A DNA stretch of 64,000 nucleotides from Anaerolineae bacterium (GTDB lineage: Bacteria > Chloroflexota > Anaerolineae > Aggregatilineales > Phototrophicaceae), in contig JALHOR010000015.1 in the NCBI GenBank assembly GCA_022842885.1, forward strand, positions 2,219 through 66,218, read 5' to 3'. Positions 1-64,000 of this stretch are shown here, in pieces. Under the pieces are notes generated by a model. That model was given only the letters and a program-made list of their open reading frames with translations. It ran no database searches and was not told the DNA's origin. The position numbers and the translations under genes were made by a program. How positions within the stretch are numbered: position 1 is the first letter of the stretch; each line of letters opens with the position of its first letter.

Positions 1-13
1 CTAACCGGAACAT
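1..13 (-). CDS. Possible 5' end of a leftward gene that runs off the window (4 codons only)
   Basis: ATG at 13..11 on the reverse strand, preceded by AGGAGG (23..18 reverse). The gene body lies outside the window, so the product is unknown. Confidence 0.25.
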
Positions 14-204
14 AATGCCTCCTGTCATATATGCTGACCTCTTCACTCATTAGACCGCCAATAACGCGGCAACGTCGCAAGCAAAAAATACGAATTTTTC
101 CACAACCTGCAAAAACCTGTAAATATCAGCGCAGACAGACCATTGTCACGTTATAATAGAAGGGGTTCAATCCGATTAAGCAAGATGAGCAACAAGGACG
201 CATT

Positions 205-789
205 ATGCAGTGTCCCAATTGCCAGCACTGGAACGAAGCTGGCGCACGCTTTTGTGAAGAATGTGGCTTTGAATTGGCACAAGCACCCGAAAAAGAAACG
301 CGGGTAAGCATTCGGGATGAGAATGGGGCTGTGCCATTGAGCGATTTATTGCCCAAACCGCCGCCCGTTCTACCGCCGACACAACCGCCGCTTGGTCTTC
401 CGCCGACGCAACCTGCACCGCGTTCTGCGTCTGCTGTACCGGATGCGGCTGATACGCCCGCTGTGCCGTTTACGGGCGCACGTCTCATCCTCACCAGCAC
501 CGGGTCAATTTTTAAGTTGGGCGAAGTCACCACCATTGGGCGACAAAATCCCACTGTGCAGATTGATTTTGAGGGCTATCCTGATGGCAAGTATGTCAGC
601 GGTCAACATGCCCGCATCCTGAAGATGCAAAATCGTTACTATATCGAAGATTTGGGTAGTTCCAACAATACCTATGTCAATGACATCAAATTGGCAAGCG
701 GGCAAATGGAGCCACTCAAACAAGGGGATAATGTGCGTATTGGCAAGATTGAACTGGTGTTTCATGAACCGCAGGATGACAAAGCATGA
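205..789 (+). CDS. Zinc-ribbon + FHA domain protein (small GarA/OdhI-style FHA effector with an added N-terminal zinc ribbon)
   Basis: N-terminus CPNCQHWNEAGARFCEECG (CxxC-12-CxxC). Pro-rich linker with a PPTQP repeat. C-terminal FHA signature TIGRQNP..VSGQHARI..YYIEDLGSSNNTYVND. The TGA overlaps the next ATG (ATGA at 786-789). Confidence 0.9.
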   Translation: MQCPNCQHWNEAGARFCEECGFELAQAPEKETRVSIRDENGAVPLSDLLPKPPPVLPPTQPPLGLPPTQPAPRSASAVPDAADTPAVPFTGARLILTSTGSIFKLGEVTTIGRQNPTVQIDFEGYPDGKYVSGQHARILKMQNRYYIEDLGSSNNTYVNDIKLASGQMEPLKQGDNVRIGKIELVFHEPQDDKA

Positions 790-2915
790 GCGTATCTGCC
801 AAAATCCCTTGTCCACACTGCCAACAACCGACCACAACCGACAGTGGCTTCTGCGATGAATGCGGCTTAGAACTGGCAACACAGCCCCTTAAACCGGTCA
901 CTGCAGCGCAAATCTTGGCAACTGGGTCATTGGAAAAGCGTACTGATTGTCCATTTTGTGGCTATAAACTGCGCCCCAATGCCAAACACTGCTCCAACTG
1001 TGGCAAAAAATTAGGCACGCGCCCCATTACCGAACCATTGCCCCTCTCGATGGTGCAGCAGGCGCTAGAAGAACCGGGTGTCATGCGCGTGGGGCGCGTC
1101 ATTTCTGACCGCTATGGCTTGGAAAAAATTCTGGGCGAAGGCGGCATGGGACGCGTATGGTTGGCGTATGACCGCAACCTGAGCAAACATATCGTCATCA
1201 AAACGGTGGTCGCACCTGATGAATCGTTACGCGCGGCGCTCAAAAAAGAGGCACAAACGCTCATCAATATTCGGCATCCTAATATTATTTCTGTGCTGGA
1301 TTTCTTCACGATTGAAAATGAATTATGTTATGTCATGGAATATGTGCCGGGTCCCAGTTGGGCAGATGAAATTGAAGAACCGATTGCCCGTAAGTTGGTG
1401 CAACCGCTGCCCGCCGAAGAAGCTCTACGGCGCATCAAGGGGTTGCTGCCCGCCTTTAAATATTTGCACGGATTGAACCCGCCCATCATTTATTGCGATT
1501 TTAAGCCATCTAACGTCAAACGGCTGACACTAGCAAACGGGGATATTGTGGAAGTGCTGCTCGATTTTGGCACTGCCTATACCTATGACCCCAAAGTGCC
1601 GCCCAAGCCAGCGCGTGGCACGCCGGGCTATCATTCGCCACAGGCAAAACACCCCGATTGGCGCGATGATTATTTTACGATTGGGCGGGCAATTGCCGAA
1701 TTGGTGGGCATGGCAGAGGTGCATACCGAAGAAAATCAATATACGCTGACCCCCGCCGATGTATTCCCGTGGTCAAGTTATGATGAATCGCTGCGCTATC
1801 TGGTTGAATGGATGACTGCCCCAGAACGAGAAAATCGTCCGCAAAATGTAGATGAGATTTTGCACGAATTGGATGGCGTCATTGGTTTTGTCAAAGGGCA
1901 AAAACCGGATTTAAAAGCCATGCGCCGCCAACGCCAGCGTGTCAGTTTTGCGGGTGTTACGTTGGATACCATCAAAGCCAATGCCATGACCGGCACCGTG
2001 ACGCATACCATCAAAATTGATTTCCCAGAAGTGCCAGCCGCGAATCCAGCAGCGACGGTGCTGCTCACCGCGCAAGAAGCATATCAACAGCGCGATTATA
2101 CGCGGGCGTTGATACTGGCGAACCAAGCGATTAATAATCATGGCGGCGCTTCAGCATATGCGCTGCGGGCAATGGTCTATAACCAGCAAGGCGATTTGCA
2201 GCAGGCACAAAAAGATTTGGTCATGGCACAGCGCCAAGGCGACCCCAAAGCCCAATGGGAAATGCTCATGGCAGAAGGACAACTCCATGAGAATGCTGGC
2301 AATTTTGAAAAAGCCGCTGATGCCTATCGTAAATTGATGGCACTGCGTCCCGGTGATTATCGCGGGCGCTTGCTGCTGGCAGATTTGTATCGGCGCAGCG
2401 GCAAAGCTGAACCTGCCATCGAAGAATATCAAGCCATTATTCAAGCCAAACCATCCGTCGGTTCGGCATATATTGGCGCGTCTAAGGCATATTTGGCGAG
2501 TAAACAACTGGATAATGCCATCAAAGTGCTGGAAGATGTCAGCAGCCGCAACGCCAGTTATAACGATGTGCTGCTGGAACTCATCGCGCTGTATAACGAA
2601 AAAGCCCAAATAGGTGATGTCAAAAGTCTAGAACAAGCGGCACGGGCGATTGACGTGCTGCAAGAAAATGGCGTCGAATCGCGTATGTATTTCCGGCTGC
2701 GCGGCGAATTTTATTTCACGGCGTATCAACTCGCTCGCAAAACAGGCGCTATTCCTAAATTGGTCTATCCCGATGGCACGATTAACACGTTGGCAGATTT
2801 GGCAAAGATGAATGAAGCCGCGTGGCGCGACTACCTTGCCCGCGATGACGATGCTGACCGCGATAAGATTATCAACACGCGCATTATGGCAGCCCGGACG
2901 TGGGCAGTGATTTGA
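786..2915 (+). CDS. Ser/Thr protein kinase with PknG-like architecture (two zinc ribbons, non-RD kinase domain, TPR repeats)
   Basis: Ribbons CPHCQQ..FCDECG and CPFCGY..HCSNCG. G-loop LGEGGMGRVW, VIK lysine (HIVIKTV), catalytic loop IIYCDFKPSN (Asp codon 1497-1499, no HRD Arg), LLDFGTA, GTPGYHSPQ. The C-terminal ~250 aa are TPR-like helices. Confidence 0.9.
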   Translation: MSVSAKIPCPHCQQPTTTDSGFCDECGLELATQPLKPVTAAQILATGSLEKRTDCPFCGYKLRPNAKHCSNCGKKLGTRPITEPLPLSMVQQALEEPGVMRVGRVISDRYGLEKILGEGGMGRVWLAYDRNLSKHIVIKTVVAPDESLRAALKKEAQTLINIRHPNIISVLDFFTIENELCYVMEYVPGPSWADEIEEPIARKLVQPLPAEEALRRIKGLLPAFKYLHGLNPPIIYCDFKPSNVKRLTLANGDIVEVLLDFGTAYTYDPKVPPKPARGTPGYHSPQAKHPDWRDDYFTIGRAIAELVGMAEVHTEENQYTLTPADVFPWSSYDESLRYLVEWMTAPERENRPQNVDEILHELDGVIGFVKGQKPDLKAMRRQRQRVSFAGVTLDTIKANAMTGTVTHTIKIDFPEVPAANPAATVLLTAQEAYQQRDYTRALILANQAINNHGGASAYALRAMVYNQQGDLQQAQKDLVMAQRQGDPKAQWEMLMAEGQLHENAGNFEKAADAYRKLMALRPGDYRGRLLLADLYRRSGKAEPAIEEYQAIIQAKPSVGSAYIGASKAYLASKQLDNAIKVLEDVSSRNASYNDVLLELIALYNEKAQIGDVKSLEQAARAIDVLQENGVESRMYFRLRGEFYFTAYQLARKTGAIPKLVYPDGTINTLADLAKMNEAAWRDYLARDDDADRDKIINTRIMAARTWAVI

Positions 2916-2957
2916 GTTAAAAGTGATAAGTTAAAAGTTAAAAGTTAAAAGTTAAAA
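2915..2957. repeat. Tandem heptamer repeat (AGTTAAA)n
   Basis: gttaaaagtgataagttaaaagttaaaagttaaaagttaaaag lies directly after the kinase stop. Related tracts are at about 12005-12040 and 50725-50757. Confidence 0.85.
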
Positions 2958-2987
2958 GCAATAACACGATGATGCAGATTAAAAATT

Positions 2988-3079
2988 AGGCTCATGTCCA
3001 GATTGCGTGAAAAGGACGTTGTTGTAGGGTGGAGGCATGCCTCCACCCTACGGAAAATTACTCGTTTTGAACTTGAGCG
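2988..3079 (+). repeat. ~90-bp composite palindromic element, copy 1 (GGCTCATGTCCAGATTGCGTGAAAAG..GTAGGGTGGAGGCATGCCTCCACCCTAC..TTTTGAACTTGAGCGA)
   Basis: 28-bp perfect palindrome at 3023-3050 with conserved flanks. Near-identical copies at 44328-44419, 45449-45537 (inverted) and 53294-53385. Confidence 0.9.
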
Positions 3080-3097
3080 AAAATCAAATTGGGTAAC

Positions 3098-3151
3098 TGT
3101 AGGGGAGCGCCGATGTGCGCTCCTTCTGGCGACCACATTGGGTCGCCCCTA
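3098..3151. repeat. 54-nt element that folds as a perfect three-way junction
   Basis: Closing stem GTAGG/CCTAC. Hairpin GGAGCGC-cgatgt-GCGCTCC and hairpin GGCGACC-acattg-GGTCGCC. A related GGCGACC-tgatgt-GGTCGCC hairpin is at 57712-57731. Confidence 0.8.
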
Positions 3152-3246
3152 CACATAACCTGATTATTTTGTTGAATCACTTTAGGTAGGGCGAGGTATG
3201 CCCCCTTCACAACATATTCTTAGATTTTAGAAATTTAGTAACGACT

Positions 3247-3349
3247 CAGCCCTCATCCCCCAACCCCTTCTCCCACAAGAGAAGGGGTGCAAAAACAAGT
3301 AGTATCTGAAGTCCCTCTCCTTCGGGAGAGGGATTTAGAGGGTGAGGGC
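3247..3349. repeat. G/C-rich hairpin element pair (GGGTGAGGG family) with outer inverted ends
   Basis: Hairpins CCCCTTCTC-ccacaa-GAGAAGGGG (3263-3286) and TCCCTCTCC-ttcg-GGAGAGGGA (3311-3332). Outer arms AGCCCTCA (3247-3254) and TGAGGGCT (3342-3349). Family members at 42384-42422 and 56236-56273. Confidence 0.8.
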
Positions 3350-3434
3350 TAAAGACGACTAGAGTAGTACAAAATTCACTAGATGAAGCACTAAGAAAAG
3401 CTAATCTCTAAAAGCCAACAGCTAAGAGCCAACC

Positions 3435-4679
3435 ATGAGCGCCTTCACTTTTAAAACATACTATAACAAACACATCAGCCCCACCACCAATTCGTTTTGG
3501 GGAGTGGTCTCGGTCACAGCAAATGAAACGGCACAGGCAATGGAAACAGTGGCTGTGACGTTAATATGCGATGTTTCAGGTTCGATGCAGGGCAACAAAT
3601 TTAATGCCATGATTGCCAGCACCGAAGATTTGCTGCGAACAACACCGGACGGCGTGATGTTGGGTGTGGTCGTCTTTGATGACCGCGCTGATGAAGCCGT
3701 GCCACTTGTTCGGTTAGATGCCACCGTTGACCGCGAAAAACTGGTTGACATGTTCCGGCGCAATATGCGGCAAATCAAAATTTTTGGTGGCACTGCCATG
3801 TCTACCGGCATTGATTTGGCGCTGAAACAGCAAGGCAAATTAGGGAATGAAGTTGCCCAATATGGCATTTTCTTATCGGATGGCAATAACACTGAACCCG
3901 AATCTCGCTTAGTGGAAGCGGTGCAAGCCGCCGCCGATACGACGATGCACCTATGCGCTTACGGTTACGGCAGCGATTGGAATCCGACACAATTAACGCA
4001 AATCGCGCAAATCACACAAGGTTGGATGCCCAAAGCCGTGCCTAACCCCGAACATTTACGCCAAGAATTTACGGCGCTCATCGCTCGCATGTCCAGAACT
4101 GTTGCCAGCGATGCCGTTCTGCACTTGTGGACGCCGACAGGCGCTAAAATTCTATCGCTCTCACAAGCCTATCCTGAATGGGTAAAAGGTGAAGCGGCGC
4201 CATTGGGCGATGACCATACTTGGGTTGTCCCGGTTCCGCCCATGTCAGCCGGCGACCACCGCGATTTTGTGGTGCATATCGAATTGGCAGCGGTGGGCGC
4301 TCGTGTGGCAGCATGTCGTCCGACGATGGTCTATGCGTTAGCTGGGCAGCGTGTCGAAGAAAAAGGCGATCAATCCACTTGGATGATTCTGGAACAAACG
4401 CACGATGCCGGACTGTATAATCAGGTAAATCCGGTGGTGGCAGGCTATCTGGGGCAAGGGCAACTGGCACGCGCTACGCAAGCCATGACAGAGGCTCTGG
4501 CAGCCGGGGATGTAAAAACCGCAGAACGGCATCGCACCGAAGCCCTAGAAATTGCCCAAGCCACGGGCAATCGCCCCATGACGCAAATTTTGCAAGACGC
4601 CAGCGGCAGCGAAGTCGCCCGTAAAACTGTTGCGCTTGGCACGTCCACTGTCAGCCTGACCGAAGATGAGAAAAAATAA
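3435..4679 (+). CDS. von Willebrand factor A (vWA) domain protein with a complete MIDAS
   Basis: VTLICDVSGSM (DxSxS), GGTAMSTG (Thr) and FLSDG (Asp). The C-terminal half is beta-rich and ends in a helical tail. Confidence 0.85.
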   Translation: MSAFTFKTYYNKHISPTTNSFWGVVSVTANETAQAMETVAVTLICDVSGSMQGNKFNAMIASTEDLLRTTPDGVMLGVVVFDDRADEAVPLVRLDATVDREKLVDMFRRNMRQIKIFGGTAMSTGIDLALKQQGKLGNEVAQYGIFLSDGNNTEPESRLVEAVQAAADTTMHLCAYGYGSDWNPTQLTQIAQITQGWMPKAVPNPEHLRQEFTALIARMSRTVASDAVLHLWTPTGAKILSLSQAYPEWVKGEAAPLGDDHTWVVPVPPMSAGDHRDFVVHIELAAVGARVAACRPTMVYALAGQRVEEKGDQSTWMILEQTHDAGLYNQVNPVVAGYLGQGQLARATQAMTEALAAGDVKTAERHRTEALEIAQATGNRPMTQILQDASGSEVARKTVALGTSTVSLTEDEKK

Positions 4680-4684
4680 AGCCC

Positions 4685-5110
4685 ATGCCCAATGCTCGTA
4701 AATTCTGTACCCAATGTGGGCATAGCAACCGCCGCACTGCCAAAGTCTGCGTGCAGTGTGGCGCGGCTTTTACGCGCCGTTTATTGGCAGAAACCAGCAA
4801 ATTCTGCCCGGAATGTGGCATCGAAAATAAAATAAGCACCAAATTTTGCCCGCATTGTGGTTATGCCTTAGTGCCAAAACCACCGGAAAAGCTCATTGCG
4901 CCACCCCTGATTCCTAACCCGGCTCCAGCAGTCGCTTTGCCGCCCATCGCTGAACTGCCACCGCCGCCTAATCCAGCTACGCCACCCGTCAGCAACCCAA
5001 CCAACACAACTAGCGAACCCGCTGTACCACTGACGCAGGCGGAAATTCATCTGCTGCGCCAATCCAAAAAACTTGTACTCAAATCGGCTCGCCACCGCAG
5101 GAAATCATAA
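4685..5110 (+). CDS. Double zinc-ribbon protein with a Pro-rich linker and basic tail
   Basis: FCTQCGHSNRRTAKVCVQCG and FCPECGIENKISTKFCPHCG. Pro-rich PPLIPNPAPAVALPPIAELPPPPNPATPP. C-terminus KSARHRRKS. Starts 5 nt after the vWA stop. Confidence 0.8.
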   Translation: MPNARKFCTQCGHSNRRTAKVCVQCGAAFTRRLLAETSKFCPECGIENKISTKFCPHCGYALVPKPPEKLIAPPLIPNPAPAVALPPIAELPPPPNPATPPVSNPTNTTSEPAVPLTQAEIHLLRQSKKLVLKSARHRRKS

Positions 5111-5113
5111 CTT

Positions 5114-6043
5114 ATGCATATCACGCACCATCTCCATGCCTCCGTTGAACATCCTGACCGCTGCGAAGATACGCTTTTGATTCTGAACCAAGCCGGATAC
5201 GCGCCCGTTTTTGCGGTCATTGATGGCATGGGCGGGCATCAACGCACTGCCCCGGATGGCACGCTCATCAGCGGACGCGAAGCCTCCCAAATGGTGAGCA
5301 AAGTGCTGAAAGAATTTTTGGGCGAGTTACCGCTTGATGCCGATGCTTCGGCGGGCAGCGACACAGAACAACGACTAAAAAATGCCATTATTCAGTCCCA
5401 TCGGCGTATCCGGCATGAACTGAACGGCGGCGATATTGGCTTTAGCGAATCGGTTGGCGCTGTCGCTACAGTGGTGGTTGTCTGTGAGAACGGGCAGCGG
5501 CTCCTCACCGCACAAGTCGGCGATACCCGGGGTTATCTTGTTTCCGAAGGCGATTTGATTCAGATGATACCGGATGAAGATAATGTCGAATTTTTGGTGC
5601 AGCGCGGCACTCTCAGCGAAGAAGATGGCGCTGTGATTAGCGATTTAATGAACATTTATGATGGCATCCATGAACCGGATGTTGAAGGCAAAGTTCACAT
5701 AGATGGGCAAGAATTTGACTTATATCTGGCGTGGCGCTGGTTTATGGTCGGCAATTCGGCATTGAGTATTCCGGGTGCCAATGTGGTTATCAGTGCTTTG
5801 GGGGTAGAAGATGAAGACCCGCTGCCCCTCACGTCACGCATTGAAATCAGTGTTGGCGATATGCTGCTGCTCTGTTCGGATGGTGTCTATAAAAATTTAG
5901 CGCACGATGAAATGCTCAAGCACCTAGAAACCAATGAAAATCGGGCAGAGGTGTTGTGCAATGCGGCTTATTTGCGCTCGCAAGATAAGACCAACAAGCG
6001 CATGAATCCCGATGATATTTCGGCGTTGGTGGTGGAATTTTGA
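5114..6043 (+). CDS. PP2C-family Ser/Thr protein phosphatase
   Basis: FAVIDGMGGHQ, AQVGDTRGY and LLLCSDGVY motifs. Starts 3 nt after the preceding stop. Confidence 0.9.
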   Translation: MHITHHLHASVEHPDRCEDTLLILNQAGYAPVFAVIDGMGGHQRTAPDGTLISGREASQMVSKVLKEFLGELPLDADASAGSDTEQRLKNAIIQSHRRIRHELNGGDIGFSESVGAVATVVVVCENGQRLLTAQVGDTRGYLVSEGDLIQMIPDEDNVEFLVQRGTLSEEDGAVISDLMNIYDGIHEPDVEGKVHIDGQEFDLYLAWRWFMVGNSALSIPGANVVISALGVEDEDPLPLTSRIEISVGDMLLLCSDGVYKNLAHDEMLKHLETNENRAEVLCNAAYLRSQDKTNKRMNPDDISALVVEF

Positions 6044-6157
6044 GAGAGCGATTGGCTTTTGGCTGTTAGCTTTGGGTTTTGAGATTGGTGGACACGATTA
6101 CTAATAGGCATCGGATACAAAAATTATTCAGGTCATCAGTCAATATTTCACTCACAT

Positions 6158-7456
6158 TCAGCTAGATTGGCTCGCCAATATAGAACGCAGGTGAGTTCGT
6201 CTGCCCTGAATGTCGAAGCAGTCCTGTTGATTATCGCTCATCAGCCGAGTCGCCAACTTGATTGCCTGTGCTTCTGTGAGTAAGCCATCGTTGATTTCCG
6301 CTTGCAGACTGCGTATCAGCCAGCGGCGAGACTGTGCAGCATAGGCAACAGACGAACTCGCCCACTGAGTATCACCTCCAAAAATGAAGAGCTTGTTTAT
6401 AGGGACTGTGTGAATAAACCGACGCACGAAATGGCTCGTAGTGTACGGGTCTATGCTCCATGCCCAACAGAGGTCAACGTAAACATTGCGGTAATGCTTG
6501 GCAATGGCGGCTAGTTCAGGATCATAGGGATAGGCAATGTGCATCAGTACGAAGCGTGCGTCGGGATAACGCTCCAACAGTCCGCACAAATGACCCGGCT
6601 TGATGCGCTCGACGGGCATCCGATTATTGCCAGCGTAGTAGCCAGTGTGGATTTTGAAGGGCAGATTATGTTCGATGGCAAGCTCAACGCCCCGCGACAA
6701 GCACCAATCCCCCAAACAAAGCTGTTCCTCGACGGTTAGCGTCACACCTCGCAAATATCGGTCAAGTACAGGTGCTACATCGGAGGCGGTGCGTTCTCGC
6801 CACAACAGCGTTCGTTCGTAGGCGTGCTGAGATTTGACGGCAATTGCGTTTGGACCATATTTAGCGAACAGGCTAGCCATTGCAATCTGTAAGGAATTCA
6901 GATCATGAACTTCATAGCCAGTTTCGGCATGAAGCTGAACCACATTGAAGTTAGCGTTGCAGAAATTTACCCACGAAAGGTCATAGAGAAAGAAATCCAC
7001 GCCAGAGCCATCAGGCAAGCAAGCCCACTCGAAATCATCGATCTGCACATGATCGAGGTTGCCTTCATCGCGCAGAATCCGAAGACGCTCGCCCGGTTGT
7101 CGGCGTTGGCGGTTGATTTCCATACTAGCTTCGATTCCCGCCAGCGTGATCTCATCCATGTTATACACATTCTGGGCAGTTAGTCGCACCGCTTCGCCAT
7201 ATCCGGTAAACTGACAGTGTATCCAGAAATCTTTCACAGCGTTCCAGCGCGTTGCAAGGTCGGGATTGCTGCTATCGACCAGTGCGCTAACCGCCCCCTG
7301 TGTGGCTCCTGCGGTAATTAAATCCGCTAGAATGTAATTATCGAACAAATCTGCCAGCACATCTGGACCGGCTTCGACGTATTTCCGTTCTGAAAGGAGA
7401 TGCTCATGGGTATCTATGAGGGGAGTCTGCTGAATATGCTGTGCGAGGTCGGTCAT
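6158..7456 (-). CDS. Amidohydrolase-superfamily metal-dependent hydrolase (TIM barrel)
   Basis: N-terminal LIDTHEHLL metal-binding motif. FVLMHIAYPY and DLCWAW-type later strands. Substrate not assignable. Confidence 0.7.
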   Translation of the reverse strand: MTDLAQHIQQTPLIDTHEHLLSERKYVEAGPDVLADLFDNYILADLITAGATQGAVSALVDSSNPDLATRWNAVKDFWIHCQFTGYGEAVRLTAQNVYNMDEITLAGIEASMEINRQRRQPGERLRILRDEGNLDHVQIDDFEWACLPDGSGVDFFLYDLSWVNFCNANFNVVQLHAETGYEVHDLNSLQIAMASLFAKYGPNAIAVKSQHAYERTLLWRERTASDVAPVLDRYLRGVTLTVEEQLCLGDWCLSRGVELAIEHNLPFKIHTGYYAGNNRMPVERIKPGHLCGLLERYPDARFVLMHIAYPYDPELAAIAKHYRNVYVDLCWAWSIDPYTTSHFVRRFIHTVPINKLFIFGGDTQWASSSVAYAAQSRRWLIRSLQAEINDGLLTEAQAIKLATRLMSDNQQDCFDIQGRRTHLRSILASQSS

Positions 7457-7560
7457 ACAGGTTTTCTCTCTTTTGGGGCGACAGTTTATGCGCTCATTAT
7501 ACGGCTATTTTAGATTGAAGACCGTCAGAGGTGTCTCACTTTATCCAAAACTTACGTAAA

Positions 7561-7788
7561 TTAATTTGTATAACAGTCGGAATCCCGCCAATCGTCTATT
7601 GGTAAGGCGTTCTCAACTTCACGATTCAATTTTTCAAGTTCACCTGCTGCCAATAACCACAACTCTTCTGGCTCAACATCGGTGTTTTGATGGTGCGCGG
7701 TAAGAAGGTTTAACCAACGCACTACTAATGGTAGGTGATTTTCGGGGATGTGTTGCAACGCCTCTATCCCCTGTTGCAAAAGTGTCAT
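7561..7788 (-). CDS. Small hypothetical protein (75 aa, acidic, helical)
   Basis: ORF only. Co-directional, 35 nt downstream of the 4-TM gene. No motif recognised. Confidence 0.4.
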   Translation of the reverse strand: MTLLQQGIEALQHIPENHLPLVVRWLNLLTAHHQNTDVEPEELWLLAAGELEKLNREVENALPIDDWRDSDCYTN

Positions 7789-7823
7789 TTTCGCTTTTCT
7801 TCAAGTTACTCGCTAACAGCCTA

Positions 7824-9230
7824 TCAAAATTCCTGATAGCGATGATACAACCCTAATCCCATCAGCACCAACACCAGCGCATACCCCAACACCCCCAATA
7901 ACCCTTGATTGCGCGGGAGTTCGGTTTGCTGCTGCTGCCAAATCGTATCAAAGACAGCGCGATTAAGCGCCTGAACCTTGAGGATGGCAGCGGCAAAACG
8001 CCCGTAGGCTTCTTCGCTATCGCCTGTATCTACCCCAGTATTCAGTTCAACAGCACCTGCGATGTCGCCTGCATCTAGCAACGTTTTCAAAGATTGATGA
8101 ATGCCCAAATAGTCTAAGAGCGCCAACCGCGCCGTTTCCATAGAAAACGCCTCACCCCCAAAGGTGATGTTGCCCATCAGAGCCACATTAAAATCAGCCG
8201 TGCGGTCATCGCCCAATCCCGCCGCACTCACGACACTGCCTGCCGGAATATCGCCCGCCGTCACAAACGAGCTTTGCAAGCAACCGGGTTCACGGCACAT
8301 CAATTGCTCGACACTGGCAATATTCGCCTCAAAGCGAGCATACCAATCTTCTTTGCGAGCAGTATCAATCACGGCACTACTTTCGGCGCGGTTGGCAAGG
8401 CTGGCGTACACTAGCACCCGCGATGCGCCGCTGATGCTGTAATACGAATCGAGCGTCATGCGCGTTAAGGCATCGGGCAGGGATAATAAATTGAGCAGCA
8501 TCACTGCCAACAACGCAATACTGGCGACCATCGCCAAATCCAGACTGGGCGTTAAATAGCGCCGAACTTTACGCCGCAGCCAAAAAGATGTAAAGACCAA
8601 CGCCAACACCAATATCCCAGCCGGAATTGCCAATAAAAGCACTTGCCCATAAATATCTGTCCGGGCGCGAGTCGCGGCATTCACCATCAATTCAAAATTT
8701 ATGGCTTCCAATTGTTGCAGCGCCGGAATGATGCGATTGCGTAAATTGTCATCGGCAGCAAGGTATTCGCGGCGGGCAATATCGCTGTCGCTACGTCCAT
8801 CGATCAAATTGCTGACGTGCCGCCAAAAACGCGAATAGGTGTAGGTATCGGCAACTGTGAAGGCGGTCGTCTCTTCGGCAGTTTGTAAATTACGCCGCAA
8901 GATAAACATCTCATCCCGATAATCTTCAAAATTGCGAAAAATATCGTTCACTGCCTGTTCAAATAACGGGGTATCGGAGGATAATGCCGTATAATCTGCC
9001 GTCGCTTGGCTGACCCCCGCAATCGCCTGAAGCGCCGATTCCGCAGCATCCACTTTGATGCTGTTCAGCGTCGCAATCTCCTCAAACAAACGGAAAGCAA
9101 CCGTATAGGCATTCACCGCCTGTACCGCTGTCAGCAAAATCAAGACCGATAGCACCACGCCATCCAGAATAAGCCGGACACGGGTGGTCAGATTCCAAGC
9201 TGAGGTGGTGCGCGTCGTCCGTGTGGTCAT
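7824..9230 (-). CDS. Four-TM membrane protein with two large helix-rich extracytoplasmic domains (GlnX-like topology)
   Basis: Hydrophobic segments at about residues 18-40, 196-218, 230-251 and 443-462. Arg-rich N-terminus and an RRKVRRY loop place the 155-aa and 190-aa loops outside the cell. No cytoplasmic output domain. Starts 12 nt after the upstream SBP stop. Confidence 0.75.
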   Translation of the reverse strand: MTTRTTRTTSAWNLTTRVRLILDGVVLSVLILLTAVQAVNAYTVAFRLFEEIATLNSIKVDAAESALQAIAGVSQATADYTALSSDTPLFEQAVNDIFRNFEDYRDEMFILRRNLQTAEETTAFTVADTYTYSRFWRHVSNLIDGRSDSDIARREYLAADDNLRNRIIPALQQLEAINFELMVNAATRARTDIYGQVLLLAIPAGILVLALVFTSFWLRRKVRRYLTPSLDLAMVASIALLAVMLLNLLSLPDALTRMTLDSYYSISGASRVLVYASLANRAESSAVIDTARKEDWYARFEANIASVEQLMCREPGCLQSSFVTAGDIPAGSVVSAAGLGDDRTADFNVALMGNITFGGEAFSMETARLALLDYLGIHQSLKTLLDAGDIAGAVELNTGVDTGDSEEAYGRFAAAILKVQALNRAVFDTIWQQQQTELPRNQGLLGVLGYALVLVLMGLGLYHRYQEF

Positions 9231-9242
9231 GCGTTGTGTCCC

Positions 9243-10322
9243 CTATTTCCCGGTTAAAGCGCGGACTTCTTGCCAAGTGGTGCTGAATAAGGTTTCAATT
9301 GCTGCATCCGATTCCAGAACAAACAATTTGCTCAAAATGGCATCGGGGGGATAAATCGCCGGGTCATTCAGATAATCTTCGTAAATCAAACCTTCATCTA
9401 CAGTCCGCTGATTAGGCGTGCCATACACCGTATAATTGGCAATATCGGCGCTGACCTGTTTATCCAATAGATAATCTATAAACACTTCTGCCAGCGGCTT
9501 ATTTTTCGCGCCCACTGGAATCACCAGACTGGTAATATCGGTCACAGTACCTTCATCGGGGATGGCATAAACAATATTTTGGTCGGGGAATTGGTTTATC
9601 GTCTGGAACACATCACCACTGTATTCAATCACAATATCTACCTCACCTGCCGCCAGCAAATCTTGCCCGGTATCATCGGCGATGACAGTCACATTTTGGC
9701 TGTTTGCCACCAGATAATCGCGGGCTTGTGCCAAATCCGCCGGATTACTGCTGCTCGGATTCAGCCCTAAAAGATTAAGCGCCACGCCCAACATCAAGCG
9801 ATCATAATCAATCCATGCTACCCGCGCAGATGATTCAAACACTTGCTGCCAACTGGTGATAGTTTGCCCCACTCTGTCGCGGTTGTAGCCAATGCCGGTT
9901 GTTCCCCATAAATACGGCACACTGTAGCGATTTTCCGGGTCGAAAGGACGTTTGACAAAATTGGGGTTCATATCGGCAAAATTGGGGATGTTATCAAAAT
10001 TCAGCGGTTGCAGCAGATTCTCATCTAACATGGTTTCCATTGTAAAATTAATCGGGATGACCACATCGTAGCCATTGGGATTGCCTGCCCGCAGTTCATC
10101 TATCAAGATGCTATCTTCTTCAAAAGTATCATACATCACCGTCACGCTGCACAACGCCTCAAAATTGGAAATCGTATCTTCGGCGATGTAGGTTGTCCAG
10201 TTATAGACATGCAGCGTTTGCCCGGCAACATTAACAGGACACGCCCAAAAATCAGTGGTTTGCGCGGCAACGATGCCCGTCAGCCATAGACCGCATAATG
10301 CCAATACCCAGAACCGAGCCAC
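9243..10322 (-). CDS. PotD/PotF-like polyamine-type ABC substrate-binding protein (orphan: no permease or ATPase nearby)
   Basis: GTG start with GGGGGA 6 nt upstream. Signal peptide MARFWVLALCGLWLTGIVAAQ. LHVYNWTTYI, KRPFDPENRYSVPYLWGTTGIGYN and VIPVGAKNKPLA match the E. coli PotD pattern. Confidence 0.85.
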   Translation of the reverse strand: MARFWVLALCGLWLTGIVAAQTTDFWACPVNVAGQTLHVYNWTTYIAEDTISNFEALCSVTVMYDTFEEDSILIDELRAGNPNGYDVVIPINFTMETMLDENLLQPLNFDNIPNFADMNPNFVKRPFDPENRYSVPYLWGTTGIGYNRDRVGQTITSWQQVFESSARVAWIDYDRLMLGVALNLLGLNPSSSNPADLAQARDYLVANSQNVTVIADDTGQDLLAAGEVDIVIEYSGDVFQTINQFPDQNIVYAIPDEGTVTDITSLVIPVGAKNKPLAEVFIDYLLDKQVSADIANYTVYGTPNQRTVDEGLIYEDYLNDPAIYPPDAILSKLFVLESDAAIETLFSTTWQEVRALTGK

Positions 10323-10533
10323 AGGTTTTCCCCCTATGCATCATCATTCTTATGCATGATTGTAACACAAGCAGCCAGCCAACATTGCAAAATCGCAGTA
10401 AAGAAACCCGGCAACCGCAGCACAATGAATATCCATTCCTAAAAATTTTTGAACCACTGAGTCGCTATGAAATACCATCACACCAAGAGATGAAAATTGG
10501 TAATCTGATTGACTGCTAAGTAGCATGTAGTTT

Positions 10534-10567
10534 TTGACTCAGCACTTAGTCCTCAGCACTCAGCACT
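10534..10567 (+). repeat. TTGACTCAGCACTTAGTCCTCAGCACTCAGCACT element, copy 1
   Basis: Near-identical copies at 55131-55165 and 61754-61787. A diverged copy is at 40731-40760. Confidence 0.85.
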
Positions 10568-10630
10568 ATTTTCAAAAGAGACCACCAAGACAATAATTTC
10601 ATCGGGTTACAGAAATCCACCTTCCATTCT

Positions 10631-11761
10631 CTAACGGCTAGGATGCAACTCAATTGGATAATTGGAGAGCAGTTCGCCGCCATGTTCCGTGACGAGATAC
10701 ATATTCTCGATACGAAAACCGCCATTAAGCTCCGATAAATAGACGCCGGGTTCCATCGTCACCACGCTGCCCACTTGCAGAATACCGCCGCGTTCTGGAT
10801 TCATATCCGGTTGTTCATGAGCGCGAAGCCCGATATTATGTCCGGCGTGGTGCGTCAAACCCACTTCGGCAATGGCAGGATGTTGGCGCAAACGAGCATC
10901 CAACCAATGATACAATGCTGTGCCATCCACACCGGGTTTTAGCTGTACCGGAATATCAGCAAAAATGGCTTTGATATGCTCAAACACCGAGTGCTGCAAA
11001 TCGCTAACCATATCACCGACAATAAATACTCGTGATAAGTCTGACCAATAGCCACGATAATTTGTCCACGCATCAATGATGTAGAGTTCGCCTGCTTGGA
11101 TTTGGCGGTCACGCGCAAAACCACCCCCTACCCCACATTGATAATCACCATTGTGATACACCTCTTCGCCTGCGGCGATTACCGTCGCTTGTTTTGCGGC
11201 GGCAAACACATCACATTCGCGCACACCGGGCGCAATCATCTTTTGGGCGGCATCATACGCGGCACAATTAATCGCTACCGCTTTTTTAATCAGTGCCAAT
11301 TCATCGGCATCTTTGCGGATTTGCATCGTTTGTAAAGTTTGGTCTATAGCGACCCATTCGAGTGCGCCGAGTATGGTTGTCGCCGTTTGCAGCAGCAGCA
11401 TGGGTGCAAATTCTGCCTGATAGCCGATGCGTTGGGCAGATTTGCTGGATAATTGTGTGTGGAATAACGCATTGGCACGCGAGAGCAAATCCGGGTGACT
11501 TGTGCCGCCGGAATTATGCGGATATGGCAAAAATTCGTTGACATACGGTTCGCCGCCCACTTCGGGCGCAATCAAAAACGTTGTGCCATCTGCCCCCAAC
11601 CAGAAAACACCGGGCAGAGTCACAGGTAGCACGGGCAATAATTTTCCCGTGAAATAATAAATATCATGTCTATCCGTAATCAGCACCGCATCCAAATGAT
11701 GTTCAGCGAGAATTTGTTGTAACCGTTGTTGACGTGTTAAACAACCATCTTGAGTGAGCAT
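10631..11761 (-). CDS. M24-family Xaa-Pro aminopeptidase / creatinase-like peptidase
   Basis: HHAGHNIGLRAHEQP, TMEPGVY and GGFRIENMYLVTE metal-ligand motifs, plus an N-terminal creatinase-like domain. Confidence 0.85.
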   Translation of the reverse strand: MLTQDGCLTRQQRLQQILAEHHLDAVLITDRHDIYYFTGKLLPVLPVTLPGVFWLGADGTTFLIAPEVGGEPYVNEFLPYPHNSGGTSHPDLLSRANALFHTQLSSKSAQRIGYQAEFAPMLLLQTATTILGALEWVAIDQTLQTMQIRKDADELALIKKAVAINCAAYDAAQKMIAPGVRECDVFAAAKQATVIAAGEEVYHNGDYQCGVGGGFARDRQIQAGELYIIDAWTNYRGYWSDLSRVFIVGDMVSDLQHSVFEHIKAIFADIPVQLKPGVDGTALYHWLDARLRQHPAIAEVGLTHHAGHNIGLRAHEQPDMNPERGGILQVGSVVTMEPGVYLSELNGGFRIENMYLVTEHGGELLSNYPIELHPSR

Positions 11762-11860
11762 ATCATGTATCCTTTTTAGCGTATTAGCTGTTAGCCTTTA
11801 GCCGTTAGCTATTAGCCTTTAGCTGTTAGAGCCTGTTATAGATTTGTCATTTACCGCAAT

Positions 11861-11940
11861 TTTGAACCACAGAGACACCGAGAACACCGAGATTTCACTG
11901 AGAAATAGGCTAAAAAGCTGATAGCTGACTGCTGAAAGCT
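11861..11940 (+). repeat. Composite repeat: TTTGAACCACAGAGACACCGAGAACACCGAG..CACTGAGAAATAGG unit + AGCTGATAGCTGACTGCTGAAAGCT unit
   Basis: The same two units recur at 45378-45427 and 45540-45564. An inverted copy of the first unit is at 51523-51563. Confidence 0.85.
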
Positions 11941-12047
11941 AAACACCTATTGAAAATCACACATGATAACATAAAGAACTATTACATTTACAAAACAGGC
12001 TCTTAGCTTTCATCTTTTAACTTTGCCCTTTTAACTTTGAACCCGCG

Positions 12048-12857
12048 CTATAAATCTTCGCAGCAGGTACGGCGTTTGATGATGTCGGTATTCAGCCATG
12101 TAACGCCCTGAATGGGCAGCCCGTTGATTTGTGCCAAAAGCTGCCGCGCTGCCCGCCGCCCTAATTCGACGACATCTGCCGCTACTGTGGTTAAGCCCAC
12201 AGTTTCGGCTTCGGGACCATCACCAAACCCTGCCACACAAATCTCTTGTGGAACGCGCCGCCCCTGCGCCCGCAGCACATTTAAAGCAACACACGCCATC
12301 AAATAATCAGCAGCAATGACGGCATCAAAAGTGATGTTGGTTTTCAAAAATGTTTGTAATGCTTGTGCCGCCACTGTCGGAATGAAATCACCCGCCAAGA
12401 CCCGCGCTGGTGGCAGTGGCAAGTGATGGCGCATCAGGCTTAACCGAAAGGCTTCGTCGCGCTGCTGACCATCTAACTGCTGCATATCGCCTTGGATAAA
12501 GACAAATTGCTTACACCCACATTCCAATACCATATAATCCATCAAGCGTTCAATTCCCTCCAAATTGGCGGGCATGACCGCCGGAATAGGCAAACTCGCT
12601 ACGGTGTGGCTAACGAGTGTTACAGCTTTCCCTGTCCCATGTACCAACGCTAGTTGAGCATTATCAAGCGCCGTCGTCAACACAATTACGCCGCTGCACA
12701 ACGGAATCGCTGAGGGTAAGGCTTGATGGCGCGGGTCAGAAATTTCGATGCGGACTTCAAAGTTATGCCGGTGCATCTGCCAACGAATACCATCAATCAC
12801 ATGACGCTGGAATACGGCATTCGGGTCATTGGTCACAACACAAATCATATTTGCCAT
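12048..12857 (-). CDS. LacI-family periplasmic-binding-fold ligand-binding domain protein lacking the HTH
   Basis: The protein begins directly in the sugar-binding fold (MICVVTNDPNAVFQRHVIDGI ...AVIAADYLMACVALNVLRAQGRRVPQEICVAGFGD) with no N-terminal HTH. Its ATG shares one nucleotide with the ROK stop (TGATG at 12855-12859). Confidence 0.75.
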   Translation of the reverse strand: MANMICVVTNDPNAVFQRHVIDGIRWQMHRHNFEVRIEISDPRHQALPSAIPLCSGVIVLTTALDNAQLALVHGTGKAVTLVSHTVASLPIPAVMPANLEGIERLMDYMVLECGCKQFVFIQGDMQQLDGQQRDEAFRLSLMRHHLPLPPARVLAGDFIPTVAAQALQTFLKTNITFDAVIAADYLMACVALNVLRAQGRRVPQEICVAGFGDGPEAETVGLTTVAADVVELGRRAARQLLAQINGLPIQGVTWLNTDIIKRRTCCEDL

Positions 12858-13987
12858 CAGAATAACCCCAATTCACGATGTAAAGCCCCCACCACTGCCC
12901 CCCGTAGGGTCAATTGTTGGCGGTTTGCCAGCGATAAATGAACTGTTTCCAACATCGTCTGGGGAAAGCGCAGGGCTAAACCACGCTGGATAGCATCTAA
13001 CAACGGTTGCCCGGTATCGCTCAACTGCCCGGCAAGCACAATTTCTTCCGGGCGAACCAACCCAATAATCCAAGTATAGACCTGCACCAACAACGCTGCC
13101 AATTCATCTACCAACTGCTGCGCTACCCTATCTCCATCCAGAAATGCCTGTCGCAGACCTAAATAAGTAGGCAAGGCGGCGGATAAAGAACTCTGGGTAG
13201 ACGCTGCCAATAAAGCCTGCAAGCGCATTAGCACTTGGTCATGGCTGAGGGCATTGACTGTCGTGCCGTCTGCCAGCGATAAAGGGCGTAAATCGCTGCC
13301 ATGCCGATACCCATTCGCAAAAGTCAAGCCGATTTCGACGGTATGATTAATTAACACCACCGCTAGATTTTTGACCCCACGCGGATTGTCGTAGACGATA
13401 CGGGCGCGGGCAGCCAATTCAGTATTATTGCTGACATAAACTGGCACCCTGTAACGGGCGCTCAACGGGGCGCTGATTGGCACTTGCGACCACCCCAAGT
13501 CAGTAGAGGCTTGGACAATACCCCGGTCTTCATCCACGATGCCCGGCACCCCCAACCCGATGCACAACAACGGCGCATCGCATTGTGCCATCAGTGCATG
13601 AATCACATATTCGATGGCGGTCATCAACGGCAAATCAGCCCGGTTTAATTGGTGGCGGGCAACAATGGCAGCATTCAAATTTGCCAAACACCCCATAATC
13701 ACATCATCGTTGATGGCAATGCCAATCACTTGCCGCGCAATGGGTACGAAACGCAGCAGCGTTGGGCGTTTGCCGCCGCCTGCCGTTGAAGCGCCTTGCC
13801 CGGTTTCTTCAACCAAGCCTTGCCCCATGAGTTCACTCACAATATCGGACACGGTGGGTTTGGCAAGACCTGTTTCTTCGGAAAGGGTGGCACGGCTGCA
13901 ACCGGGTTGTTCATAAATGGAGCGCAGCAGCAGTTGGCGATTATGCTTTTTGAGTTGCTGCCGGGTGGCTTTGTGATGGCGATTCAT
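12857..13987 (-). CDS. ROK-family transcriptional regulator (wHTH + ROK sugar-kinase fold)
   Basis: LKKHNRQLLLRSIYEQPGCSRATLSEETGLAKPTVSDIVSELMGQGLVEE wHTH followed by a ROK fold. I prefer the ATG at 13987, because the track's TTG at 14053 abuts the terminator T-tract. Confidence 0.8.
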   Translation of the reverse strand: MNRHHKATRQQLKKHNRQLLLRSIYEQPGCSRATLSEETGLAKPTVSDIVSELMGQGLVEETGQGASTAGGGKRPTLLRFVPIARQVIGIAINDDVIMGCLANLNAAIVARHQLNRADLPLMTAIEYVIHALMAQCDAPLLCIGLGVPGIVDEDRGIVQASTDLGWSQVPISAPLSARYRVPVYVSNNTELAARARIVYDNPRGVKNLAVVLINHTVEIGLTFANGYRHGSDLRPLSLADGTTVNALSHDQVLMRLQALLAASTQSSLSAALPTYLGLRQAFLDGDRVAQQLVDELAALLVQVYTWIIGLVRPEEIVLAGQLSDTGQPLLDAIQRGLALRFPQTMLETVHLSLANRQQLTLRGAVVGALHRELGLF

Positions 13988-14054
13988 CAAATACAATATC
14001 TTTCGGGATAACAATGATGGGGTGATTATGCCGCGTTTTTTGTCATCCGCCAAA

Positions 14055-14091
14055 CAATAAAAATAGCCCTTCCTGGGTAAAGAGAAGGGCT
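14055..14091 (-). terminator. Intrinsic terminator after the giant surface-protein gene
   Basis: On the reverse strand: AGCCCTTC-11 nt loop-GAAGGGCT, followed by ATTTTTATTGTTT. Confidence 0.6.
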
Positions 14092-14179
14092 GATAAAGAG
14101 GGAGGCAACTGCCCCCGATGACACGAAACTGGCAACCGTGTGTGGGTTAGAGGTGAAAAACCGGCTGCCAGACTGTGTT

Positions 14180-17100
14180 TTAACGATAGTGCCGCCGCCG
14201 GATGACCCGGAAAGCGACAACGGAAATTGTCATTACAACAGCGCCAAATGCTGCCAACAAGAGCAGACGCACGCCACTCCACGGTGATTCACCCGTGCGC
14301 GGCAAAGTCGTCACCACGCGGGCAGTCACCGACCGCGCTTGTCCACCGGGGATATTATCAGCGACGATGGTTGCCGTATTATTGACTTCCACCCCGCCGC
14401 GCAGCACAGTCGTAAAGATGCTCATCTGTACAGCTTCGCCCGGTGCTAGGTCGCCCAGTGAGAATGTCACCGTTTGCCCAGAAACACTCGCTGTCCCTTT
14501 GGAAGTAATCGCCCGGTCAACGCGCAGTTCACTCCGCAAGTTATCAGTCACGATAACATTGGTGCCTACGATAGTGCCAATGTTACGTGCCACAATCACC
14601 CATTCAATTTGTTCGCCGTTAACGCCCAATTGTCCGGGCAGCAGCAGCCCAATCTTGCTTAAACCGGGGTCAAAGACCGAAATTTGCGGATTCACTGTCA
14701 CTGAGCCAGCCACCTGTGCGCCCGGCGGTAGCGGTTGACCATCGGGACCAATTTGTGCCGGATTAGCCACATTGCCAGGAGGGGCATCTACCACCGTCAC
14801 GGTGACAGTCGCGGTATCGCACAAGCCGGACAAATCGCAAATCGTGTAAATGAAGCTGAGTGTCCCCACAAAATCTGTCCCCGGTTGCACACGCATTGTG
14901 CCGGTAACTGGATTGATGCTGGCGATGAAACCGTTGATGGGTTCGGTGATATGGATGACACTGCCCGGATTTAGCGCATTTTCAGGGTCAAAATCGTTCA
15001 GCACCACTGGCACTTCAATCGCCTGATTTTTGTTCGTTTGCGCCACATCATCCGCGGCAATCGGCGGCAAATTCCCACCAATCAACACCTGAACAGTGGC
15101 AGCCGCAACCACTGCGCCAGCCCCATCTGAGGCGGTGAAAGTACGGGTGTAATCCGTCGCCGGAGCCACTGCATCGGTGCAGGTAAAGGTCTGTTGAGCG
15201 CCAATCGCTAAGTCAAAAGCCGGAATGATACAGGTTTCTGGCAGACCCGCTGAATTGGTAATGGCAAACGAAATTCCGGTTAGGTTAGTATTGCCATTAT
15301 TGCGGATAGACAGGTTGAAGGTAACGGGCTGACCTGTGCCGACAGTTTGGGTATTGGGTGTCACGCTAACAAATAACGATGGCGCATTGATATTTTGGAC
15401 AATCGTGACGGTCGCCACATTAGACACGTTGGTGGTGATGTCGCGGATGGTATAGGTGAGCGTTACACTGCCCAAAGTTGGCACAGCCGGCGCAGTGTAA
15501 TCAATATTTTGACCATTCACCACGGCTGTCCCTTCGGCTGGAGCCGTAACAATCGTCACAGCGACAGCGCCGGGCGCAAAGGTATCGTTGGCAGTCACAT
15601 TCACCCCCACCGTTGCCCCCGCCGCGACCACCGCCACATCATTGACGGCAACGGGTGCGGGCAGCGGATTCACTGTAATCGTCACAATGGCAATGGCAAC
15701 ATCCGCGCCATTAACAATCTGATAAGTGAACGTATCGGTGCCGCTGAACCCGGCATTGGGCGTATACGTGAACGAGCCATCGTTAGCCGTCGTCAAGATG
15801 CCGTTATCCACGTTATCGGTCACATTCACTGTGACACCAGCCACCGGATAAATATCATTCGCCAAGATACCCGGCGCAGCCGTCAGCAGTGTTTGCCCCT
15901 GATTCACATTATAAGCATCGTTGGTAGCTGCCACGCTCGACAACGGATTGACTGTAATGGTCACTGTCGCCGGGGCGCTGGTTGCTGTACCATCCGTGAC
16001 GGTGTAATTAAATGTGTAAACTCCGGCGAATGTAGCATCGGGCGCGAAGAACAGTGACCCATCAGGATTGACGCCCAACCATGCCGGATTACCCGAATGT
16101 CCCGTAGGGGCAACCACCGTGATGATGGCGTTATCTACATCGGTATCATTAGCAAGAATGCCGGGTGCTGCCACACTTAAGATGGTGGCTTGCGTGATAA
16201 CAAAGGCATCGGCAACGGCGACAGGTGCATCGTTGACTGGCGTTACCGTAATGGTGACAATCGCCGTATCGAGATTTGTTGCCCCATCATCCAATTGATA
16301 GACAAACGTATCTGTGCCGTTGAAATTGGCATTCGGCGTGTAGGTAAACGACCCATTAGGATTCATGACTAATATACCGTTATCCACATTGTCCATGATG
16401 GTGATGGTCACGCCGCCGACCGGCACAGTATCGTTACCGAGAATGCCGGGGGCAGGAACGTTCAATACCGTATCTTCGTTGGTGGTATAAATATCATCAT
16501 TGGCAACCACCACCGGCGGATTGACATTGATAGTGACCGTCGCCACATCGGTTACGCCGCCGCTGGTCACATTGTATTGGAATGTATCAGCACCCAAGAA
16601 ACCAGCATTCGGTGTATAACTGAACGACCCATCAGCGTTGAAAACGAGCGTTCCATTATCTACATTATCTACGAGAGCAACGGTTGCCCCAACTGGGAAT
16701 ACATCATTCGCCAAGTAACCCGGCGCAGCCGTCAGCAGCGTTTGTCCAGAGATAACCGCATAAGTATCATTCACCGCCGCCAGAATATTCACAGTCACGG
16801 TCGCTACATCGTTATTGACGCTATCGGTTGCCGTATACGTGAATGTGACCGGCGTGGTGCTGCCCGCTGTGTGCTGGAAGGTGAAACTGCCATTAGCATT
16901 GAGGGCGAACCCAGTCACACCGATAGGCGGTGTCGCAACAGTGGCGGTCATCCCCGTTGCCGGGAAGTCGTTTAACAAGACACCCTGTGCCACTGGAATA
17001 TTGGCTAGCGAACCTTCAGCAATCAGATAGGTATCATTGACTGCATCCACTGGAACAGCTGCATTATTAAAGGTACAAGTCGCGGTTGCGCCTTCTGCCA

Positions 17101-20100
17101 ATGTCACACTGGCAGTTCCAGTCGCGGCATCGGTGAGACCCGTTGTACAGTTGATGCTGGTCAAATTCCAACCGAGTTGCAACGTTTCTGCAATGTTATA
17201 AGTTCCCGGTATCACACTCAGGATTTGGCGATTATTGGTCGTCACAATCTGGCGAATGCGGACATAGTTAATCTTGGTATTGGTACCGCCGATGGCATCC
17301 ACTGTCAGCCGTCCATCGGTTACGGGCAGCGTTTGCGTGGCTTGGCGAGTACGCGCCAGTGTTCCACTCACCCCTGCTTGGGCAAAGGTAATGAAATTCT
17401 GACCTTCGACATTAATCACATGCGTCGAGTTATTGTTGGGCGCTAACACATCGCCCACGCTGACTGTGACTTCGTATAAGCCATTCGGCACAACAATTTC
17501 CCATGCCGCATTCGGGAAAGTATTGTTGAAGGGGAAATACTGCATATGCATGTAAGTATCGAGTTCTTGCGGGATGCCGGGCGAGAAACCACGGTCACGC
17601 CCCAAACTGACCATGTTCGTCGGCACACCCGGTCCACCTGCGGCGATACTGGCTTGTGTCACCCAACCATATTCTAGGCCACCCTGAACCCGATACGACA
17701 ACCCATAATCTAGGGTGTACCCCGCTGGAACAGGATCCGCTTGTGCAGAGAAGTTGATATTGGCGACAAAAGAGGGCGGCAAAATACCGTCATCTACGAT
17801 GTTAAAGTTCTGGGCAAAGCCATTGGGTCCCGTCACGCCGAAGGGGAAAATAGTCGCACCTTCCGGCGTGGCTTCTTTGATAAGAACCAGCGTCGCGGGG
17901 GTCTGTTGGACAAAATGAACATCCAGAACGCCATTGGTACTAAATGCCGGGAAGGTATACAACGGGATAGCACCACGATTCACAGCGTTGCCGCTGCTAT
18001 CGGTGGTCACTACACGGTCAATGCGCCAGCCAACTGCCGGAAGGAAATTAAAGGTGGGTGTTTGCCCCTGCGTGAACGTCAGAACAGCATTCGCTGTAAT
18101 GTCACCACCCGCACTAGCAGGCGGGCGCACAATCCCATTACCGAAAACATTAACCGTCAGGTTATAGACCGGAATGGGTCCCGACAACACTTCTATCACA
18201 TAATCGCTGTTGATGTTGTTGAGGGTGTAGTTAGTAATCGCCCCCAAGCTGTTGCCATTCAAACGAACATCCGTGACGATGAAACCGGGCTGCGGTGTGA
18301 ACGTGAAGGTTTGGTTCGCGCCCGGTGCAACCGTAACCAACGGACCCGCCGGATTGACTGTAACCTGTGCCGCATTATTGATAATCTGAATATCATAATT
18401 GGCAGCCGTCACATTCACGGTCACGGTCACTTGTGCCGGGTCATAGCCCGGTGCCGTTGCCCGCAAAATGCAGGTATGCGGACCCGGTGTTAAACCTGTG
18501 CGATTCACCGTCACTTGAACTGGTAGGTTGCCACCGCCAGATGCCGGAACAGCGCCACTCGGCGGTGTAACGGCTGTAACAAACGGGCAAGCCGAAGTAT
18601 CCAGCGTCGCGGTGGTGGGTAAATTAAATGTTTGTGTCAAATTGACGGGCAATGTTGCCGTTGGGTCTGGTGAGTTTTCGTCAATATTGAAAGTGAGCGT
18701 ATTGGGCGTAAAGACCAAATCCGGTATCACTGCCGTCCCACGCAGCGTTATCGTGCTGGTGGGTCCGTTAGCGCCATCGTGTGTCAACGTCAGCGTGACT
18801 TGATGCACGCCTTCGGTAGTGGGCGCAAAATTCGTAGTCAACGATGTATCGTTAGTCTGAGGTGCAATCACAATTCCGGTTGCACCCAACGGATTCACCG
18901 TAAATTGCCCGGTTGCGCCTGCTGCCGCCACATTGGAAGTCGTGATGTTCGGCGCACCAACCACCCCTAAATTCGTGAGCGTGATATTTTGTGCTGTTGC
19001 CGTTGTTCCAACAATGATTGTGCCAAAATCTACGATAGTCGGATTTACGCCCAAGTTAGCGATCAACAGCGGATTAATCGGCACAATTTCGATGCCTCTA
19101 ACAGTGGGGTTATTAAATGCACCGTGGGCAAAATCTACCAAGATATTACCGCCGGCTCCAACCGTTACCGGGAAATCACGACGGATAGCGTTCCGTCCGT
19201 TGCCCGTTTGCGCCAATGCGGCGGCAAAGGTATCGAAATTGGTCAGAACCCGTGTGCCAGCAATATCCACATGGAACTGGCGTGCGCCTGCTGCCGTAAA
19301 GTTGTTCTCGGCAAAGAAGAGGCGGACTTCATACTGCTGCCCCGGCGTTAAACCGGTGAAGTTATACTGCATCCGGGTGGCATTATTAGTACCGTCAAAA
19401 CGCGCCGTGCCAAACAATGCCGTTGGCGCGTTGGTGGCATTTGTGCCAGTAAAACCAGACGTACTAATGGTCATATTGTTGACCAAGAACGGATAAGCAC
19501 CCGCTACACCCGGAGCCAATTGGTCACGGCTCCATACCACACCGCCATCGGCAGCTGCCAATTGCGGACCACCTACATTGACCCGATAAGTCGCCGGACC
19601 GTAAGTGATATTCGACACCACCAACGCCGTATCGCTTGCCGTCACCAGACTACCACCATTCAATGTGCCCGTAACCGTCGCTATATTGGTGAAGGTACCG
19701 GGGATATTTGCTAGAGCGCAGTTGTAGGTGGTGGTTGCGCCGGGTGCCATCGCCCCAATATTACGATTACAGGCGGGCGCTAACGGGTCAGCGACTGTGA
19801 CATTCGCCAACGGAATAACGCCGCTATTGGTCACAGTAACAGTGAAATTGGCAGTTGCACCGGGATTCAGCGTTTGGGTATCCGGCGTTTTATTGATGGT
19901 CAGTGCCGCATTCACCAACACCACATTGGCAGTATCAAAATCGGTGGGGGCAATCCCCGTCGCGGGTGTTCCGGTCACATTCGCTGTATTAGTCAGGTTG
20001 CCCGTGATAGGCTCTGATGTGCAGGTATAGGTTTGCACCGCTGTGGATGCCATCGTCCCCAAATTGCGGTCACAGCCGGGCGCTAACGGGTCGGTCACGG

Positions 20101-23100
20101 TCACATTGTTCAGCGGAACATTGCCGATATTGGTAACAGTCATTGTAAAAGTAACTGTTCCGCCCAGTGCGGCATCTTGGGTATCGGGTGTCTTTTGAAT
20201 ATCAATCACTGGACCCGTGATTTGCTGGTTATTGAACGTGCAAACAATATTCTGGGCGCTGGCAAGCGTTAGCCGGACACCATTGGTAATATTGGTGACG
20301 CCCGTATCACATACGATATTGCTCAAATTCCAGCCAATCGGAATCGCTGTTTCGGTAATATCGTAAGTGCCGGGCAGCACATAATTGAAGATGCGCGTAT
20401 TGCCGGGAATAGTAGGACCACCGACGATACGAATGAAGTTAAGTTTGGTATTGGTACCGCCAATGGCATCCACCACGATGCGCCCAGTGGTAACATTTAA
20501 GGTGATCGTTGTCGTGCGATGCCGTTCAGCCGCGCCATTGGGAAAACCGGGGGGCGGTATAAAATTGTTAATGAAATTTACACCATTAACATTGATGCGA
20601 TGCGTGCTGTTGATATTGTCAGCATCGCCGACTGCCACGGTGATTTGGTACGAACCGTTGGGAACATTCATTATCCACGCCCGCGCTCCGGGGTCGGCGG
20701 CAGTTCCCTGAACATGATTGAATGAGTTGTATTCGGGTCCTAAAACACTGGTAGTACGATTACGAGCATTGTTATTGACCGAAGGCGCTGGATTAGCATC
20801 ATTGCGCGTAGCTTCCGTGACCCAGCCGAAACCACGAGCCGGAGTATAAGCCGCGCCAGTATCCGCCACATTAAAGGTTGCCGGGGCGGTGCTGCTCGTT
20901 CCAAAGTTGACATGCGTCTGAATCTGCGGACCTGTGCCAGTGCCGTTATCTGCGAGCGTGAAATTATTCAAGCCGCCTGTCACCGCAAAATTAAAGACTG
21001 TATTGCTTTCGGGTGTGGCTTCTTTGACGATGGTAATCGTACCGGGCTGATTCGCCGGGTCAATCACGCCGCTGGTAACGGTTGCGGTGCGCGTTACACC
21101 ACTGCTGACCGCATTAACGGTATTCACTTTTTCGCCCGCTGTTGTGGGTGCAACGGTAATGGTGATGGTCGCGGTTTGCTGCCCTAACACATTGCCCAAA
21201 TTGCATGTGATGGTGCCAGCAGCAAATGTGCATGTCCCTTGCGAAGGTGTCGCCGATACGAAATTCAATCCGGCAGGCAGCACATCCGTCACCACCATGT
21301 TGGGTGCTTGGAAAATCAAATTATTGGTAACACTTACGGTATAGCTGTAATTGGATCCCAGTGGCACACTCGGATTGCTCACGGTTTTGCTTAGTGTGAA
21401 ATCGGGTGGTGGCACTACAGCAGGTTCGATACCGGTAATCAAAAACACATGGTCTTGATAATCGCAGTTACCGCCACCACCAATGCCAGCCCCGCAGCCC
21501 GGTGCAACAAAATCTTGGATAGCCACATACGTATTCGGAACAACTTGCCCAGAGGGTGTGCGGAAGGGCCACAAGCGGAACCCATGCTGCGTACAATTGG
21601 TCACGCCTTCGCAGCGATTGGTATTGTAACCAGCGGCAGTAATCGAATAGGTGCCAGTTGCCGGCACAAATAAAACTTCAGTCGGGGCAGTTCCCGAACC
21701 CGTAAACGGCAGTAGGGTTTGGCAGTAATTAGGATTGTAGGCAGGGGTAGCGCCACCCGGACCACCACCGACCCGGTTAAACCGCAAAGAGGTATTGCTT
21801 GGGCAACCTTGATACGCCGCCAAGAAACGCCCATAAATTGGACCCGTTGGACGCCAATAATACGATAGAACTTCTTCCCCTTGGGGCGTATATGCCGAGT
21901 TCATGTTGGCAGGAATATTGGATGTGATACCGAAAGCATGTTGAATAATTTGCAAATAGGTTGGCTCTGTATTACCGCCCGAATTGCGCTGTCCCAATGA
22001 CCGTAACTGCACTGTCTGAACAGGATTCGTCGGGTCACTAGATGGAATAGTCAAGGTGCCACTGCTGGCAGAAATACCGCGATCTGGACCGGCTGTGGGG
22101 GGCAACAACGTAATCGATTCCACATAGCGCACGCGCAAATCATAAAAACCGCCGGGGGTAATCGTCGTCGTCCAACCCGCCGCATCTTCGTTATTCACCA
22201 AATCAAACCGTAAAGTATCGCTCACAGTCATGCGTGTCAGCACCAGCGGCGTGCCACCGTCGTTATGAATACGCAGGGTAATGTCTGTATGGCTATTAAT
22301 AGCACCATTATGAACTTTGCTGAACGATAACCAAGTATTGAGATAATTTAACTGCGGAATGCCCATTAAATTCAGCGTTGACCAATCGCGGTTTTCAAAC
22401 CGGATGCGCCCTTGACCTGCGGGGGTCGCCAAGCGCACATTCCGGGCGATAAAGACCACATCATTATAATCTTGCCCAGTTGTGGCTTCATCATAAGCGA
22501 TGATATATGCATTCGGTTCTAGCACACCGTTAGCATCTGTATACGGATAAATGCGAGCATGATGGGGATATGCACCAGCAAACACATTAAGCGCATCTTC
22601 TGTGCTGGTCACGCGCCCTGCCCATGTTGGGTGATCCCATTTGGCATAAATGCCAAATTTGGCAGTACCGGGGTCAAAACTGGTTGCACCACCTGTTCCG
22701 GGATTCAAAGTTGAAGAACTGCCCGCCGCAATCGTCATCACCGGATTGAGCGTAGTGTTGCCTGTCGGATGCCAACCAATCGTAGTGACTGGAGTATGAT
22801 TCAAGGCAAAGGCAGCTAGTGGTTGCAGCGTTACCGGTCCGGGACCGGCTTTTTCAAACGATTGAATGCGAATTTCATCCGGACCCAACTGCCCGCTAGT
22901 GGCTAATGCCACCGAACTGTGAATCGGGTTGGTCACGGGGTCATCATCACCCGTGGTAATCGGCAGTCCATATGCATCAAAAATGAATTGTAACGAGGGT
23001 TCGGCTGCGCCCCCCCCCGGCGGCTTCCCAATACCCCGCAATTGCAAAATCGTCTGCGGTGTATCGGGGTCATTGCTGTTAATCGTCAAAGTCCCAGATG

Positions 23101-25300
23101 AAACACCAATGGTCGGGTTGGTAAAGGTAGATGTGTAACGCACATTAATGGTAGCGGTCGTACCGGCAGCAACACTCGCCGGGCAAGCTGCCGCCAAGCT
23201 GAAAGGCGCAGCAATCACACAGTTAATCGTCAGAGGACCTGTACCATTATTGGTAATTTGCACCGCCCGATTTGGACCAACACCACCGCCATTATCGTCC
23301 AACATAGGGACAACCATCGGCGTAACGGCAATATCCGGTGTCGCCGGACCTTGGTCGAGTAGCACCGGCATATCGCCACCGATGCCGTCTAGTCGCGTGG
23401 TAAAGCCACCGGGCAGTTTCATCATGCCCGTATTGCCTGCCGGGCGTTGCCTAGAACCCACCGGGTTAGAACCGGTGCTGGTCTCCGCCACTTTGGAAGC
23501 ATCCAACGGGCGCAGCAGCATAATCGTGCCGGGGGCATATTCGGCAACATAGAGGTTGCCATTGCGGGTATCTTCAATTAAGTCTAGCGGGTCACGCAGC
23601 CCCACAAAACCGGGAATGCCTTCAATCACTTCGGCAATCGTGCCATCTTCGCCGGGCTTCAGCACGATAATGTCATCCATCAAACTGTAGCGCACGACCA
23701 ACAATCCGCCGAGCAATTTGCTATCAAACACATCGGTTTGATATTCGATGATACCATTCGCGGATTTGTTCAAACCAAAATCATAAGCATTCGCACCGCG
23801 CCAATTGCGGTCTGGTTGCAACCCCACTGGGTAATGGTCGCCTGTTTGACCGGGGTCGGGGCGGTCAGTCGGATTGCCGCCATTCAACACCCATTCGCAC
23901 CGTGCGGGGTTCGGTTGCCCATAATAACCACCCGCTTCAATCAAAAACAGCCAATCATTTTGCGCCGGGGGTTTCACATTCGGGGTAGTCGGTGCTGTGT
24001 AAACACCATTCGTCGCCGCATCAATCCGCTGTTCGCAAGCAACAGGCAGCGGATTAGGGGTTTCGGGGGTTCTGCCGCCGCCCGCCGTGCCATTCACAGG
24101 TGAGTATAAGATGCCGTTGCTGTGCCAAACCAGATCATAGGCATTCCGTAGTCCGGTTGCATACAATTTAACGGGTGCATCCGGCAGCAGCGGATTGTAA
24201 TAAATTTCAGGGTCATCCAAATCGGTATTGGTCTGGGAAAGTTTGGCATCGCCCAAGCCAAAATTGCGATTCACCAGAACTTTGCCATCTTCGCCGACAT
24301 CGCCTGTCGTCACATCCAGCGGTTTGCCATTGGCTTCAACATACGCCAACAGCAGTGCCGGGTCAATTTGCAATATGGAGCCGCTTAACATGGTTTCCAC
24401 TTGGTTGCCCCAACCGGGGTCAGGCGAACCTGCACCGCTGATGCTGCCTTGCGTGACATACATCATGCCATCTGTACCAAACTCAATGCTGTTGGTCAGG
24501 TGGTCACGGATAGAACGTGGCAGCCCCACAATATAATCGGTACGTGTCCATGTTTCACCGCCATCGGTGCTATCAATGCGGCTAATTTCGCTAGAAAAGT
24601 TGGGAGCATCCACCAAACCCGCAAAGTTGCTCGTCACCCATAGCAGCATATTATCGGGTGTCGAAGCCGGGTCGAATTTTAAGCCAATCAAGACGCGCTG
24701 TTCAAACAACGGGAAAACCCGTTCATCGCTCAATTTGCCATCATCATTGACCTGCCAGCTAAAAACTTGCCCGGCATGGTTGACAGCATACAGACGATTA
24801 TCAGGACCGAATGTTAAACCTGTGTATCCATTTTCGGCAGTTGCACCCGCATCCATCTGTTCAAATTCAATGCCCTGCACGGGTTCACCATCAGGCGTTG
24901 CGCCCGTAGTGAAAGTCAGGGTAAAAGGTTTGAGCGCGTTGCCCTTTTTATCTTTGACATTTTCGGTGAGCGTCAGTGTATATTGAGTATTCGGCACCAA
25001 TGCTGCCAACGGCTGTACGCTAATGCTATCGCGTCCATACGCAGTAATAGATGCGGCGACGGCTGTTTGCACTTCCGACTGTTGGAGTGTTAGGGTGGTG
25101 GAATTGAGCGTATTTATATCAATCCCGGCACCATCTTCGGGTAGCTTTAAGGTAATCGCCACGCCGGTGTAGATGCTGACATCTACTGCATTATTTGCGG
25201 GGACAATATCAATCACCTCAACCCGCGGTGTTTCCGTACAAGCGGTGAGCAGCGCCAACAACAGCGCAACAACACCCAAACTGAACAATTGACGCTTCAT
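14180..25300 (-). CDS. Giant (3706 aa) multidomain cell-surface protein with a lipoprotein signal peptide and an LPXTG sortase signal
   Basis: Likely start is the ATG at 25300 (GGAGGG upstream). MKRQLFSLGVVALLLALLTAC contains a lipobox. C-terminus is LPRTG (14291-14305), a TM helix and RRRHYR. Domains seen by eye: Big_5-like Ig; PQQ-type sugar-dehydrogenase-like propeller (GLRNAYDLVWHSNG, NGNLYVAEY); DUF4114-like modules (DYNDVVF / DYQDHVF); DUF11-type repeats; a malectin-like domain (YRVNVGG..ARFDG..YEVRLFFAE); InlB-B-repeat-like units; about 8 cadherin-like units (DNVDNG..DGSFTYTPNAGF.GTDTF). Confidence 0.9.
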   Translation of the reverse strand: MKRQLFSLGVVALLLALLTACTETPRVEVIDIVPANNAVDVSIYTGVAITLKLPEDGAGIDINTLNSTTLTLQQSEVQTAVAASITAYGRDSISVQPLAALVPNTQYTLTLTENVKDKKGNALKPFTLTFTTGATPDGEPVQGIEFEQMDAGATAENGYTGLTFGPDNRLYAVNHAGQVFSWQVNDDGKLSDERVFPLFEQRVLIGLKFDPASTPDNMLLWVTSNFAGLVDAPNFSSEISRIDSTDGGETWTRTDYIVGLPRSIRDHLTNSIEFGTDGMMYVTQGSISGAGSPDPGWGNQVETMLSGSILQIDPALLLAYVEANGKPLDVTTGDVGEDGKVLVNRNFGLGDAKLSQTNTDLDDPEIYYNPLLPDAPVKLYATGLRNAYDLVWHSNGILYSPVNGTAGGGRTPETPNPLPVACEQRIDAATNGVYTAPTTPNVKPPAQNDWLFLIEAGGYYGQPNPARCEWVLNGGNPTDRPDPGQTGDHYPVGLQPDRNWRGANAYDFGLNKSANGIIEYQTDVFDSKLLGGLLVVRYSLMDDIIVLKPGEDGTIAEVIEGIPGFVGLRDPLDLIEDTRNGNLYVAEYAPGTIMLLRPLDASKVAETSTGSNPVGSRQRPAGNTGMMKLPGGFTTRLDGIGGDMPVLLDQGPATPDIAVTPMVVPMLDDNGGGVGPNRAVQITNNGTGPLTINCVIAAPFSLAAACPASVAAGTTATINVRYTSTFTNPTIGVSSGTLTINSNDPDTPQTILQLRGIGKPPGGGAAEPSLQFIFDAYGLPITTGDDDPVTNPIHSSVALATSGQLGPDEIRIQSFEKAGPGPVTLQPLAAFALNHTPVTTIGWHPTGNTTLNPVMTIAAGSSSTLNPGTGGATSFDPGTAKFGIYAKWDHPTWAGRVTSTEDALNVFAGAYPHHARIYPYTDANGVLEPNAYIIAYDEATTGQDYNDVVFIARNVRLATPAGQGRIRFENRDWSTLNLMGIPQLNYLNTWLSFSKVHNGAINSHTDITLRIHNDGGTPLVLTRMTVSDTLRFDLVNNEDAAGWTTTITPGGFYDLRVRYVESITLLPPTAGPDRGISASSGTLTIPSSDPTNPVQTVQLRSLGQRNSGGNTEPTYLQIIQHAFGITSNIPANMNSAYTPQGEEVLSYYWRPTGPIYGRFLAAYQGCPSNTSLRFNRVGGGPGGATPAYNPNYCQTLLPFTGSGTAPTEVLFVPATGTYSITAAGYNTNRCEGVTNCTQHGFRLWPFRTPSGQVVPNTYVAIQDFVAPGCGAGIGGGGNCDYQDHVFLITGIEPAVVPPPDFTLSKTVSNPSVPLGSNYSYTVSVTNNLIFQAPNMVVTDVLPAGLNFVSATPSQGTCTFAAGTITCNLGNVLGQQTATITITVAPTTAGEKVNTVNAVSSGVTRTATVTSGVIDPANQPGTITIVKEATPESNTVFNFAVTGGLNNFTLADNGTGTGPQIQTHVNFGTSSTAPATFNVADTGAAYTPARGFGWVTEATRNDANPAPSVNNNARNRTTSVLGPEYNSFNHVQGTAADPGARAWIMNVPNGSYQITVAVGDADNINSTHRINVNGVNFINNFIPPPGFPNGAAERHRTTTITLNVTTGRIVVDAIGGTNTKLNFIRIVGGPTIPGNTRIFNYVLPGTYDITETAIPIGWNLSNIVCDTGVTNITNGVRLTLASAQNIVCTFNNQQITGPVIDIQKTPDTQDAALGGTVTFTMTVTNIGNVPLNNVTVTDPLAPGCDRNLGTMASTAVQTYTCTSEPITGNLTNTANVTGTPATGIAPTDFDTANVVLVNAALTINKTPDTQTLNPGATANFTVTVTNSGVIPLANVTVADPLAPACNRNIGAMAPGATTTYNCALANIPGTFTNIATVTGTLNGGSLVTASDTALVVSNITYGPATYRVNVGGPQLAAADGGVVWSRDQLAPGVAGAYPFLVNNMTISTSGFTGTNATNAPTALFGTARFDGTNNATRMQYNFTGLTPGQQYEVRLFFAENNFTAAGARQFHVDIAGTRVLTNFDTFAAALAQTGNGRNAIRRDFPVTVGAGGNILVDFAHGAFNNPTVRGIEIVPINPLLIANLGVNPTIVDFGTIIVGTTATAQNITLTNLGVVGAPNITTSNVAAAGATGQFTVNPLGATGIVIAPQTNDTSLTTNFAPTTEGVHQVTLTLTHDGANGPTSTITLRGTAVIPDLVFTPNTLTFNIDENSPDPTATLPVNLTQTFNLPTTATLDTSACPFVTAVTPPSGAVPASGGGNLPVQVTVNRTGLTPGPHTCILRATAPGYDPAQVTVTVNVTAANYDIQIINNAAQVTVNPAGPLVTVAPGANQTFTFTPQPGFIVTDVRLNGNSLGAITNYTLNNINSDYVIEVLSGPIPVYNLTVNVFGNGIVRPPASAGGDITANAVLTFTQGQTPTFNFLPAVGWRIDRVVTTDSSGNAVNRGAIPLYTFPAFSTNGVLDVHFVQQTPATLVLIKEATPEGATIFPFGVTGPNGFAQNFNIVDDGILPPSFVANINFSAQADPVPAGYTLDYGLSYRVQGGLEYGWVTQASIAAGGPGVPTNMVSLGRDRGFSPGIPQELDTYMHMQYFPFNNTFPNAAWEIVVPNGLYEVTVSVGDVLAPNNNSTHVINVEGQNFITFAQAGVSGTLARTRQATQTLPVTDGRLTVDAIGGTNTKINYVRIRQIVTTNNRQILSVIPGTYNIAETLQLGWNLTSINCTTGLTDAATGTASVTLAEGATATCTFNNAAVPVDAVNDTYLIAEGSLANIPVAQGVLLNDFPATGMTATVATPPIGVTGFALNANGSFTFQHTAGSTTPVTFTYTATDSVNNDVATVTVNILAAVNDTYAVISGQTLLTAAPGYLANDVFPVGATVALVDNVDNGTLVFNADGSFSYTPNAGFLGADTFQYNVTSGGVTDVATVTINVNPPVVVANDDIYTTNEDTVLNVPAPGILGNDTVPVGGVTITIMDNVDNGILVMNPNGSFTYTPNANFNGTDTFVYQLDDGATNLDTAIVTITVTPVNDAPVAVADAFVITQATILSVAAPGILANDTDVDNAIITVVAPTGHSGNPAWLGVNPDGSLFFAPDATFAGVYTFNYTVTDGTATSAPATVTITVNPLSSVAATNDAYNVNQGQTLLTAAPGILANDIYPVAGVTVNVTDNVDNGILTTANDGSFTYTPNAGFSGTDTFTYQIVNGADVAIAIVTITVNPLPAPVAVNDVAVVAAGATVGVNVTANDTFAPGAVAVTIVTAPAEGTAVVNGQNIDYTAPAVPTLGSVTLTYTIRDITTNVSNVATVTIVQNINAPSLFVSVTPNTQTVGTGQPVTFNLSIRNNGNTNLTGISFAITNSAGLPETCIIPAFDLAIGAQQTFTCTDAVAPATDYTRTFTASDGAGAVVAAATVQVLIGGNLPPIAADDVAQTNKNQAIEVPVVLNDFDPENALNPGSVIHITEPINGFIASINPVTGTMRVQPGTDFVGTLSFIYTICDLSGLCDTATVTVTVVDAPPGNVANPAQIGPDGQPLPPGAQVAGSVTVNPQISVFDPGLSKIGLLLPGQLGVNGEQIEWVIVARNIGTIVGTNVIVTDNLRSELRVDRAITSKGTASVSGQTVTFSLGDLAPGEAVQMSIFTTVLRGGVEVNNTATIVADNIPGGQARSVTARVVTTLPRTGESPWSGVRLLLLAAFGAVVMTISVVAFRVIRRRHYR

Positions 25301-25871
25301 ATATCCCTCCGACGGGACTTGATAACCAGAGCGTGAAGGCTTCATCAACATAAAACCATAATACACCCTATGCGGACTGCCGATAGGATGTTTCAGTAGC
25401 ACATTATTTATCGTAGAAACGATTTTATCAAAACACCAAAGACGGTTCATACCAGCCCCACACTTGCCGGTAAAAGATAAGTCTATTTAGCTTTTATACC
25501 CGCTTATAGTATCCACCCATTTTGCTTACCGTTTCACAAAATTAACTTAACGGTATCATTATTTTAAAGTTGAAATACAATGAATTTTACACCCAATTTG
25601 TTGTTATTTTGTGTAGATTTGGTGCGTTAATTGATTTATATTAAATATCCTTACAAAACCCCTAACATTTTAGGTTGAGTAGTGGCAAAACTTGCAAAAT
25701 TTTGTTAGTGAAACCCATTTTTAACCTTGCAAATCTACTACTCGTCCGTTTTTTCCTTACAAATCCATAACAATGTCAGGGTGTTTTAATATGTCGCAAT
25801 TTGTATCAATTTCTTTATGTGGTTGCAAGAGCGAGATAACCAGTTTTTATATTTCTTAACAACATCCTTCT

Positions 25872-25911
25872 AAAAACAAAATTGGGATAGTGATGCTCGT
25901 CTATCCCAATT
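25872..25911 (-). terminator. Intrinsic terminator after the 1077-aa regulator gene
   Basis: On the reverse strand: AATTGGGATAG-10 nt-CTATCCCAATT followed by TTGTTTTTAG, about 40 nt after the stop. Confidence 0.65.
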
Positions 25912-25949
25912 GGTTATCTATTAAGGCTGTGTTTGTTATGCAAGGTGTA

Positions 25950-28900
25950 TCATGCTTCTGGGTTGTGCAGGAAATACCCCACCCGTGACCGAGTTTGAAT
26001 ATAACTTTCGCCTTTGGCAAATTCAACTTTACGGCGCAGGCGACTCATGTTCACCCATAGGTATTCTTTGTTATCGCGGCAATCCGGTCCCCAAACTTCT
26101 GTGAGAAGTTCTTCATGTCGGATAACTGTTCCGGGATTAATCGCCAGAATTCGCAGCAGTTCATATTCAATGCGCGTTAAATCTAGCGGCTTACTCTCCA
26201 AAAATACCTCGCGGGTGTTCAAATCAATATGCAGTTTGCCAATCTGCACGGGTTCTTGGGTACGTTCCGATGTGGAAGTACGGCGCACCAAGTTTTCAAT
26301 TTTTGCCATCAACGCCATCACTTCCGATGGGTCAGTGGTAATGTTCAGGTAATCGTTCACGCCGATAGACAGCGCCGTTACTTTTTGTTTGACATTCGGA
26401 TTATCCGACAAAATTAACACAGGCAGTTTGGTCGTATCACGCAAGCGGCGGCAAACTGTCATACAATCGGCATCATTGGGCGTGGCATCCACCAGAATAA
26501 TATCATATGCCCGCGATTTGACTGCCCACTGCACATCTTCCAACGATGTACACTCATAAACGTGGTCGCTGCCATATTGGCTCATCATCACCGGAAGAAC
26601 GCGCTGCCACAAACGCGATGTACCGCGCAAAACAATAATACCTTGCAATTCGGGCGCAGGTGCTGCATACGAGACTTCGGGCAATGCCAACGTTACAGGA
26701 ACTTCTGGTTCTACAGGGCGCGGCAATATCATCGTCAAAACGGTGCCTTTGCCGGGAATATTATGCGCTTCTAGGGGGCTGCCATGTTTGTTAATCACTG
26801 CCCGCGCCAAATACATGCGAAGATGGGTAATACCATCTTGGAACGAATACTCACCCAATTCAGTTGGTTGGAATACTTGGCGATAACCATCGGCTGGAAT
26901 CACATATAAATCATTGCTGATACTCAGGCGTACACCGCCCTGTTTATCCACTTCTGCCCGGATAGTAGTGATTGTTCCATGTGGCACACTCTCGCTAATG
27001 GTATAGAGAATACGCGCAATCGCCCGTGCCATCCGATTCATATCCACCTGCACCAGCGGCACATTGTTGGGGATGCGAAATTCAAAGTCGCGCCGCTGCC
27101 GCTGCAAAATTCGCAGTTCAAAAACTTTTTCAATCAAATCTGACACACTGATTTCCGTCATGGAAAGGGTCATGGTTTTGTTTTGCAGGTCTTGGAGTTT
27201 CAGCAAATCTTCCCACAACTGTTCCAGATAATGAATCTGGCTTTGCAAACGGGTAATCAACTGCCGCCGAATATCCGTATCTAAGCGTTCATAGCGTTCC
27301 AGCAGCGTATCAATGAGGCTGTTTGCCTGAGCATATGGCAACCGGATATATCCAGCAAGTTGGTCAATGACGGACACAGGCATTTCTACTGGCGTGTTAT
27401 CCTGCTGTATCACCCGCACAATGCCTAACCAAGTAGCAGTATTGCCTTCATTGCGGTAGCGTGTCATCACCAATTCAACGCGCAACAAACATTGTAACCG
27501 CTGCGATGGAATCTCAAACTGATAGCGGTCTTCGCCATACGCTTCTGGGTCGCCTTCCAGACCTTGTTGCAACACATTCATAAATTGACGCAAGGTGTCA
27601 TTAAAATCATCCGCGCATTCTGCCAACCGCCGGAATAAGACACTGCCACTTTGCCCCACAATATCATCATGCGGTATCGCCGTTAGGGCGCTGAGTTGTG
27701 GATTGGCAAAAAGCACATGATTATCTTTATCAATGAAGAACACGCCTTCGGAAATACTGCGAAGAATTGTCTCTAGGTCATGGCTTTTTTGATCCATCAA
27801 CCGCATAAAATTGATATGTTCCAGAATTTGCCCGGCAATTTTGAGCAAATTTTCAAACAGTTCTAGCTCGGTATCATCCAAACTGCTGCCGGGAGTCAGG
27901 CTAATCGCCAGCGTTCCATTGATATTCTTGGCGCTGAAGATGGGCATAAAAATTAAATAACTGCCGCGCATCAAGTTAAACAAGCGCACCGCATTGGTAC
28001 CCGGTAATTGCTGCGGTCCCATTAAAATCGGCTGCAAATCAGCATGAAACTGCTTCAAAATTTGGTTCAGTTCGCGGCTATCGCGCAAGGTCGCAAACGC
28101 TTGGGTAACATTATCGCTGCCAGCACTGATGATATCTTGCTCGCAGCCTTCTAATGTAAACGCTGCCAACCACACTAAGCCTTGCTGCACATAGGGAAGT
28201 TCCACGACCAAATCATGCAAAGTATCCGCCACTTGGTGATAATCTTGCAGATGTGCCAACCGCTTCCATGCTTCCAGCAAAATATGATTATGCCGTTCTT
28301 GGCTTTGGTAACGCTCGTAACGATGCACCGTAGAGAAGGCAATCGTAAAATGACTTGCCAATACACTAAAAATATGAATATCCGTTTGGGTGAACAATTC
28401 GGCATAGCGACTGAATAACACCAACGTGCCAATCGCTTTAGCATGATAGGTGAGGGGCATAATCAACGCCCGTTGGGCATCTGGCAGCACCGGGCTGGCA
28501 ACGTAACCGGGCGTATTGGCAATATCGCCAAGTTGCTTAGGCTTACGGTCTACCATGACCGACAGCATCACATCATTCGATTGCAAATAAACGCGCCCAG
28601 AATGAAAACGATTCTTACCCGCCCCGCCCCGCAAACTAAAGATTTTGAATGCTTCATCTTTAATCAGGATGGTCGCCCCATACAGATTATAGGTATTGCA
28701 CAACTTATCCAAAAAATCATGAATGAAATTGGCATTTTGCGCCATGCCATGCACCACATTCAGCATCTCTGCTAGCCGGTTAAAGCTATCCAACGAGACA
28801 CCCTGTGTTGTAACATCCACCCGGAATAAGTTGCTGACCTGTTCTTTAAAAAGCGTCGAAGTCATTTCACCGGGCAGTACATTATCCATGCCCACACCCA

Positions 28901-29183
28901 ATGCCAACAGACGGCGATAATCGCTCACATTCATCTGATGTGCGACGAACCACACCGGCACATCGGGGTATAAGCGGCGTACCTGCTCTACCTGCCATAG
29001 TGCATCATAGTCGCCACTGGCAACCACCACTAACAAGTTATAGCGTTCATGTTGGGCAGTATCGAGCGCACGGTCAAAGGGTGATTGAATAACAATGTGA
29101 TAGTAATCAGTGATAGATTCATCAAGCCAAGCGGGTGTGCCATGGCTGATAACAAGAATTGAACCAAAACGTGTTGTAATCAC
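25950..29183 (-). CDS. Fused multidomain regulator: pseudo-receiver, GAF region, PAS, degenerate HisKA/HATPase-like region, receiver, OmpR/PhoB-type winged-helix
   Basis: C-terminus IGKLHIDLNTREVFLESKPLDLTRIEYELLRIL..LWVNMSRLRRKVE..IQTRSRVGYFL is an OmpR-type wHTH. It is preceded by a REC (YDIILVDATPND, PVLILSD). PAS-like ILRSISEGVFFIDKDNHVLFANPQ. The H-box position reads AGYIRLPYAQA, with no His. Confidence 0.85.
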   Translation of the reverse strand: MITTRFGSILVISHGTPAWLDESITDYYHIVIQSPFDRALDTAQHERYNLLVVVASGDYDALWQVEQVRRLYPDVPVWFVAHQMNVSDYRRLLALGVGMDNVLPGEMTSTLFKEQVSNLFRVDVTTQGVSLDSFNRLAEMLNVVHGMAQNANFIHDFLDKLCNTYNLYGATILIKDEAFKIFSLRGGAGKNRFHSGRVYLQSNDVMLSVMVDRKPKQLGDIANTPGYVASPVLPDAQRALIMPLTYHAKAIGTLVLFSRYAELFTQTDIHIFSVLASHFTIAFSTVHRYERYQSQERHNHILLEAWKRLAHLQDYHQVADTLHDLVVELPYVQQGLVWLAAFTLEGCEQDIISAGSDNVTQAFATLRDSRELNQILKQFHADLQPILMGPQQLPGTNAVRLFNLMRGSYLIFMPIFSAKNINGTLAISLTPGSSLDDTELELFENLLKIAGQILEHINFMRLMDQKSHDLETILRSISEGVFFIDKDNHVLFANPQLSALTAIPHDDIVGQSGSVLFRRLAECADDFNDTLRQFMNVLQQGLEGDPEAYGEDRYQFEIPSQRLQCLLRVELVMTRYRNEGNTATWLGIVRVIQQDNTPVEMPVSVIDQLAGYIRLPYAQANSLIDTLLERYERLDTDIRRQLITRLQSQIHYLEQLWEDLLKLQDLQNKTMTLSMTEISVSDLIEKVFELRILQRQRRDFEFRIPNNVPLVQVDMNRMARAIARILYTISESVPHGTITTIRAEVDKQGGVRLSISNDLYVIPADGYRQVFQPTELGEYSFQDGITHLRMYLARAVINKHGSPLEAHNIPGKGTVLTMILPRPVEPEVPVTLALPEVSYAAPAPELQGIIVLRGTSRLWQRVLPVMMSQYGSDHVYECTSLEDVQWAVKSRAYDIILVDATPNDADCMTVCRRLRDTTKLPVLILSDNPNVKQKVTALSIGVNDYLNITTDPSEVMALMAKIENLVRRTSTSERTQEPVQIGKLHIDLNTREVFLESKPLDLTRIEYELLRILAINPGTVIRHEELLTEVWGPDCRDNKEYLWVNMSRLRRKVEFAKGESYIQTRSRVGYFLHNPEA

Positions 29184-30011
29184 GACTAACCCCCTAGAAC
29201 GGAGCAGAACGATGGGGATGGCGAACCTTACAAAATACCAACTTTTCCTAAAAAAACTCTCGTGAATTTATAGTAAAAAGATGGGTTTGTGAGCCGCTGC
29301 ATCCAAATAACTGGCTAGCAAGGGAAAAACGCCCTTTTTTCCTTACAATCGTAAATACATCTTGACACTCAGTCCACTAAAAACTAAATTAACATAATTT
29401 ACGACGTTTAGCAAGAGGTCGGCGAAAGTATTTTTAGGTTTTTTGCACATTTCGATATTAATAAACAAAATTACCTTGCAATTTTTGCGGCGTTAGTTTT
29501 AGTAATATACACACAAAACACCAACGCGATAAAAACATCTTGCTCAACATATCTTTTTTTGCCCAAAGTCGCCTAACACAAGACTCTTTCTGAGAAGCGT
29601 TCATAACAAATTTTTAATCATCCCAGATGCAGTTAGCGAGGCTTTTCCTAACAGAAATTTATTTTTAAGATGCGTTTAAAAGTATTTCTTAATTTTTGTG
29701 GCAGATTAGTGAATGTTCTTCGCATCTTAAATAACAATGACAATGAAACAACAAGCAACTTGTAAACACTCTTTTAGTTTCACGTAATGTAATGAGGATT
29801 ACAGTAGTGTCAGCGGCAATATAGGTTATCACTATCATTCATGCTGCTACCCTTAACACACTATCCCAATTTTGGGATGTTCTGTATACTTTTATGACAT
29901 ACAGGCAAAATTCCCTTAACATTTATCCAGTATAGTGTAGGTGCTGGTCATTAATTCTTATTGCAGCCAACACTAACCATCATCAAATCGTCAGGGAAAA
30001 AGGCAAAAGTT

Positions 30012-31775
30012 ATGAATGGCAATGGGATGTTAGCCAGTAAAAACAATCGGCAGGGTAAGGTTGTCAATTATCCAGCTAATATGCGGGTCAGTGGGGATGA
30101 TACTATGCAAGAACGCGCCGCCCTTCCCGGCAATGAGGGAGACTTCCGAATGCCTGATGAGTTAGAAACTGTACCCATTCGGGAAACACTCACCAATACC
30201 GTTCCTTTGGATAGCACCCCAGCAGCAATTTTGTTAGATGAACTCTTGGCACGCTTGCAAGCAGCTAAAGCAGCAGAAGAAGAACGACTACCACAAACTG
30301 TCACAGAAATTCGGGAAACACCGACCGTTAAAGAAAATCTGCTGCGCTATTATGGCATCAAATTGGCTGTCTTATCGTATGCATCTGATTTAGTTTTGGT
30401 GGCATTAGCCCTTTTTTTCACCTTTGAGTCCAATGGCATCAGTTTTTTTGGGAACTTCATCGCGCTGCTGCCTGTGACTATCCCAGCATTGCTCGCATGG
30501 TCAGTCGCGTCCATCTACTTGGGTGTTTATAACCCAGATGAAACACGCTTTTTGCCTAATGAGCTTAAGAATGTTTTCATCAGCGTTGCAGCGATGACAT
30601 TGACATTCGCCGGGATTGAGTATCTGCTTGGATTTGTCAATCTTCTGCCAGTGAATTTTGCGATGCAATTCGCAGTCAGTAGCGTCATCATGTTCTTTGG
30701 GATGCGCCTAGCGTTACGCGCATATTACACAATGACCGGCAAAGCCCGTTATCCTGTTCGCAAAGCCCTCATCGTTGGCACGAACCCATTAGGAGAGCAA
30801 ACGGCACAAGTCATTGAGAAATATACGTGGTCAGGCATTTCAGTCGCAGGTTTCGTCGGGCCCAATGCCAAAGAACGCTATGGCGGGTATCCGGTTCTGG
30901 GGAACATCTACATTGATATTGCCGAAATTGTGACGAAAAATAATATCACTGAGATTTTCATCACCCTGCCCCACAAAGAAAGCCATTACATCCAAGACAT
31001 CATCCTCTCACTCCAGCATACTGCCGTGTATATTTATGCCGTGCCGGATAGCTTGACCTTGAGCTTGTACCAAGCTACGAGCAGTGTACCGGAAGAAAAA
31101 GCCCGCAGCGTAGACCTGAAACACGACGCAGCCGAAGTTCACTTTATCAACTTACGTGCGCCTATGTTGACGGCACGCCAATATATCCTGAAGCGGTTGA
31201 TGGATATTATGATTAGCGCAAGCATTATTCTGATGACTTCGCCTATCATGATTTTAACAGCCATCGCGATTAAACTCGATTCACCCGGACCCATCATCTA
31301 CAAATCGAAACGTATGGGTGAAAATGGGCGCGTCTTCAATATGTATAAATTCCGGTCTATGTGCCAAGATGCCGATGTGCGCCAAAAAGATATTATCAAA
31401 CGGGATAAAGATGGCAACATCATTCACAAATCTACCAACGATTCGCGTGTGACCCGTGTTGGCAAGTTTATCCGTAAAACCAGTATTGATGAACTGGCGC
31501 AAATGTTCAACATCTTCAAAGGCGATATGTCGCTGGTGGGACCGCGCCCGGAATTACCCATGCTGGTGTATGATTATCAAACTTGGCAATTTGCCCGTTT
31601 CGCTGTGCCACAAGGCTTAACCGGATGGTGGCAAGTCAACGGACGTAGCTCCAAATTGATGCATCTGCATACCGAATATGACCTGTACTATGTGCAGAAT
31701 TATTCGCTGATGTTGGACGTGAAAATTTTGTGGAAGACCATCCCAGCGGTGGTGAAGCGTAGCGGTGCATTCTAA
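30012..31775 (+). CDS. Polyprenyl-phosphate glycosyl-1-phosphate transferase (WbaP/EpsL-type initiating sugar transferase)
   Basis: N-terminal TM bundle, a Rossmann-like KALIVGTNPLGEQTA, and a C-terminal bacterial sugar-transferase domain (KLDSPGPIIYKSKRMGENGRVFNMYKFRSM, KGDMSLVGPRPE). Start is uncertain: the track gives TTG at 29961, and ATG at 30012 is used here. Confidence 0.85.
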   Translation: MNGNGMLASKNNRQGKVVNYPANMRVSGDDTMQERAALPGNEGDFRMPDELETVPIRETLTNTVPLDSTPAAILLDELLARLQAAKAAEEERLPQTVTEIRETPTVKENLLRYYGIKLAVLSYASDLVLVALALFFTFESNGISFFGNFIALLPVTIPALLAWSVASIYLGVYNPDETRFLPNELKNVFISVAAMTLTFAGIEYLLGFVNLLPVNFAMQFAVSSVIMFFGMRLALRAYYTMTGKARYPVRKALIVGTNPLGEQTAQVIEKYTWSGISVAGFVGPNAKERYGGYPVLGNIYIDIAEIVTKNNITEIFITLPHKESHYIQDIILSLQHTAVYIYAVPDSLTLSLYQATSSVPEEKARSVDLKHDAAEVHFINLRAPMLTARQYILKRLMDIMISASIILMTSPIMILTAIAIKLDSPGPIIYKSKRMGENGRVFNMYKFRSMCQDADVRQKDIIKRDKDGNIIHKSTNDSRVTRVGKFIRKTSIDELAQMFNIFKGDMSLVGPRPELPMLVYDYQTWQFARFAVPQGLTGWWQVNGRSSKLMHLHTEYDLYYVQNYSLMLDVKILWKTIPAVVKRSGAF

Positions 31776-31811
31776 GTTTAAACATGATATAGTTTGAATA
31801 TCTAACAGACC

Positions 31812-31832
31812 AATGGGCAAATTTTGCCCATT
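31812..31832 (+). terminator. Hairpin between the initiating transferase and the rest of the EPS operon (possible attenuator or partial terminator)
   Basis: AATGGGCAAA-t-TTTGCCCATT perfect dyad followed by atctgtttc. The T-tract is weak. Confidence 0.3.
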
Positions 31833-31906
31833 ATCTGTTTCAGGTGCAGACTAACCTTTTTCAAACGGTCAGACAACATAATTCTATCAAAAACAGGTGG
31901 TGAGGC

Positions 31907-33139
31907 ATGGCAAAACGGGACAAACTGCGCGTGGGCATGGTCGTACACGCTTATTATCTGCGCGACGCCCGTGTGATTCGGTATGCAGAAGCCCTCTCGC
32001 AAGCTGGGCATGAAGTCACAGTCATCTGCTTGCAAGACCCCAACGAACCCCAAGTGGAACATGTTAATGGGGTAGAAATTCAGCGCGTGAAGTTTGAACG
32101 GCGGCGGGGTGGCAAATTATGGTACATCATGGAATATGTGTGGGCATTTGCGCTGTTCTTTGTGCGCTTGACGCAGTTAGAACTGAAGCAACATTTTGAT
32201 GTGATTCATGTGCATAATATGCCCAATTTTCTGGTTTTTACGGGCATTGTCCCGCGCTTACGGGGCGCCCCTATCCTACTGGATTTGCATGACCCCATGC
32301 CAGAATTGTTCATCTCCAAATATGACCTTGAAAGTGGTCTTTTTATCAAACTTTTGGAGATAGAAGAACGTATCTGCTTAACCTTCGCGCAGCACCTCAT
32401 CACGGTAGATCAATCCTTCAAAGATATTTTTATCCGGCGGCATATTCGCGGGGATAAAATTAGTCTTGTCCGCAACATGCCAGATGAACGCTTCCAGCGT
32501 GCCGGGCAAACCTTACACACGATTGAACGCCCTAAAGATAAATTTGTCATCATCTACGCCGGCACCATCGCGGAACGCTACCAACTTGATAATGTGATTC
32601 GCGCGGTGGTCATTGCGAGCAAAGACGTTCCCAATATTCATCTGCGGTTAGTGGGCAAACTCGATAAAGAAGGTGCCTATACGCAGCAGCTTTTTGATTT
32701 GGTCAAAGAACTCAAAGCCGAAGACCGGATTGAATTTCATCCGCCTGTCCCCTTAGACGATATTCCGCGGTTGCTACAACAAGCCCATTTGGGGATTGAA
32801 CCTTCGCGCCATGACCCATATACCGATTATGTACTGCCGTTAAAGCTGCTTGAATGTGTGGCGGTTGGGATTCCTAATTTGGTATCACGCCGTCCAACGA
32901 TTGAAAATTACTTCGGTCCCGAAGCAGTGGCATATTTTGACCCAAGCAGCGTAGACGATATGGCAGCTAAAATGGTGGAATTGGCACAAAATCCAGAAAA
33001 ACTAACCACCATGGCACGCAATGCCCGCCTTATCTTCGATAAATACAATTGGTCAACCGAAAAAGCAACCTATTTTCAGGTGCTGCATCAATTGACTGGC
33101 ACACCTATTCAGACGGTGGCAGAAGCCTCACTGTCGTAA
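31907..33139 (+). CDS. Glycosyltransferase (GT-B, GT4-like)
   Basis: N-terminal RVGMVVHAYY..., C-terminal LPLKLLECVAVGIPNLVS motif. GGTGGTGAGG SD. Confidence 0.8.
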   Translation: MAKRDKLRVGMVVHAYYLRDARVIRYAEALSQAGHEVTVICLQDPNEPQVEHVNGVEIQRVKFERRRGGKLWYIMEYVWAFALFFVRLTQLELKQHFDVIHVHNMPNFLVFTGIVPRLRGAPILLDLHDPMPELFISKYDLESGLFIKLLEIEERICLTFAQHLITVDQSFKDIFIRRHIRGDKISLVRNMPDERFQRAGQTLHTIERPKDKFVIIYAGTIAERYQLDNVIRAVVIASKDVPNIHLRLVGKLDKEGAYTQQLFDLVKELKAEDRIEFHPPVPLDDIPRLLQQAHLGIEPSRHDPYTDYVLPLKLLECVAVGIPNLVSRRPTIENYFGPEAVAYFDPSSVDDMAAKMVELAQNPEKLTTMARNARLIFDKYNWSTEKATYFQVLHQLTGTPIQTVAEASLS

Positions 33140-33178
33140 GTAAACCGTCCGTCAGTTTAGTTCATATAGGACAGCGTA

Positions 33179-34534
33179 ATGAAACTGGTAGACTATATTG
33201 AAATTTTGTGGCGGCGCAAATGGATTATTGCGCTGGTGGTCTTGGTGGTTCTGCCTGTCGTCATCCTCGCCAGCCGACGATTGACGTATACCTACATGAC
33301 GAGCGCCAAAATTCGCATCATTACCCCCACCTATGGCACAGATGTCTGGGTCGGGTTTGATGTACGTTATGCGGAACGTTTGACGACGACCTATGTCGAA
33401 ATTGCCAAAACCGACCCAGTGATTAACAAATTATTGGCACGCCTCAACATTGAGAGCAAAGATTTACCGAAGTTGGATGTGCGGTTGATGCCGGGGAGCG
33501 AAATCATCGAAATTAGCGCAGAAGGCAAAAGCCCGGAAATCGCCCAAGGGGCTGCCAACGAACTCGCGGATATTATGGTTTCGCAAGAAGTGCGTTTTGA
33601 ATATGTCAATGTCATCACCGAAGACCGCAAAGCCGGGTTAGTGGTCGAAAAAGCCGGGCTACCCAGCCAAAAACGTGGGCTTAACGCCACCACCTTTATC
33701 ATGATCGGGGCAGTCATGGGGTTAGTCGGGGGTGTTGGGGTCGCCTTATTGTTTGAAAGTCTGGATACGCGCTTGCATACCGTCCGCCATATCGTGGGTG
33801 TCACTCGTTTGCCGCTATTGGGGACGATTCCTAGTCTTAAACGCAGCAAAGATAGCAAAAAAGAGACTTCCTGTGATAACGCTTTGCGCTTGGCGCTGCG
33901 CCTATTTCCGCCGGATAATGCCAATTCCCATACTATTTTGATGCTCGTGAGTGCGTTGCCCGCTGAGGGGCGCAGCACCGTTGTAGCAGAATTAGCATTG
34001 GCAATTGCGGACACTGGGCGCAGTGTGGTCATGGTGGATGCTAATTTACGCAACCCCGCTTTGCATGAATTGTTCAAACTGGAAAACACGCACGGTCTCA
34101 GCGACCTCCTGCAAAATAATGGTCAGCTTAGTGAGCTAATCCAAGTCATTGCCACCGACAAACCCTTGAGTTTGTTGACGGGTGGCACAGCCCTAGCCCA
34201 ACCTGCCCGTTTGTTGACAAGCGATGGTTTTAAGAAAATCTTAGATGACTTAACATCAAAATTTGATGTTGTCCTCATAGATACGCCGCCCTTAGTTGCC
34301 GCTTCGGATGCGTTGTTCATGGCAAAACAGGTGAGCGCGGTTATCCCGCTTTTAAGCCGAGGACAAACGCCGCGTCCGGCATTCCAAGAGTTGTATCAGC
34401 AGTTTGTAGAAAACGGCGCGAGTATCCCCGGTTTTATTATCAACCGAGCGCCCAAACAACTCACTTTGGGCAGTTATGCGGCTGCCCAAGCCCATAACGA
34501 CACGATCATCCGCCAAACCGTCGGCTTACAATAA
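33179..34534 (+). CDS. Wzz-type chain-length determinant fused to a BY-kinase-like P-loop domain (Walker A Lys replaced by Arg)
   Basis: Wzz N-terminus (YIEILWRRKWIIALVVLVV) and a second TM at about residues 172-195. P-loop SALPAEGRST (Arg codon 33971-33973) and Walker A' VVLIDTPP. No C-terminal Tyr cluster. Confidence 0.8.
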   Translation: MKLVDYIEILWRRKWIIALVVLVVLPVVILASRRLTYTYMTSAKIRIITPTYGTDVWVGFDVRYAERLTTTYVEIAKTDPVINKLLARLNIESKDLPKLDVRLMPGSEIIEISAEGKSPEIAQGAANELADIMVSQEVRFEYVNVITEDRKAGLVVEKAGLPSQKRGLNATTFIMIGAVMGLVGGVGVALLFESLDTRLHTVRHIVGVTRLPLLGTIPSLKRSKDSKKETSCDNALRLALRLFPPDNANSHTILMLVSALPAEGRSTVVAELALAIADTGRSVVMVDANLRNPALHELFKLENTHGLSDLLQNNGQLSELIQVIATDKPLSLLTGGTALAQPARLLTSDGFKKILDDLTSKFDVVLIDTPPLVAASDALFMAKQVSAVIPLLSRGQTPRPAFQELYQQFVENGASIPGFIINRAPKQLTLGSYAAAQAHNDTIIRQTVGLQ

Positions 34535-34540
34535 ACGAGC

Positions 34541-36013
34541 GTGGCGATGATACGATTGTATAATCCGCAATGGCAATATCTTCCCTTCCACCAAAACCCT
34601 TGGTTTCAGGCAGCGGTGGCATGTGCCTTAGCAGTAGCGATGGGCATTGCCGCGCTGCTGGTTGATCCGCTGGCAGGTTTTGGCATTGTTTTTGGCGCAG
34701 CCGGTGCCATTATCCTCCTCAAACGCCCAGAATTGGCGGTTATCTTCGCCTTTATCGCCTCCTCAACGCTGTTTAATGCTGCCACCCACACCAGCATCGC
34801 TCGTTTAGCGGATGGAATGCTGTTGTTGGCATTGGGGATGATTGTTGTCCGTTGGATGCTCGAACAGCATTTTACTTTTGTTCCAACGCCCATCAATTTT
34901 GCCTTGATTGGCTTTTTAGGGATGGCAGGTATCTCTGGGTTGCTCAATTATCTGGGGTCGGTACTGAATCTCGCGGCATTCGTGCCGGAATTCCGCAATT
35001 GGTGTTATTATGCCATCTTCTTCATCATGGTGAATCTGGTGCGGCAAAAACATCAATTGATGTTGATTTTGAAGCTGCTGCTGGTCATTACACTAATATG
35101 TGCCGGCTTGATGATAGCCCAATATGCATTGGGAAGCAGCGTCAACTTATTGATGACGGGGCGCGTAGAAGCACTCATCACCCAAGATACCAAGTATGAT
35201 ACTGTTACCCGCATCTTGCCGCCCGCGCAGTCCAGCGTTTTTATGGGCTTTTTGATTTTGATGGTCATATTGATTGTGCGTCCGTTTACACGCTGGTCAT
35301 TGGTGTTGTTGGTTTTCTGGTTTATGTGTGCCGGAGCAGTCATCGTCACCTTTAATCGTAACTTCTGGGTGAGCGCCATGCTTATCATGGCGATGACGGG
35401 GGTCTTGTGTTTCTGGTACAATCGTCCGGCATTTGGGCGGGTTTTGCTGATTTGCGGCATTGGCATTAGTGTCCTCACAGCGATTCCGTTGCTCATGCCG
35501 GGGTCAGCCGCTGCCGGACTCATCCAAGCCAGTGCGGAACGCATCGGTTCAATTGCCAGCAGCGAACAAGTTGAAAATGATGAGAGTTTGCGGTGGCGCG
35601 ATACCGAATATGAATATGCAGTCCCTGCCCTTTTAGCCAACCCCATCATTGGTGTTGGACCGGGTAATGCCTACCGCCCTTTTGACTCACGGTTAGATAC
35701 CGTTGGGCATTTTTCCGGGATGCGCTACATGCATAATGGGCATTTGTGGCTCATGGTCAAAGGCGGTATTATCAGCTATATTTTCTTTGCGATTGCGATT
35801 GTGCTAACGATTTATCGGGGGGTGCGTTTCTGGCGGTTTGTCCCCGATTTGACCTTACGCAGTGTGGCGTTGGCAAACGCACTCACATTATTGGTGCTGC
35901 CTATCCAAGCAATTGTCGCACCCATCTATATGCAAGTCTTCTGGATTCCTATCTTAGGTATTATGATGGGTACAAACGAAGTGATTTATCGTCTGAGTGG
36001 CTTAACTCGTTAG
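34541..36013 (+). CDS. Wzy / O-antigen-ligase-family polysaccharide polymerase
   Basis: Polytopic (10 or more hydrophobic helices). Large late loop with RWRDTEYEY..GVGPGNAY and HNGHLWLMVKGG. Start is either GTG 34541 or ATG 34547. Confidence 0.75.
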   Translation: MAMIRLYNPQWQYLPFHQNPWFQAAVACALAVAMGIAALLVDPLAGFGIVFGAAGAIILLKRPELAVIFAFIASSTLFNAATHTSIARLADGMLLLALGMIVVRWMLEQHFTFVPTPINFALIGFLGMAGISGLLNYLGSVLNLAAFVPEFRNWCYYAIFFIMVNLVRQKHQLMLILKLLLVITLICAGLMIAQYALGSSVNLLMTGRVEALITQDTKYDTVTRILPPAQSSVFMGFLILMVILIVRPFTRWSLVLLVFWFMCAGAVIVTFNRNFWVSAMLIMAMTGVLCFWYNRPAFGRVLLICGIGISVLTAIPLLMPGSAAAGLIQASAERIGSIASSEQVENDESLRWRDTEYEYAVPALLANPIIGVGPGNAYRPFDSRLDTVGHFSGMRYMHNGHLWLMVKGGIISYIFFAIAIVLTIYRGVRFWRFVPDLTLRSVALANALTLLVLPIQAIVAPIYMQVFWIPILGIMMGTNEVIYRLSGLTR

Positions 36014-36046
36014 TTCCATCGCTGTCGGCAAGGGGGCAACATCATC

Positions 36047-37537
36047 ATGAGCAAGCCAAAATCGACATTTTCGCGTGTCGTCAGCGGAACATTGGCAACG
36101 GCACTTGGTAAAGGCACCTCGGTTATCCTCAATTTTGTCATTATTGTGGTGCTTGCCCGCGCTCTCACCCCAGAAGATTACGGCGCGTTTGTTTTACTAC
36201 GCACCTTTGCCTTGTTTTTAGGACAACTTAGCGGTATCGGCTTAGATACCTGTTTGCCTGTCTTGTTCTCGCGGTTGGAAAGCGACGAAGAAAAACGCCA
36301 ACTGGTCAATACCGCGCTCATCTTTCGCTGTGTGATGGTGGTGCTGTTTGGTGTCGTCGCCTTTGTTTTCCAAAAAGAGATTGCTGGACTACTGGGGTCA
36401 ACACTGCTGCCGCCAGAATTGGCGATTTATCTGCCGGTGATGATTATCTGCGAAGCCATCTATGTGATGACGCAAGCGATGCTGCAAAGTTTTATGCGCT
36501 TCCGACAGATGGGTAAGAATGACATTATCCTCAGCATCACCAATTTTGCCTTGACGATTTTATTTGTGGTTATCTTGCAAGTCGGTGTAGAAGGCTTGGT
36601 GTTTGCCCGCATTGGCGCTCAGATTGCCGCGTTATCCCAAGGGATTCGGGCAATTCCAGTGCAGAAAAAACTTGAATTTTATGGCAGCAAATTAATTTAT
36701 ATGCTGCGCTTTGGGCTGCCCATGCTGGCGAATGAAATTCTGACCTTCTGGTACAACCGCTTCGATACGGTGATAGTTGGGTTGCTGTTGGGGTCTAGTG
36801 GGGTTGCGTTTTATGAGGTGGGTAAACGTATTCCCGATACCATGCGGATTTTGTACGATGCCTTTCGTAGTGTTTATTATCCGTTTATCTCACGGTTATA
36901 TCATGACAAAGACTATGCCCAAGTGGAGTTATTTATCAATACGATTCTGCGCGTGGTAGCTTTCGCAACTTGCAGCGCGGCGCTTGTGGGCATCTTGGCA
37001 GGCAATGCGTTGGTGGTTATTTTCTTCACCGAGAAGTATGTGCCAGCCATCCCGGTTTTCATGCTGATGATGGTGACACTCAGTTGGCGACTCGTAGGCA
37101 ATGTGCTTGGCACGTCTATTGTAGCGCTTGGGGAAACCGAAAAACCTGCCATCACATCGGCAATTTCAGCCGTCGTGGGGTTTGGTGCCAATCTGCTGCT
37201 TATCCCCATTTTCAACATTTTGGGGGCAGCGATGGCAAGTTTGCTGAATGTCTGGGCTGCTAACCCTATTGATTACTTTTTTGTGTGGCGGCGGTTGCCC
37301 GGTGTTAGTGCCATCAGTTATTTAAAACCGTTTGCGATTTTTGCGGTTTTTGCCCTAGCTAGTGTGGCGCTTGCTTCCAATAATGTCTTGGTGTGGGTGC
37401 TGATATTCGTAGCCTATCTTTTAACAAATATTTTATTGGGCGTCATTAAACGCAGTGAACTGGATATGGTACGGGCAAAAGCGCCCCAGTTCGTGCGGGA
37501 ACGCTTTAAACATCGCTTCGCGGGGTCAAGCAAATGA
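36047..37537 (+). CDS. Wzx-type flippase (MOP superfamily polysaccharide biosynthesis protein)
   Basis: About 14 hydrophobic helices. N-terminus SGTLATALGKGTSVILNFVIIVVLARALTPEDYGAF is typical of Wzx. Confidence 0.8.
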   Translation: MSKPKSTFSRVVSGTLATALGKGTSVILNFVIIVVLARALTPEDYGAFVLLRTFALFLGQLSGIGLDTCLPVLFSRLESDEEKRQLVNTALIFRCVMVVLFGVVAFVFQKEIAGLLGSTLLPPELAIYLPVMIICEAIYVMTQAMLQSFMRFRQMGKNDIILSITNFALTILFVVILQVGVEGLVFARIGAQIAALSQGIRAIPVQKKLEFYGSKLIYMLRFGLPMLANEILTFWYNRFDTVIVGLLLGSSGVAFYEVGKRIPDTMRILYDAFRSVYYPFISRLYHDKDYAQVELFINTILRVVAFATCSAALVGILAGNALVVIFFTEKYVPAIPVFMLMMVTLSWRLVGNVLGTSIVALGETEKPAITSAISAVVGFGANLLLIPIFNILGAAMASLLNVWAANPIDYFFVWRRLPGVSAISYLKPFAIFAVFALASVALASNNVLVWVLIFVAYLLTNILLGVIKRSELDMVRAKAPQFVRERFKHRFAGSSK

Positions 37538-38784
37538 GGATTCTGGTTCTCAGCAATTTTTATCCGCCCTACTTCTTCGGCGGTTATGAAATCCAATGTC
37601 ACGTTTATAGCGAAGGGCTGCGTCAAAAAGGGCATGAAGTTCTTGTTCTGACGAGTCAGCATGGTAGCAGCGGGGTGGATGGGCATGTGCATCGGCTGTT
37701 GCATTACTTTAATCCGGCTGATGATGAGTTGAATTACCCTTCTTGGATTCCGCGCCGCTTATCGCGCCCGTATATCCATGCTCAACGTGCCTTGAATGCC
37801 CGCCGCAATTATCGTATTGCCCGCCAAACGGCATTAGAGTTTAAGCCGGATTTGGTCTTCGTGTGGAATATGGGCGCGGTGGAAGTGACGCCAGTCTTGG
37901 GTGTACAGCGATTAGGGCTGCCAACGGTCTTCAATTTGGGGGACTACTGGTTGGCGAAATTACGCCGACAGCTAGGTCCAGAATTTAGCTTGCCGCTGCG
38001 CCTGTACCGTGCTTATTATCGGGGAATCACCCATTTTGATGAACTAGATGTGAGTCACTTGCAAATTATCAGCCAAGCACTCAAACAACATTACGTCAAT
38101 GCGGGTTTCACGCCCGAAAGCCTCACGGTTATACCACGCGGTGTTGACCCCACTATGATTATTGATGAAGCCGATTTGCCATCTAATTTTCATGAACGCG
38201 GTGATAAAACGATTCGACTTATCTATGTGGGACGCCTTGATTCCGATAAAGGGGTACACATCGCCATCGAAGCCTTAAGCAACTTAAGCGACTATCCATG
38301 GAATATCACGCTGGATATTATCGGTGACGGTGAACAGGCATACATGGAACAACTCCAAGACCAAATCCAAGCCTTTGGTTTAGAAAAGCGCGTCAATTTT
38401 TTGGGACGCCAACCCCGCGAAAAAGTCTTGGCAGGTTATACGCGCTATGATGTGGCATTGCTGCCTTCTATCTGGATTGAACCACTGGGTAATGTCGTAT
38501 TAGAGGCGATGTCGAATGGGGTACCGATGATTGCCACTGCACAAGGCGGACCCGCTGAAATGATTATCCATGGCGAAAACGGGCTGCTCATCCCACCCAA
38601 TGATGCGCGGGCACTGGCAGATACCATCCAGTTGATGGTCAATGAGCCAGAATTGGTCGCCAAAATACGCCAGCAAGGGCTGAAAAGTGTGCGCCAAAAA
38701 TATAATTCTCGCATTATTCTCGATATTATGGAGAATTACTTGCTTACCCTAGTGGACAAGCACCGCACAGAAAGGAATGCCTAA
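37534..38784 (+). CDS. Glycosyltransferase family 4
   Basis: MRILVLSNFYPP... and the EX7E motif IEPLGNVVLEAMSNGVPMIAT..GENGLL. ATGA overlap with the flippase stop. Confidence 0.85.
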   Translation: MRILVLSNFYPPYFFGGYEIQCHVYSEGLRQKGHEVLVLTSQHGSSGVDGHVHRLLHYFNPADDELNYPSWIPRRLSRPYIHAQRALNARRNYRIARQTALEFKPDLVFVWNMGAVEVTPVLGVQRLGLPTVFNLGDYWLAKLRRQLGPEFSLPLRLYRAYYRGITHFDELDVSHLQIISQALKQHYVNAGFTPESLTVIPRGVDPTMIIDEADLPSNFHERGDKTIRLIYVGRLDSDKGVHIAIEALSNLSDYPWNITLDIIGDGEQAYMEQLQDQIQAFGLEKRVNFLGRQPREKVLAGYTRYDVALLPSIWIEPLGNVVLEAMSNGVPMIATAQGGPAEMIIHGENGLLIPPNDARALADTIQLMVNEPELVAKIRQQGLKSVRQKYNSRIILDIMENYLLTLVDKHRTERNA

Positions 38785-39992
38785 TGCGGATTTTAGCTAT
38801 CACACCGCATATCCCTTATCCCTTAAATGGGGGTGAACGTATCCGCGAATATCATCTATTAAAGCGGGCTGCCCAGCATCATGACATCTGGATTGCGGGC
38901 TTCACTTATAGCCAAGATTATGTGCCACCTCTGATGGAATTTTGCCAAGGGGTGGAAACAGTGCCATTTGAACGGTATCGCAATCAACTGATGCGCCAAA
39001 TTCCCGGTTTAGTTCGCTACGCCATTGAAGGCAAACCCTTAGAACATCGCTTTAAATATTCGCAGGCATTGGTGGATAAACTCCGCGCTCTCCAAACCCA
39101 AGTGCAATTTGATATTGTGCAAATTGAAGAATCGCATATGGCGTTGTATCGGGAATTTTTAGCTGCCGGACGCTATAAAACCTTGTTGGTCTTGCATAAT
39201 ATCACTGCGCCGCAGTACAAACGCATTTACCAAACGGAAAAACGCTTGCTGCCCAAATTCCGCGCCGGGTTATATGCCCGCCAAATGGAACACTGGGAAC
39301 CCGAATATGCGGGGCGCTTTGATAAATGTGTCACGGTGTCGTCTGTCGAAGAAAAAATGCTGCTCCAATTGAATCCCCGCCTGAATATCACAACGGTTCC
39401 CAACGGTGTAGATACCAAACAATATGAACCGCTGCCAGCGCCCGAACCGAATAATCATCAATTGATTTTTGTGGGCAATATGCGTTATGCGCCGGGCGTA
39501 GATGCCGCAATTTATATGGCAACCGAAATTTTGCCCATCGTCCGCGAGAGTGTACCCGATGCCGAATTGTGGATTGTGGGGCGTGAACCCACGCCAGAAG
39601 TACAAGCCCTCGCCAGCGATATTGTGCATGTAACGGGCGAAGTGCCAGAAGTGCTGCCGTATTATCAAAAAGGCGCAGTATCGGTAGTGGCGCTGCGTTC
39701 TGGGGGTGGTACACGCCTAAAAATTCTGGAAGCTATGGGAATGGGGCGTCCCGTCGTATCTACGACGATTGGCGCTGAAGGCTTAGAAGTCGTAGATGGC
39801 AAACACATCCTCATTGGGGATAACCGCGAAACTTTCGCCGCGCATACTGTCCGGTTGCTCAAAGACCGCCAACTGTATACCAATATCGTCGCGCAGGCTC
39901 GCCAATTGGTGGTCTCGCGCTACGATTGGGATGCCCTCGCTGACCAAATGAACGTGATCTACGATGAACTTGTGCCGCAGCGCGTGAATTAA
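38784..39992 (+). CDS. Glycosyltransferase family 4
   Basis: MRILAITPHIPYP..., GGGTRLKILEAMGMGRPVVSTTIGAEGL. TAATG overlap with the upstream gene. Confidence 0.85.
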   Translation: MRILAITPHIPYPLNGGERIREYHLLKRAAQHHDIWIAGFTYSQDYVPPLMEFCQGVETVPFERYRNQLMRQIPGLVRYAIEGKPLEHRFKYSQALVDKLRALQTQVQFDIVQIEESHMALYREFLAAGRYKTLLVLHNITAPQYKRIYQTEKRLLPKFRAGLYARQMEHWEPEYAGRFDKCVTVSSVEEKMLLQLNPRLNITTVPNGVDTKQYEPLPAPEPNNHQLIFVGNMRYAPGVDAAIYMATEILPIVRESVPDAELWIVGREPTPEVQALASDIVHVTGEVPEVLPYYQKGAVSVVALRSGGGTRLKILEAMGMGRPVVSTTIGAEGLEVVDGKHILIGDNRETFAAHTVRLLKDRQLYTNIVAQARQLVVSRYDWDALADQMNVIYDELVPQRVN

Positions 39993-40065
39993 CCGTAGTT
40001 GCCACGATAGCCTAAATGAGATGCAACCCAACCATTTAGAAGCTCTTGCAAATTTGATTCTTTCA

Positions 40066-40092
40066 GTAGGGGCGAGGCATATCTCGCCCTAC
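40066..40092. repeat. Core-only copy of the GTAGGG..CCCTAC palindrome, sitting between convergent genes
   Basis: gtaggggcgaggcatatctcgccctac followed by gaaaaggattttt. Could act as a bidirectional terminator. Confidence 0.75.
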
Positions 40093-40116
40093 GAAAAGGA
40101 TTTTTGAAAGAAGTTT

Positions 40117-40542
40117 CTAGCCTTGCGGCGGCGGCACAACACCAATCACCAAGAAAATATTGGCGTAAATGCGCTGTTCGCCCGTGGCAATCACCAGTGA
40201 GGTATCGCTGCCTTTTGCCAAATCATAAAAATCAAACCGTCCGTGCCGATGCAATTCTAAACCGGGCAGCAATGCTGAAAATTCGGCATGAATCGGCGGG
40301 GTGGAGTCATCATCCGGCACCATCACATGTGCGGCTTCCACCGGAATTGCAGTGATAATACCTTTCAGCACATCCGTCACGCTCAACATGCCGGGTGTAA
40401 AATTCAGATACACGCGCTCTGCTGCCGGATTCGCCCGCGTGATAAATGGGTAGTTGCCATCGGCAATCAGAATGCCGCTGCCATGCCCAGACGCGCCTAA
40501 AACTTGCAAAATCGTGGGGTGCAATAAGTGTGTTTTGAGCAT
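40117..40542 (-). CDS. RbsD/FucU-family sugar mutarotase/pyranase
   Basis: MLKTHLLHPTILQVLGASGHGSGILIADGNYPF parallels E. coli FucU ([34 protein letters not shown]). Confidence 0.8.
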   Translation of the reverse strand: MLKTHLLHPTILQVLGASGHGSGILIADGNYPFITRANPAAERVYLNFTPGMLSVTDVLKGIITAIPVEAAHVMVPDDDSTPPIHAEFSALLPGLELHRHGRFDFYDLAKGSDTSLVIATGEQRIYANIFLVIGVVPPPQG

Positions 40543-40772
40543 CGGTTATATCCTCTGAAATTTGTTATTTTAGCTATCAGCAATTAGCAGTCAGCTTTCA
40601 GCGTTATTGCAACATTCGATTGTCATTGAGCCATACCGCCAGAAACTAAAGTTTCCGGCTACCAAAGAAACAAGTCTGCTAAAGAGACTACTTCATTAAT
40701 TTGGGGCTAGAGTCAGAACTAGGGACTTTTAACTCAGCACTTCGTCCTCAGCACTTAGCCCTTTTTATTTAT

Positions 40773-42296
40773 CTATTCGCCCATCAATTCAAAGACTGCT
40801 TCTAACCCGGTGTATGCCTTCTCAAAAAGTAGATAGGCTTTGTCGTAAACGGCTTCATGCTGTTTTTGTGGCGACAGCGTTTCAGCAATCGCATTCATGC
40901 GCTCTGCCATGCTGAAATCAGGATACAACCCCACGCCGACGCCACCAATCACCGCCGCCCCCATCGAAGTCGCTTCTTCCAAGACTGCCAAGCGATGCAG
41001 CGGTACGCCATAAATATCTGCCATTATCTGCGCCCATAAGCGCCCACTCACGCCGCCGCCAATCACGCGAATAGCGTCTATCGCTGACCCTTGCCGCGAG
41101 AAAACCTCTAAAATCACGCGCAGATTCAGCGCCACACCTTCCATCGCTGCCCGCAGCATATCAGCGCGGGTATGACGAATGGTTAGCCCGATAAACGCTG
41201 CCCGCGCTTTAGGATTCCAGCGTGGCGAGCGTTCCCCCATGAGATACGGCAGAAAAATTAAGCCATTCGCTCCGGCTGGTGATTCTTCAGCAACGGCATT
41301 CATTAACGCATACGGACTGACATTTAGTGCCGCCGCCGCTTGTTTTTCCAACGGCGCGAGTTGGTCACGCATCCATTGATAAGCCGCACCTGCTGCTTGC
41401 ATCGTTCCCATTGGGATAAACAGCCCCGGCACCACATGAGCAAAGGTCATCGTGCGTTTTTCTGGGTCATAAATCGGTGTTTTGGAAGCGGTGGCAATCC
41501 ATGACGACGACCCCACATAACTATAAGCAATATTTTCCGCGATAGACCCCGCCCCAACCGAAGCACATGCCCCATCGCCGCCGCCCATCACCACAGGCGT
41601 ACCCGCTGGAACACCGATTTCATCCGCGACACTCGATAGCACTCCGCCCACCACTTGCGTTGACGGCACAATGTTGGGCAACTGCGCCGGGTTTAACGCC
41701 GCTGCTTCGATAATCTCTTGTGACCACATGCCTTTTTCTAAATCATAGAGATTCATGCCGCTGGCATCAGATGGGTCGGTGGCGAAAACGCCTGTTAAGC
41801 GGGCAATCATGGCATCTTTGGCATGGCTAAAAATATGGGTCGCAGCATAAATATCCGGCTGATGCTCACGAATCCACAAAATTTTGTGCAGCGAATATGC
41901 CGCACTCAACCGATGACCGGTGATGCGATACATCGTATCCACGCCTAATTTTTCGCCAAGCTGTGTCGCTTGTGCTGTAGCGCGGCTGTCTGCCCAAATA
42001 ATCGCCGGGCGCAGCGGACGCGCCTGAGCATCCAACGCGACCACGCCTTGCATCTGCCCGCTGAAAGTGATGCACGCTATATCATCGCCGCGCACGCCTG
42101 CTTCTACCAGTAATTGCTTAGTTGAAACACAGACCGCGTTCCACCAGTCATTCGGGTTCTGCTCTGCCCAACCTGTTTCAGGATGCGATAAACCATAGCC
42201 AAAAAAGGCACTGCCACGCAGTACCCCATCAGCGTCGTACAGCGTGGCTTTGTTGCCAGTTGTGCCTAAATCATGCGCCAGAATAAAATTTTTCAT
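40773..42296 (-). CDS. FGGY-family carbohydrate kinase (xylulokinase / fuculokinase-like)
   Basis: ILAHDLGTTGNKATLYD N-terminal phosphate loop. GGGDGACASVGAG and VIGGGVSGRLWAQIMADIYG C-terminal motifs. Confidence 0.85.
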   Translation of the reverse strand: MKNFILAHDLGTTGNKATLYDADGVLRGSAFFGYGLSHPETGWAEQNPNDWWNAVCVSTKQLLVEAGVRGDDIACITFSGQMQGVVALDAQARPLRPAIIWADSRATAQATQLGEKLGVDTMYRITGHRLSAAYSLHKILWIREHQPDIYAATHIFSHAKDAMIARLTGVFATDPSDASGMNLYDLEKGMWSQEIIEAAALNPAQLPNIVPSTQVVGGVLSSVADEIGVPAGTPVVMGGGDGACASVGAGSIAENIAYSYVGSSSWIATASKTPIYDPEKRTMTFAHVVPGLFIPMGTMQAAGAAYQWMRDQLAPLEKQAAAALNVSPYALMNAVAEESPAGANGLIFLPYLMGERSPRWNPKARAAFIGLTIRHTRADMLRAAMEGVALNLRVILEVFSRQGSAIDAIRVIGGGVSGRLWAQIMADIYGVPLHRLAVLEEATSMGAAVIGGVGVGLYPDFSMAERMNAIAETLSPQKQHEAVYDKAYLLFEKAYTGLEAVFELMGE

Positions 42297-42383
42297 ATCA
42301 TAAAGTCCAAAGTCTCTAGTCCAAAGTCCCTAGCAAGGGCAACCCATTTTTATTGCATTCAATCTAAATCTATGAAGATTTAA

Positions 42384-42422
42384 CACCCCTCGCCCTATGG
42401 GAGAGGGGCGGGGGGTGAGGGC
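42384..42422. repeat. GGGTGAGGG-family hairpin element
   Basis: cacccctcgccctatgggagaggggcggggggtgagggc (CCCCTC..GAGGGG stem). Confidence 0.75.
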
Positions 42423-42442
42423 TGCTGATAGCTAAAACACTT

Positions 42443-43372
42443 TTATCGCTTGAATCCCGCTATCGTCTGCTGAATACCCTCGGCTAAGGGCGTCTCATAA
42501 ATCGTCGTAAAATGCTGGCGCAAATCGCTATCATCAAAACCTTCTGGGAACGGCAGCGCATTCTCAGCGACGGTGATGGTTACACCGGGCGCATTGTCCA
42601 TGATGAGGCGTGCTACTTCGGTTAATGCGACGGGATTGCCGCCCAAATTAAAGCCATACGCGCCATTTAGCGGTTGGTCTGCTGCCAGAATAAATTGCTG
42701 CGCCATATCCGATGCAAAATGCATTTGGGTTTTGCCGCCAAAATTGATATGAAAAGGCTCGCCTTTGGCGGCGGCTTGCATGGCTTTAGTCGGGTCGCTG
42801 GTCAAGCCTTGGTCGCGTCCCAAGCCGTAAACCGTATACGGGCGTAACATGGTGCTGCTGATGCCATAATCCTGCCAATACACCCGCGCCGTGCCTTCGT
42901 TGGCAACTTTGTACACGCCATAAAGCGTATTCGGCATGAAGGGCGCATCGTGCTTGATAAAGCCCGGCGGATAATGCTCTGGTGAGCCATACACAGCGAT
43001 AGACGATGCCGCTGCCAAATGTTTGACGCCGGAATGCCGCGCTGCCTCATAAATATTGACTGTTCCGGTGACATTCACTTGCGCCCCCACCACCGGATTC
43101 GCCCGGCAAAATGGCACTTGCAGCGCCGCCAAATGAATCACATGGGTGATGCCGTGCTGCTCAAAGACATTTTTCACCTGCTGCGTATCGGTCAAATCAC
43201 CTTTGATAAACGTAATTGCCGCTTGTTCGTCTTTGCCCATGAGCAAGTCTAGACGCTGACGATCTTCGCTGAGGTCAAAGCTAACCGCGTGTGCGCCGCG
43301 CTGCACCAGATGATACAACGTCCATGCGCCGATGCAGCCCATCGCCCCAGTGACAAGATAAGTATTGGTCAT
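42443..43372 (-). CDS. NAD-dependent epimerase/dehydratase-type (extended SDR) enzyme
   Basis: VTGAMGCIGAWT (GxxGxxG) and LYGVYK (YxxxK). Confidence 0.8.
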   Translation of the reverse strand: MTNTYLVTGAMGCIGAWTLYHLVQRGAHAVSFDLSEDRQRLDLLMGKDEQAAITFIKGDLTDTQQVKNVFEQHGITHVIHLAALQVPFCRANPVVGAQVNVTGTVNIYEAARHSGVKHLAAASSIAVYGSPEHYPPGFIKHDAPFMPNTLYGVYKVANEGTARVYWQDYGISSTMLRPYTVYGLGRDQGLTSDPTKAMQAAAKGEPFHINFGGKTQMHFASDMAQQFILAADQPLNGAYGFNLGGNPVALTEVARLIMDNAPGVTITVAENALPFPEGFDDSDLRQHFTTIYETPLAEGIQQTIAGFKR

Positions 43373-43376
43373 ACCT

Positions 43377-44252
43377 TTAGCCTTCTACCATGCGATTGGT
43401 TAAGCGCCCCAAATTGCCCACTTCCACCACATATTCATCGCCGGGTTTCAGCCATACTTTGTCTGCCATGCCCAAAATGACGCCTTCGGGCGTGCCAGTC
43501 GAAATAATATCGCCCGAATTAAGGGTCATAAATTGGCTGGCATAAGCGATGCACTGCGCGACCGAAAAAATCATATCTCCCGTCGTGCTATTTTGGCGTA
43601 GTTCGCCATTCAGCCAACCTTTCACGATCATCTTTTGTGGGTCGCCCGCTTCATCGGCTGTGACCAAATAGGGACCAATCGGCAAAAATTTATCGAGCGT
43701 TTTGCCAATCAACCACTGCCCGGAACGCAACTGGAAATTTCTTTCGCTCAAATCATTGGCATTGGCATAGCCCAACACGTAATTGAGCGCGTCGGCTTCG
43801 CTGACATTTTTTGCCGTTTTGCCGATGACCACCAATTGTTCGGCTTCGTAATCTGCCATGCCCATGCTGCTGCTGATGGGGACACCTTCATTGGGGGCGG
43901 CGATGGCATTATTAAATTTGCTGAACAGAATCGGATATTCAGGAATTTTCGCGCCGGTTTCGATGGCATGTTGGCGATAATTCAGCCCGACGCACAACAC
44001 TTTGCCCGGATTCGGCACCACTGGCGCAAACGTTAGCGATGTTTCTTCATGCACATAAGCAGCATCTATGGGCAATTGCACGAAGGCTTGAAACGCAGGC
44101 AGCGCCTCGACACCAGCGGCATAAAAAGCAGTGGGTGTTTCTGGCACAGCACCGCCGTGTGCCGCTTTGGCAGCAGCCACATCTATCACACCTGCATCGG
44201 TCTTTATCCCTAATTTGAGCGTGTTATCAGCTTGGAAAACGAGAAAGCGCAT
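43377..44252 (-). CDS. Fumarylacetoacetate hydrolase (FAH) family protein
   Basis: N-terminal Rv2993c-like domain followed by an FAH fold (KVLCVGLNYRQHA, YEAEQLVVIGK, GDIISTGTPEGV). Confidence 0.85.
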   Translation of the reverse strand: MRFLVFQADNTLKLGIKTDAGVIDVAAAKAAHGGAVPETPTAFYAAGVEALPAFQAFVQLPIDAAYVHEETSLTFAPVVPNPGKVLCVGLNYRQHAIETGAKIPEYPILFSKFNNAIAAPNEGVPISSSMGMADYEAEQLVVIGKTAKNVSEADALNYVLGYANANDLSERNFQLRSGQWLIGKTLDKFLPIGPYLVTADEAGDPQKMIVKGWLNGELRQNSTTGDMIFSVAQCIAYASQFMTLNSGDIISTGTPEGVILGMADKVWLKPGDEYVVEVGNLGRLTNRMVEG

Positions 44253-44327
44253 AAAAATGTCCTTTTTAGCTGGTCGCTATGGGTTGTTCGCTGGTAGAAA
44301 TTTTTTTGATTCATTTACAGTAATTTT

Positions 44328-44419
44328 GGCTCATGTTCAGAAAATGGGCTATGTAAGGTAGGGTTTCTAAACCCTCCCCTACAATCATCTAATTTTTCAC
44401 TCGTTTTGAACTTGAGCGA
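44328..44419 (+). repeat. ~90-bp composite palindromic element, diverged copy
   Basis: ggctcatgttcag...ggtagggtttctaaaccctcccctac...ttttgaacttgagcga. The flanks match the copies at 2988 and 53294. Confidence 0.8.
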
Positions 44420-44503
44420 TAATTTTAACTACGAAATGGCAAGAATCCTTCGTGTCCTTTGTGTTCTTCGTGGTTCAAAAAGAATTCTATAATACACGCA
44501 ACA

Positions 44504-45343
44504 CTATAATTGATAAAACGCCTTCGCATTCTCATAAAAAATCTGGCGCTGTTCATCGGGTGATAATGCTGCCACAAACTGGCGCACAATGCCCACCCAT
44601 TCTGGATAAGTGGCGTGTGCCAACCGCAGCACGGGCGAATCGCTGCCGAACATGACGCGCCCACTGCCAAACGCATCCAACGTTATTTCCAGATAAGGCT
44701 GCAAATCGGCGGGTGTCCACGCTTCTAAATTCGCTTCTGTGACCATGCCAGAAATTTTGCACCATGTATTGGGGAATGCCGAAAGCGCGTTGATATGCTT
44801 GCGCCAAGGGTCTAACACACCACTTTTGATGTCCGGCTTGCCAATATGGTCTAACACAAAGCGCACCTGCGGGCAGCGTTTCACCAAGTCTAAAGTTTCA
44901 GGAAATTGCAAATGATTGATGCAAATATCAAAGCTGAAATTGTACTGCGCCAATAACTGCACACCTTTGATAAAATCAGGTTGTATCCCAAATCCGGCGG
45001 CTTCCCCTTGAATTAGGCGGCGTACACCGCGCACCGCTGCAACATCACGCAGCCGTTCCAAAAGCCCATGAGTGCCTTCGCCTGTTTCTAATGGCGCAAA
45101 TGCCACAATGCCCGCAATGCGCCCGTCATTATCCGCCAGCGATGTCACCCAGAGAGCTTCTTCCAGCCCTTGTTCTGGCAAACACCCCGCCTGCACAAAG
45201 ACCATTTTCTCCACTGACCAATCCTCGCCATCCTGCACATGGTCAGGCAAGATGAGATGATTGAGCGTGGGTAAACCATCCAACCAAGGATAGCGTAGAT
45301 ACTGCGGATTCCAGAAATGCACATGGCTATCTATGAGTTTCAT
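44504..45343 (-). CDS. Amidohydrolase_2 family protein (L-fucono-1,5-lactonase-like)
   Basis: MKLIDSHVHFWNPQYLRYPWL N-terminus, typical of the COG3618 sugar lactonases. FVLDHIGKP and MFGSDSPV motifs. Confidence 0.75.
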   Translation of the reverse strand: MKLIDSHVHFWNPQYLRYPWLDGLPTLNHLILPDHVQDGEDWSVEKMVFVQAGCLPEQGLEEALWVTSLADNDGRIAGIVAFAPLETGEGTHGLLERLRDVAAVRGVRRLIQGEAAGFGIQPDFIKGVQLLAQYNFSFDICINHLQFPETLDLVKRCPQVRFVLDHIGKPDIKSGVLDPWRKHINALSAFPNTWCKISGMVTEANLEAWTPADLQPYLEITLDAFGSGRVMFGSDSPVLRLAHATYPEWVGIVRQFVAALSPDEQRQIFYENAKAFYQL

Positions 45344-45377
45344 CCGGCAGTGTTCGCCTTTTCACCATAAAATTATT

Positions 45378-45427
45378 TTTGAACCACTGAGACACCGAGA
45401 ACACAAAGATTTTCACTGAGAAATAAG
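45378..45427 (+). repeat. TTTGAACCAC..GAGAAATAAG unit (copy 2)
   Basis: tttgaaccactgagacaccgagaacacaaagattttcactgagaaataag. Compare with 11861-11909. Confidence 0.85.
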
Positions 45428-45448
45428 CAACAAGAGAAAGACTGATCC

Positions 45449-45537
45449 CTCAAGTTCAAAATGAGTGATTTTCGGTAGGGTCGAGGCATGCCTCGACCCT
45501 ATAACAACGCGCTTTTCACGCAATCTGGACATGAGCC
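45449..45537 (-). repeat. ~90-bp composite palindromic element, inverted copy, lying between the two units of another repeat
   Basis: ctcaagttcaaaatgag..gtagggtcgaggcatgcctcgacccta..cacgcaatctggacatgagcc is the reverse complement of the 2988 / 53294 consensus. Confidence 0.9.
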
Positions 45538-45539
45538 AA

Positions 45540-45564
45540 AGCTGATAGCTGACCGCTGAAAGCT
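45540..45564 (+). repeat. AGCTGATAGCTGACCGCTGAAAGCT unit (copy 2)
   Basis: One mismatch to 11916-11940. Looser relatives at 40571-40603 (inverted) and 55103-55131. Confidence 0.85.
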
Positions 45565-45573
45565 ATAAACGTT

Positions 45574-46605
45574 TTAGCCCTTCACCGCGCCCACCAAAAT
45601 CCCACGAGCAATATAGCGTTCCAAAATCACTGCCAGCACCACAATCGGCGTAATCATCATCAACACCAACACCGAAATATTCCACCATTGCGGGCCCCGC
45701 GTAGCATTTTGCGCGGCAACTAGCAAAGGCATTGTTTGCGTCTCTGCGCCCGTCAGGAATAATGCCATTGTATATTCATTCCACGCGAAGACCAGCACAA
45801 TCAAAAATGTCGCAATCAGCCCCGGCGTAGACAGCGGCAAAATAATCCGCCATAACACCTGATAACGATTCGCGCCATCAATGAAAGCACTTTCTTCCAG
45901 TTCTATCGGGATACCCTGAAAATAATCGCGCAAGAACCACACAGCTAACGGCAGATGCGCCGCTGTGTAAGCAATAACCAATGCGGCATGGGTATTGAGC
46001 AAACCAAATTGCTGGAACATGATATAAATTGGGATAATCACGGCGACTGGCGGTAACATACGCTGCGAAATCAGCCAGAAAGCAATATCGCTGTTGCCCA
46101 ACGCCGCCGAAAACCGCCGCCCGACACTCTGCGCTAATAATGCATACACGGCAATCGCCGCCACGACCGAGAGTTGCCAAGGCACGCCCAAGCCCGTAAT
46201 CAGCACTGTCAGCAGCACACACACAATAAACAAGCCAATCAGTGCCAATTTGGGACGATAATCAAACCGCGCCAAGGCATACGATGCCGCTGCCCCTAAA
46301 ACCAACGAGCCTAACGCGCTGGCAATGCCCACCCCAATCGTATTGATGTATGGACGGCGCACAAAATTTTCGCCGCTTTCTACCAACAAATAATTCCACG
46401 CATCCATCACAGGTTGATAATCCACAAAGGGGATATACGCGGGACCATCATTCACATCGGCGGGCAGTTTAAACGCTGTCACCGCCAACCAATACAACGG
46501 GAACAGCACCACAAACGCCCAAAACCCAAGCAGCACATACGAAATCGCCATCCAAATGGGCGACGGGCGAAACGGATTAGAGGAGGTCAATAAACGCCGT
46601 ATCAT
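45574..46605 (-). CDS. CUT1-type sugar ABC transporter permease (MalG-like) with an extra TM hairpin
   Basis: EAA loop ELEESAFIDGANRYQVLWRIILPLSTPG. About 60 extra hydrophobic residues after TM2 (LALIGLFIVCVLLTVLITGLGVPWQLSVVAAIAVYALLA). Confidence 0.85.
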   Translation of the reverse strand: MIRRLLTSSNPFRPSPIWMAISYVLLGFWAFVVLFPLYWLAVTAFKLPADVNDGPAYIPFVDYQPVMDAWNYLLVESGENFVRRPYINTIGVGIASALGSLVLGAAASYALARFDYRPKLALIGLFIVCVLLTVLITGLGVPWQLSVVAAIAVYALLAQSVGRRFSAALGNSDIAFWLISQRMLPPVAVIIPIYIMFQQFGLLNTHAALVIAYTAAHLPLAVWFLRDYFQGIPIELEESAFIDGANRYQVLWRIILPLSTPGLIATFLIVLVFAWNEYTMALFLTGAETQTMPLLVAAQNATRGPQWWNISVLVLMMITPIVVLAVILERYIARGILVGAVKG

Positions 46606-46606
46606 T

Positions 46607-47926
46607 TTATTTCACCCAATCCAATAAACGCCGCCGGATAAAATTCACGAAGACGATGGCACAAAAAGTCGCCACAATCAACAAAATATACGCCAATGCC
46701 GCCGACCCGCCCAAATCGCCAGAACGCCACCCGACATACGCCTGCAAGGTCAGCGTCTCGGTGGCTGTGCCGGGACCGCCGCCCGTTAGAATATTGGGCA
46801 TGTCAATCAATTTGAAAGACTCAATCAAGCGAATGAGAATCACGGTGGTGCTAACCGGGATAATTTCTGGCAAAATCAAGTAACGAAACATCTGAAAGCG
46901 ATTCGCGCCATCCACCAGCGCCGCTTCGATCGTCTCTTTAGAAACACCTTCTAGCGCCGCCAACAAAATGATGAACACAAACGGCGTCCATTGCCAAGTA
47001 TCGCCAATGATGACCGCTAATCGGGCAGTATCGCCCTGCCCCAACATGGCAAAATCGCCCAATCCGGCAGCAATCCATACGGGCGAAAAGGGGCCCTTGA
47101 GCGTATCCGTCATCATCTTGAACAAGAAACCGATGCCCACTGGGGTAATCATCATCGGCAGCAAAAACACCACCCGGAAAAAACGTTTGCCGGGTAAATT
47201 TTGCGTCAACAGTAACCCCAGCCCCAACCCTAAGAAGTATTGCAGCGCCACCCCACCCAAGACAAACATCAAGGTCACGCTGAGGGTGCCGGGCAAACCA
47301 ATCGCGTTAGGCAGTATCAACACTGATTGCAACCGTGCCGAAAGCCAGATGATGATACCTGCGCCCACAATGACCCCAAGCGGGTGATAATAAGCCGTTT
47401 TGGTATATAAAAACAGCGCATAAAATAGAATGGCAATGCACAGCACCCACAATATCCAGCCTGCCAACGTCAGCGATGCCAAGAGCATCAGCAGCAGCGC
47501 CCCGGCAAAAATCATCGCCACAATCCGCATGATGAAACCAAAAATACGGAAGCGGTCACTGCGAACATAGCGATACATGAGATACACCATGCCGCCGATA
47601 GCCAGTGCCATCACCAGCATATCCAACGGCGTCAGGGGTGCAAATTTGCCGAGCAAGTGCCGTTGTTCGCTGCCAAAAAATAATTTGTTGTAGTTCGCAA
47701 AACCAATAAATGTAATTTCAAAACCGCCGCGCACAAATTTAAACCGTGAAAAAGACAAATACAACGACACCAACAGCGGGAAAATCGCCATCACCAGCAC
47801 AATCAACACCGCTGGCGCAATCAATACATAGCGTGCTGAATTATCCAACCATGAGGTGGGAATGCCGGATGTGCGTTTTTTCTTGGTTGGTTGACCGGGG
47901 ATAGCCAATTGATTTTCGAGTTCCAC
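46607..47926 (-). CDS. CUT1-type sugar ABC transporter permease (MalF-like) with about four extra TM helices
   Basis: EAA loop ETIEAALVDGANRFQMFRYLILPEI. I prefer the GTG at 47926 (GGAG 7 nt upstream) over the track's TTG at 47962. There is a hydrophobic insert of about 130 aa between TM1 and the canonical TM2. Confidence 0.8.
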   Translation of the reverse strand: MELENQLAIPGQPTKKKRTSGIPTSWLDNSARYVLIAPAVLIVLVMAIFPLLVSLYLSFSRFKFVRGGFEITFIGFANYNKLFFGSEQRHLLGKFAPLTPLDMLVMALAIGGMVYLMYRYVRSDRFRIFGFIMRIVAMIFAGALLLMLLASLTLAGWILWVLCIAILFYALFLYTKTAYYHPLGVIVGAGIIIWLSARLQSVLILPNAIGLPGTLSVTLMFVLGGVALQYFLGLGLGLLLTQNLPGKRFFRVVFLLPMMITPVGIGFLFKMMTDTLKGPFSPVWIAAGLGDFAMLGQGDTARLAVIIGDTWQWTPFVFIILLAALEGVSKETIEAALVDGANRFQMFRYLILPEIIPVSTTVILIRLIESFKLIDMPNILTGGGPGTATETLTLQAYVGWRSGDLGGSAALAYILLIVATFCAIVFVNFIRRRLLDWVK

Positions 47927-48003
47927 AATGCAACTCCGGGGACAAAAGACGCCCGGCGGCAAGACGCCGCCGGTGCATCTCAGTTCAAATTGAGGTTAAA
48001 AGT

Positions 48004-49494
48004 TTAGTTGCCGCCCTGAGTACCGAGCGTATTCAGATACGCTGCCAATTGGTCTTCGCGTCCGAGTTCGTCGCTGATTTCGTTCCAACGGGCTTCGATT
48101 TCGGCGGCGGCTTCGGCGGCAGTTAATTCATCTGCCAAGAAGCGGCTCAGAACTTCGTCCAAGACCACACCCTGATAGCGTTGATTTTGCGGGATACGCA
48201 GGTCAAGCACCATGTTCGGGCTGTTCAGGCTGGCTTCAATCGCGCCCAAATACACCGCAGCCGATTCTTCGCTGAAGCCACCTGCCAACCAAGCAGTGTT
48301 GTCTTCAAATTGCGAAATACGATAGGGGTTGAAGCCTGTCGCACCGATGGTCACATCCACATTGGCTTGTGCGGGCTGCGCCATATAGGAGAAATAGGCA
48401 TAAGCAGCATCTTTGGCAAGTTGGTCAATCTGGCTGCTGACGCCGCCCGACCAACCACCGAAAGCAGCAAACGGGGCATGATTCACACCGTCAATGGCAT
48501 TCGGGCAAGTTTCGGCAGAGCATTCAACCAGTTCACCCGTTGCACGATCCAGCACCATCGTCGAGCCGGGGCTAATGACAGCACCAGTCAAACCATTGAC
48601 CTGCGAGCCTTCTGCCACTGCCAACGAGCCAATATCGCCCCAGTCGAGCGTCAAGGCGCAGCGACCAGAAGTCCACATACCGCGAGTGTCACCTACGCCC
48701 ATCGCCAATTCATCCGGCGAGCCGTATTGGTTGGTTTCTTTGTAAATTTCCAACGCACGGATAAACCCGGCATTGTTCACCAACGGGTTAAAGGTTTCGG
48801 CATCAAAGAATGCGCCCTGCGAAGTGCCTTGCGTCTGGATGAACGGCGCAGCAATGGAGGTAATCCACCAATAGCCTTGTTCGCCGCGTTTCTTGGCAAT
48901 GCAGGAGCCGAAATCGCCTTCACCATCGCCGTTCATGTCCATGCCATTGGCGGCGGCGGCAACAGCTAAATATTCGTCCCATGTTGTAGGGGGTTCCATG
49001 CCGATTTGTTCCAAGACATCAGTACGATAATAAACCATATGGAAGTCACCATCCAACGGAATCGTGTAGATGCTGCCACCAAAGCTGGCGCTAAATTCAC
49101 GGAAGAACTGTCCCACATCTTCCCATTGCAAATCGGCATCGGCTTCAACGTAAGGAGTCAAATCTTCCAGATAGCCCGGCACGACATAATCTACCATCCA
49201 CTGCGGTGCGAAGACAAATGCTTCGTAGCTGAGGGTGCCAGTGGCTTGGTCAGTCAAAATAGTCTGATATAAATCAGAAAATGGCACAGTAACAACATTA
49301 ATTTTTGCGCCCGTCAGAGCCTCAAAATCGGGAGCGCGGCGTTGCAGTGGTTCGGCAATTTGCGGACCCGTGAAGGTCAACACATCAAGTTCCACCCCGG
49401 CGAAGGGCAGGTCTTGCGCGGTGACAAAGCTGGAGAAACTCAGCAATGCCAGTAGCCCTACGACGAATAACAACAATGTTTTGCGTGTGGTCAT
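48004..49494 (-). CDS. Extracellular solute-binding protein, family 1 (sugar ABC)
   Basis: Start at ATG 49494 (GGAG upstream) gives the signal peptide MTTRKTLLLFVVGLLALLSFSSFVTAQD. The upstream 26 codons in the track lack any signal-peptide or SD logic. Confidence 0.85.
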   Translation of the reverse strand: MTTRKTLLLFVVGLLALLSFSSFVTAQDLPFAGVELDVLTFTGPQIAEPLQRRAPDFEALTGAKINVVTVPFSDLYQTILTDQATGTLSYEAFVFAPQWMVDYVVPGYLEDLTPYVEADADLQWEDVGQFFREFSASFGGSIYTIPLDGDFHMVYYRTDVLEQIGMEPPTTWDEYLAVAAAANGMDMNGDGEGDFGSCIAKKRGEQGYWWITSIAAPFIQTQGTSQGAFFDAETFNPLVNNAGFIRALEIYKETNQYGSPDELAMGVGDTRGMWTSGRCALTLDWGDIGSLAVAEGSQVNGLTGAVISPGSTMVLDRATGELVECSAETCPNAIDGVNHAPFAAFGGWSGGVSSQIDQLAKDAAYAYFSYMAQPAQANVDVTIGATGFNPYRISQFEDNTAWLAGGFSEESAAVYLGAIEASLNSPNMVLDLRIPQNQRYQGVVLDEVLSRFLADELTAAEAAAEIEARWNEISDELGREDQLAAYLNTLGTQGGN

Positions 49495-49596
49495 AAATTT
49501 AAGCTCCTGAAAAAATAATTGGAACAAAAGGGTATTTCCTCTCCAACTGGCGGCGGCGGGTTTTATCCACAATTGCCTGCCGTTTTATCGGAAATG

Positions 49597-49620
49597 TGTT
49601 ACAATATGGTATCGGTACCA
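49597..49620 (+). promoter_or_regulatory. Candidate extended -10 (TGtTACAAT) overlapping a LacI-type operator TGGTATCGGTACCA
   Basis: 14-bp dyad with a central CG at 49607-49620 (half-sites TGGTAT / TGGTAC). It sits in the divergent spacer between the SBP operon and the LacI gene. TGTTACAAT is at 49597-49605. Confidence 0.55.
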
Positions 49621-49715
49621 TAGTGGTGATTATAACGAGTCAAAAATCAAATTGTCAAATTTCTCATTGCCTTTTTAGGTAATCAGAATCATTTCCACTG
49701 GTTATTGAGGTTTTC

Positions 49716-50720
49716 ATGCCGACGATTCGGGATGTCGCCCGCCGCGCCGGGGTTGCGCCGATTACGGTGTCGAGGGTCATTAACAACACAGGCTATATCA
49801 GCGATGAAACACGCCAGCGCGTGGAGGTGGCAATTGCTGAATTGCATTATCTCCCCAACACCCTCTCGCGCAGTTTACGCTTCAAAAAAACTAACATGAT
49901 TGCTTTGGTCGTCTCGGATATTACCAATCCCTTTTGGACGACGCTGACGCGCGGTGTGGAAGATGCCAGCAGCGAAGAAGATTTTAATGTGATTTTGTGC
50001 AACACCGATGAAAAACCAGAGAAGCAGCATAACTATGTCAAACTCTTGTTGCAGCGGCAGACGGATGGTATTCTGCTCGTCCCGGCGGATAATACGACTG
50101 AATTGGTCGAGATGATTCAAAATCAGAATGTACCGGTGGTCATCGTAGACCGTCCCTTGCCCAATACCCAAGTGGATGTCGTTCACAGTGATTCAACAGG
50201 TGGGGCGTATCGGTTGACGCAACATCTGATTGAACAGGGGCATCGGCAAATTGCGCTCTTGGCAGGACGCCAAGAAATTGCGACCAGTCAAGAACGTGCT
50301 GCCGGGTATCGGCAGGCATTGGTCGAAAATAAAATTCCAGTAGATGAGTCGCTGATTTATTTTGGCAGTTATAATCAGCCATCGGGTTATGCGATGGCGA
50401 TGACGGTATTCAACCATCATCACCCCCGCCCGACAGCGTTATTCGCAGGTAACAATTTTATCGCGTTAGGCATCTTGCAAGCGATCTATGAATGTGGGTT
50501 GCGCGTGCCAGAGGATATTTCGATTGTCAGTTTTGACGATTTGCCCTACAGCCTGCCACAGCCGTTTTTAACCGTCGTTGCCCAATCACCCTATCAATTG
50601 GGGCTGCAAGCGGCACGCTTATTGTTAAGCCGCATCACGGGTTATTATAATGGCGCACCGCGCGAAGTCGTTTTGCCTGTCGAATTGATTGTGCGCGATT
50701 CATGCCGGAAAATAGAGTAG
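49716..50720 (+). CDS. LacI-family transcriptional regulator
   Basis: MPTIRDVARRAGVAPITVSRVINNTGYISDETRQRVEVAIAELHYLPN HTH followed by a periplasmic-binding fold. GAGG SD. Confidence 0.9.
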   Translation: MPTIRDVARRAGVAPITVSRVINNTGYISDETRQRVEVAIAELHYLPNTLSRSLRFKKTNMIALVVSDITNPFWTTLTRGVEDASSEEDFNVILCNTDEKPEKQHNYVKLLLQRQTDGILLVPADNTTELVEMIQNQNVPVVIVDRPLPNTQVDVVHSDSTGGAYRLTQHLIEQGHRQIALLAGRQEIATSQERAAGYRQALVENKIPVDESLIYFGSYNQPSGYAMAMTVFNHHHPRPTALFAGNNFIALGILQAIYECGLRVPEDISIVSFDDLPYSLPQPFLTVVAQSPYQLGLQAARLLLSRITGYYNGAPREVVLPVELIVRDSCRKIE

Positions 50721-50839
50721 GAAGTACATAGTTAAAAGTACAAAGTTAAAAGTCGAAAAAACATATGTAGGGACTACTTAGGATGGCGAATTTTCACCCG
50801 AAAAACGATTAAAAATCTATCCGAAAAAGAAAATTTTCC

Positions 50840-50865
50840 GTAGGGTCGAGGCATGCCTCGACCCT
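50840..50865. repeat. Core-only copy of the GTAGGGTCGAGGCATGCCTCGACCCT palindrome
   Basis: Identical core to 45475-45501 and 53329-53356. Confidence 0.85.
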
Positions 50866-50903
50866 GCCACAAGAATTTACGAATAGATATTTCAGAGGCA
50901 AAT

Positions 50904-51494
50904 ATGGATACCTTCGCTGAAAAAATCGGTATGGCGCTCGATACCTTTCTGGAAGAACAGGCAATCCAGCCCTTTGAACTCATCCATGGGGAGAAAATCA
51001 TTCGTATAGCAACCGTCTTTGGGCATAGCGAAGTATTGCAAGCCTTGTTCCTAGCGATTTATTTGCATCTCATGACCCACAAAATCAGCGGCAATGCCTA
51101 TACCGAAACCACCTATATTTTGCCCGGCGCTTATAGCAATAAATGGGTCGAAAATTCGCGCATCCCGGATGTGATGTATTATGCGCCGGGGCGTATCGCT
51201 GCTTATAAAGCCGCTGAGACCGATGCTGCCAATCGTCCATTAGAACTCGTGCCGGATTTTGTGGCAGAAGTTATTTCACCCAATGACCGCTACAGCCAAA
51301 TGGATGAAAAAGTAGATATTTATTTGCAAGATGGGGTACGCTTGGTCGTGTTAGTAGACCCGCAGCGGCGCAAAGTAACGTGTTACGCGCCAGATTTTGA
51401 GCAACCTATCGTTCTCAAAGAGGAAGCCATTCTTAATCTGAGCAATGTGATACCCAATTTGCAGATTCCAGTAGCAACACTTTTTGAGAGCTAA
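50904..51494 (+). CDS. Uma2-family (DUF820) PD-(D/E)xK putative endonuclease
   Basis: IPDVMYY...LVPDFVAEVISPNDRYSQMDEKVDIYLQDGVRLVVLVDP is the Uma2 signature. Start moved to ATG 50904 (AGAGG SD), because the track's start lies inside the palindromic repeat. Confidence 0.8.
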   Translation: MDTFAEKIGMALDTFLEEQAIQPFELIHGEKIIRIATVFGHSEVLQALFLAIYLHLMTHKISGNAYTETTYILPGAYSNKWVENSRIPDVMYYAPGRIAAYKAAETDAANRPLELVPDFVAEVISPNDRYSQMDEKVDIYLQDGVRLVVLVDPQRRKVTCYAPDFEQPIVLKEEAILNLSNVIPNLQIPVATLFES

Positions 51495-51522
51495 GAAAGT
51501 ATTTTTGCTCAAATTCAAAACG

Positions 51523-51563
51523 AGTGAAAATCTCGGTGATCTCGGTGTCTCTGTGGTTCAAAA
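51523..51563 (-). repeat. Inverted copy of the TTTGAACCAC..CACTG unit
   Basis: agtgaaaatctcggtgatctcggtgtctctgtggttcaaaa. Confidence 0.8.
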
Positions 51564-51631
51564 TTATGATTAATTACAAATCTAATACAGTCGCTAATGA
51601 GTTATCTTTTCTCACATAAGGAGCTATTTTT

Positions 51632-53293
51632 ATGCCCGTTTCGTATACCCTCCCCGATATTCATTACCCAGACCCTGTGCCGGATAACGAAGCCATCTTG
51701 ATTGCCAGCGGCGATTTGCGCTTGTCTGCCAATCAGGTGTGTTGGGCGGCACAAGTTGCCATGGAAAAACAAGTGACAGATGCTTTTGCCAAAGAGGGCA
51801 TCATCGTTCGGCGTGGGCATCCCTATGACCCGGAACTAAAACATGGCTTCATCTGGAATCAGCGCATGGGCATGGATGTGTTTAAGACGATTCATCCCGA
51901 TGCCAAATTAATTGTGGCAGAAGCCGTCTGGCAGTACAGCCATCATGTGCTTGCCGGGTTACGCAATCATCGCGGTCCCATTCTGACCGTGGCCAATTGG
52001 AGTGGGCAATGGCCCGGGCTGGTTGGCTTGTTGAACCTCAACGGCTCGCTGACCAAAGCGGGCGTGAAATTCAGCAGCATTTGGAGCGAAAATTTTGACG
52101 ATGCCTATTTCCTGAATGGCATTCGCCAATGGCTAAAAGAGGGCAAAATTACCCACGATATGAGCCATGTACGGGCATTAGAACTGGAAAAATTGCCCAA
52201 TGCGGAAGTGATATTAGGCAGAACCTTGGCGCAGCAGCTTCAGCATGAAAAAGCCATCATCGGCATTTTTGATGAGGGCTGCATGGGCATGTACAACGCC
52301 ATCATTGATGACGAAATGCTGAATCCAACGGGCATTTTTAAAGAACGCCTGAGTCAATCAGCGTTGGTCGCAGCGATGCACACTGTCAGCGATGCCGAAG
52401 CACAAGCCGCCCGCCAATGGTTGGATGAACGTGGCATGACCTTCGTCACGGGCAGCAATGAAGCCACCGATTTGACCGATGCTCAGATTTTACAACAGCT
52501 AAAAATGTATATCGCGTCCGTGCGAATCGCGCATGAATTCGGCTGTGATGCCATCGGCATTCAGTATCAGCAGGGTTTAAAAGATATGACCCCCGCTTCC
52601 GATTTGGTAGAGGGCTTGCTGAACAATGTAGAACGTCCCCCGGTGTATCATGCGCTGACAGGTGATTTATTATATGCCGAAGAAGCATTACCGCATTTTA
52701 ACGAAGTGGACGAAGGCTGTGCGCTTGATGCCATCGTCACCAATCGCGTGTGGACAGCGATGGGTTTTGACCCGGCGACAACCTTGCACGATTTACGCTA
52801 CGGCGAACATTATTCCGGCGATGGTGTGGATGATTATGTCTGGGTATTTTTGATTTCCGGCGCTGCGCCAGCATCGCATTTCATCGGCGGCTATGCGGGT
52901 GCCAGCAGTGAACGCCAACCGGCGATGTATTTCCGGTTGGGCGGCGGCACGCTTAAAGGTATAAGCAAGCCGGGGCATATTGTGTGGAGTCGCGTGTTTG
53001 TGGCAGATGGCAAACTTTACGCCGATATTGGGCTGGCAACCGTGATTGAGCTGCCACAAGCAGAAACAAACCGCCGCTGGCAAAGCACTACGCCGCAGTG
53101 GCCTATCATGCACACGGTTCTACATGGCATCACCCGCGACCAGATGATGGCACGCCACAAAGCCAATCATATTCAGGTGGCGTATGCCCCCACTGCCGTA
53201 GATGCCAGCAATGCCCTTGCCGCCAAAGCTGCCATGTTCGATGCGATGGGGATTCAAGTGCAGTTATGCGGCGATATTCAATTTGAATTTTAA
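51632..53293 (+). CDS. L-fucose-isomerase-family (FucI-like, divergent) sugar isomerase
   Basis: AGGAG SD. The C-terminal region YFRLGGGTLKGISKPGHIVWSRVFV..RRWQSTTPQWPIMHTVLHG..ANHIQVAYA parallels E. coli FucI (YFRGGGYSSRF..TMTRVNI..KRTNSTWPTTWFAPRLTG..ANHGVLTIGH). Confidence 0.65.
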   Translation: MPVSYTLPDIHYPDPVPDNEAILIASGDLRLSANQVCWAAQVAMEKQVTDAFAKEGIIVRRGHPYDPELKHGFIWNQRMGMDVFKTIHPDAKLIVAEAVWQYSHHVLAGLRNHRGPILTVANWSGQWPGLVGLLNLNGSLTKAGVKFSSIWSENFDDAYFLNGIRQWLKEGKITHDMSHVRALELEKLPNAEVILGRTLAQQLQHEKAIIGIFDEGCMGMYNAIIDDEMLNPTGIFKERLSQSALVAAMHTVSDAEAQAARQWLDERGMTFVTGSNEATDLTDAQILQQLKMYIASVRIAHEFGCDAIGIQYQQGLKDMTPASDLVEGLLNNVERPPVYHALTGDLLYAEEALPHFNEVDEGCALDAIVTNRVWTAMGFDPATTLHDLRYGEHYSGDGVDDYVWVFLISGAAPASHFIGGYAGASSERQPAMYFRLGGGTLKGISKPGHIVWSRVFVADGKLYADIGLATVIELPQAETNRRWQSTTPQWPIMHTVLHGITRDQMMARHKANHIQVAYAPTAVDASNALAAKAAMFDAMGIQVQLCGDIQFEF

Positions 53294-53385
53294 GGCTCAT
53301 GTTCAGATTGCGTGAAAAGTAGGTTGTTGTAGGGTCGAGGCATGCCTCGACCCTACGAAAAATCATTTGTTTTGAACTTGAGCGA
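53294..53385 (+). repeat. ~90-bp composite palindromic element, copy 4
   Basis: ggctcatgttcagattgcgtgaaaag..gtagggtcgaggcatgcctcgaccctac..ttttgaacttgagcga, starting 1 nt after the isomerase stop. Confidence 0.9.
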
Positions 53386-53436
53386 ATTTTAAAGTGCTTC
53401 AACCTCATTAACATCACTTCCCCATAGTGTTTTAAT

Positions 53437-53467
53437 TTGACTCTCCTGTAATGGGAGAGTCAATAAT
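53437..53467 (+). promoter_or_regulatory. MerR-type promoter: TTGACT -35, 19-bp spacer containing a perfect 10-bp-arm dyad, AATAAT -10
   Basis: TTGACTCTCC-tgtaatg-GGAGAGTCAA (53437-53463). The -35 hexamer is 53437-53442 and the -10 candidate is 53462-53467. About 60 nt upstream of the MerR-family gene. Confidence 0.7.
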
Positions 53468-53524
53468 GTCTCCTGAAGGTACCTTCAAAAATAAAACGCA
53501 GCACATTTTAAAGAAAGTCAGCCT

Positions 53525-54346
53525 ATGCTCAAAATCGGCGAATTTTCCAAAATCTGCCAAGTTTCGGTCAAGGCGCTGCGTCATTGGAGCGATATTGGCT
53601 TATTGATTCCGGCACAAATAGATGAGCAGACCGGGTATCGTTACTACGGCATTGAGCAGATTCAACAGGTGAATCGCATTCAGGCGCTCAAAACGATGGG
53701 CTTATCGCTGCCGGAAATTGCCGATTTGCTGGCGCAGCATATGTCTAGTGATGAGATTCGACGGCTGTTGGTGATTAAACAACGTGAATTGCAACAGGAA
53801 ATGAAAGACGTTGCCGAGCGTTTAGCCGTCATCGAATCGCGCTTGAAGCAAATTGACCGGGCGGGGGTAATTCCGGGCTATGAAACTGTTCTGAAGCCCG
53901 TCGCCGAGCAAAAAATCATCGCCATCCGCGAAACCGTAGCCGATATGGAAGCGTTGGTCACATTGTTAGAGGAAACGCATCCCTATGCCCGCCAGAAAGA
54001 CAATACCAATTTGCTGGCAATCTTCCATGATGAGGGGTATCAAACCGAACAAGTGGATATTGAAGTTGGTTTTCCTGTGGAGGGGCATACCGATTGGGAA
54101 ATTCCCCTCAGCACCGGACGCCGTATGAGCATCACCACCTTGCCCGGTTTAGACCTCGTTGCCAGCACAGTGCATCATGGCACATGGCTAACGCTTGCCG
54201 AAGGCTATGAATATCTGGGCATTTGGATTGAAACCAGCGATTACATCATCATGGGTCCCGGACGCGAAATTTTCCATCATATTGATTGGGAGAATGAGCA
54301 GAAAGCCACCGTCACCGAATTGCAGTTCCCGGTTAAAAAACGCTGA
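53525..54346 (+). CDS. MerR-family regulator with a GyrI-like effector-binding domain (BmrR-like)
   Basis: MLKIGEFSKICQVSVKALRHWSDIGLLIPAQIDEQTGYRYY HTH, a coiled coil, then a C-terminal ~150-aa GyrI-like fold. Confidence 0.85.
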   Translation: MLKIGEFSKICQVSVKALRHWSDIGLLIPAQIDEQTGYRYYGIEQIQQVNRIQALKTMGLSLPEIADLLAQHMSSDEIRRLLVIKQRELQQEMKDVAERLAVIESRLKQIDRAGVIPGYETVLKPVAEQKIIAIRETVADMEALVTLLEETHPYARQKDNTNLLAIFHDEGYQTEQVDIEVGFPVEGHTDWEIPLSTGRRMSITTLPGLDLVASTVHHGTWLTLAEGYEYLGIWIETSDYIIMGPGREIFHHIDWENEQKATVTELQFPVKKR

Positions 54347-54410
54347 TGCTGTGCTGACTTTGGCTGCTGTGTAATTTATTGATGTTCATTAATTTTCAGG
54401 AGATAGCCTC

Positions 54411-55004
54411 ATGCTGCATCGGCATTTCAAAATAGTATTGGTTCTGATGATAGGAGGACTGTTATCTATGGCATTGATAGCAGTGGCACAAGATACCATG
54501 ACGGAACAAGAACTCCCCGCCCCCGATGAACATATGCAGGATTTGGCGTGGTTCATTGGCGAATGGAACGTAAAATCGCGCATGTTGATGGACGCTGCTA
54601 AAGATGAATGGCTCGAAGAGCAGTTACATACCATTCACACGTATGAACTCGGCGGCAATATCATCTTTGAACATTTTATTGGTCCCTTGGCGGGCAACCC
54701 GTTTGAAGCGTGGAGCTTGCGAAAATATAACGTGAATAGCGGCAGATGGGAACAACGATGGGTAGACACCGACCCCGGCGGATTCGCCAATTGGCTTGGT
54801 ACTTGGGATGCCGACACCAACTCGTTCACAGGTTATGCCATGCGCTTCATTGATGATAATTTTGCGCTCACCGGGGATAATGGCGCCCGCGAAATTTTTG
54901 ATAATATCACCGAAGATGGCTTCGCATGGCGCTATGAAACCACTAGCGACGGCGGCGCAACTTGGGCAGTGACGTGGACATTGGATTACGTCCGCGCTGA
55001 ATAA
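54411..55004 (+). CDS. Secreted hypothetical protein (DUF1579-like beta-barrel, tentative)
   Basis: AGGAG SD. Signal-like N-terminus MLHRHFKIVLVLMIGGLLSMALIAVAQD. FIGEWNV...WEQRWVD pattern. Confidence 0.6.
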   Translation: MLHRHFKIVLVLMIGGLLSMALIAVAQDTMTEQELPAPDEHMQDLAWFIGEWNVKSRMLMDAAKDEWLEEQLHTIHTYELGGNIIFEHFIGPLAGNPFEAWSLRKYNVNSGRWEQRWVDTDPGGFANWLGTWDADTNSFTGYAMRFIDDNFALTGDNGAREIFDNITEDGFAWRYETTSDGGATWAVTWTLDYVRAE

Positions 55005-55030
55005 TATTATGTAACTGTAAAACCGCTAAG

Positions 55031-55075
55031 AGCGCCAAGATTTTTCAACTGTTTTTGGCGCTTTTAGCAATTTTT
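55031..55075 (+). terminator. Candidate intrinsic terminator
   Basis: AGCGCCAA-16 nt-TTGGCGCT followed by TTTAGCAATTTTT. The loop is rather long. Confidence 0.45.
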
Positions 55076-55130
55076 AGATTTTAAATGCTTTTGCAGATTC
55101 GCTAAAGCTGATCGCTGAATGCTGATAGCT

Positions 55131-55165
55131 TTGACTAAGCACTTAGTCCTCAAGCACTCAGCACT
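55131..55165 (+). repeat. TTGACTAAGCACTTAGTCCTCAAGCACTCAGCACT element (copy 3)
   Basis: Compare with 10534-10567 and 61754-61787. Confidence 0.85.
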
Positions 55166-55311
55166 ATTTTTAAACGCTTCTTTGTGCCATTGTGGGTTAT
55201 AGCCTTCCCCGCAAAAACACCTTCCATTTGGTTGACGAACTCCCCGTTTTACGCTACGCTTTCCATGAGATAGAAATCCAAATCGTTATTTAATTGTTCA
55301 TAGAAGCCAAC

Positions 55312-56169
55312 ATGATAAAAACTGTTTTGGTCATTGCGCCTCACGCCGATGATGCGGCGGCATTCTGTGGCGGGCAAATCATTCATTTTGCCAACGACGG
55401 TTGGCGCGTGGTCATGGTGCGCGTGACCAACGATGAAACTGATTCGATTGGTCTGAGCCGCGAAGACACGATTCGCATCAACACCGAGCAGATGCATACT
55501 GCCGCCAAAATTTTGGGCATTCAGGAGATTGTTGAACTCGGTTATGTGACCGATACCTTGGGTGATGTTTCGCGGGTGGCACTGCGCGAAAAATTTATTC
55601 GCCTTTTTCGCCAACATCGCCCTTATGCCGTGATGTCTTTTGACCCCTATGCTCAGTACGAGCCTAATCTTGACCATACCGTGACAGCGCAAGCCGTTGA
55701 AGAAGCCTACTGGACAGCCACGTTTGATAAACATCATCCCGAACACTTGGCAGAAGGATTGCAACCGCATTCGGTGTGTGAACGCTGGTATTATGCCCGC
55801 CAACTGCCCCGCGTTACCTGTGCCATAGACATCAGCAGCGTGCTAGAACGGCGCATTGACGCATTAGCGGCACATGTCGAAATGATGAAAAATACGCTCA
55901 ATCAATCGCGTTTACAAATGGCAACCTGGGGGCGGCGTTTCCCGGCATTGGATGCAGCAATTACAAGCGGCAATGTACGCCCATTTTTGAGCATGTGGTT
56001 GCGCTATCAATATGCCCAAATCGGCGCGAAACATGGCATGACCTATGCCGAAGAATACCGCGTAGACCGTTTTGGCGGCGCAGAGGCTCTCTTGCAATCC
56101 GAATCGATTCCGCTGCCGGACATGGAAGATGAACCCATGCACAATCGTCCATGGTTCGAGTTTCCATAG
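55312..56169 (+). CDS. PIG-L / LmbE-family N-acetylglucosaminyl deacetylase
   Basis: VLVIAPHADDAAAFCGGQIIHFANDGWRVVMVRVTNDETD, the PH(P/A)DD metal-site motif. Start taken at ATG 55312. Confidence 0.8.
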   Translation: MIKTVLVIAPHADDAAAFCGGQIIHFANDGWRVVMVRVTNDETDSIGLSREDTIRINTEQMHTAAKILGIQEIVELGYVTDTLGDVSRVALREKFIRLFRQHRPYAVMSFDPYAQYEPNLDHTVTAQAVEEAYWTATFDKHHPEHLAEGLQPHSVCERWYYARQLPRVTCAIDISSVLERRIDALAAHVEMMKNTLNQSRLQMATWGRRFPALDAAITSGNVRPFLSMWLRYQYAQIGAKHGMTYAEEYRVDRFGGAEALLQSESIPLPDMEDEPMHNRPWFEFP

Positions 56170-56235
56170 GTGAATTTTGGCTAATAATTCATGAAACTAA
56201 CTCACTTACCCACTCTAACTGCCGTATGCGTGACT

Positions 56236-56273
56236 CCCCCTCTCCATGCAATGGAGAGGGGGTTGGGGGTGAG
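56236..56273. repeat. GGGTGAGGG-family hairpin element inside an operon spacer
   Basis: CCCCCTCTCCAT-gca-ATGGAGAGGGGG 12-bp stem, then ttgggggtgagg. Confidence 0.8.
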
Positions 56274-56330
56274 GTTGGAAAAACAACACTGCAAAATATT
56301 TCATTCATTTTACCGATAGGAGAATTGTTG

Positions 56331-57626
56331 ATGAAATCCTTACGTCGTATGCTGCTCTTGTTACCTGTTCTGCTCCTTTTGCTATCTGGGTTGGTTTCCG
56401 CGCAGGAAGTCACCGTCACGTTTTGGTCACATGCGTATCCCCCGCGTGAGGCGCTTGACCGCGAACTGATTGCCCAATTTGAAGCAGAAAATCCCGGCAT
56501 TAAGGTCGAATATGTGATTCCGCCGTCTGCCAATGATACCGAATATATCATCGCGTTATTCACCGCCATTGCCGGCGGCGAAGGTCCCGATTTGTTTAAT
56601 GTCGTGATTCAGGGTGTGCCGGATTTAATTCCGTCGGGTGCGGTTGCCCCGGTGGATGCCGCCCTACTCGGTTATGACTCTACGGATGATATTGTGGCAG
56701 AATACTTGGAAGGTAGCATCGCGGCATTTGTAGGCGATGATGGCTTGCTCTATGGTTTCCCCACTGAAATCGGCAATTATGCGCTGTATATCAACACCAC
56801 CTTGTTTGAAGAAGCGGGACTCGACCCGGTAGCCGATGCCCCGGCGACATGGGAAGACATGCTGGAAATTGCCCCGGCGCTGACCAAACGCGATGATGCG
56901 GGTAATCTGACGCAGCGTGCCTTTGATTTTGCCTATCCTGTGCCAGATGAACAACTTGACCCGCTGGTGGTCACGGCAACATTGGCGTATCAATTGGGCA
57001 GTGGCATCGTCAATGACGATAAGACCGAAGCCTCTTTTGGTGATGAGGGTTGGGTACAAGCAGTGAACTTCGTCAAAGACTGGTCGGAAATGTATGGCGA
57101 CCCCAATATTCAGCCGGCGTGGATGGGTTTTTATGAAGGCACCGTTGCCATGCATCTTTCAGGTCCTTGGTATCAGGCGCAGGTGTTACAAGCCCAAAAT
57201 CCTGATTTGATTGATGATTTGGTCATTGTGCCAACCCCGCGCTTTGCCGAAGGCGTCAATCAGGCGGGCAGTTATACTTATGGGTATGGCTTATTTGTGA
57301 ATGCCGCCAGCACACCGGAAGAACAAGCCGCCGCGCAACAATTGGCATTTTTTATGTCCAGTTTCCCGGAACGCTATTTGACCGAAACACTCTTGCTGCA
57401 ACCGCGCACCACCTTGGTAGAAAATACCGAAGTCATGGAAAGCAGTTTTGCAGCATTGTTCATCGCCGATATGGCAGGGGCGCCCTCATTGCCCGTCATT
57501 ACCAACGGGTTTGAAGCCAGCGGCATCTTCGGGCGAGCATTGGCATCCATCTTATTTGAAGGCGCAGATGTAACCGAAGCTCTGGCTGGCGCTGCCGAAG
57601 AATTTACCGCAGTGATTAATCCATAG
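56331..57626 (+). CDS. Extracellular solute-binding protein, family 1 (sugar ABC)
   Basis: TAGGAG SD. Signal peptide MKSLRRMLLLLPVLLLLLSGLVSAQE. The 60 upstream codons in the track run through the repeat element. Confidence 0.85.
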   Translation: MKSLRRMLLLLPVLLLLLSGLVSAQEVTVTFWSHAYPPREALDRELIAQFEAENPGIKVEYVIPPSANDTEYIIALFTAIAGGEGPDLFNVVIQGVPDLIPSGAVAPVDAALLGYDSTDDIVAEYLEGSIAAFVGDDGLLYGFPTEIGNYALYINTTLFEEAGLDPVADAPATWEDMLEIAPALTKRDDAGNLTQRAFDFAYPVPDEQLDPLVVTATLAYQLGSGIVNDDKTEASFGDEGWVQAVNFVKDWSEMYGDPNIQPAWMGFYEGTVAMHLSGPWYQAQVLQAQNPDLIDDLVIVPTPRFAEGVNQAGSYTYGYGLFVNAASTPEEQAAAQQLAFFMSSFPERYLTETLLLQPRTTLVENTEVMESSFAALFIADMAGAPSLPVITNGFEASGIFGRALASILFEGADVTEALAGAAEEFTAVINP

Positions 57627-57664
57627 AAAAGTAGGTGTTAGTAAAGAATATTTCGGTAATTTGT

Positions 57665-57731
57665 GGGATGACACGCAGGTCATCCCCTACGCGAAACCTG
57701 CTTTTCGGAGGGGCGACCTGATGTGGTCGCC
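57665..57731. repeat. Double-hairpin element (7-8-bp stems, 6-nt loops)
   Basis: GGGATGAC-acgcag-GTCATCCC (57665-57686) and GGCGACC-tgatgt-GGTCGCC (57712-57731). The second hairpin is related to the one at 3127-3146. Confidence 0.75.
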
Positions 57732-57801
57732 CATCATCAAACGTACTATTAAATCTAACTTCACATCACCCGCCCAAAATCACACCAGTGGTCTTCAGCA
57801 T

Positions 57802-58728
57802 ATGGATAGACCTGTTCGTTTAGCCCCATCCCAACGTTTCATGCTCACCCGGCTGAATATGTATACCCGCCGCAAATTGTGGGGGTTGGCATTTGTATTG
57901 CCTGCGGTCATTTTCTTCGCCATCTTCGCGTATTATCCTATTTTTTCGGCGGCGCGGTACAGCCTGACTGATTATAACGGGCTGCGTCCAGCGCAAGAGA
58001 TTGGGTTAGCCAATTACGAATTTTTGCTGGAAAGCAACCGTTTTGAGAAAGTGTTCGTCAATACGCTGCGATTTGTGGCGGGCTATGCGCTGCCCACATG
58101 GATAATCGGCTTGGGATTTGCGCTGATTTTTGTGCAGGAGTTTAAAGGACGCGGCATTTATCGCACGCTGTATTTCATGCCGATTCTGCTTTCCGAAACG
58201 GTGATTTCGATTGTGTGGCGCTTGTTATATCAGCAGCAAGGGGCAATTAATACGTTATTTGTTGCGCCGTTTAACATGGGGGCAGGTATTAATTGGATTA
58301 CTGACCCACAAGCCGCGCCTATTGCCGTCATGATTGTGTCTATCTGGCGCGTGTTTGGCTACTACATGATTATCTTTATGAATGGGCTGCAAAATATCCC
58401 GGTAGAATATTATGAGGCAGCACGGGTAGATGGCGCGAATACGCGGCAAATTTTCTGGCAGATTACGATGCCCCTGCTGCGCCCGACGAACATGTTTGTG
58501 ATTGTCGTCACCTTTATCACGGGTTTCCAGAGTTTTGCCTATCAATTTCTCATCACCAAAGGCGGTCCCAACGACGCCACCAATGTTTTAGGCTTGATGA
58601 TTTATGAAGAAGCCTTCGCCAAATTTAACTTGGGGCGGGCATCGGCAATGTCACTGGTGTTGTTTGCGCTGCTGCTGGTGTTGACCATTTTCCAGCTTTA
58701 TTTGCTGCGGGAACGAGAAGAAATCTAA
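57802..58728 (+). CDS. CUT1-type sugar ABC transporter permease (MalF-like)
   Basis: EAA loop EYYEAARVDGANTRQIFWQITMPLLRP. Start is uncertain (ATG at 57802, 57841 or 57859; none has a clear SD). Confidence 0.8.
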   Translation: MDRPVRLAPSQRFMLTRLNMYTRRKLWGLAFVLPAVIFFAIFAYYPIFSAARYSLTDYNGLRPAQEIGLANYEFLLESNRFEKVFVNTLRFVAGYALPTWIIGLGFALIFVQEFKGRGIYRTLYFMPILLSETVISIVWRLLYQQQGAINTLFVAPFNMGAGINWITDPQAAPIAVMIVSIWRVFGYYMIIFMNGLQNIPVEYYEAARVDGANTRQIFWQITMPLLRPTNMFVIVVTFITGFQSFAYQFLITKGGPNDATNVLGLMIYEEAFAKFNLGRASAMSLVLFALLLVLTIFQLYLLREREEI

Positions 58729-58814
58729 GTATGATGTAGGTCAATTTTCTTGATTTGCAAATTAAATTTCAGGGTAAACTGAACTTCAGAAAACAAAGTT
58801 TGCAGGAGCATCAT

Positions 58815-59072
58815 ATGGCAACCCCAGTTTTAGAGAAATCACCCACTGACGAAGTGATGGATTTTTTGTTATCCGCCCCCACACCCGAACAAATCTTGGC
58901 ACTGCGCCCTTCTGCGGCAGTACAGGAACGTCTGCGTTATTTACTGGATGGCAATCGCAATGCGACCTTGAATGATGCAGAACGGGCTGAATTGGATATG
59001 TATCTGCAAGTAGAGCATTTTATTCGTCGTTTAAAAGTCCGCGCTCAAGAAAAATTGGCGGAAAACGAATGA
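58815..59072 (+). CDS. Small helical protein (85 aa) coupled to the HNH gene (antitoxin / immunity-like by position only)
   Basis: AGGAG SD 6 nt before ATG 58815. Its stop overlaps the HNH start (ATGA at 59069-59072). No motif recognised. Confidence 0.6.
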   Translation: MATPVLEKSPTDEVMDFLLSAPTPEQILALRPSAAVQERLRYLLDGNRNATLNDAERAELDMYLQVEHFIRRLKVRAQEKLAENE

Positions 59073-59491
59073 CTTATATCTCTGAGTCTCTCCGCCGATT
59101 GGTTATTCAACGGGCAAAATCGCGTTGTGAGTATTGCTGTTTACATGAATTTTATGCATTTTTTGCACACGAAATTGATCATATCTACGCTGAAAAACAT
59201 GGCGGCGATACTATTGAGACCAATCTTTGTCTTGCCTGTGCAGATTGTAACCGACACAAAGGGAGCGATATTTGTTCCCGTGACCCTTTAACGGGAGATG
59301 TGGTGACTTTATTTCATCCGCGTCGCCATGAGTGGCAAACACATTTTCGTCTTGCGGAAACGGGTCTCATTGAACCTTTGACAGCAAATGGCAGAGTAAC
59401 TGAAAGGGTATTGCAATTTAATCGTATAGAACTTGTCACAGAACGCGCTCGTCTTATCGCTAAAGGTGGTTACAAGGAAAACGACACATGA
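59069..59491 (+). CDS. HNH endonuclease
   Basis: CEYCC...HEIDHIYAEKHGGDTIETNLCLACADCNRHKG (Cys4 + H-N-H). Its stop overlaps the next permease start (ATGA at 59488-59491). Confidence 0.85.
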   Translation: MTYISESLRRLVIQRAKSRCEYCCLHEFYAFFAHEIDHIYAEKHGGDTIETNLCLACADCNRHKGSDICSRDPLTGDVVTLFHPRRHEWQTHFRLAETGLIEPLTANGRVTERVLQFNRIELVTERARLIAKGGYKENDT

Positions 59492-60366
59492 CGGCTGCAT
59501 CCTCTTTTTCGACAACTTCTGCACCACCGCAATCCCGCCGTACTCATTGGCATTGGGGACAGCGAATTTTATTTCACGGACTGCTCTTAGTCGGCGTGGT
59601 CGTCGTGTGCTTGCCACTGTTCTGGATGATTTCAGCATCGCTTAAGCCGCCAAAAGAAATTTTTACTGTGCCAGTCCAATGGCTACCCACCGAAATCCGC
59701 TGGCAAAATTATGTGGATGCATGGAATACTGCGCCGTTTGCCCGCTATTTTTTCAACAGTGTCTATGTCGCTGGCATGACCACCGGCTTAAATTTATTCT
59801 TTTGCAGTTTAGCGGGTTATGGGTTCGCCAAATATCACTTTCCCGGTAAAAATATCCTGTTCATTTTTGTGTTGGCAACGCTGATGATTCCGTTCCATGT
59901 AGTCATGATTCCATTGTGGATGATGATGCGCGACTTCAAATGGCTAGATAGTTTTAGCGCGGTGATTATCCCCGGCATGATGAGTTCCTTTGGCATTTTT
60001 TTGATGCGCCAATATATCCAAACGCTGCCCAATGATTTGTTTGAAGCCGCCCGGATTGATGGCGCAGGCGAAATTTATTGTTATCAACACATTGTGTTGC
60101 CATTATCCAAAGCGCCATTGGCGGCACTGGCGGTATTTGTGTTTCTGGATAGCTGGAATAGTTTGTTATGGCCCCTCGTGGTAGTTAAAAGTGAAGAGAT
60201 TCGCACGCTGACGTTAGGGTTATCCGCATTCAGTTCGCAATATTCCACGTCGTATCATTTGTTGATGGCGGCTTCCACCATCATTATCTTGCCGATGATT
60301 GGGTTGTTTTTCCTGCTGCAACGCTATTTTATTCAGGGTGTCACACTCTCTGGTATCAAAGGATAA
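59488..60366 (+). CDS. CUT1-type sugar ABC transporter permease (MalG-like)
   Basis: EAA loop DLFEAARIDGAGEIYCYQHIVLPLSKAP. Six hydrophobic helices. Confidence 0.85.
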   Translation: MTAASSFSTTSAPPQSRRTHWHWGQRILFHGLLLVGVVVVCLPLFWMISASLKPPKEIFTVPVQWLPTEIRWQNYVDAWNTAPFARYFFNSVYVAGMTTGLNLFFCSLAGYGFAKYHFPGKNILFIFVLATLMIPFHVVMIPLWMMMRDFKWLDSFSAVIIPGMMSSFGIFLMRQYIQTLPNDLFEAARIDGAGEIYCYQHIVLPLSKAPLAALAVFVFLDSWNSLLWPLVVVKSEEIRTLTLGLSAFSSQYSTSYHLLMAASTIIILPMIGLFFLLQRYFIQGVTLSGIKG

Positions 60367-60371
60367 CGCTT

Positions 60372-61664
60372 ATGTTGATGGCTGGCGTTGGCAAAACGGT
60401 TATCACGCCCAAAGTGGGGGCAATGCTCTATGGCTATACCCACCCCACGCGCAATAATCCCTCAATTGGTGTGCATGATGATTTACATGCGCGGGCAGTG
60501 GTCTTGCAAACGCGCGGTTTTTCGCTGGCATTATGCAGCGTGGAATTATGTTATCTGCGGGCGCAAGATGTCGCCCAAATTCGCCAGCGTGTCAGCGCCC
60601 AATGTGGGTTATTTGGGCAAGATATTTTTATTGCAACCACCCATACTCACTCAGGTCCCGCCACGCATATCGAAAGCGAATGGGATTTTTCGCTGATAGA
60701 CCGCATCGCTGAAGCGATTTTGATTGCTTATAACCATCGCCAACCAGCACGTTTTGGCAGCGGCATCGGCTTATTGCACCATTGGCACATCAATCGCCGC
60801 TGGCTAGACCGCCCGGTAGACCCGGCACTGGGCGTCTTACGGATTGAAACGCTCGATAATAAGCCGTTGGCTGTAATGGGTTCTTTTGGCTGCCATGCGG
60901 TGGTGATGGGCGCGGATAATTTGTTTATCTCTGGCGATTACCCCGGTTATTTCAGCCGCATCATCGAAAAAACGCTGGCAAACAACAGCGTCGCGTTGTT
61001 CTTTCCCGGTGGCGCAGGCGATGCTAACCCCATGACCAGCGTTGTCCGAGCGCGATTGACACAAGGCAACCCCATTGGCACGTTGGGCGATTTGGTAGAT
61101 TATTATGGCAAGTTCCAAGAAGGCAAACGTGACCATTGGAACATCGGGGATAGAGCAGGTGGCACTTTTTCTGAAGCCGAAGAATTGGGGCAAGCGGTCG
61201 CCGACGAAGTGCTGCGCGTTTACCAAGCCATTGTCACCGCTGAACAAGTTCGCGTGTGGACAGACCGCATTGTCGTCAATGGCAAAGCTGACCCCAGCGA
61301 ACCTTATTTCCCCGGCACTTTGACACCCGATTTTCTGCAACTGCTGCCAGAATTGGAAAATAACCAACTGCCGCTAGAAATCATGCTGGTGGGCATTGGC
61401 GACAGTGTGTTGGTTGGGCATCCCGGCGAAACCTTCAGCGAGAATGCCGTGCAGTTGCGGATTGCCGCGCAGCAAATGGGGTATAAACATCCCCTGCTCA
61501 TCACCTATGCCAACGGCAATTACGCCTATTTGCCCCCGGCGTATGTGTGGGACGAAGGCGGCTATGAAATTAGCGCATGGGTGAGTTTTTTCGGCATCAG
61601 CCGCCAAGTGCAAGAGCGTATTTGGAATGCCATCGCGCCTATCTTGAAACAGCGCAAGCCGTAG
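60372..61664 (+). CDS. Neutral/alkaline ceramidase N-terminal-domain-like hydrolase (short bacterial form)
   Basis: AGVGKTVITPKVGAMLYGY..GVHDDLHARAVVLQ..FIATTHTHSGP parallels the Pseudomonas neutral ceramidase N-terminal pattern (GAGKADIT..GY..G.H..ARA.V..ATHTHSGP). Confidence 0.65.
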   Translation: MLMAGVGKTVITPKVGAMLYGYTHPTRNNPSIGVHDDLHARAVVLQTRGFSLALCSVELCYLRAQDVAQIRQRVSAQCGLFGQDIFIATTHTHSGPATHIESEWDFSLIDRIAEAILIAYNHRQPARFGSGIGLLHHWHINRRWLDRPVDPALGVLRIETLDNKPLAVMGSFGCHAVVMGADNLFISGDYPGYFSRIIEKTLANNSVALFFPGGAGDANPMTSVVRARLTQGNPIGTLGDLVDYYGKFQEGKRDHWNIGDRAGGTFSEAEELGQAVADEVLRVYQAIVTAEQVRVWTDRIVVNGKADPSEPYFPGTLTPDFLQLLPELENNQLPLEIMLVGIGDSVLVGHPGETFSENAVQLRIAAQQMGYKHPLLITYANGNYAYLPPAYVWDEGGYEISAWVSFFGISRQVQERIWNAIAPILKQRKP

Positions 61665-61753
61665 GTACTGGCAAATAAGCGTTTCGGTTACATTAGAAAA
61701 ATCATAGTTTAATTGGTGAGCTATGGACACAATCTTTATCACAATTATTCGAT

Positions 61754-61787
61754 TTGACTCAGCACTTAGTCCTCAGCACTCAGCATT
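61754..61787 (+). repeat. TTGACTCAGCACTTAGTCCTCAGCACTCAGCATT element (copy 4)
   Basis: 33/34 identical to 10534-10567. Confidence 0.85.
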
Positions 61788-61823
61788 ATTTTCACAACCA
61801 TATACGATAAAAAGGCACAGGGT

Positions 61824-62474
61824 ATGACCGAATGTTGTCCGCATTGTCAGGGGGCTGACCGCTTTTTTGATACGAAATTGGTGCGCGGCGATTTAGACGC
61901 TTATCGGCGCGAAGGCGTTGGCGGCATGACCAAACGGTTGGTCACATTGTTAAAATCATTCGGTGTGGAGGGGTTGACCGTATTAGATATTGGCGGCGGC
62001 ATTGGTGCGATTCAGCATGAATTGATGGCAGCCGGTGCAGCCAGCACCGTAGATGTGGATGCATCGCGGGCATATTTGGCATTGGCGCAAGAGGAGGCAC
62101 AACGGCGCGGCTATGCCGATAAAGCCGCGTATCATTTTGGCGATTTCGTGGCGCTGGCAGATAACATTGCCCCGGCGGATATTGTGACGCTGGATAGCGC
62201 GATTTGCTGCTACCCCGATGTGCAGGCGTTGGTAACAGCCGCCGCCGCCAAAACAGGACGCTATTTAGGCTTGGTGTATCCACGCGATGTCTGGTGGACA
62301 CGCTATCTTGTCCAGCCTGTATTTAACCTGTACTTTCGGCTGCGGCGCAATCCGTTCCGATTTTTTGTGCATTCCAGCGACAAAGTAGAAGCCATTGTCG
62401 CTGCCAACGGCTTACAAAAACAGGCACAGCAGCAATCTGGTTTCTGGCAAGTGGTGGTCTACGTGCGGCAATGA
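61824..62474 (+). CDS. Class I SAM-dependent methyltransferase
   Basis: Motif I VLDIGGGIGAIQHEL with acidic VDVDAS after beta-2. N-terminal CCPHCQG. Confidence 0.75.
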   Translation: MTECCPHCQGADRFFDTKLVRGDLDAYRREGVGGMTKRLVTLLKSFGVEGLTVLDIGGGIGAIQHELMAAGAASTVDVDASRAYLALAQEEAQRRGYADKAAYHFGDFVALADNIAPADIVTLDSAICCYPDVQALVTAAAAKTGRYLGLVYPRDVWWTRYLVQPVFNLYFRLRRNPFRFFVHSSDKVEAIVAANGLQKQAQQQSGFWQVVVYVRQ

Positions 62475-62485
62475 TACGGGTGGCA

Positions 62486-63367
62486 TCAACCTTTCACCGC
62501 GCCTGCCGTTAAGCCTTTGGTCAGGAAACGCTCAAACCCAAAGAACAAGATAATAATCGGCACGGTAATAATGACCGACCCCGCCATCAAATAGGTGCGC
62601 GGGACTTCCTGCGTATTGAGTTGCGCCAACCCAAGCGGCAGCGTCCAACTTTGCGGGGCATCCGTCAGGAATAGTACGGCGAATAAAAATTCGTTCCACG
62701 CAATCATGAAGGTATACAATCCCACCGACGCCACCGCCGGAACAGACAATGGCAGCACAATCCGCCAAATCGTCTCTAAACGTCCACAGCCATCAATGAG
62801 TGCCGCTTCTTCCAATTCTGCCGGAATCGTCTGGAAATAACTTCGCAGCATATACAATGCCACAGGCAGCGTCCCCGACATATACAAGACCACAATGCCC
62901 GGCAAACTGCCACGTATCCCCAATTGGCTGTAAATCACAAATAATGGAATGCCAATCACAATTGCCGGGAACATATACACCAGCAAAATGCCCTGATTCA
63001 TGCGATTGCGCCCACGAAATTGCAAGCGCGTGACAGCATAAGCGCCGGGAATTGCCAGCAACAATGTCAAAATGACCGTAATCACCGAGACTAGGGCGCT
63101 ATTGATGATAAAAGTGCCAAACCGAAAATCTACCAAGACCGCCTGATAAGGCTTCCAGAAATTGATGAGTTGGTCGCCCGTCGGAATTAAGCGCGTGGGA
63201 TTTTGCAACACATCGGTAATATCACGCACGCTCAGGTTGAGCATCCAATAAAATGGGAAAACCGTAATCAACAAAAAGAAAATAATCAACACGATTTTTA
63301 AAACGCGCCCGATGACCAGTTCAATTTCTTCACGAGTCCAGATGCGGGCGGGGATAGTCTGCGCCAT
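62486..63367 (-). CDS. CUT1-type sugar ABC transporter permease (MalG-like)
   Basis: EAA loop ELEEAALIDGCGRLETIWRIVLPLSVPA. Confidence 0.85.
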   Translation of the reverse strand: MAQTIPARIWTREEIELVIGRVLKIVLIIFFLLITVFPFYWMLNLSVRDITDVLQNPTRLIPTGDQLINFWKPYQAVLVDFRFGTFIINSALVSVITVILTLLLAIPGAYAVTRLQFRGRNRMNQGILLVYMFPAIVIGIPLFVIYSQLGIRGSLPGIVVLYMSGTLPVALYMLRSYFQTIPAELEEAALIDGCGRLETIWRIVLPLSVPAVASVGLYTFMIAWNEFLFAVLFLTDAPQSWTLPLGLAQLNTQEVPRTYLMAGSVIITVPIIILFFGFERFLTKGLTAGAVKG

Positions 63368-63369
63368 GA

Positions 63370-64000
63370 TTAATTTTCCTCCACCATGAACCAGCGGAAA
63401 TAAATCAGCACCACCACAATCAAAACCGCCGCCAGAATCAGCGCGGTGGCAGAGGCAGCCCCCACATTGCGAGCGCCGAATAATTGGTCATAAACTTCAA
63501 TAGTGATGAGCTTCGTCCCGGCTGCGCCACCTGTCAGTAAATAGACATCATCAAATTTATTGAATGTCCAGATGAAGCGCAGCAAGAACAACGTGCCGAA
63601 CACCGCCCGTAACTGCGGCAGCGTCACATACCACAAGCGTTGGCTGGGGGCAGCGCCGTCCACTTTGGCGGCTTCATAAATATCATCGGGGATGGCTTGG
63701 ATGCGAGCGAGAATGAACAAAAATGCGAAAGGAAAATAGCGCCATGCTTGGAACAAAATCACAAATGTAAATGCCACGCCGGGCGTATTCAAAAAATCAG
63801 TGCGCCGCCCGCCGAGCGCATCAATCATTTCGTTGACTAAGCCAAACTGCGCGTTGAGCAGCAACTGCCAAATGAGCGCCACCGACACAATCGGCGCGAT
63901 GTAGGGGAACAGCATAAAGCCACGAACAATATTGCGCCCACGAAAACTATCTTTGACGACCAACGCCGCCAAAAATCCTAGCAAAATTGCCAGCAATGTG
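63370..64000 (-). CDS. CUT1-type sugar ABC transporter permease (MalF-like), 5' end outside the window
   Basis: EAA loop DIYEAAKVDGAAPSQRLWYVTLPQL. The reading frame stays open to the window edge, so the track's Met at 63996 is probably internal. Confidence 0.8.
   Translation of the reverse strand, partial: TLLAILLGFLAALVVKDSFRGRNIVRGFMLFPYIAPIVSVALIWQLLLNAQFGLVNEMIDALGGRRTDFLNTPGVAFTFVILFQAWRYFPFAFLFILARIQAIPDDIYEAAKVDGAAPSQRLWYVTLPQLRAVFGTLFLLRFIWTFNKFDDVYLLTGGAAGTKLITIEVYDQLFGARNVGAASATALILAAVLIVVVLIYFRWFMVEEN

What the first reader, a model, noticed from the sequence alone, without database searches (positions are those of the whole stretch)
58815..59491. Small-ORF + HNH endonuclease pair wedged between the two permease genes of an ABC operon, translationally coupled on its downstream side
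Seen in the sequence:
- The other CUT1 loci in this window have directly adjacent permease genes (1-2-nt gaps at 46606 and 63368-63369).
- Here, permease 1 ends at 58728. After 86 nt comes an 85-aa helical protein with a strong AGGAG SD. Next comes a 140-aa HNH nuclease (CxxC..HEIDH..N..CxxC..NRH) overlapping it by ATGA (59069-59072). The HNH stop then overlaps the start of permease 2 by ATGA (59488-59491).
- There are no repeats, integrase or IS ends around the pair.

Inference: a two-gene selfish, toxin-antitoxin-like or defence-like module (nuclease plus cognate small partner) inserted into an essential-looking operon junction. It has become locked in, because permease 2 translation now appears to depend on it. 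This addiction-by-operon-position strategy is worth examining.
Basis: partly seen in the sequence, partly recalled or inferred. Interest (0 to 1): 0.6.

Follow-up and report, generated by a model that had tools for sequence, protein, structure and literature searches.

The report
Nuclease-plus-antidote cassette inserted in sugar-transporter operon
A 759-base two-gene cassette, a small DNA/RNA-cutting enzyme plus a small helical partner that probably keeps it harmless, has been inserted exactly between two transporter genes. It belongs to a large, widespread and apparently unstudied family that behaves like a toxin-antitoxin or defence module.

Summary
It is also a true insertion. Four loci carrying the orthologous operon (PIG-L, SBP, permease 1, permease 2, ceramidase-like) have only 1-2 nt between the permease genes; here 759 nt (58729-59487) lie between them.

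The pair is one of nine HNH pairs in this genome. Every HNH has an upstream partner, and six further partner genes stand alone.

Across at least 8 phyla, 42 of 45 HNH relatives have the partner immediately upstream. The two genes co-diverge (r = 0.82). The partner is modular: a conserved helical core alone, or fused to an N-terminal HTH or an RHH-like segment, as in type II antitoxins. The partner family has about 7,200 cluster representatives and no Pfam or NCBIfam model.

The HNH model matches PtuB, the Septu/retron nuclease, over its full length, but no PtuA is present.

The closest cassette relatives sit between hsdS and hsdR of type I R-M operons, some with the same ATGA junction.

The "selfish TA-like or defence-like insertion" reading is therefore supported. 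The "locked in / addiction by operon position" reading is not: the coupling comes with this cassette lineage, and most family members stand alone. Toxicity, neutralisation and transcription remain untested.

The parts
57661..58728 (+). ABC permease 1 (BPD_transp_1). This is the upstream host gene; the true start is probably internal to this ORF.
   Evidence: Pfam PF00528, E 3e-17. The C-terminus aligns with orthologues in L051, L052 and L054.
58729..59487 (+). Inserted segment (759 nt) that is absent from orthologous operons.
   Evidence: In L051, L052, L053 and L054 the permease 1 stop is followed by 1-2 nt and then the permease 2 ATG. GC is 42-45% here against 47-50% in the flanks.
58729..58814 (+). 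Leader. The first ~40 nt are of unknown origin and include ATGATG at 58732-58737 and the palindrome ATTTGCAAAT at 58753-58762. The last ~45 nt resemble the spacer upstream of R-M-linked relatives.
   Evidence: Local alignment of 58770-58814 with the L056, L045 and L057 leaders gives shuffle p of 0.007-0.014. No promoter-like or terminator-like site was found.
58804..58808 (+). AGGAG Shine-Dalgarno of the small ORF.
   Evidence: Read directly from the sequence. An (A/G)GGAG is conserved in most relatives.
58815..59072 (+). 85-aa helical partner protein (putative antitoxin or inhibitor of the HNH).
   Evidence: No Pfam or NCBIfam family. The AF2 model has four helices, pLDDT 86, with no significant PDB fold match. 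There are 12 paralogues in the genome and 7,207 family representatives.
59069..59491 (+). 140-aa PtuB-like HNH nuclease (putative toxin or effector).
   Evidence: PF01844, E 1.3e-8. PADLOC PtuB, E 1.6e-11. AF2 pLDDT 94. Best folds are PtuB of retron Ec78/Eco7 and Septu, TMq 0.62-0.66 over 143-148 columns. The catalytic D37/H38/N52/N61 and both CxxC pairs are conserved.
59474..59478 (+). AAGGA, a Shine-Dalgarno-like motif 9 nt before the permease 2 ATG, inside the HNH 3' end.
   Evidence: Read directly from the sequence. The same AAGGA precedes hsdR in L056; it is absent in L055, which has no coupled gene.
59488..60366 (+). ABC permease 2, the downstream host gene, with the native ATG-ACx start.
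   Evidence: PF00528, E 1.6e-21. Orthologues at 65-67% identity start ATGACC or ATGGTG directly after permease 1.

Best explanation
A promoter-poor two-gene cassette has been inserted precisely between the permease 1 stop and the permease 2 start of a sugar ABC operon. It is most likely co-transcribed with that operon.

The cassette encodes a PtuB-like HNH nuclease and, just upstream and translationally coupled to it, a small four-helix protein. The most likely mechanism is that of a type II toxin-antitoxin-like module. The small protein would bind the nuclease and keep it inactive. Loss or inactivation of the partner (by proteolysis, cassette loss or phage attack) would free the nuclease to cut nucleic acid and stop growth.

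This copy most likely descends from a lineage that normally sits between hsdS and hsdR of type I R-M operons. It arrived with part of its upstream spacer and with its 3' end, which already carries an SD and an ATGA junction for whatever gene follows.

Shown: the insertion, the conservation of the pair, the co-divergence of the two genes, the modular partner architecture, the PtuB-like fold and the intact active site.

Inferred: binding, neutralisation, toxicity, substrate, trigger and route of transfer.
For: Empty site:
- Four loci holding the same operon have 1-2 nt between the permease genes.

This genome:
- There are 9 HNH paralogues at 37-52% identity, and all have an abutting or overlapping upstream partner.
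- Six further partner genes stand alone, and no HNH lacks a partner.

Other genomes:
- 42 of 45 HNH loci, from Chloroflexota, Cyanobacteria, Planctomycetota, Verrucomicrobiota, Bacteroidota, Deinococcota, Acidobacteriota, Firmicutes and a deltaproteobacterium, have a partner-like ORF ending within a few nt of the HNH start.

Co-divergence of the two genes:
- r = 0.82, Mantel p <= 5e-4.
- r = 0.73 among the 9 pairs of this one genome.

Partner architecture:
- The partner occurs as the core alone, or with an N-terminal Cro/C1 HTH. PF13443 reaches E 4e-8 above its cut-off in L090, and E 0.004-0.006 in L093 and L098.
- Other forms carry an RHH-like N-terminus, with only weak RHH_1/RHH_5/HicB hits (E 0.008-0.13).

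Decay pattern expected of a toxin:
- HNH is truncated or frameshifted while the partner stays intact in L060, L043 and L047-50.
- Solo partners remain under purifying selection.

Distribution:
- Patchy: 24 of 201 genomes of the phylum, with 1-9 copies each.
- 35 cyanobacterial plasmid records hold the HNH. No phage record holds either gene.

Context and fold:
- The closest lineage lies in type I R-M operons beside PIN and DarT/Macro-like modules.
- The HNH fold equals PtuB over its full length.
Against: - No experiment and no transcript data exist.
- The partner has no structural or sequence relative among known antitoxins. The best match is YnzC/DUF896, at fold E of 1 and profile E of 9e-4.
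- This copy's partner has no DNA-binding domain, so autoregulation is not expected here.
- In 23 other genomes, 16 of 56 HNH hits had no detected partner. These were mostly weak or fragmentary hits, so the 'never alone' rule is firm only in this genome and in the 45 loci.
- RHH assignments are below Pfam cut-offs.
- A partner that activates or targets the nuclease would give the same gene order and the same co-divergence.
Confidence: 0.6

Rival explanations
1. The pair is a phage-defence back-up tied to restriction-modification, analogous to PrrC/RloC. The small protein would hold the HNH latent, and a phage anti-restriction or other infection signal would release it (abortive infection). This overlaps with the best explanation but makes defence the selected function.
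For: - The closest relatives (61-79% identity) sit between hsdS and hsdR in L047-50, L056, L057 and L059, next to PIN and DarT/Macro-like modules.
- The HNH is PtuB-like, and PtuB is a defence effector.
Against: - This genome has no matching hsdR or hsdS.
- Most family members are not next to R-M genes.
- PADLOC has no system model for the pair.
Confidence: 0.25
2. Addiction by operon position. The cassette would persist because permease 2 translation has become dependent on translating the HNH gene.
For: - The ATGA overlap lies at 59488-59491.
- The permease 2 SD (AAGGA, 59474-59478) now lies inside the HNH gene.
Against: - The same 3' end (..YK[E/D]ND[T/A], AAGGA, CATGAC) occurs in L056 ahead of hsdR, so it is a feature of the lineage and not a local adaptation.
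- A precise loss would recreate the ancestral TAA-N-ATG junction seen in the orthologues.
- About 28 of 43 copies have no downstream same-strand gene.
Confidence: 0.07
3. Homing-endonuclease-like selfish element. The HNH would cut empty sites and the cassette would be copied in by repair.
For: - It is a free-standing HNH gene inserted between genes with no transposase.
- ATGAYG occurs at both ends of the insert (58732-58737 and 59488-59493).
Against: - No homologue of either gene was found in 50,697 phage records.
- One close lineage occupies at least 4 unrelated sites.
- Nine divergent copies in one genome lie at unrelated sites.
- This model gives no role to the conserved partner or to the solo partner genes.
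- The 6-mer repeat has about a 5% chance expectation.
Confidence: 0.05
4. The small protein is a positive factor: a controller (C-protein-like), a targeting subunit or an activator of a restriction-like nuclease, and not an inhibitor.
For: - N-terminal HTH or RHH-like domains occur in many partners.
- The partner sits upstream of and overlaps a nuclease gene, as C genes do.
Against: - Short forms, including this one, lack any DNA-binding domain.
- No methyltransferase partner is present.
- Solo partner genes are common and conserved.
- HNH genes decay while partners persist.
Confidence: 0.08
5. The pair is an integral, ancestral component of the transporter operon.
For: It is co-oriented with the flanking genes, tightly packed against them, and no terminator was found.
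Against: It is absent from all four orthologous operon loci and from about 20 paralogous permease pairs in relatives.
Confidence: 0.01

Closest known systems
PtuB, the HNH effector of Septu (PtuAB) and of retron Ec78/Eco7 systems
   Same: The fold is the same over the whole 140 aa, covering both the HNH core and the C-terminal helical/beta domain. TMq is 0.62-0.66, prob 1.00. PADLOC PtuB models hit at E 1.6e-11. PtuB is likewise a nuclease kept in check by a partner.
   Different: There is no PtuA ATPase and no retron RT/msDNA. The protein lacks PtuB's extra ~60-70 residues. The partner is an unrelated 85-aa helical protein. Genes of this family are often multicopy.
Type II toxin-antitoxin modules (for example VapBC, RelBE, HicAB)
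   Same: - A small upstream gene overlaps a ~140-aa enzyme gene by 4 nt.
- The partner is built as an optional RHH/HTH plus a toxin-specific C-terminal part.
- The family is multicopy and patchy, occurs on plasmids and in R-M or defence islands, and includes orphan antitoxin-like genes.
   Different: Searches of the paper library found no described type II TA system with an HNH toxin. The partner matches no antitoxin family. Toxicity and neutralisation are untested.
Colicin E7/E9 DNase with the Im7/Im9 immunity protein
   Same: An HNH nuclease is neutralised by an ~85-aa four-helix protein. Orphan immunity-like genes also occur. This comparison rests on established knowledge and was not tested here.
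   Different: There the nuclease is the C-terminal domain of a secreted toxin, and the immunity gene lies downstream. No fold match of the partner to Im proteins was found.
PrrC/RloC-type latent nucleases embedded in type I R-M operons
   Same: The closest relatives of this cassette lie between hsdS and hsdR.
   Different: The nuclease type differs (HNH rather than HEPN/anticodon nuclease), and a separate small partner is present. This copy is not in an R-M locus.
YnzC / DUF896 (B. subtilis SOS-regulon helical hairpin protein)
   Same: The similarity is weak and limited to the central L..K...G.LT..E..EL helical hairpin. Profile E is 9e-4 and it is the top fold hit, at E of 1.
   Different: The match is not significant by fold. 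There is no HNH neighbour and the function is unknown. This is probably only a shared hairpin motif.

Membership tests
Type II toxin-antitoxin system | Bicistronic unit in which a small antitoxin gene is adjacent to, and coupled with, the toxin gene | tested here: met
   There is an ATGA overlap at 59069-59072. The same arrangement holds in 42 of 45 loci.
Type II toxin-antitoxin system | The toxin arrests growth when expressed alone | not testable with these tools
   Indirect evidence only: the catalytic residues are intact, and HNH genes decay while partners persist.
Type II toxin-antitoxin system | The antitoxin binds and neutralises the toxin | not testable with these tools
   Only co-divergence is available: r = 0.82, and 0.73 within one genome. 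No complex prediction was available.
Type II toxin-antitoxin system | The antitoxin carries a DNA-binding domain for autoregulation | tested here: inconclusive
   The window copy has none. Relatives have HTH_26 (E 4e-8 in L090) or RHH-like N-termini with only weak hits.
Type II toxin-antitoxin system | Mobile, patchy and multicopy distribution, including plasmids | tested here: met
Septu (PtuAB) | PtuB-type HNH nuclease | tested here: met
Septu (PtuAB) | An adjacent PtuA AAA/ABC-type ATPase | tested here: not met
   The neighbours are an 85-aa helical protein and ABC permeases. No ATPase lies upstream in the 45 loci.
Free-standing HNH homing endonuclease | Phage, intron or intein association, with one conserved target site per lineage | tested here: not met
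   There are no phage hits. One lineage occupies at least 4 unrelated contexts.
Colicin DNase / Im immunity pair | The nuclease is the C-terminal domain of a secreted toxin, and the immunity gene lies downstream | tested here: not met
   The HNH is a stand-alone 140-aa protein and the partner lies upstream.
Type IV (McrA-like) restriction endonuclease | A modified-DNA-binding domain fused to the HNH | tested here: not met
   Only the HNH core aligns to McrA (72 columns). No extra domain fits in 140 aa.

The most novel reading that the evidence does not exclude
The PtuB-like HNH plus helical-hairpin partner pair would be a large, unrecognised toxin-antitoxin or immunity family, with about 7,200 partner clusters at 50% identity across many phyla. 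It would amount to a minimal, ATPase-free relative of Septu. Its nuclease would be restrained by a small protein that has no known fold relative. One lineage would travel as a promoter-poor cassette carrying its own SD and ATGA coupler, which would let it slot between genes of host operons (type I R-M, and here an ABC transporter) without breaking them.
Probability: 0.4. Interest if true: 0.6.

Novelty: new variant of a known kind. Interest (0 to 1): 0.5.

Why it matters
If the pair is confirmed, it adds a new toxin class (a PtuB-like HNH) and a new antitoxin or inhibitor fold to the TA and defence repertoire. It would also give a very small, tractable model for how Septu/retron-type nucleases are kept silent. 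It would account for thousands of gene pairs annotated only as 'hypothetical protein + HNH endonuclease' in cyanobacteria, Chloroflexota and Planctomycetota. The clean insertion at an operon junction, with empty sites available for comparison, also shows how such cassettes can ride inside host operons without polar damage.

Tried and rejected
- Forty relatives, including two of the same genus, hold no orthologue of the operon. The best permease 2 match is 47%, so no empty site was found there. Orthologues came from the protein database instead.
- Same-genus genomes are too divergent for nucleotide-level boundaries at another copy, C31 (about 68% DNA identity, synteny lost).
- DNA homology between cassettes is confined to the coding regions plus about 45 nt of leader. 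The first ~40 nt of the leader match nothing in the genome or the loci.
- No promoter or terminator consensus lies in or around the cassette, and no flanking repeats were found.
- Pfam, NCBIfam and PADLOC gave nothing for the small protein. PDB sequence searches with two long-form partners gave nothing useful.
- Literature searches for an HNH toxin in type II TA systems found none. The NetFlax preprint mentions HNH only as PtuB with an ATPase.
- A complex prediction of the two proteins was not possible with the tools.

Full report
**Observation.**
- Permease 1 ends at 58728.
- An 86-nt spacer follows, with AGGAG at 58804-58808.
- The 85-aa ORF runs 58815-59072.
- It overlaps by ATGA a 140-aa ORF (59069-59491). 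That ORF carries CxxC, HEIDH, N, CxxC and NRH.
- The stop of the 140-aa ORF overlaps by ATGA the start of permease 2 (59488).
- The two other CUT1 loci in the window have permease gaps of 1 and 2 nt.
- No flanking repeats, integrase, IS ends, promoter consensus or terminator consensus were found.
- Pfam calls the flanking genes BPD_transp_1 and the 140-aa protein HNH (E 1.3e-8). The 85-aa protein matches nothing in Pfam, NCBIfam or PADLOC.

**It is an insertion.** Forty relatives, including two of the same genus, hold no orthologue of this operon. In their paralogous operons the permease genes always abut. A search of the large protein collection found permease 2 orthologues at 65-67% identity. 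Their contigs carry the same operon: PIG-L deacetylase, SBP, permease 1, permease 2 and a ceramidase-like hydrolase. In all four loci (L051, L052, L053, L054) permease 1 ends TAA, 1-2 nt follow, and permease 2 begins ATGACC or ATGGTG. In the window, 759 nt (58729-59487) lie between the same two points. Permease 2 still begins ATG-ACG. The insert has a slightly lower GC content (42-45% against 47-50%).

**The pair is a conserved unit and multicopy.** The genome holds nine HNH paralogues at 37-52% identity and twelve paralogues of the small protein.
- Every HNH has an upstream partner that abuts or overlaps it.
- Six partners are 80-90 aa proteins like the one here.
- Three partners are about 135 aa. 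Their C-terminal half aligns with the small protein, and their N-terminus looks like a ribbon-helix-helix.
- Six further small genes stand alone. No HNH stands alone.

In the species-representative genomes, 60 loci encode relatives of the HNH. They come from Chloroflexota, Cyanobacteria, Planctomycetota, Verrucomicrobiota, Bacteroidota, Deinococcota, Acidobacteriota, a Heliomicrobium and a deltaproteobacterium. In 42 of the 45 loci examined, a partner-like ORF ends within a few bases of the HNH start. One of the three exceptions is cut by a contig end.

Pairwise distances of partners and HNHs correlate at r = 0.82 (Mantel p <= 5e-4). Among the nine pairs of this one genome, where species phylogeny cannot explain the correlation, r = 0.73. 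The paralogues here are as far from each other as from copies in other phyla. They are therefore separate acquisitions and not recent duplications.

Against their nearest relatives, both genes show dN of 0.16-0.24 with saturated dS. Solo partner genes show the same.

**Distribution.**
- 24 of 201 genomes sampled across the phylum carry the HNH, with 1-9 copies each. Some copies contain stop codons.
- In the 23 carrier genomes other than this one, 40 of 56 HNH hits have a detectable partner. The rest are mostly weak or partial hits. 19 of 59 partner hits have no HNH.
- 35 plasmid records, all cyanobacterial, carry the HNH, and 20 carry the partner. They are annotated 'hypothetical protein' plus 'HNH endonuclease'.
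- None of 50,697 phage records carries either gene.
- A profile of the partner finds 7,207 cluster representatives at E <= 1e-3, of which 1,098 reach E <= 1e-10. Lengths are 63-226 aa, and the core lies at the C-terminus of the longer ones. A few carry two tandem cores.

**Anatomy of the proteins.** The partner models as four helices (10-19, 24-28, 34-48 and a long 54-84), with pLDDT 86. No PDB fold match is significant. The best is B. subtilis YnzC/DUF896, at fold E of 1 and profile-to-sequence E of 9e-4. Conserved positions are R39, L43, L52, E56 and E59.

Longer relatives add an N-terminal domain:
- A Cro/C1 HTH, significant in L090 (PF13443, E 4e-8, above the cut-off) and weaker in L093 and L098.
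- An 'M..ITIxVPDELaxRL...LPxLL' segment typical of an RHH. Pfam supports this only weakly (E 0.008-0.13).

This layout, an interchangeable DNA-binding head plus a toxin-specific tail, is the standard build of type II antitoxins.

The HNH models with pLDDT 94. Its best structural matches over the full length are PtuB chains of retron Ec78/Eco7 and of E. coli Septu (143-148 columns, TMq 0.62-0.66, prob 1.00). McrA, Cas9, Cap5 and Gme HNH match only the ~70-residue core. PADLOC's PtuB models also hit, at E 1.6e-11. D/E37, H38, N52, N61 and both CxxC pairs are conserved or invariant in the family. No PtuA-like ATPase is nearby.

**Where this copy came from.** The nearest relatives are 72-79% identical in the partner and 61-73% in the HNH. 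They lie in unrelated places:
- after a response regulator (L043, HNH frameshifted);
- after serS (L055);
- as a solo partner between an isocitrate-dehydrogenase-like gene and a penicillin-binding protein (L045);
- in four cases, between hsdS and hsdR of orthologous type I R-M operons (L047-50, L056, L057, L059). These sit beside a PIN pair or a DarT/Macro-like pair.

In L056 the HNH ends ...YKDNDA with the stop inside GCATGACC, which is also the start of hsdR. In the window it ends ...YKENDT with ACATGACG, the start of permease 2. L055, with no downstream gene, ends ...YAELDT-TAA. The C-terminus, the stop position and the AAGGA Shine-Dalgarno nine bases upstream therefore belong to the cassette lineage.

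The last ~45 nt of the window's leader resemble the hsdS-to-partner spacer of L056 and the leader of L045. L045 still reads ...VRV**, like an hsdS C-terminus. Shuffle p is 0.007-0.014, which is suggestive only. This genome has no matching hsdR or hsdS.

A plausible but unproven route is illegitimate recombination from an R-M-linked donor. The right-hand join would fall in the shared CATGAC. ATGATG just after the permease 1 stop nearly repeats ATGACG at the permease 2 start. The chance expectation for that is about 5%.

**Mechanism.** The best-supported reading is a type II TA-like module in which the small helical protein binds and silences a PtuB-like nuclease.

Support:
- The pairing is obligatory, and the two genes co-diverge.
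- The partner is built like an antitoxin.
- Orphan partners are frequent and conserved.
- HNH genes decay first.
- The family is patchy and multicopy, and occurs on plasmids and inside R-M or defence neighbourhoods.

Whether its selected role is addiction, abortive-infection defence or something else cannot be decided here. The substrate (DNA or tRNA), the trigger and the binding itself are all inferences. In this copy the partner lacks a DNA-binding head, and no promoter consensus is seen. Expression is therefore probably driven by the sugar operon's promoter.

**The 'lock-in' idea.** It is not supported.
- The coupler is inherited with the cassette.
- Permease 2 keeps its ancestral start.
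- A precise deletion would recreate the ancestral junction.
- About 28 of 43 family copies have no same-strand gene downstream.

**Novelty.** I found no Pfam or NCBIfam model for the partner and no PADLOC system for the pair. I also found no paper describing an HNH toxin with a cognate antitoxin. I therefore rate this a new variant of a known kind: a TA/defence two-gene module with a PtuB-like effector.

**Limits.**
- No complex model could be made.
- The RHH calls are weak.
- The locus search was seeded with patterns from this protein.

Noticed in passing
window 55294-61664: The whole operon (PIG-L deacetylase, SBP, two permeases, ceramidase-like hydrolase) is conserved in order in L051, L052 and L054, at about 65% permease identity. 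It is therefore a real, recurring uptake-and-processing operon.
   Followed up: partly
window 58753-58762: A perfect 10-bp palindrome, ATTTGCAAAT, lies in the part of the leader that matches nothing else. Its chance expectation is roughly 0.07, and no role is known.
   Followed up: no
window 58732-58737 and 59488-59493: ATGATG directly after the permease 1 stop nearly repeats ATGACG at the permease 2 start. It may be a short target duplication or a microhomology footprint (about 5% by chance).
   Followed up: partly
own genome contig C34:21221-22874 (minus strand): Two HNH pairs lie in tandem. One has a short partner and one has a 135-aa RHH-like partner.
   Followed up: partly
own genome C246:2372-2614 and C21:8329-8646: Two solo partner genes, each next to a near-identical MGMT/ATL-like gene, indicate a duplicated segment.
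   Followed up: no
L057:1549-3519: A DUF4433/DarT-like ORF plus a Macro-domain (DarG-like) ORF lie just upstream of the cassette and hsdR, forming a stack of TA-like modules inside a type I R-M operon. These identities were judged by eye from the sequence and not scanned.
   Followed up: no
L047-L050:2167-5018: In one type I R-M operon, an IS200/IS605-type Y1 transposase lies between hsdM and hsdS. Between hsdS and hsdR lie a solo partner gene, a degenerate 80-121-aa ORF where the HNH should be, and a PIN pair.
   Followed up: partly
P0241, P0243, P0245: Some family members are fusions of two tandem partner cores in one protein of 174-194 aa.
   Followed up: no
small-protein profile A1: There is weak but repeated similarity of the central hairpin to B. 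subtilis YnzC/DUF896 (profile E 9e-4; Pfam DUF896 E 0.006-0.065).
   Followed up: partly
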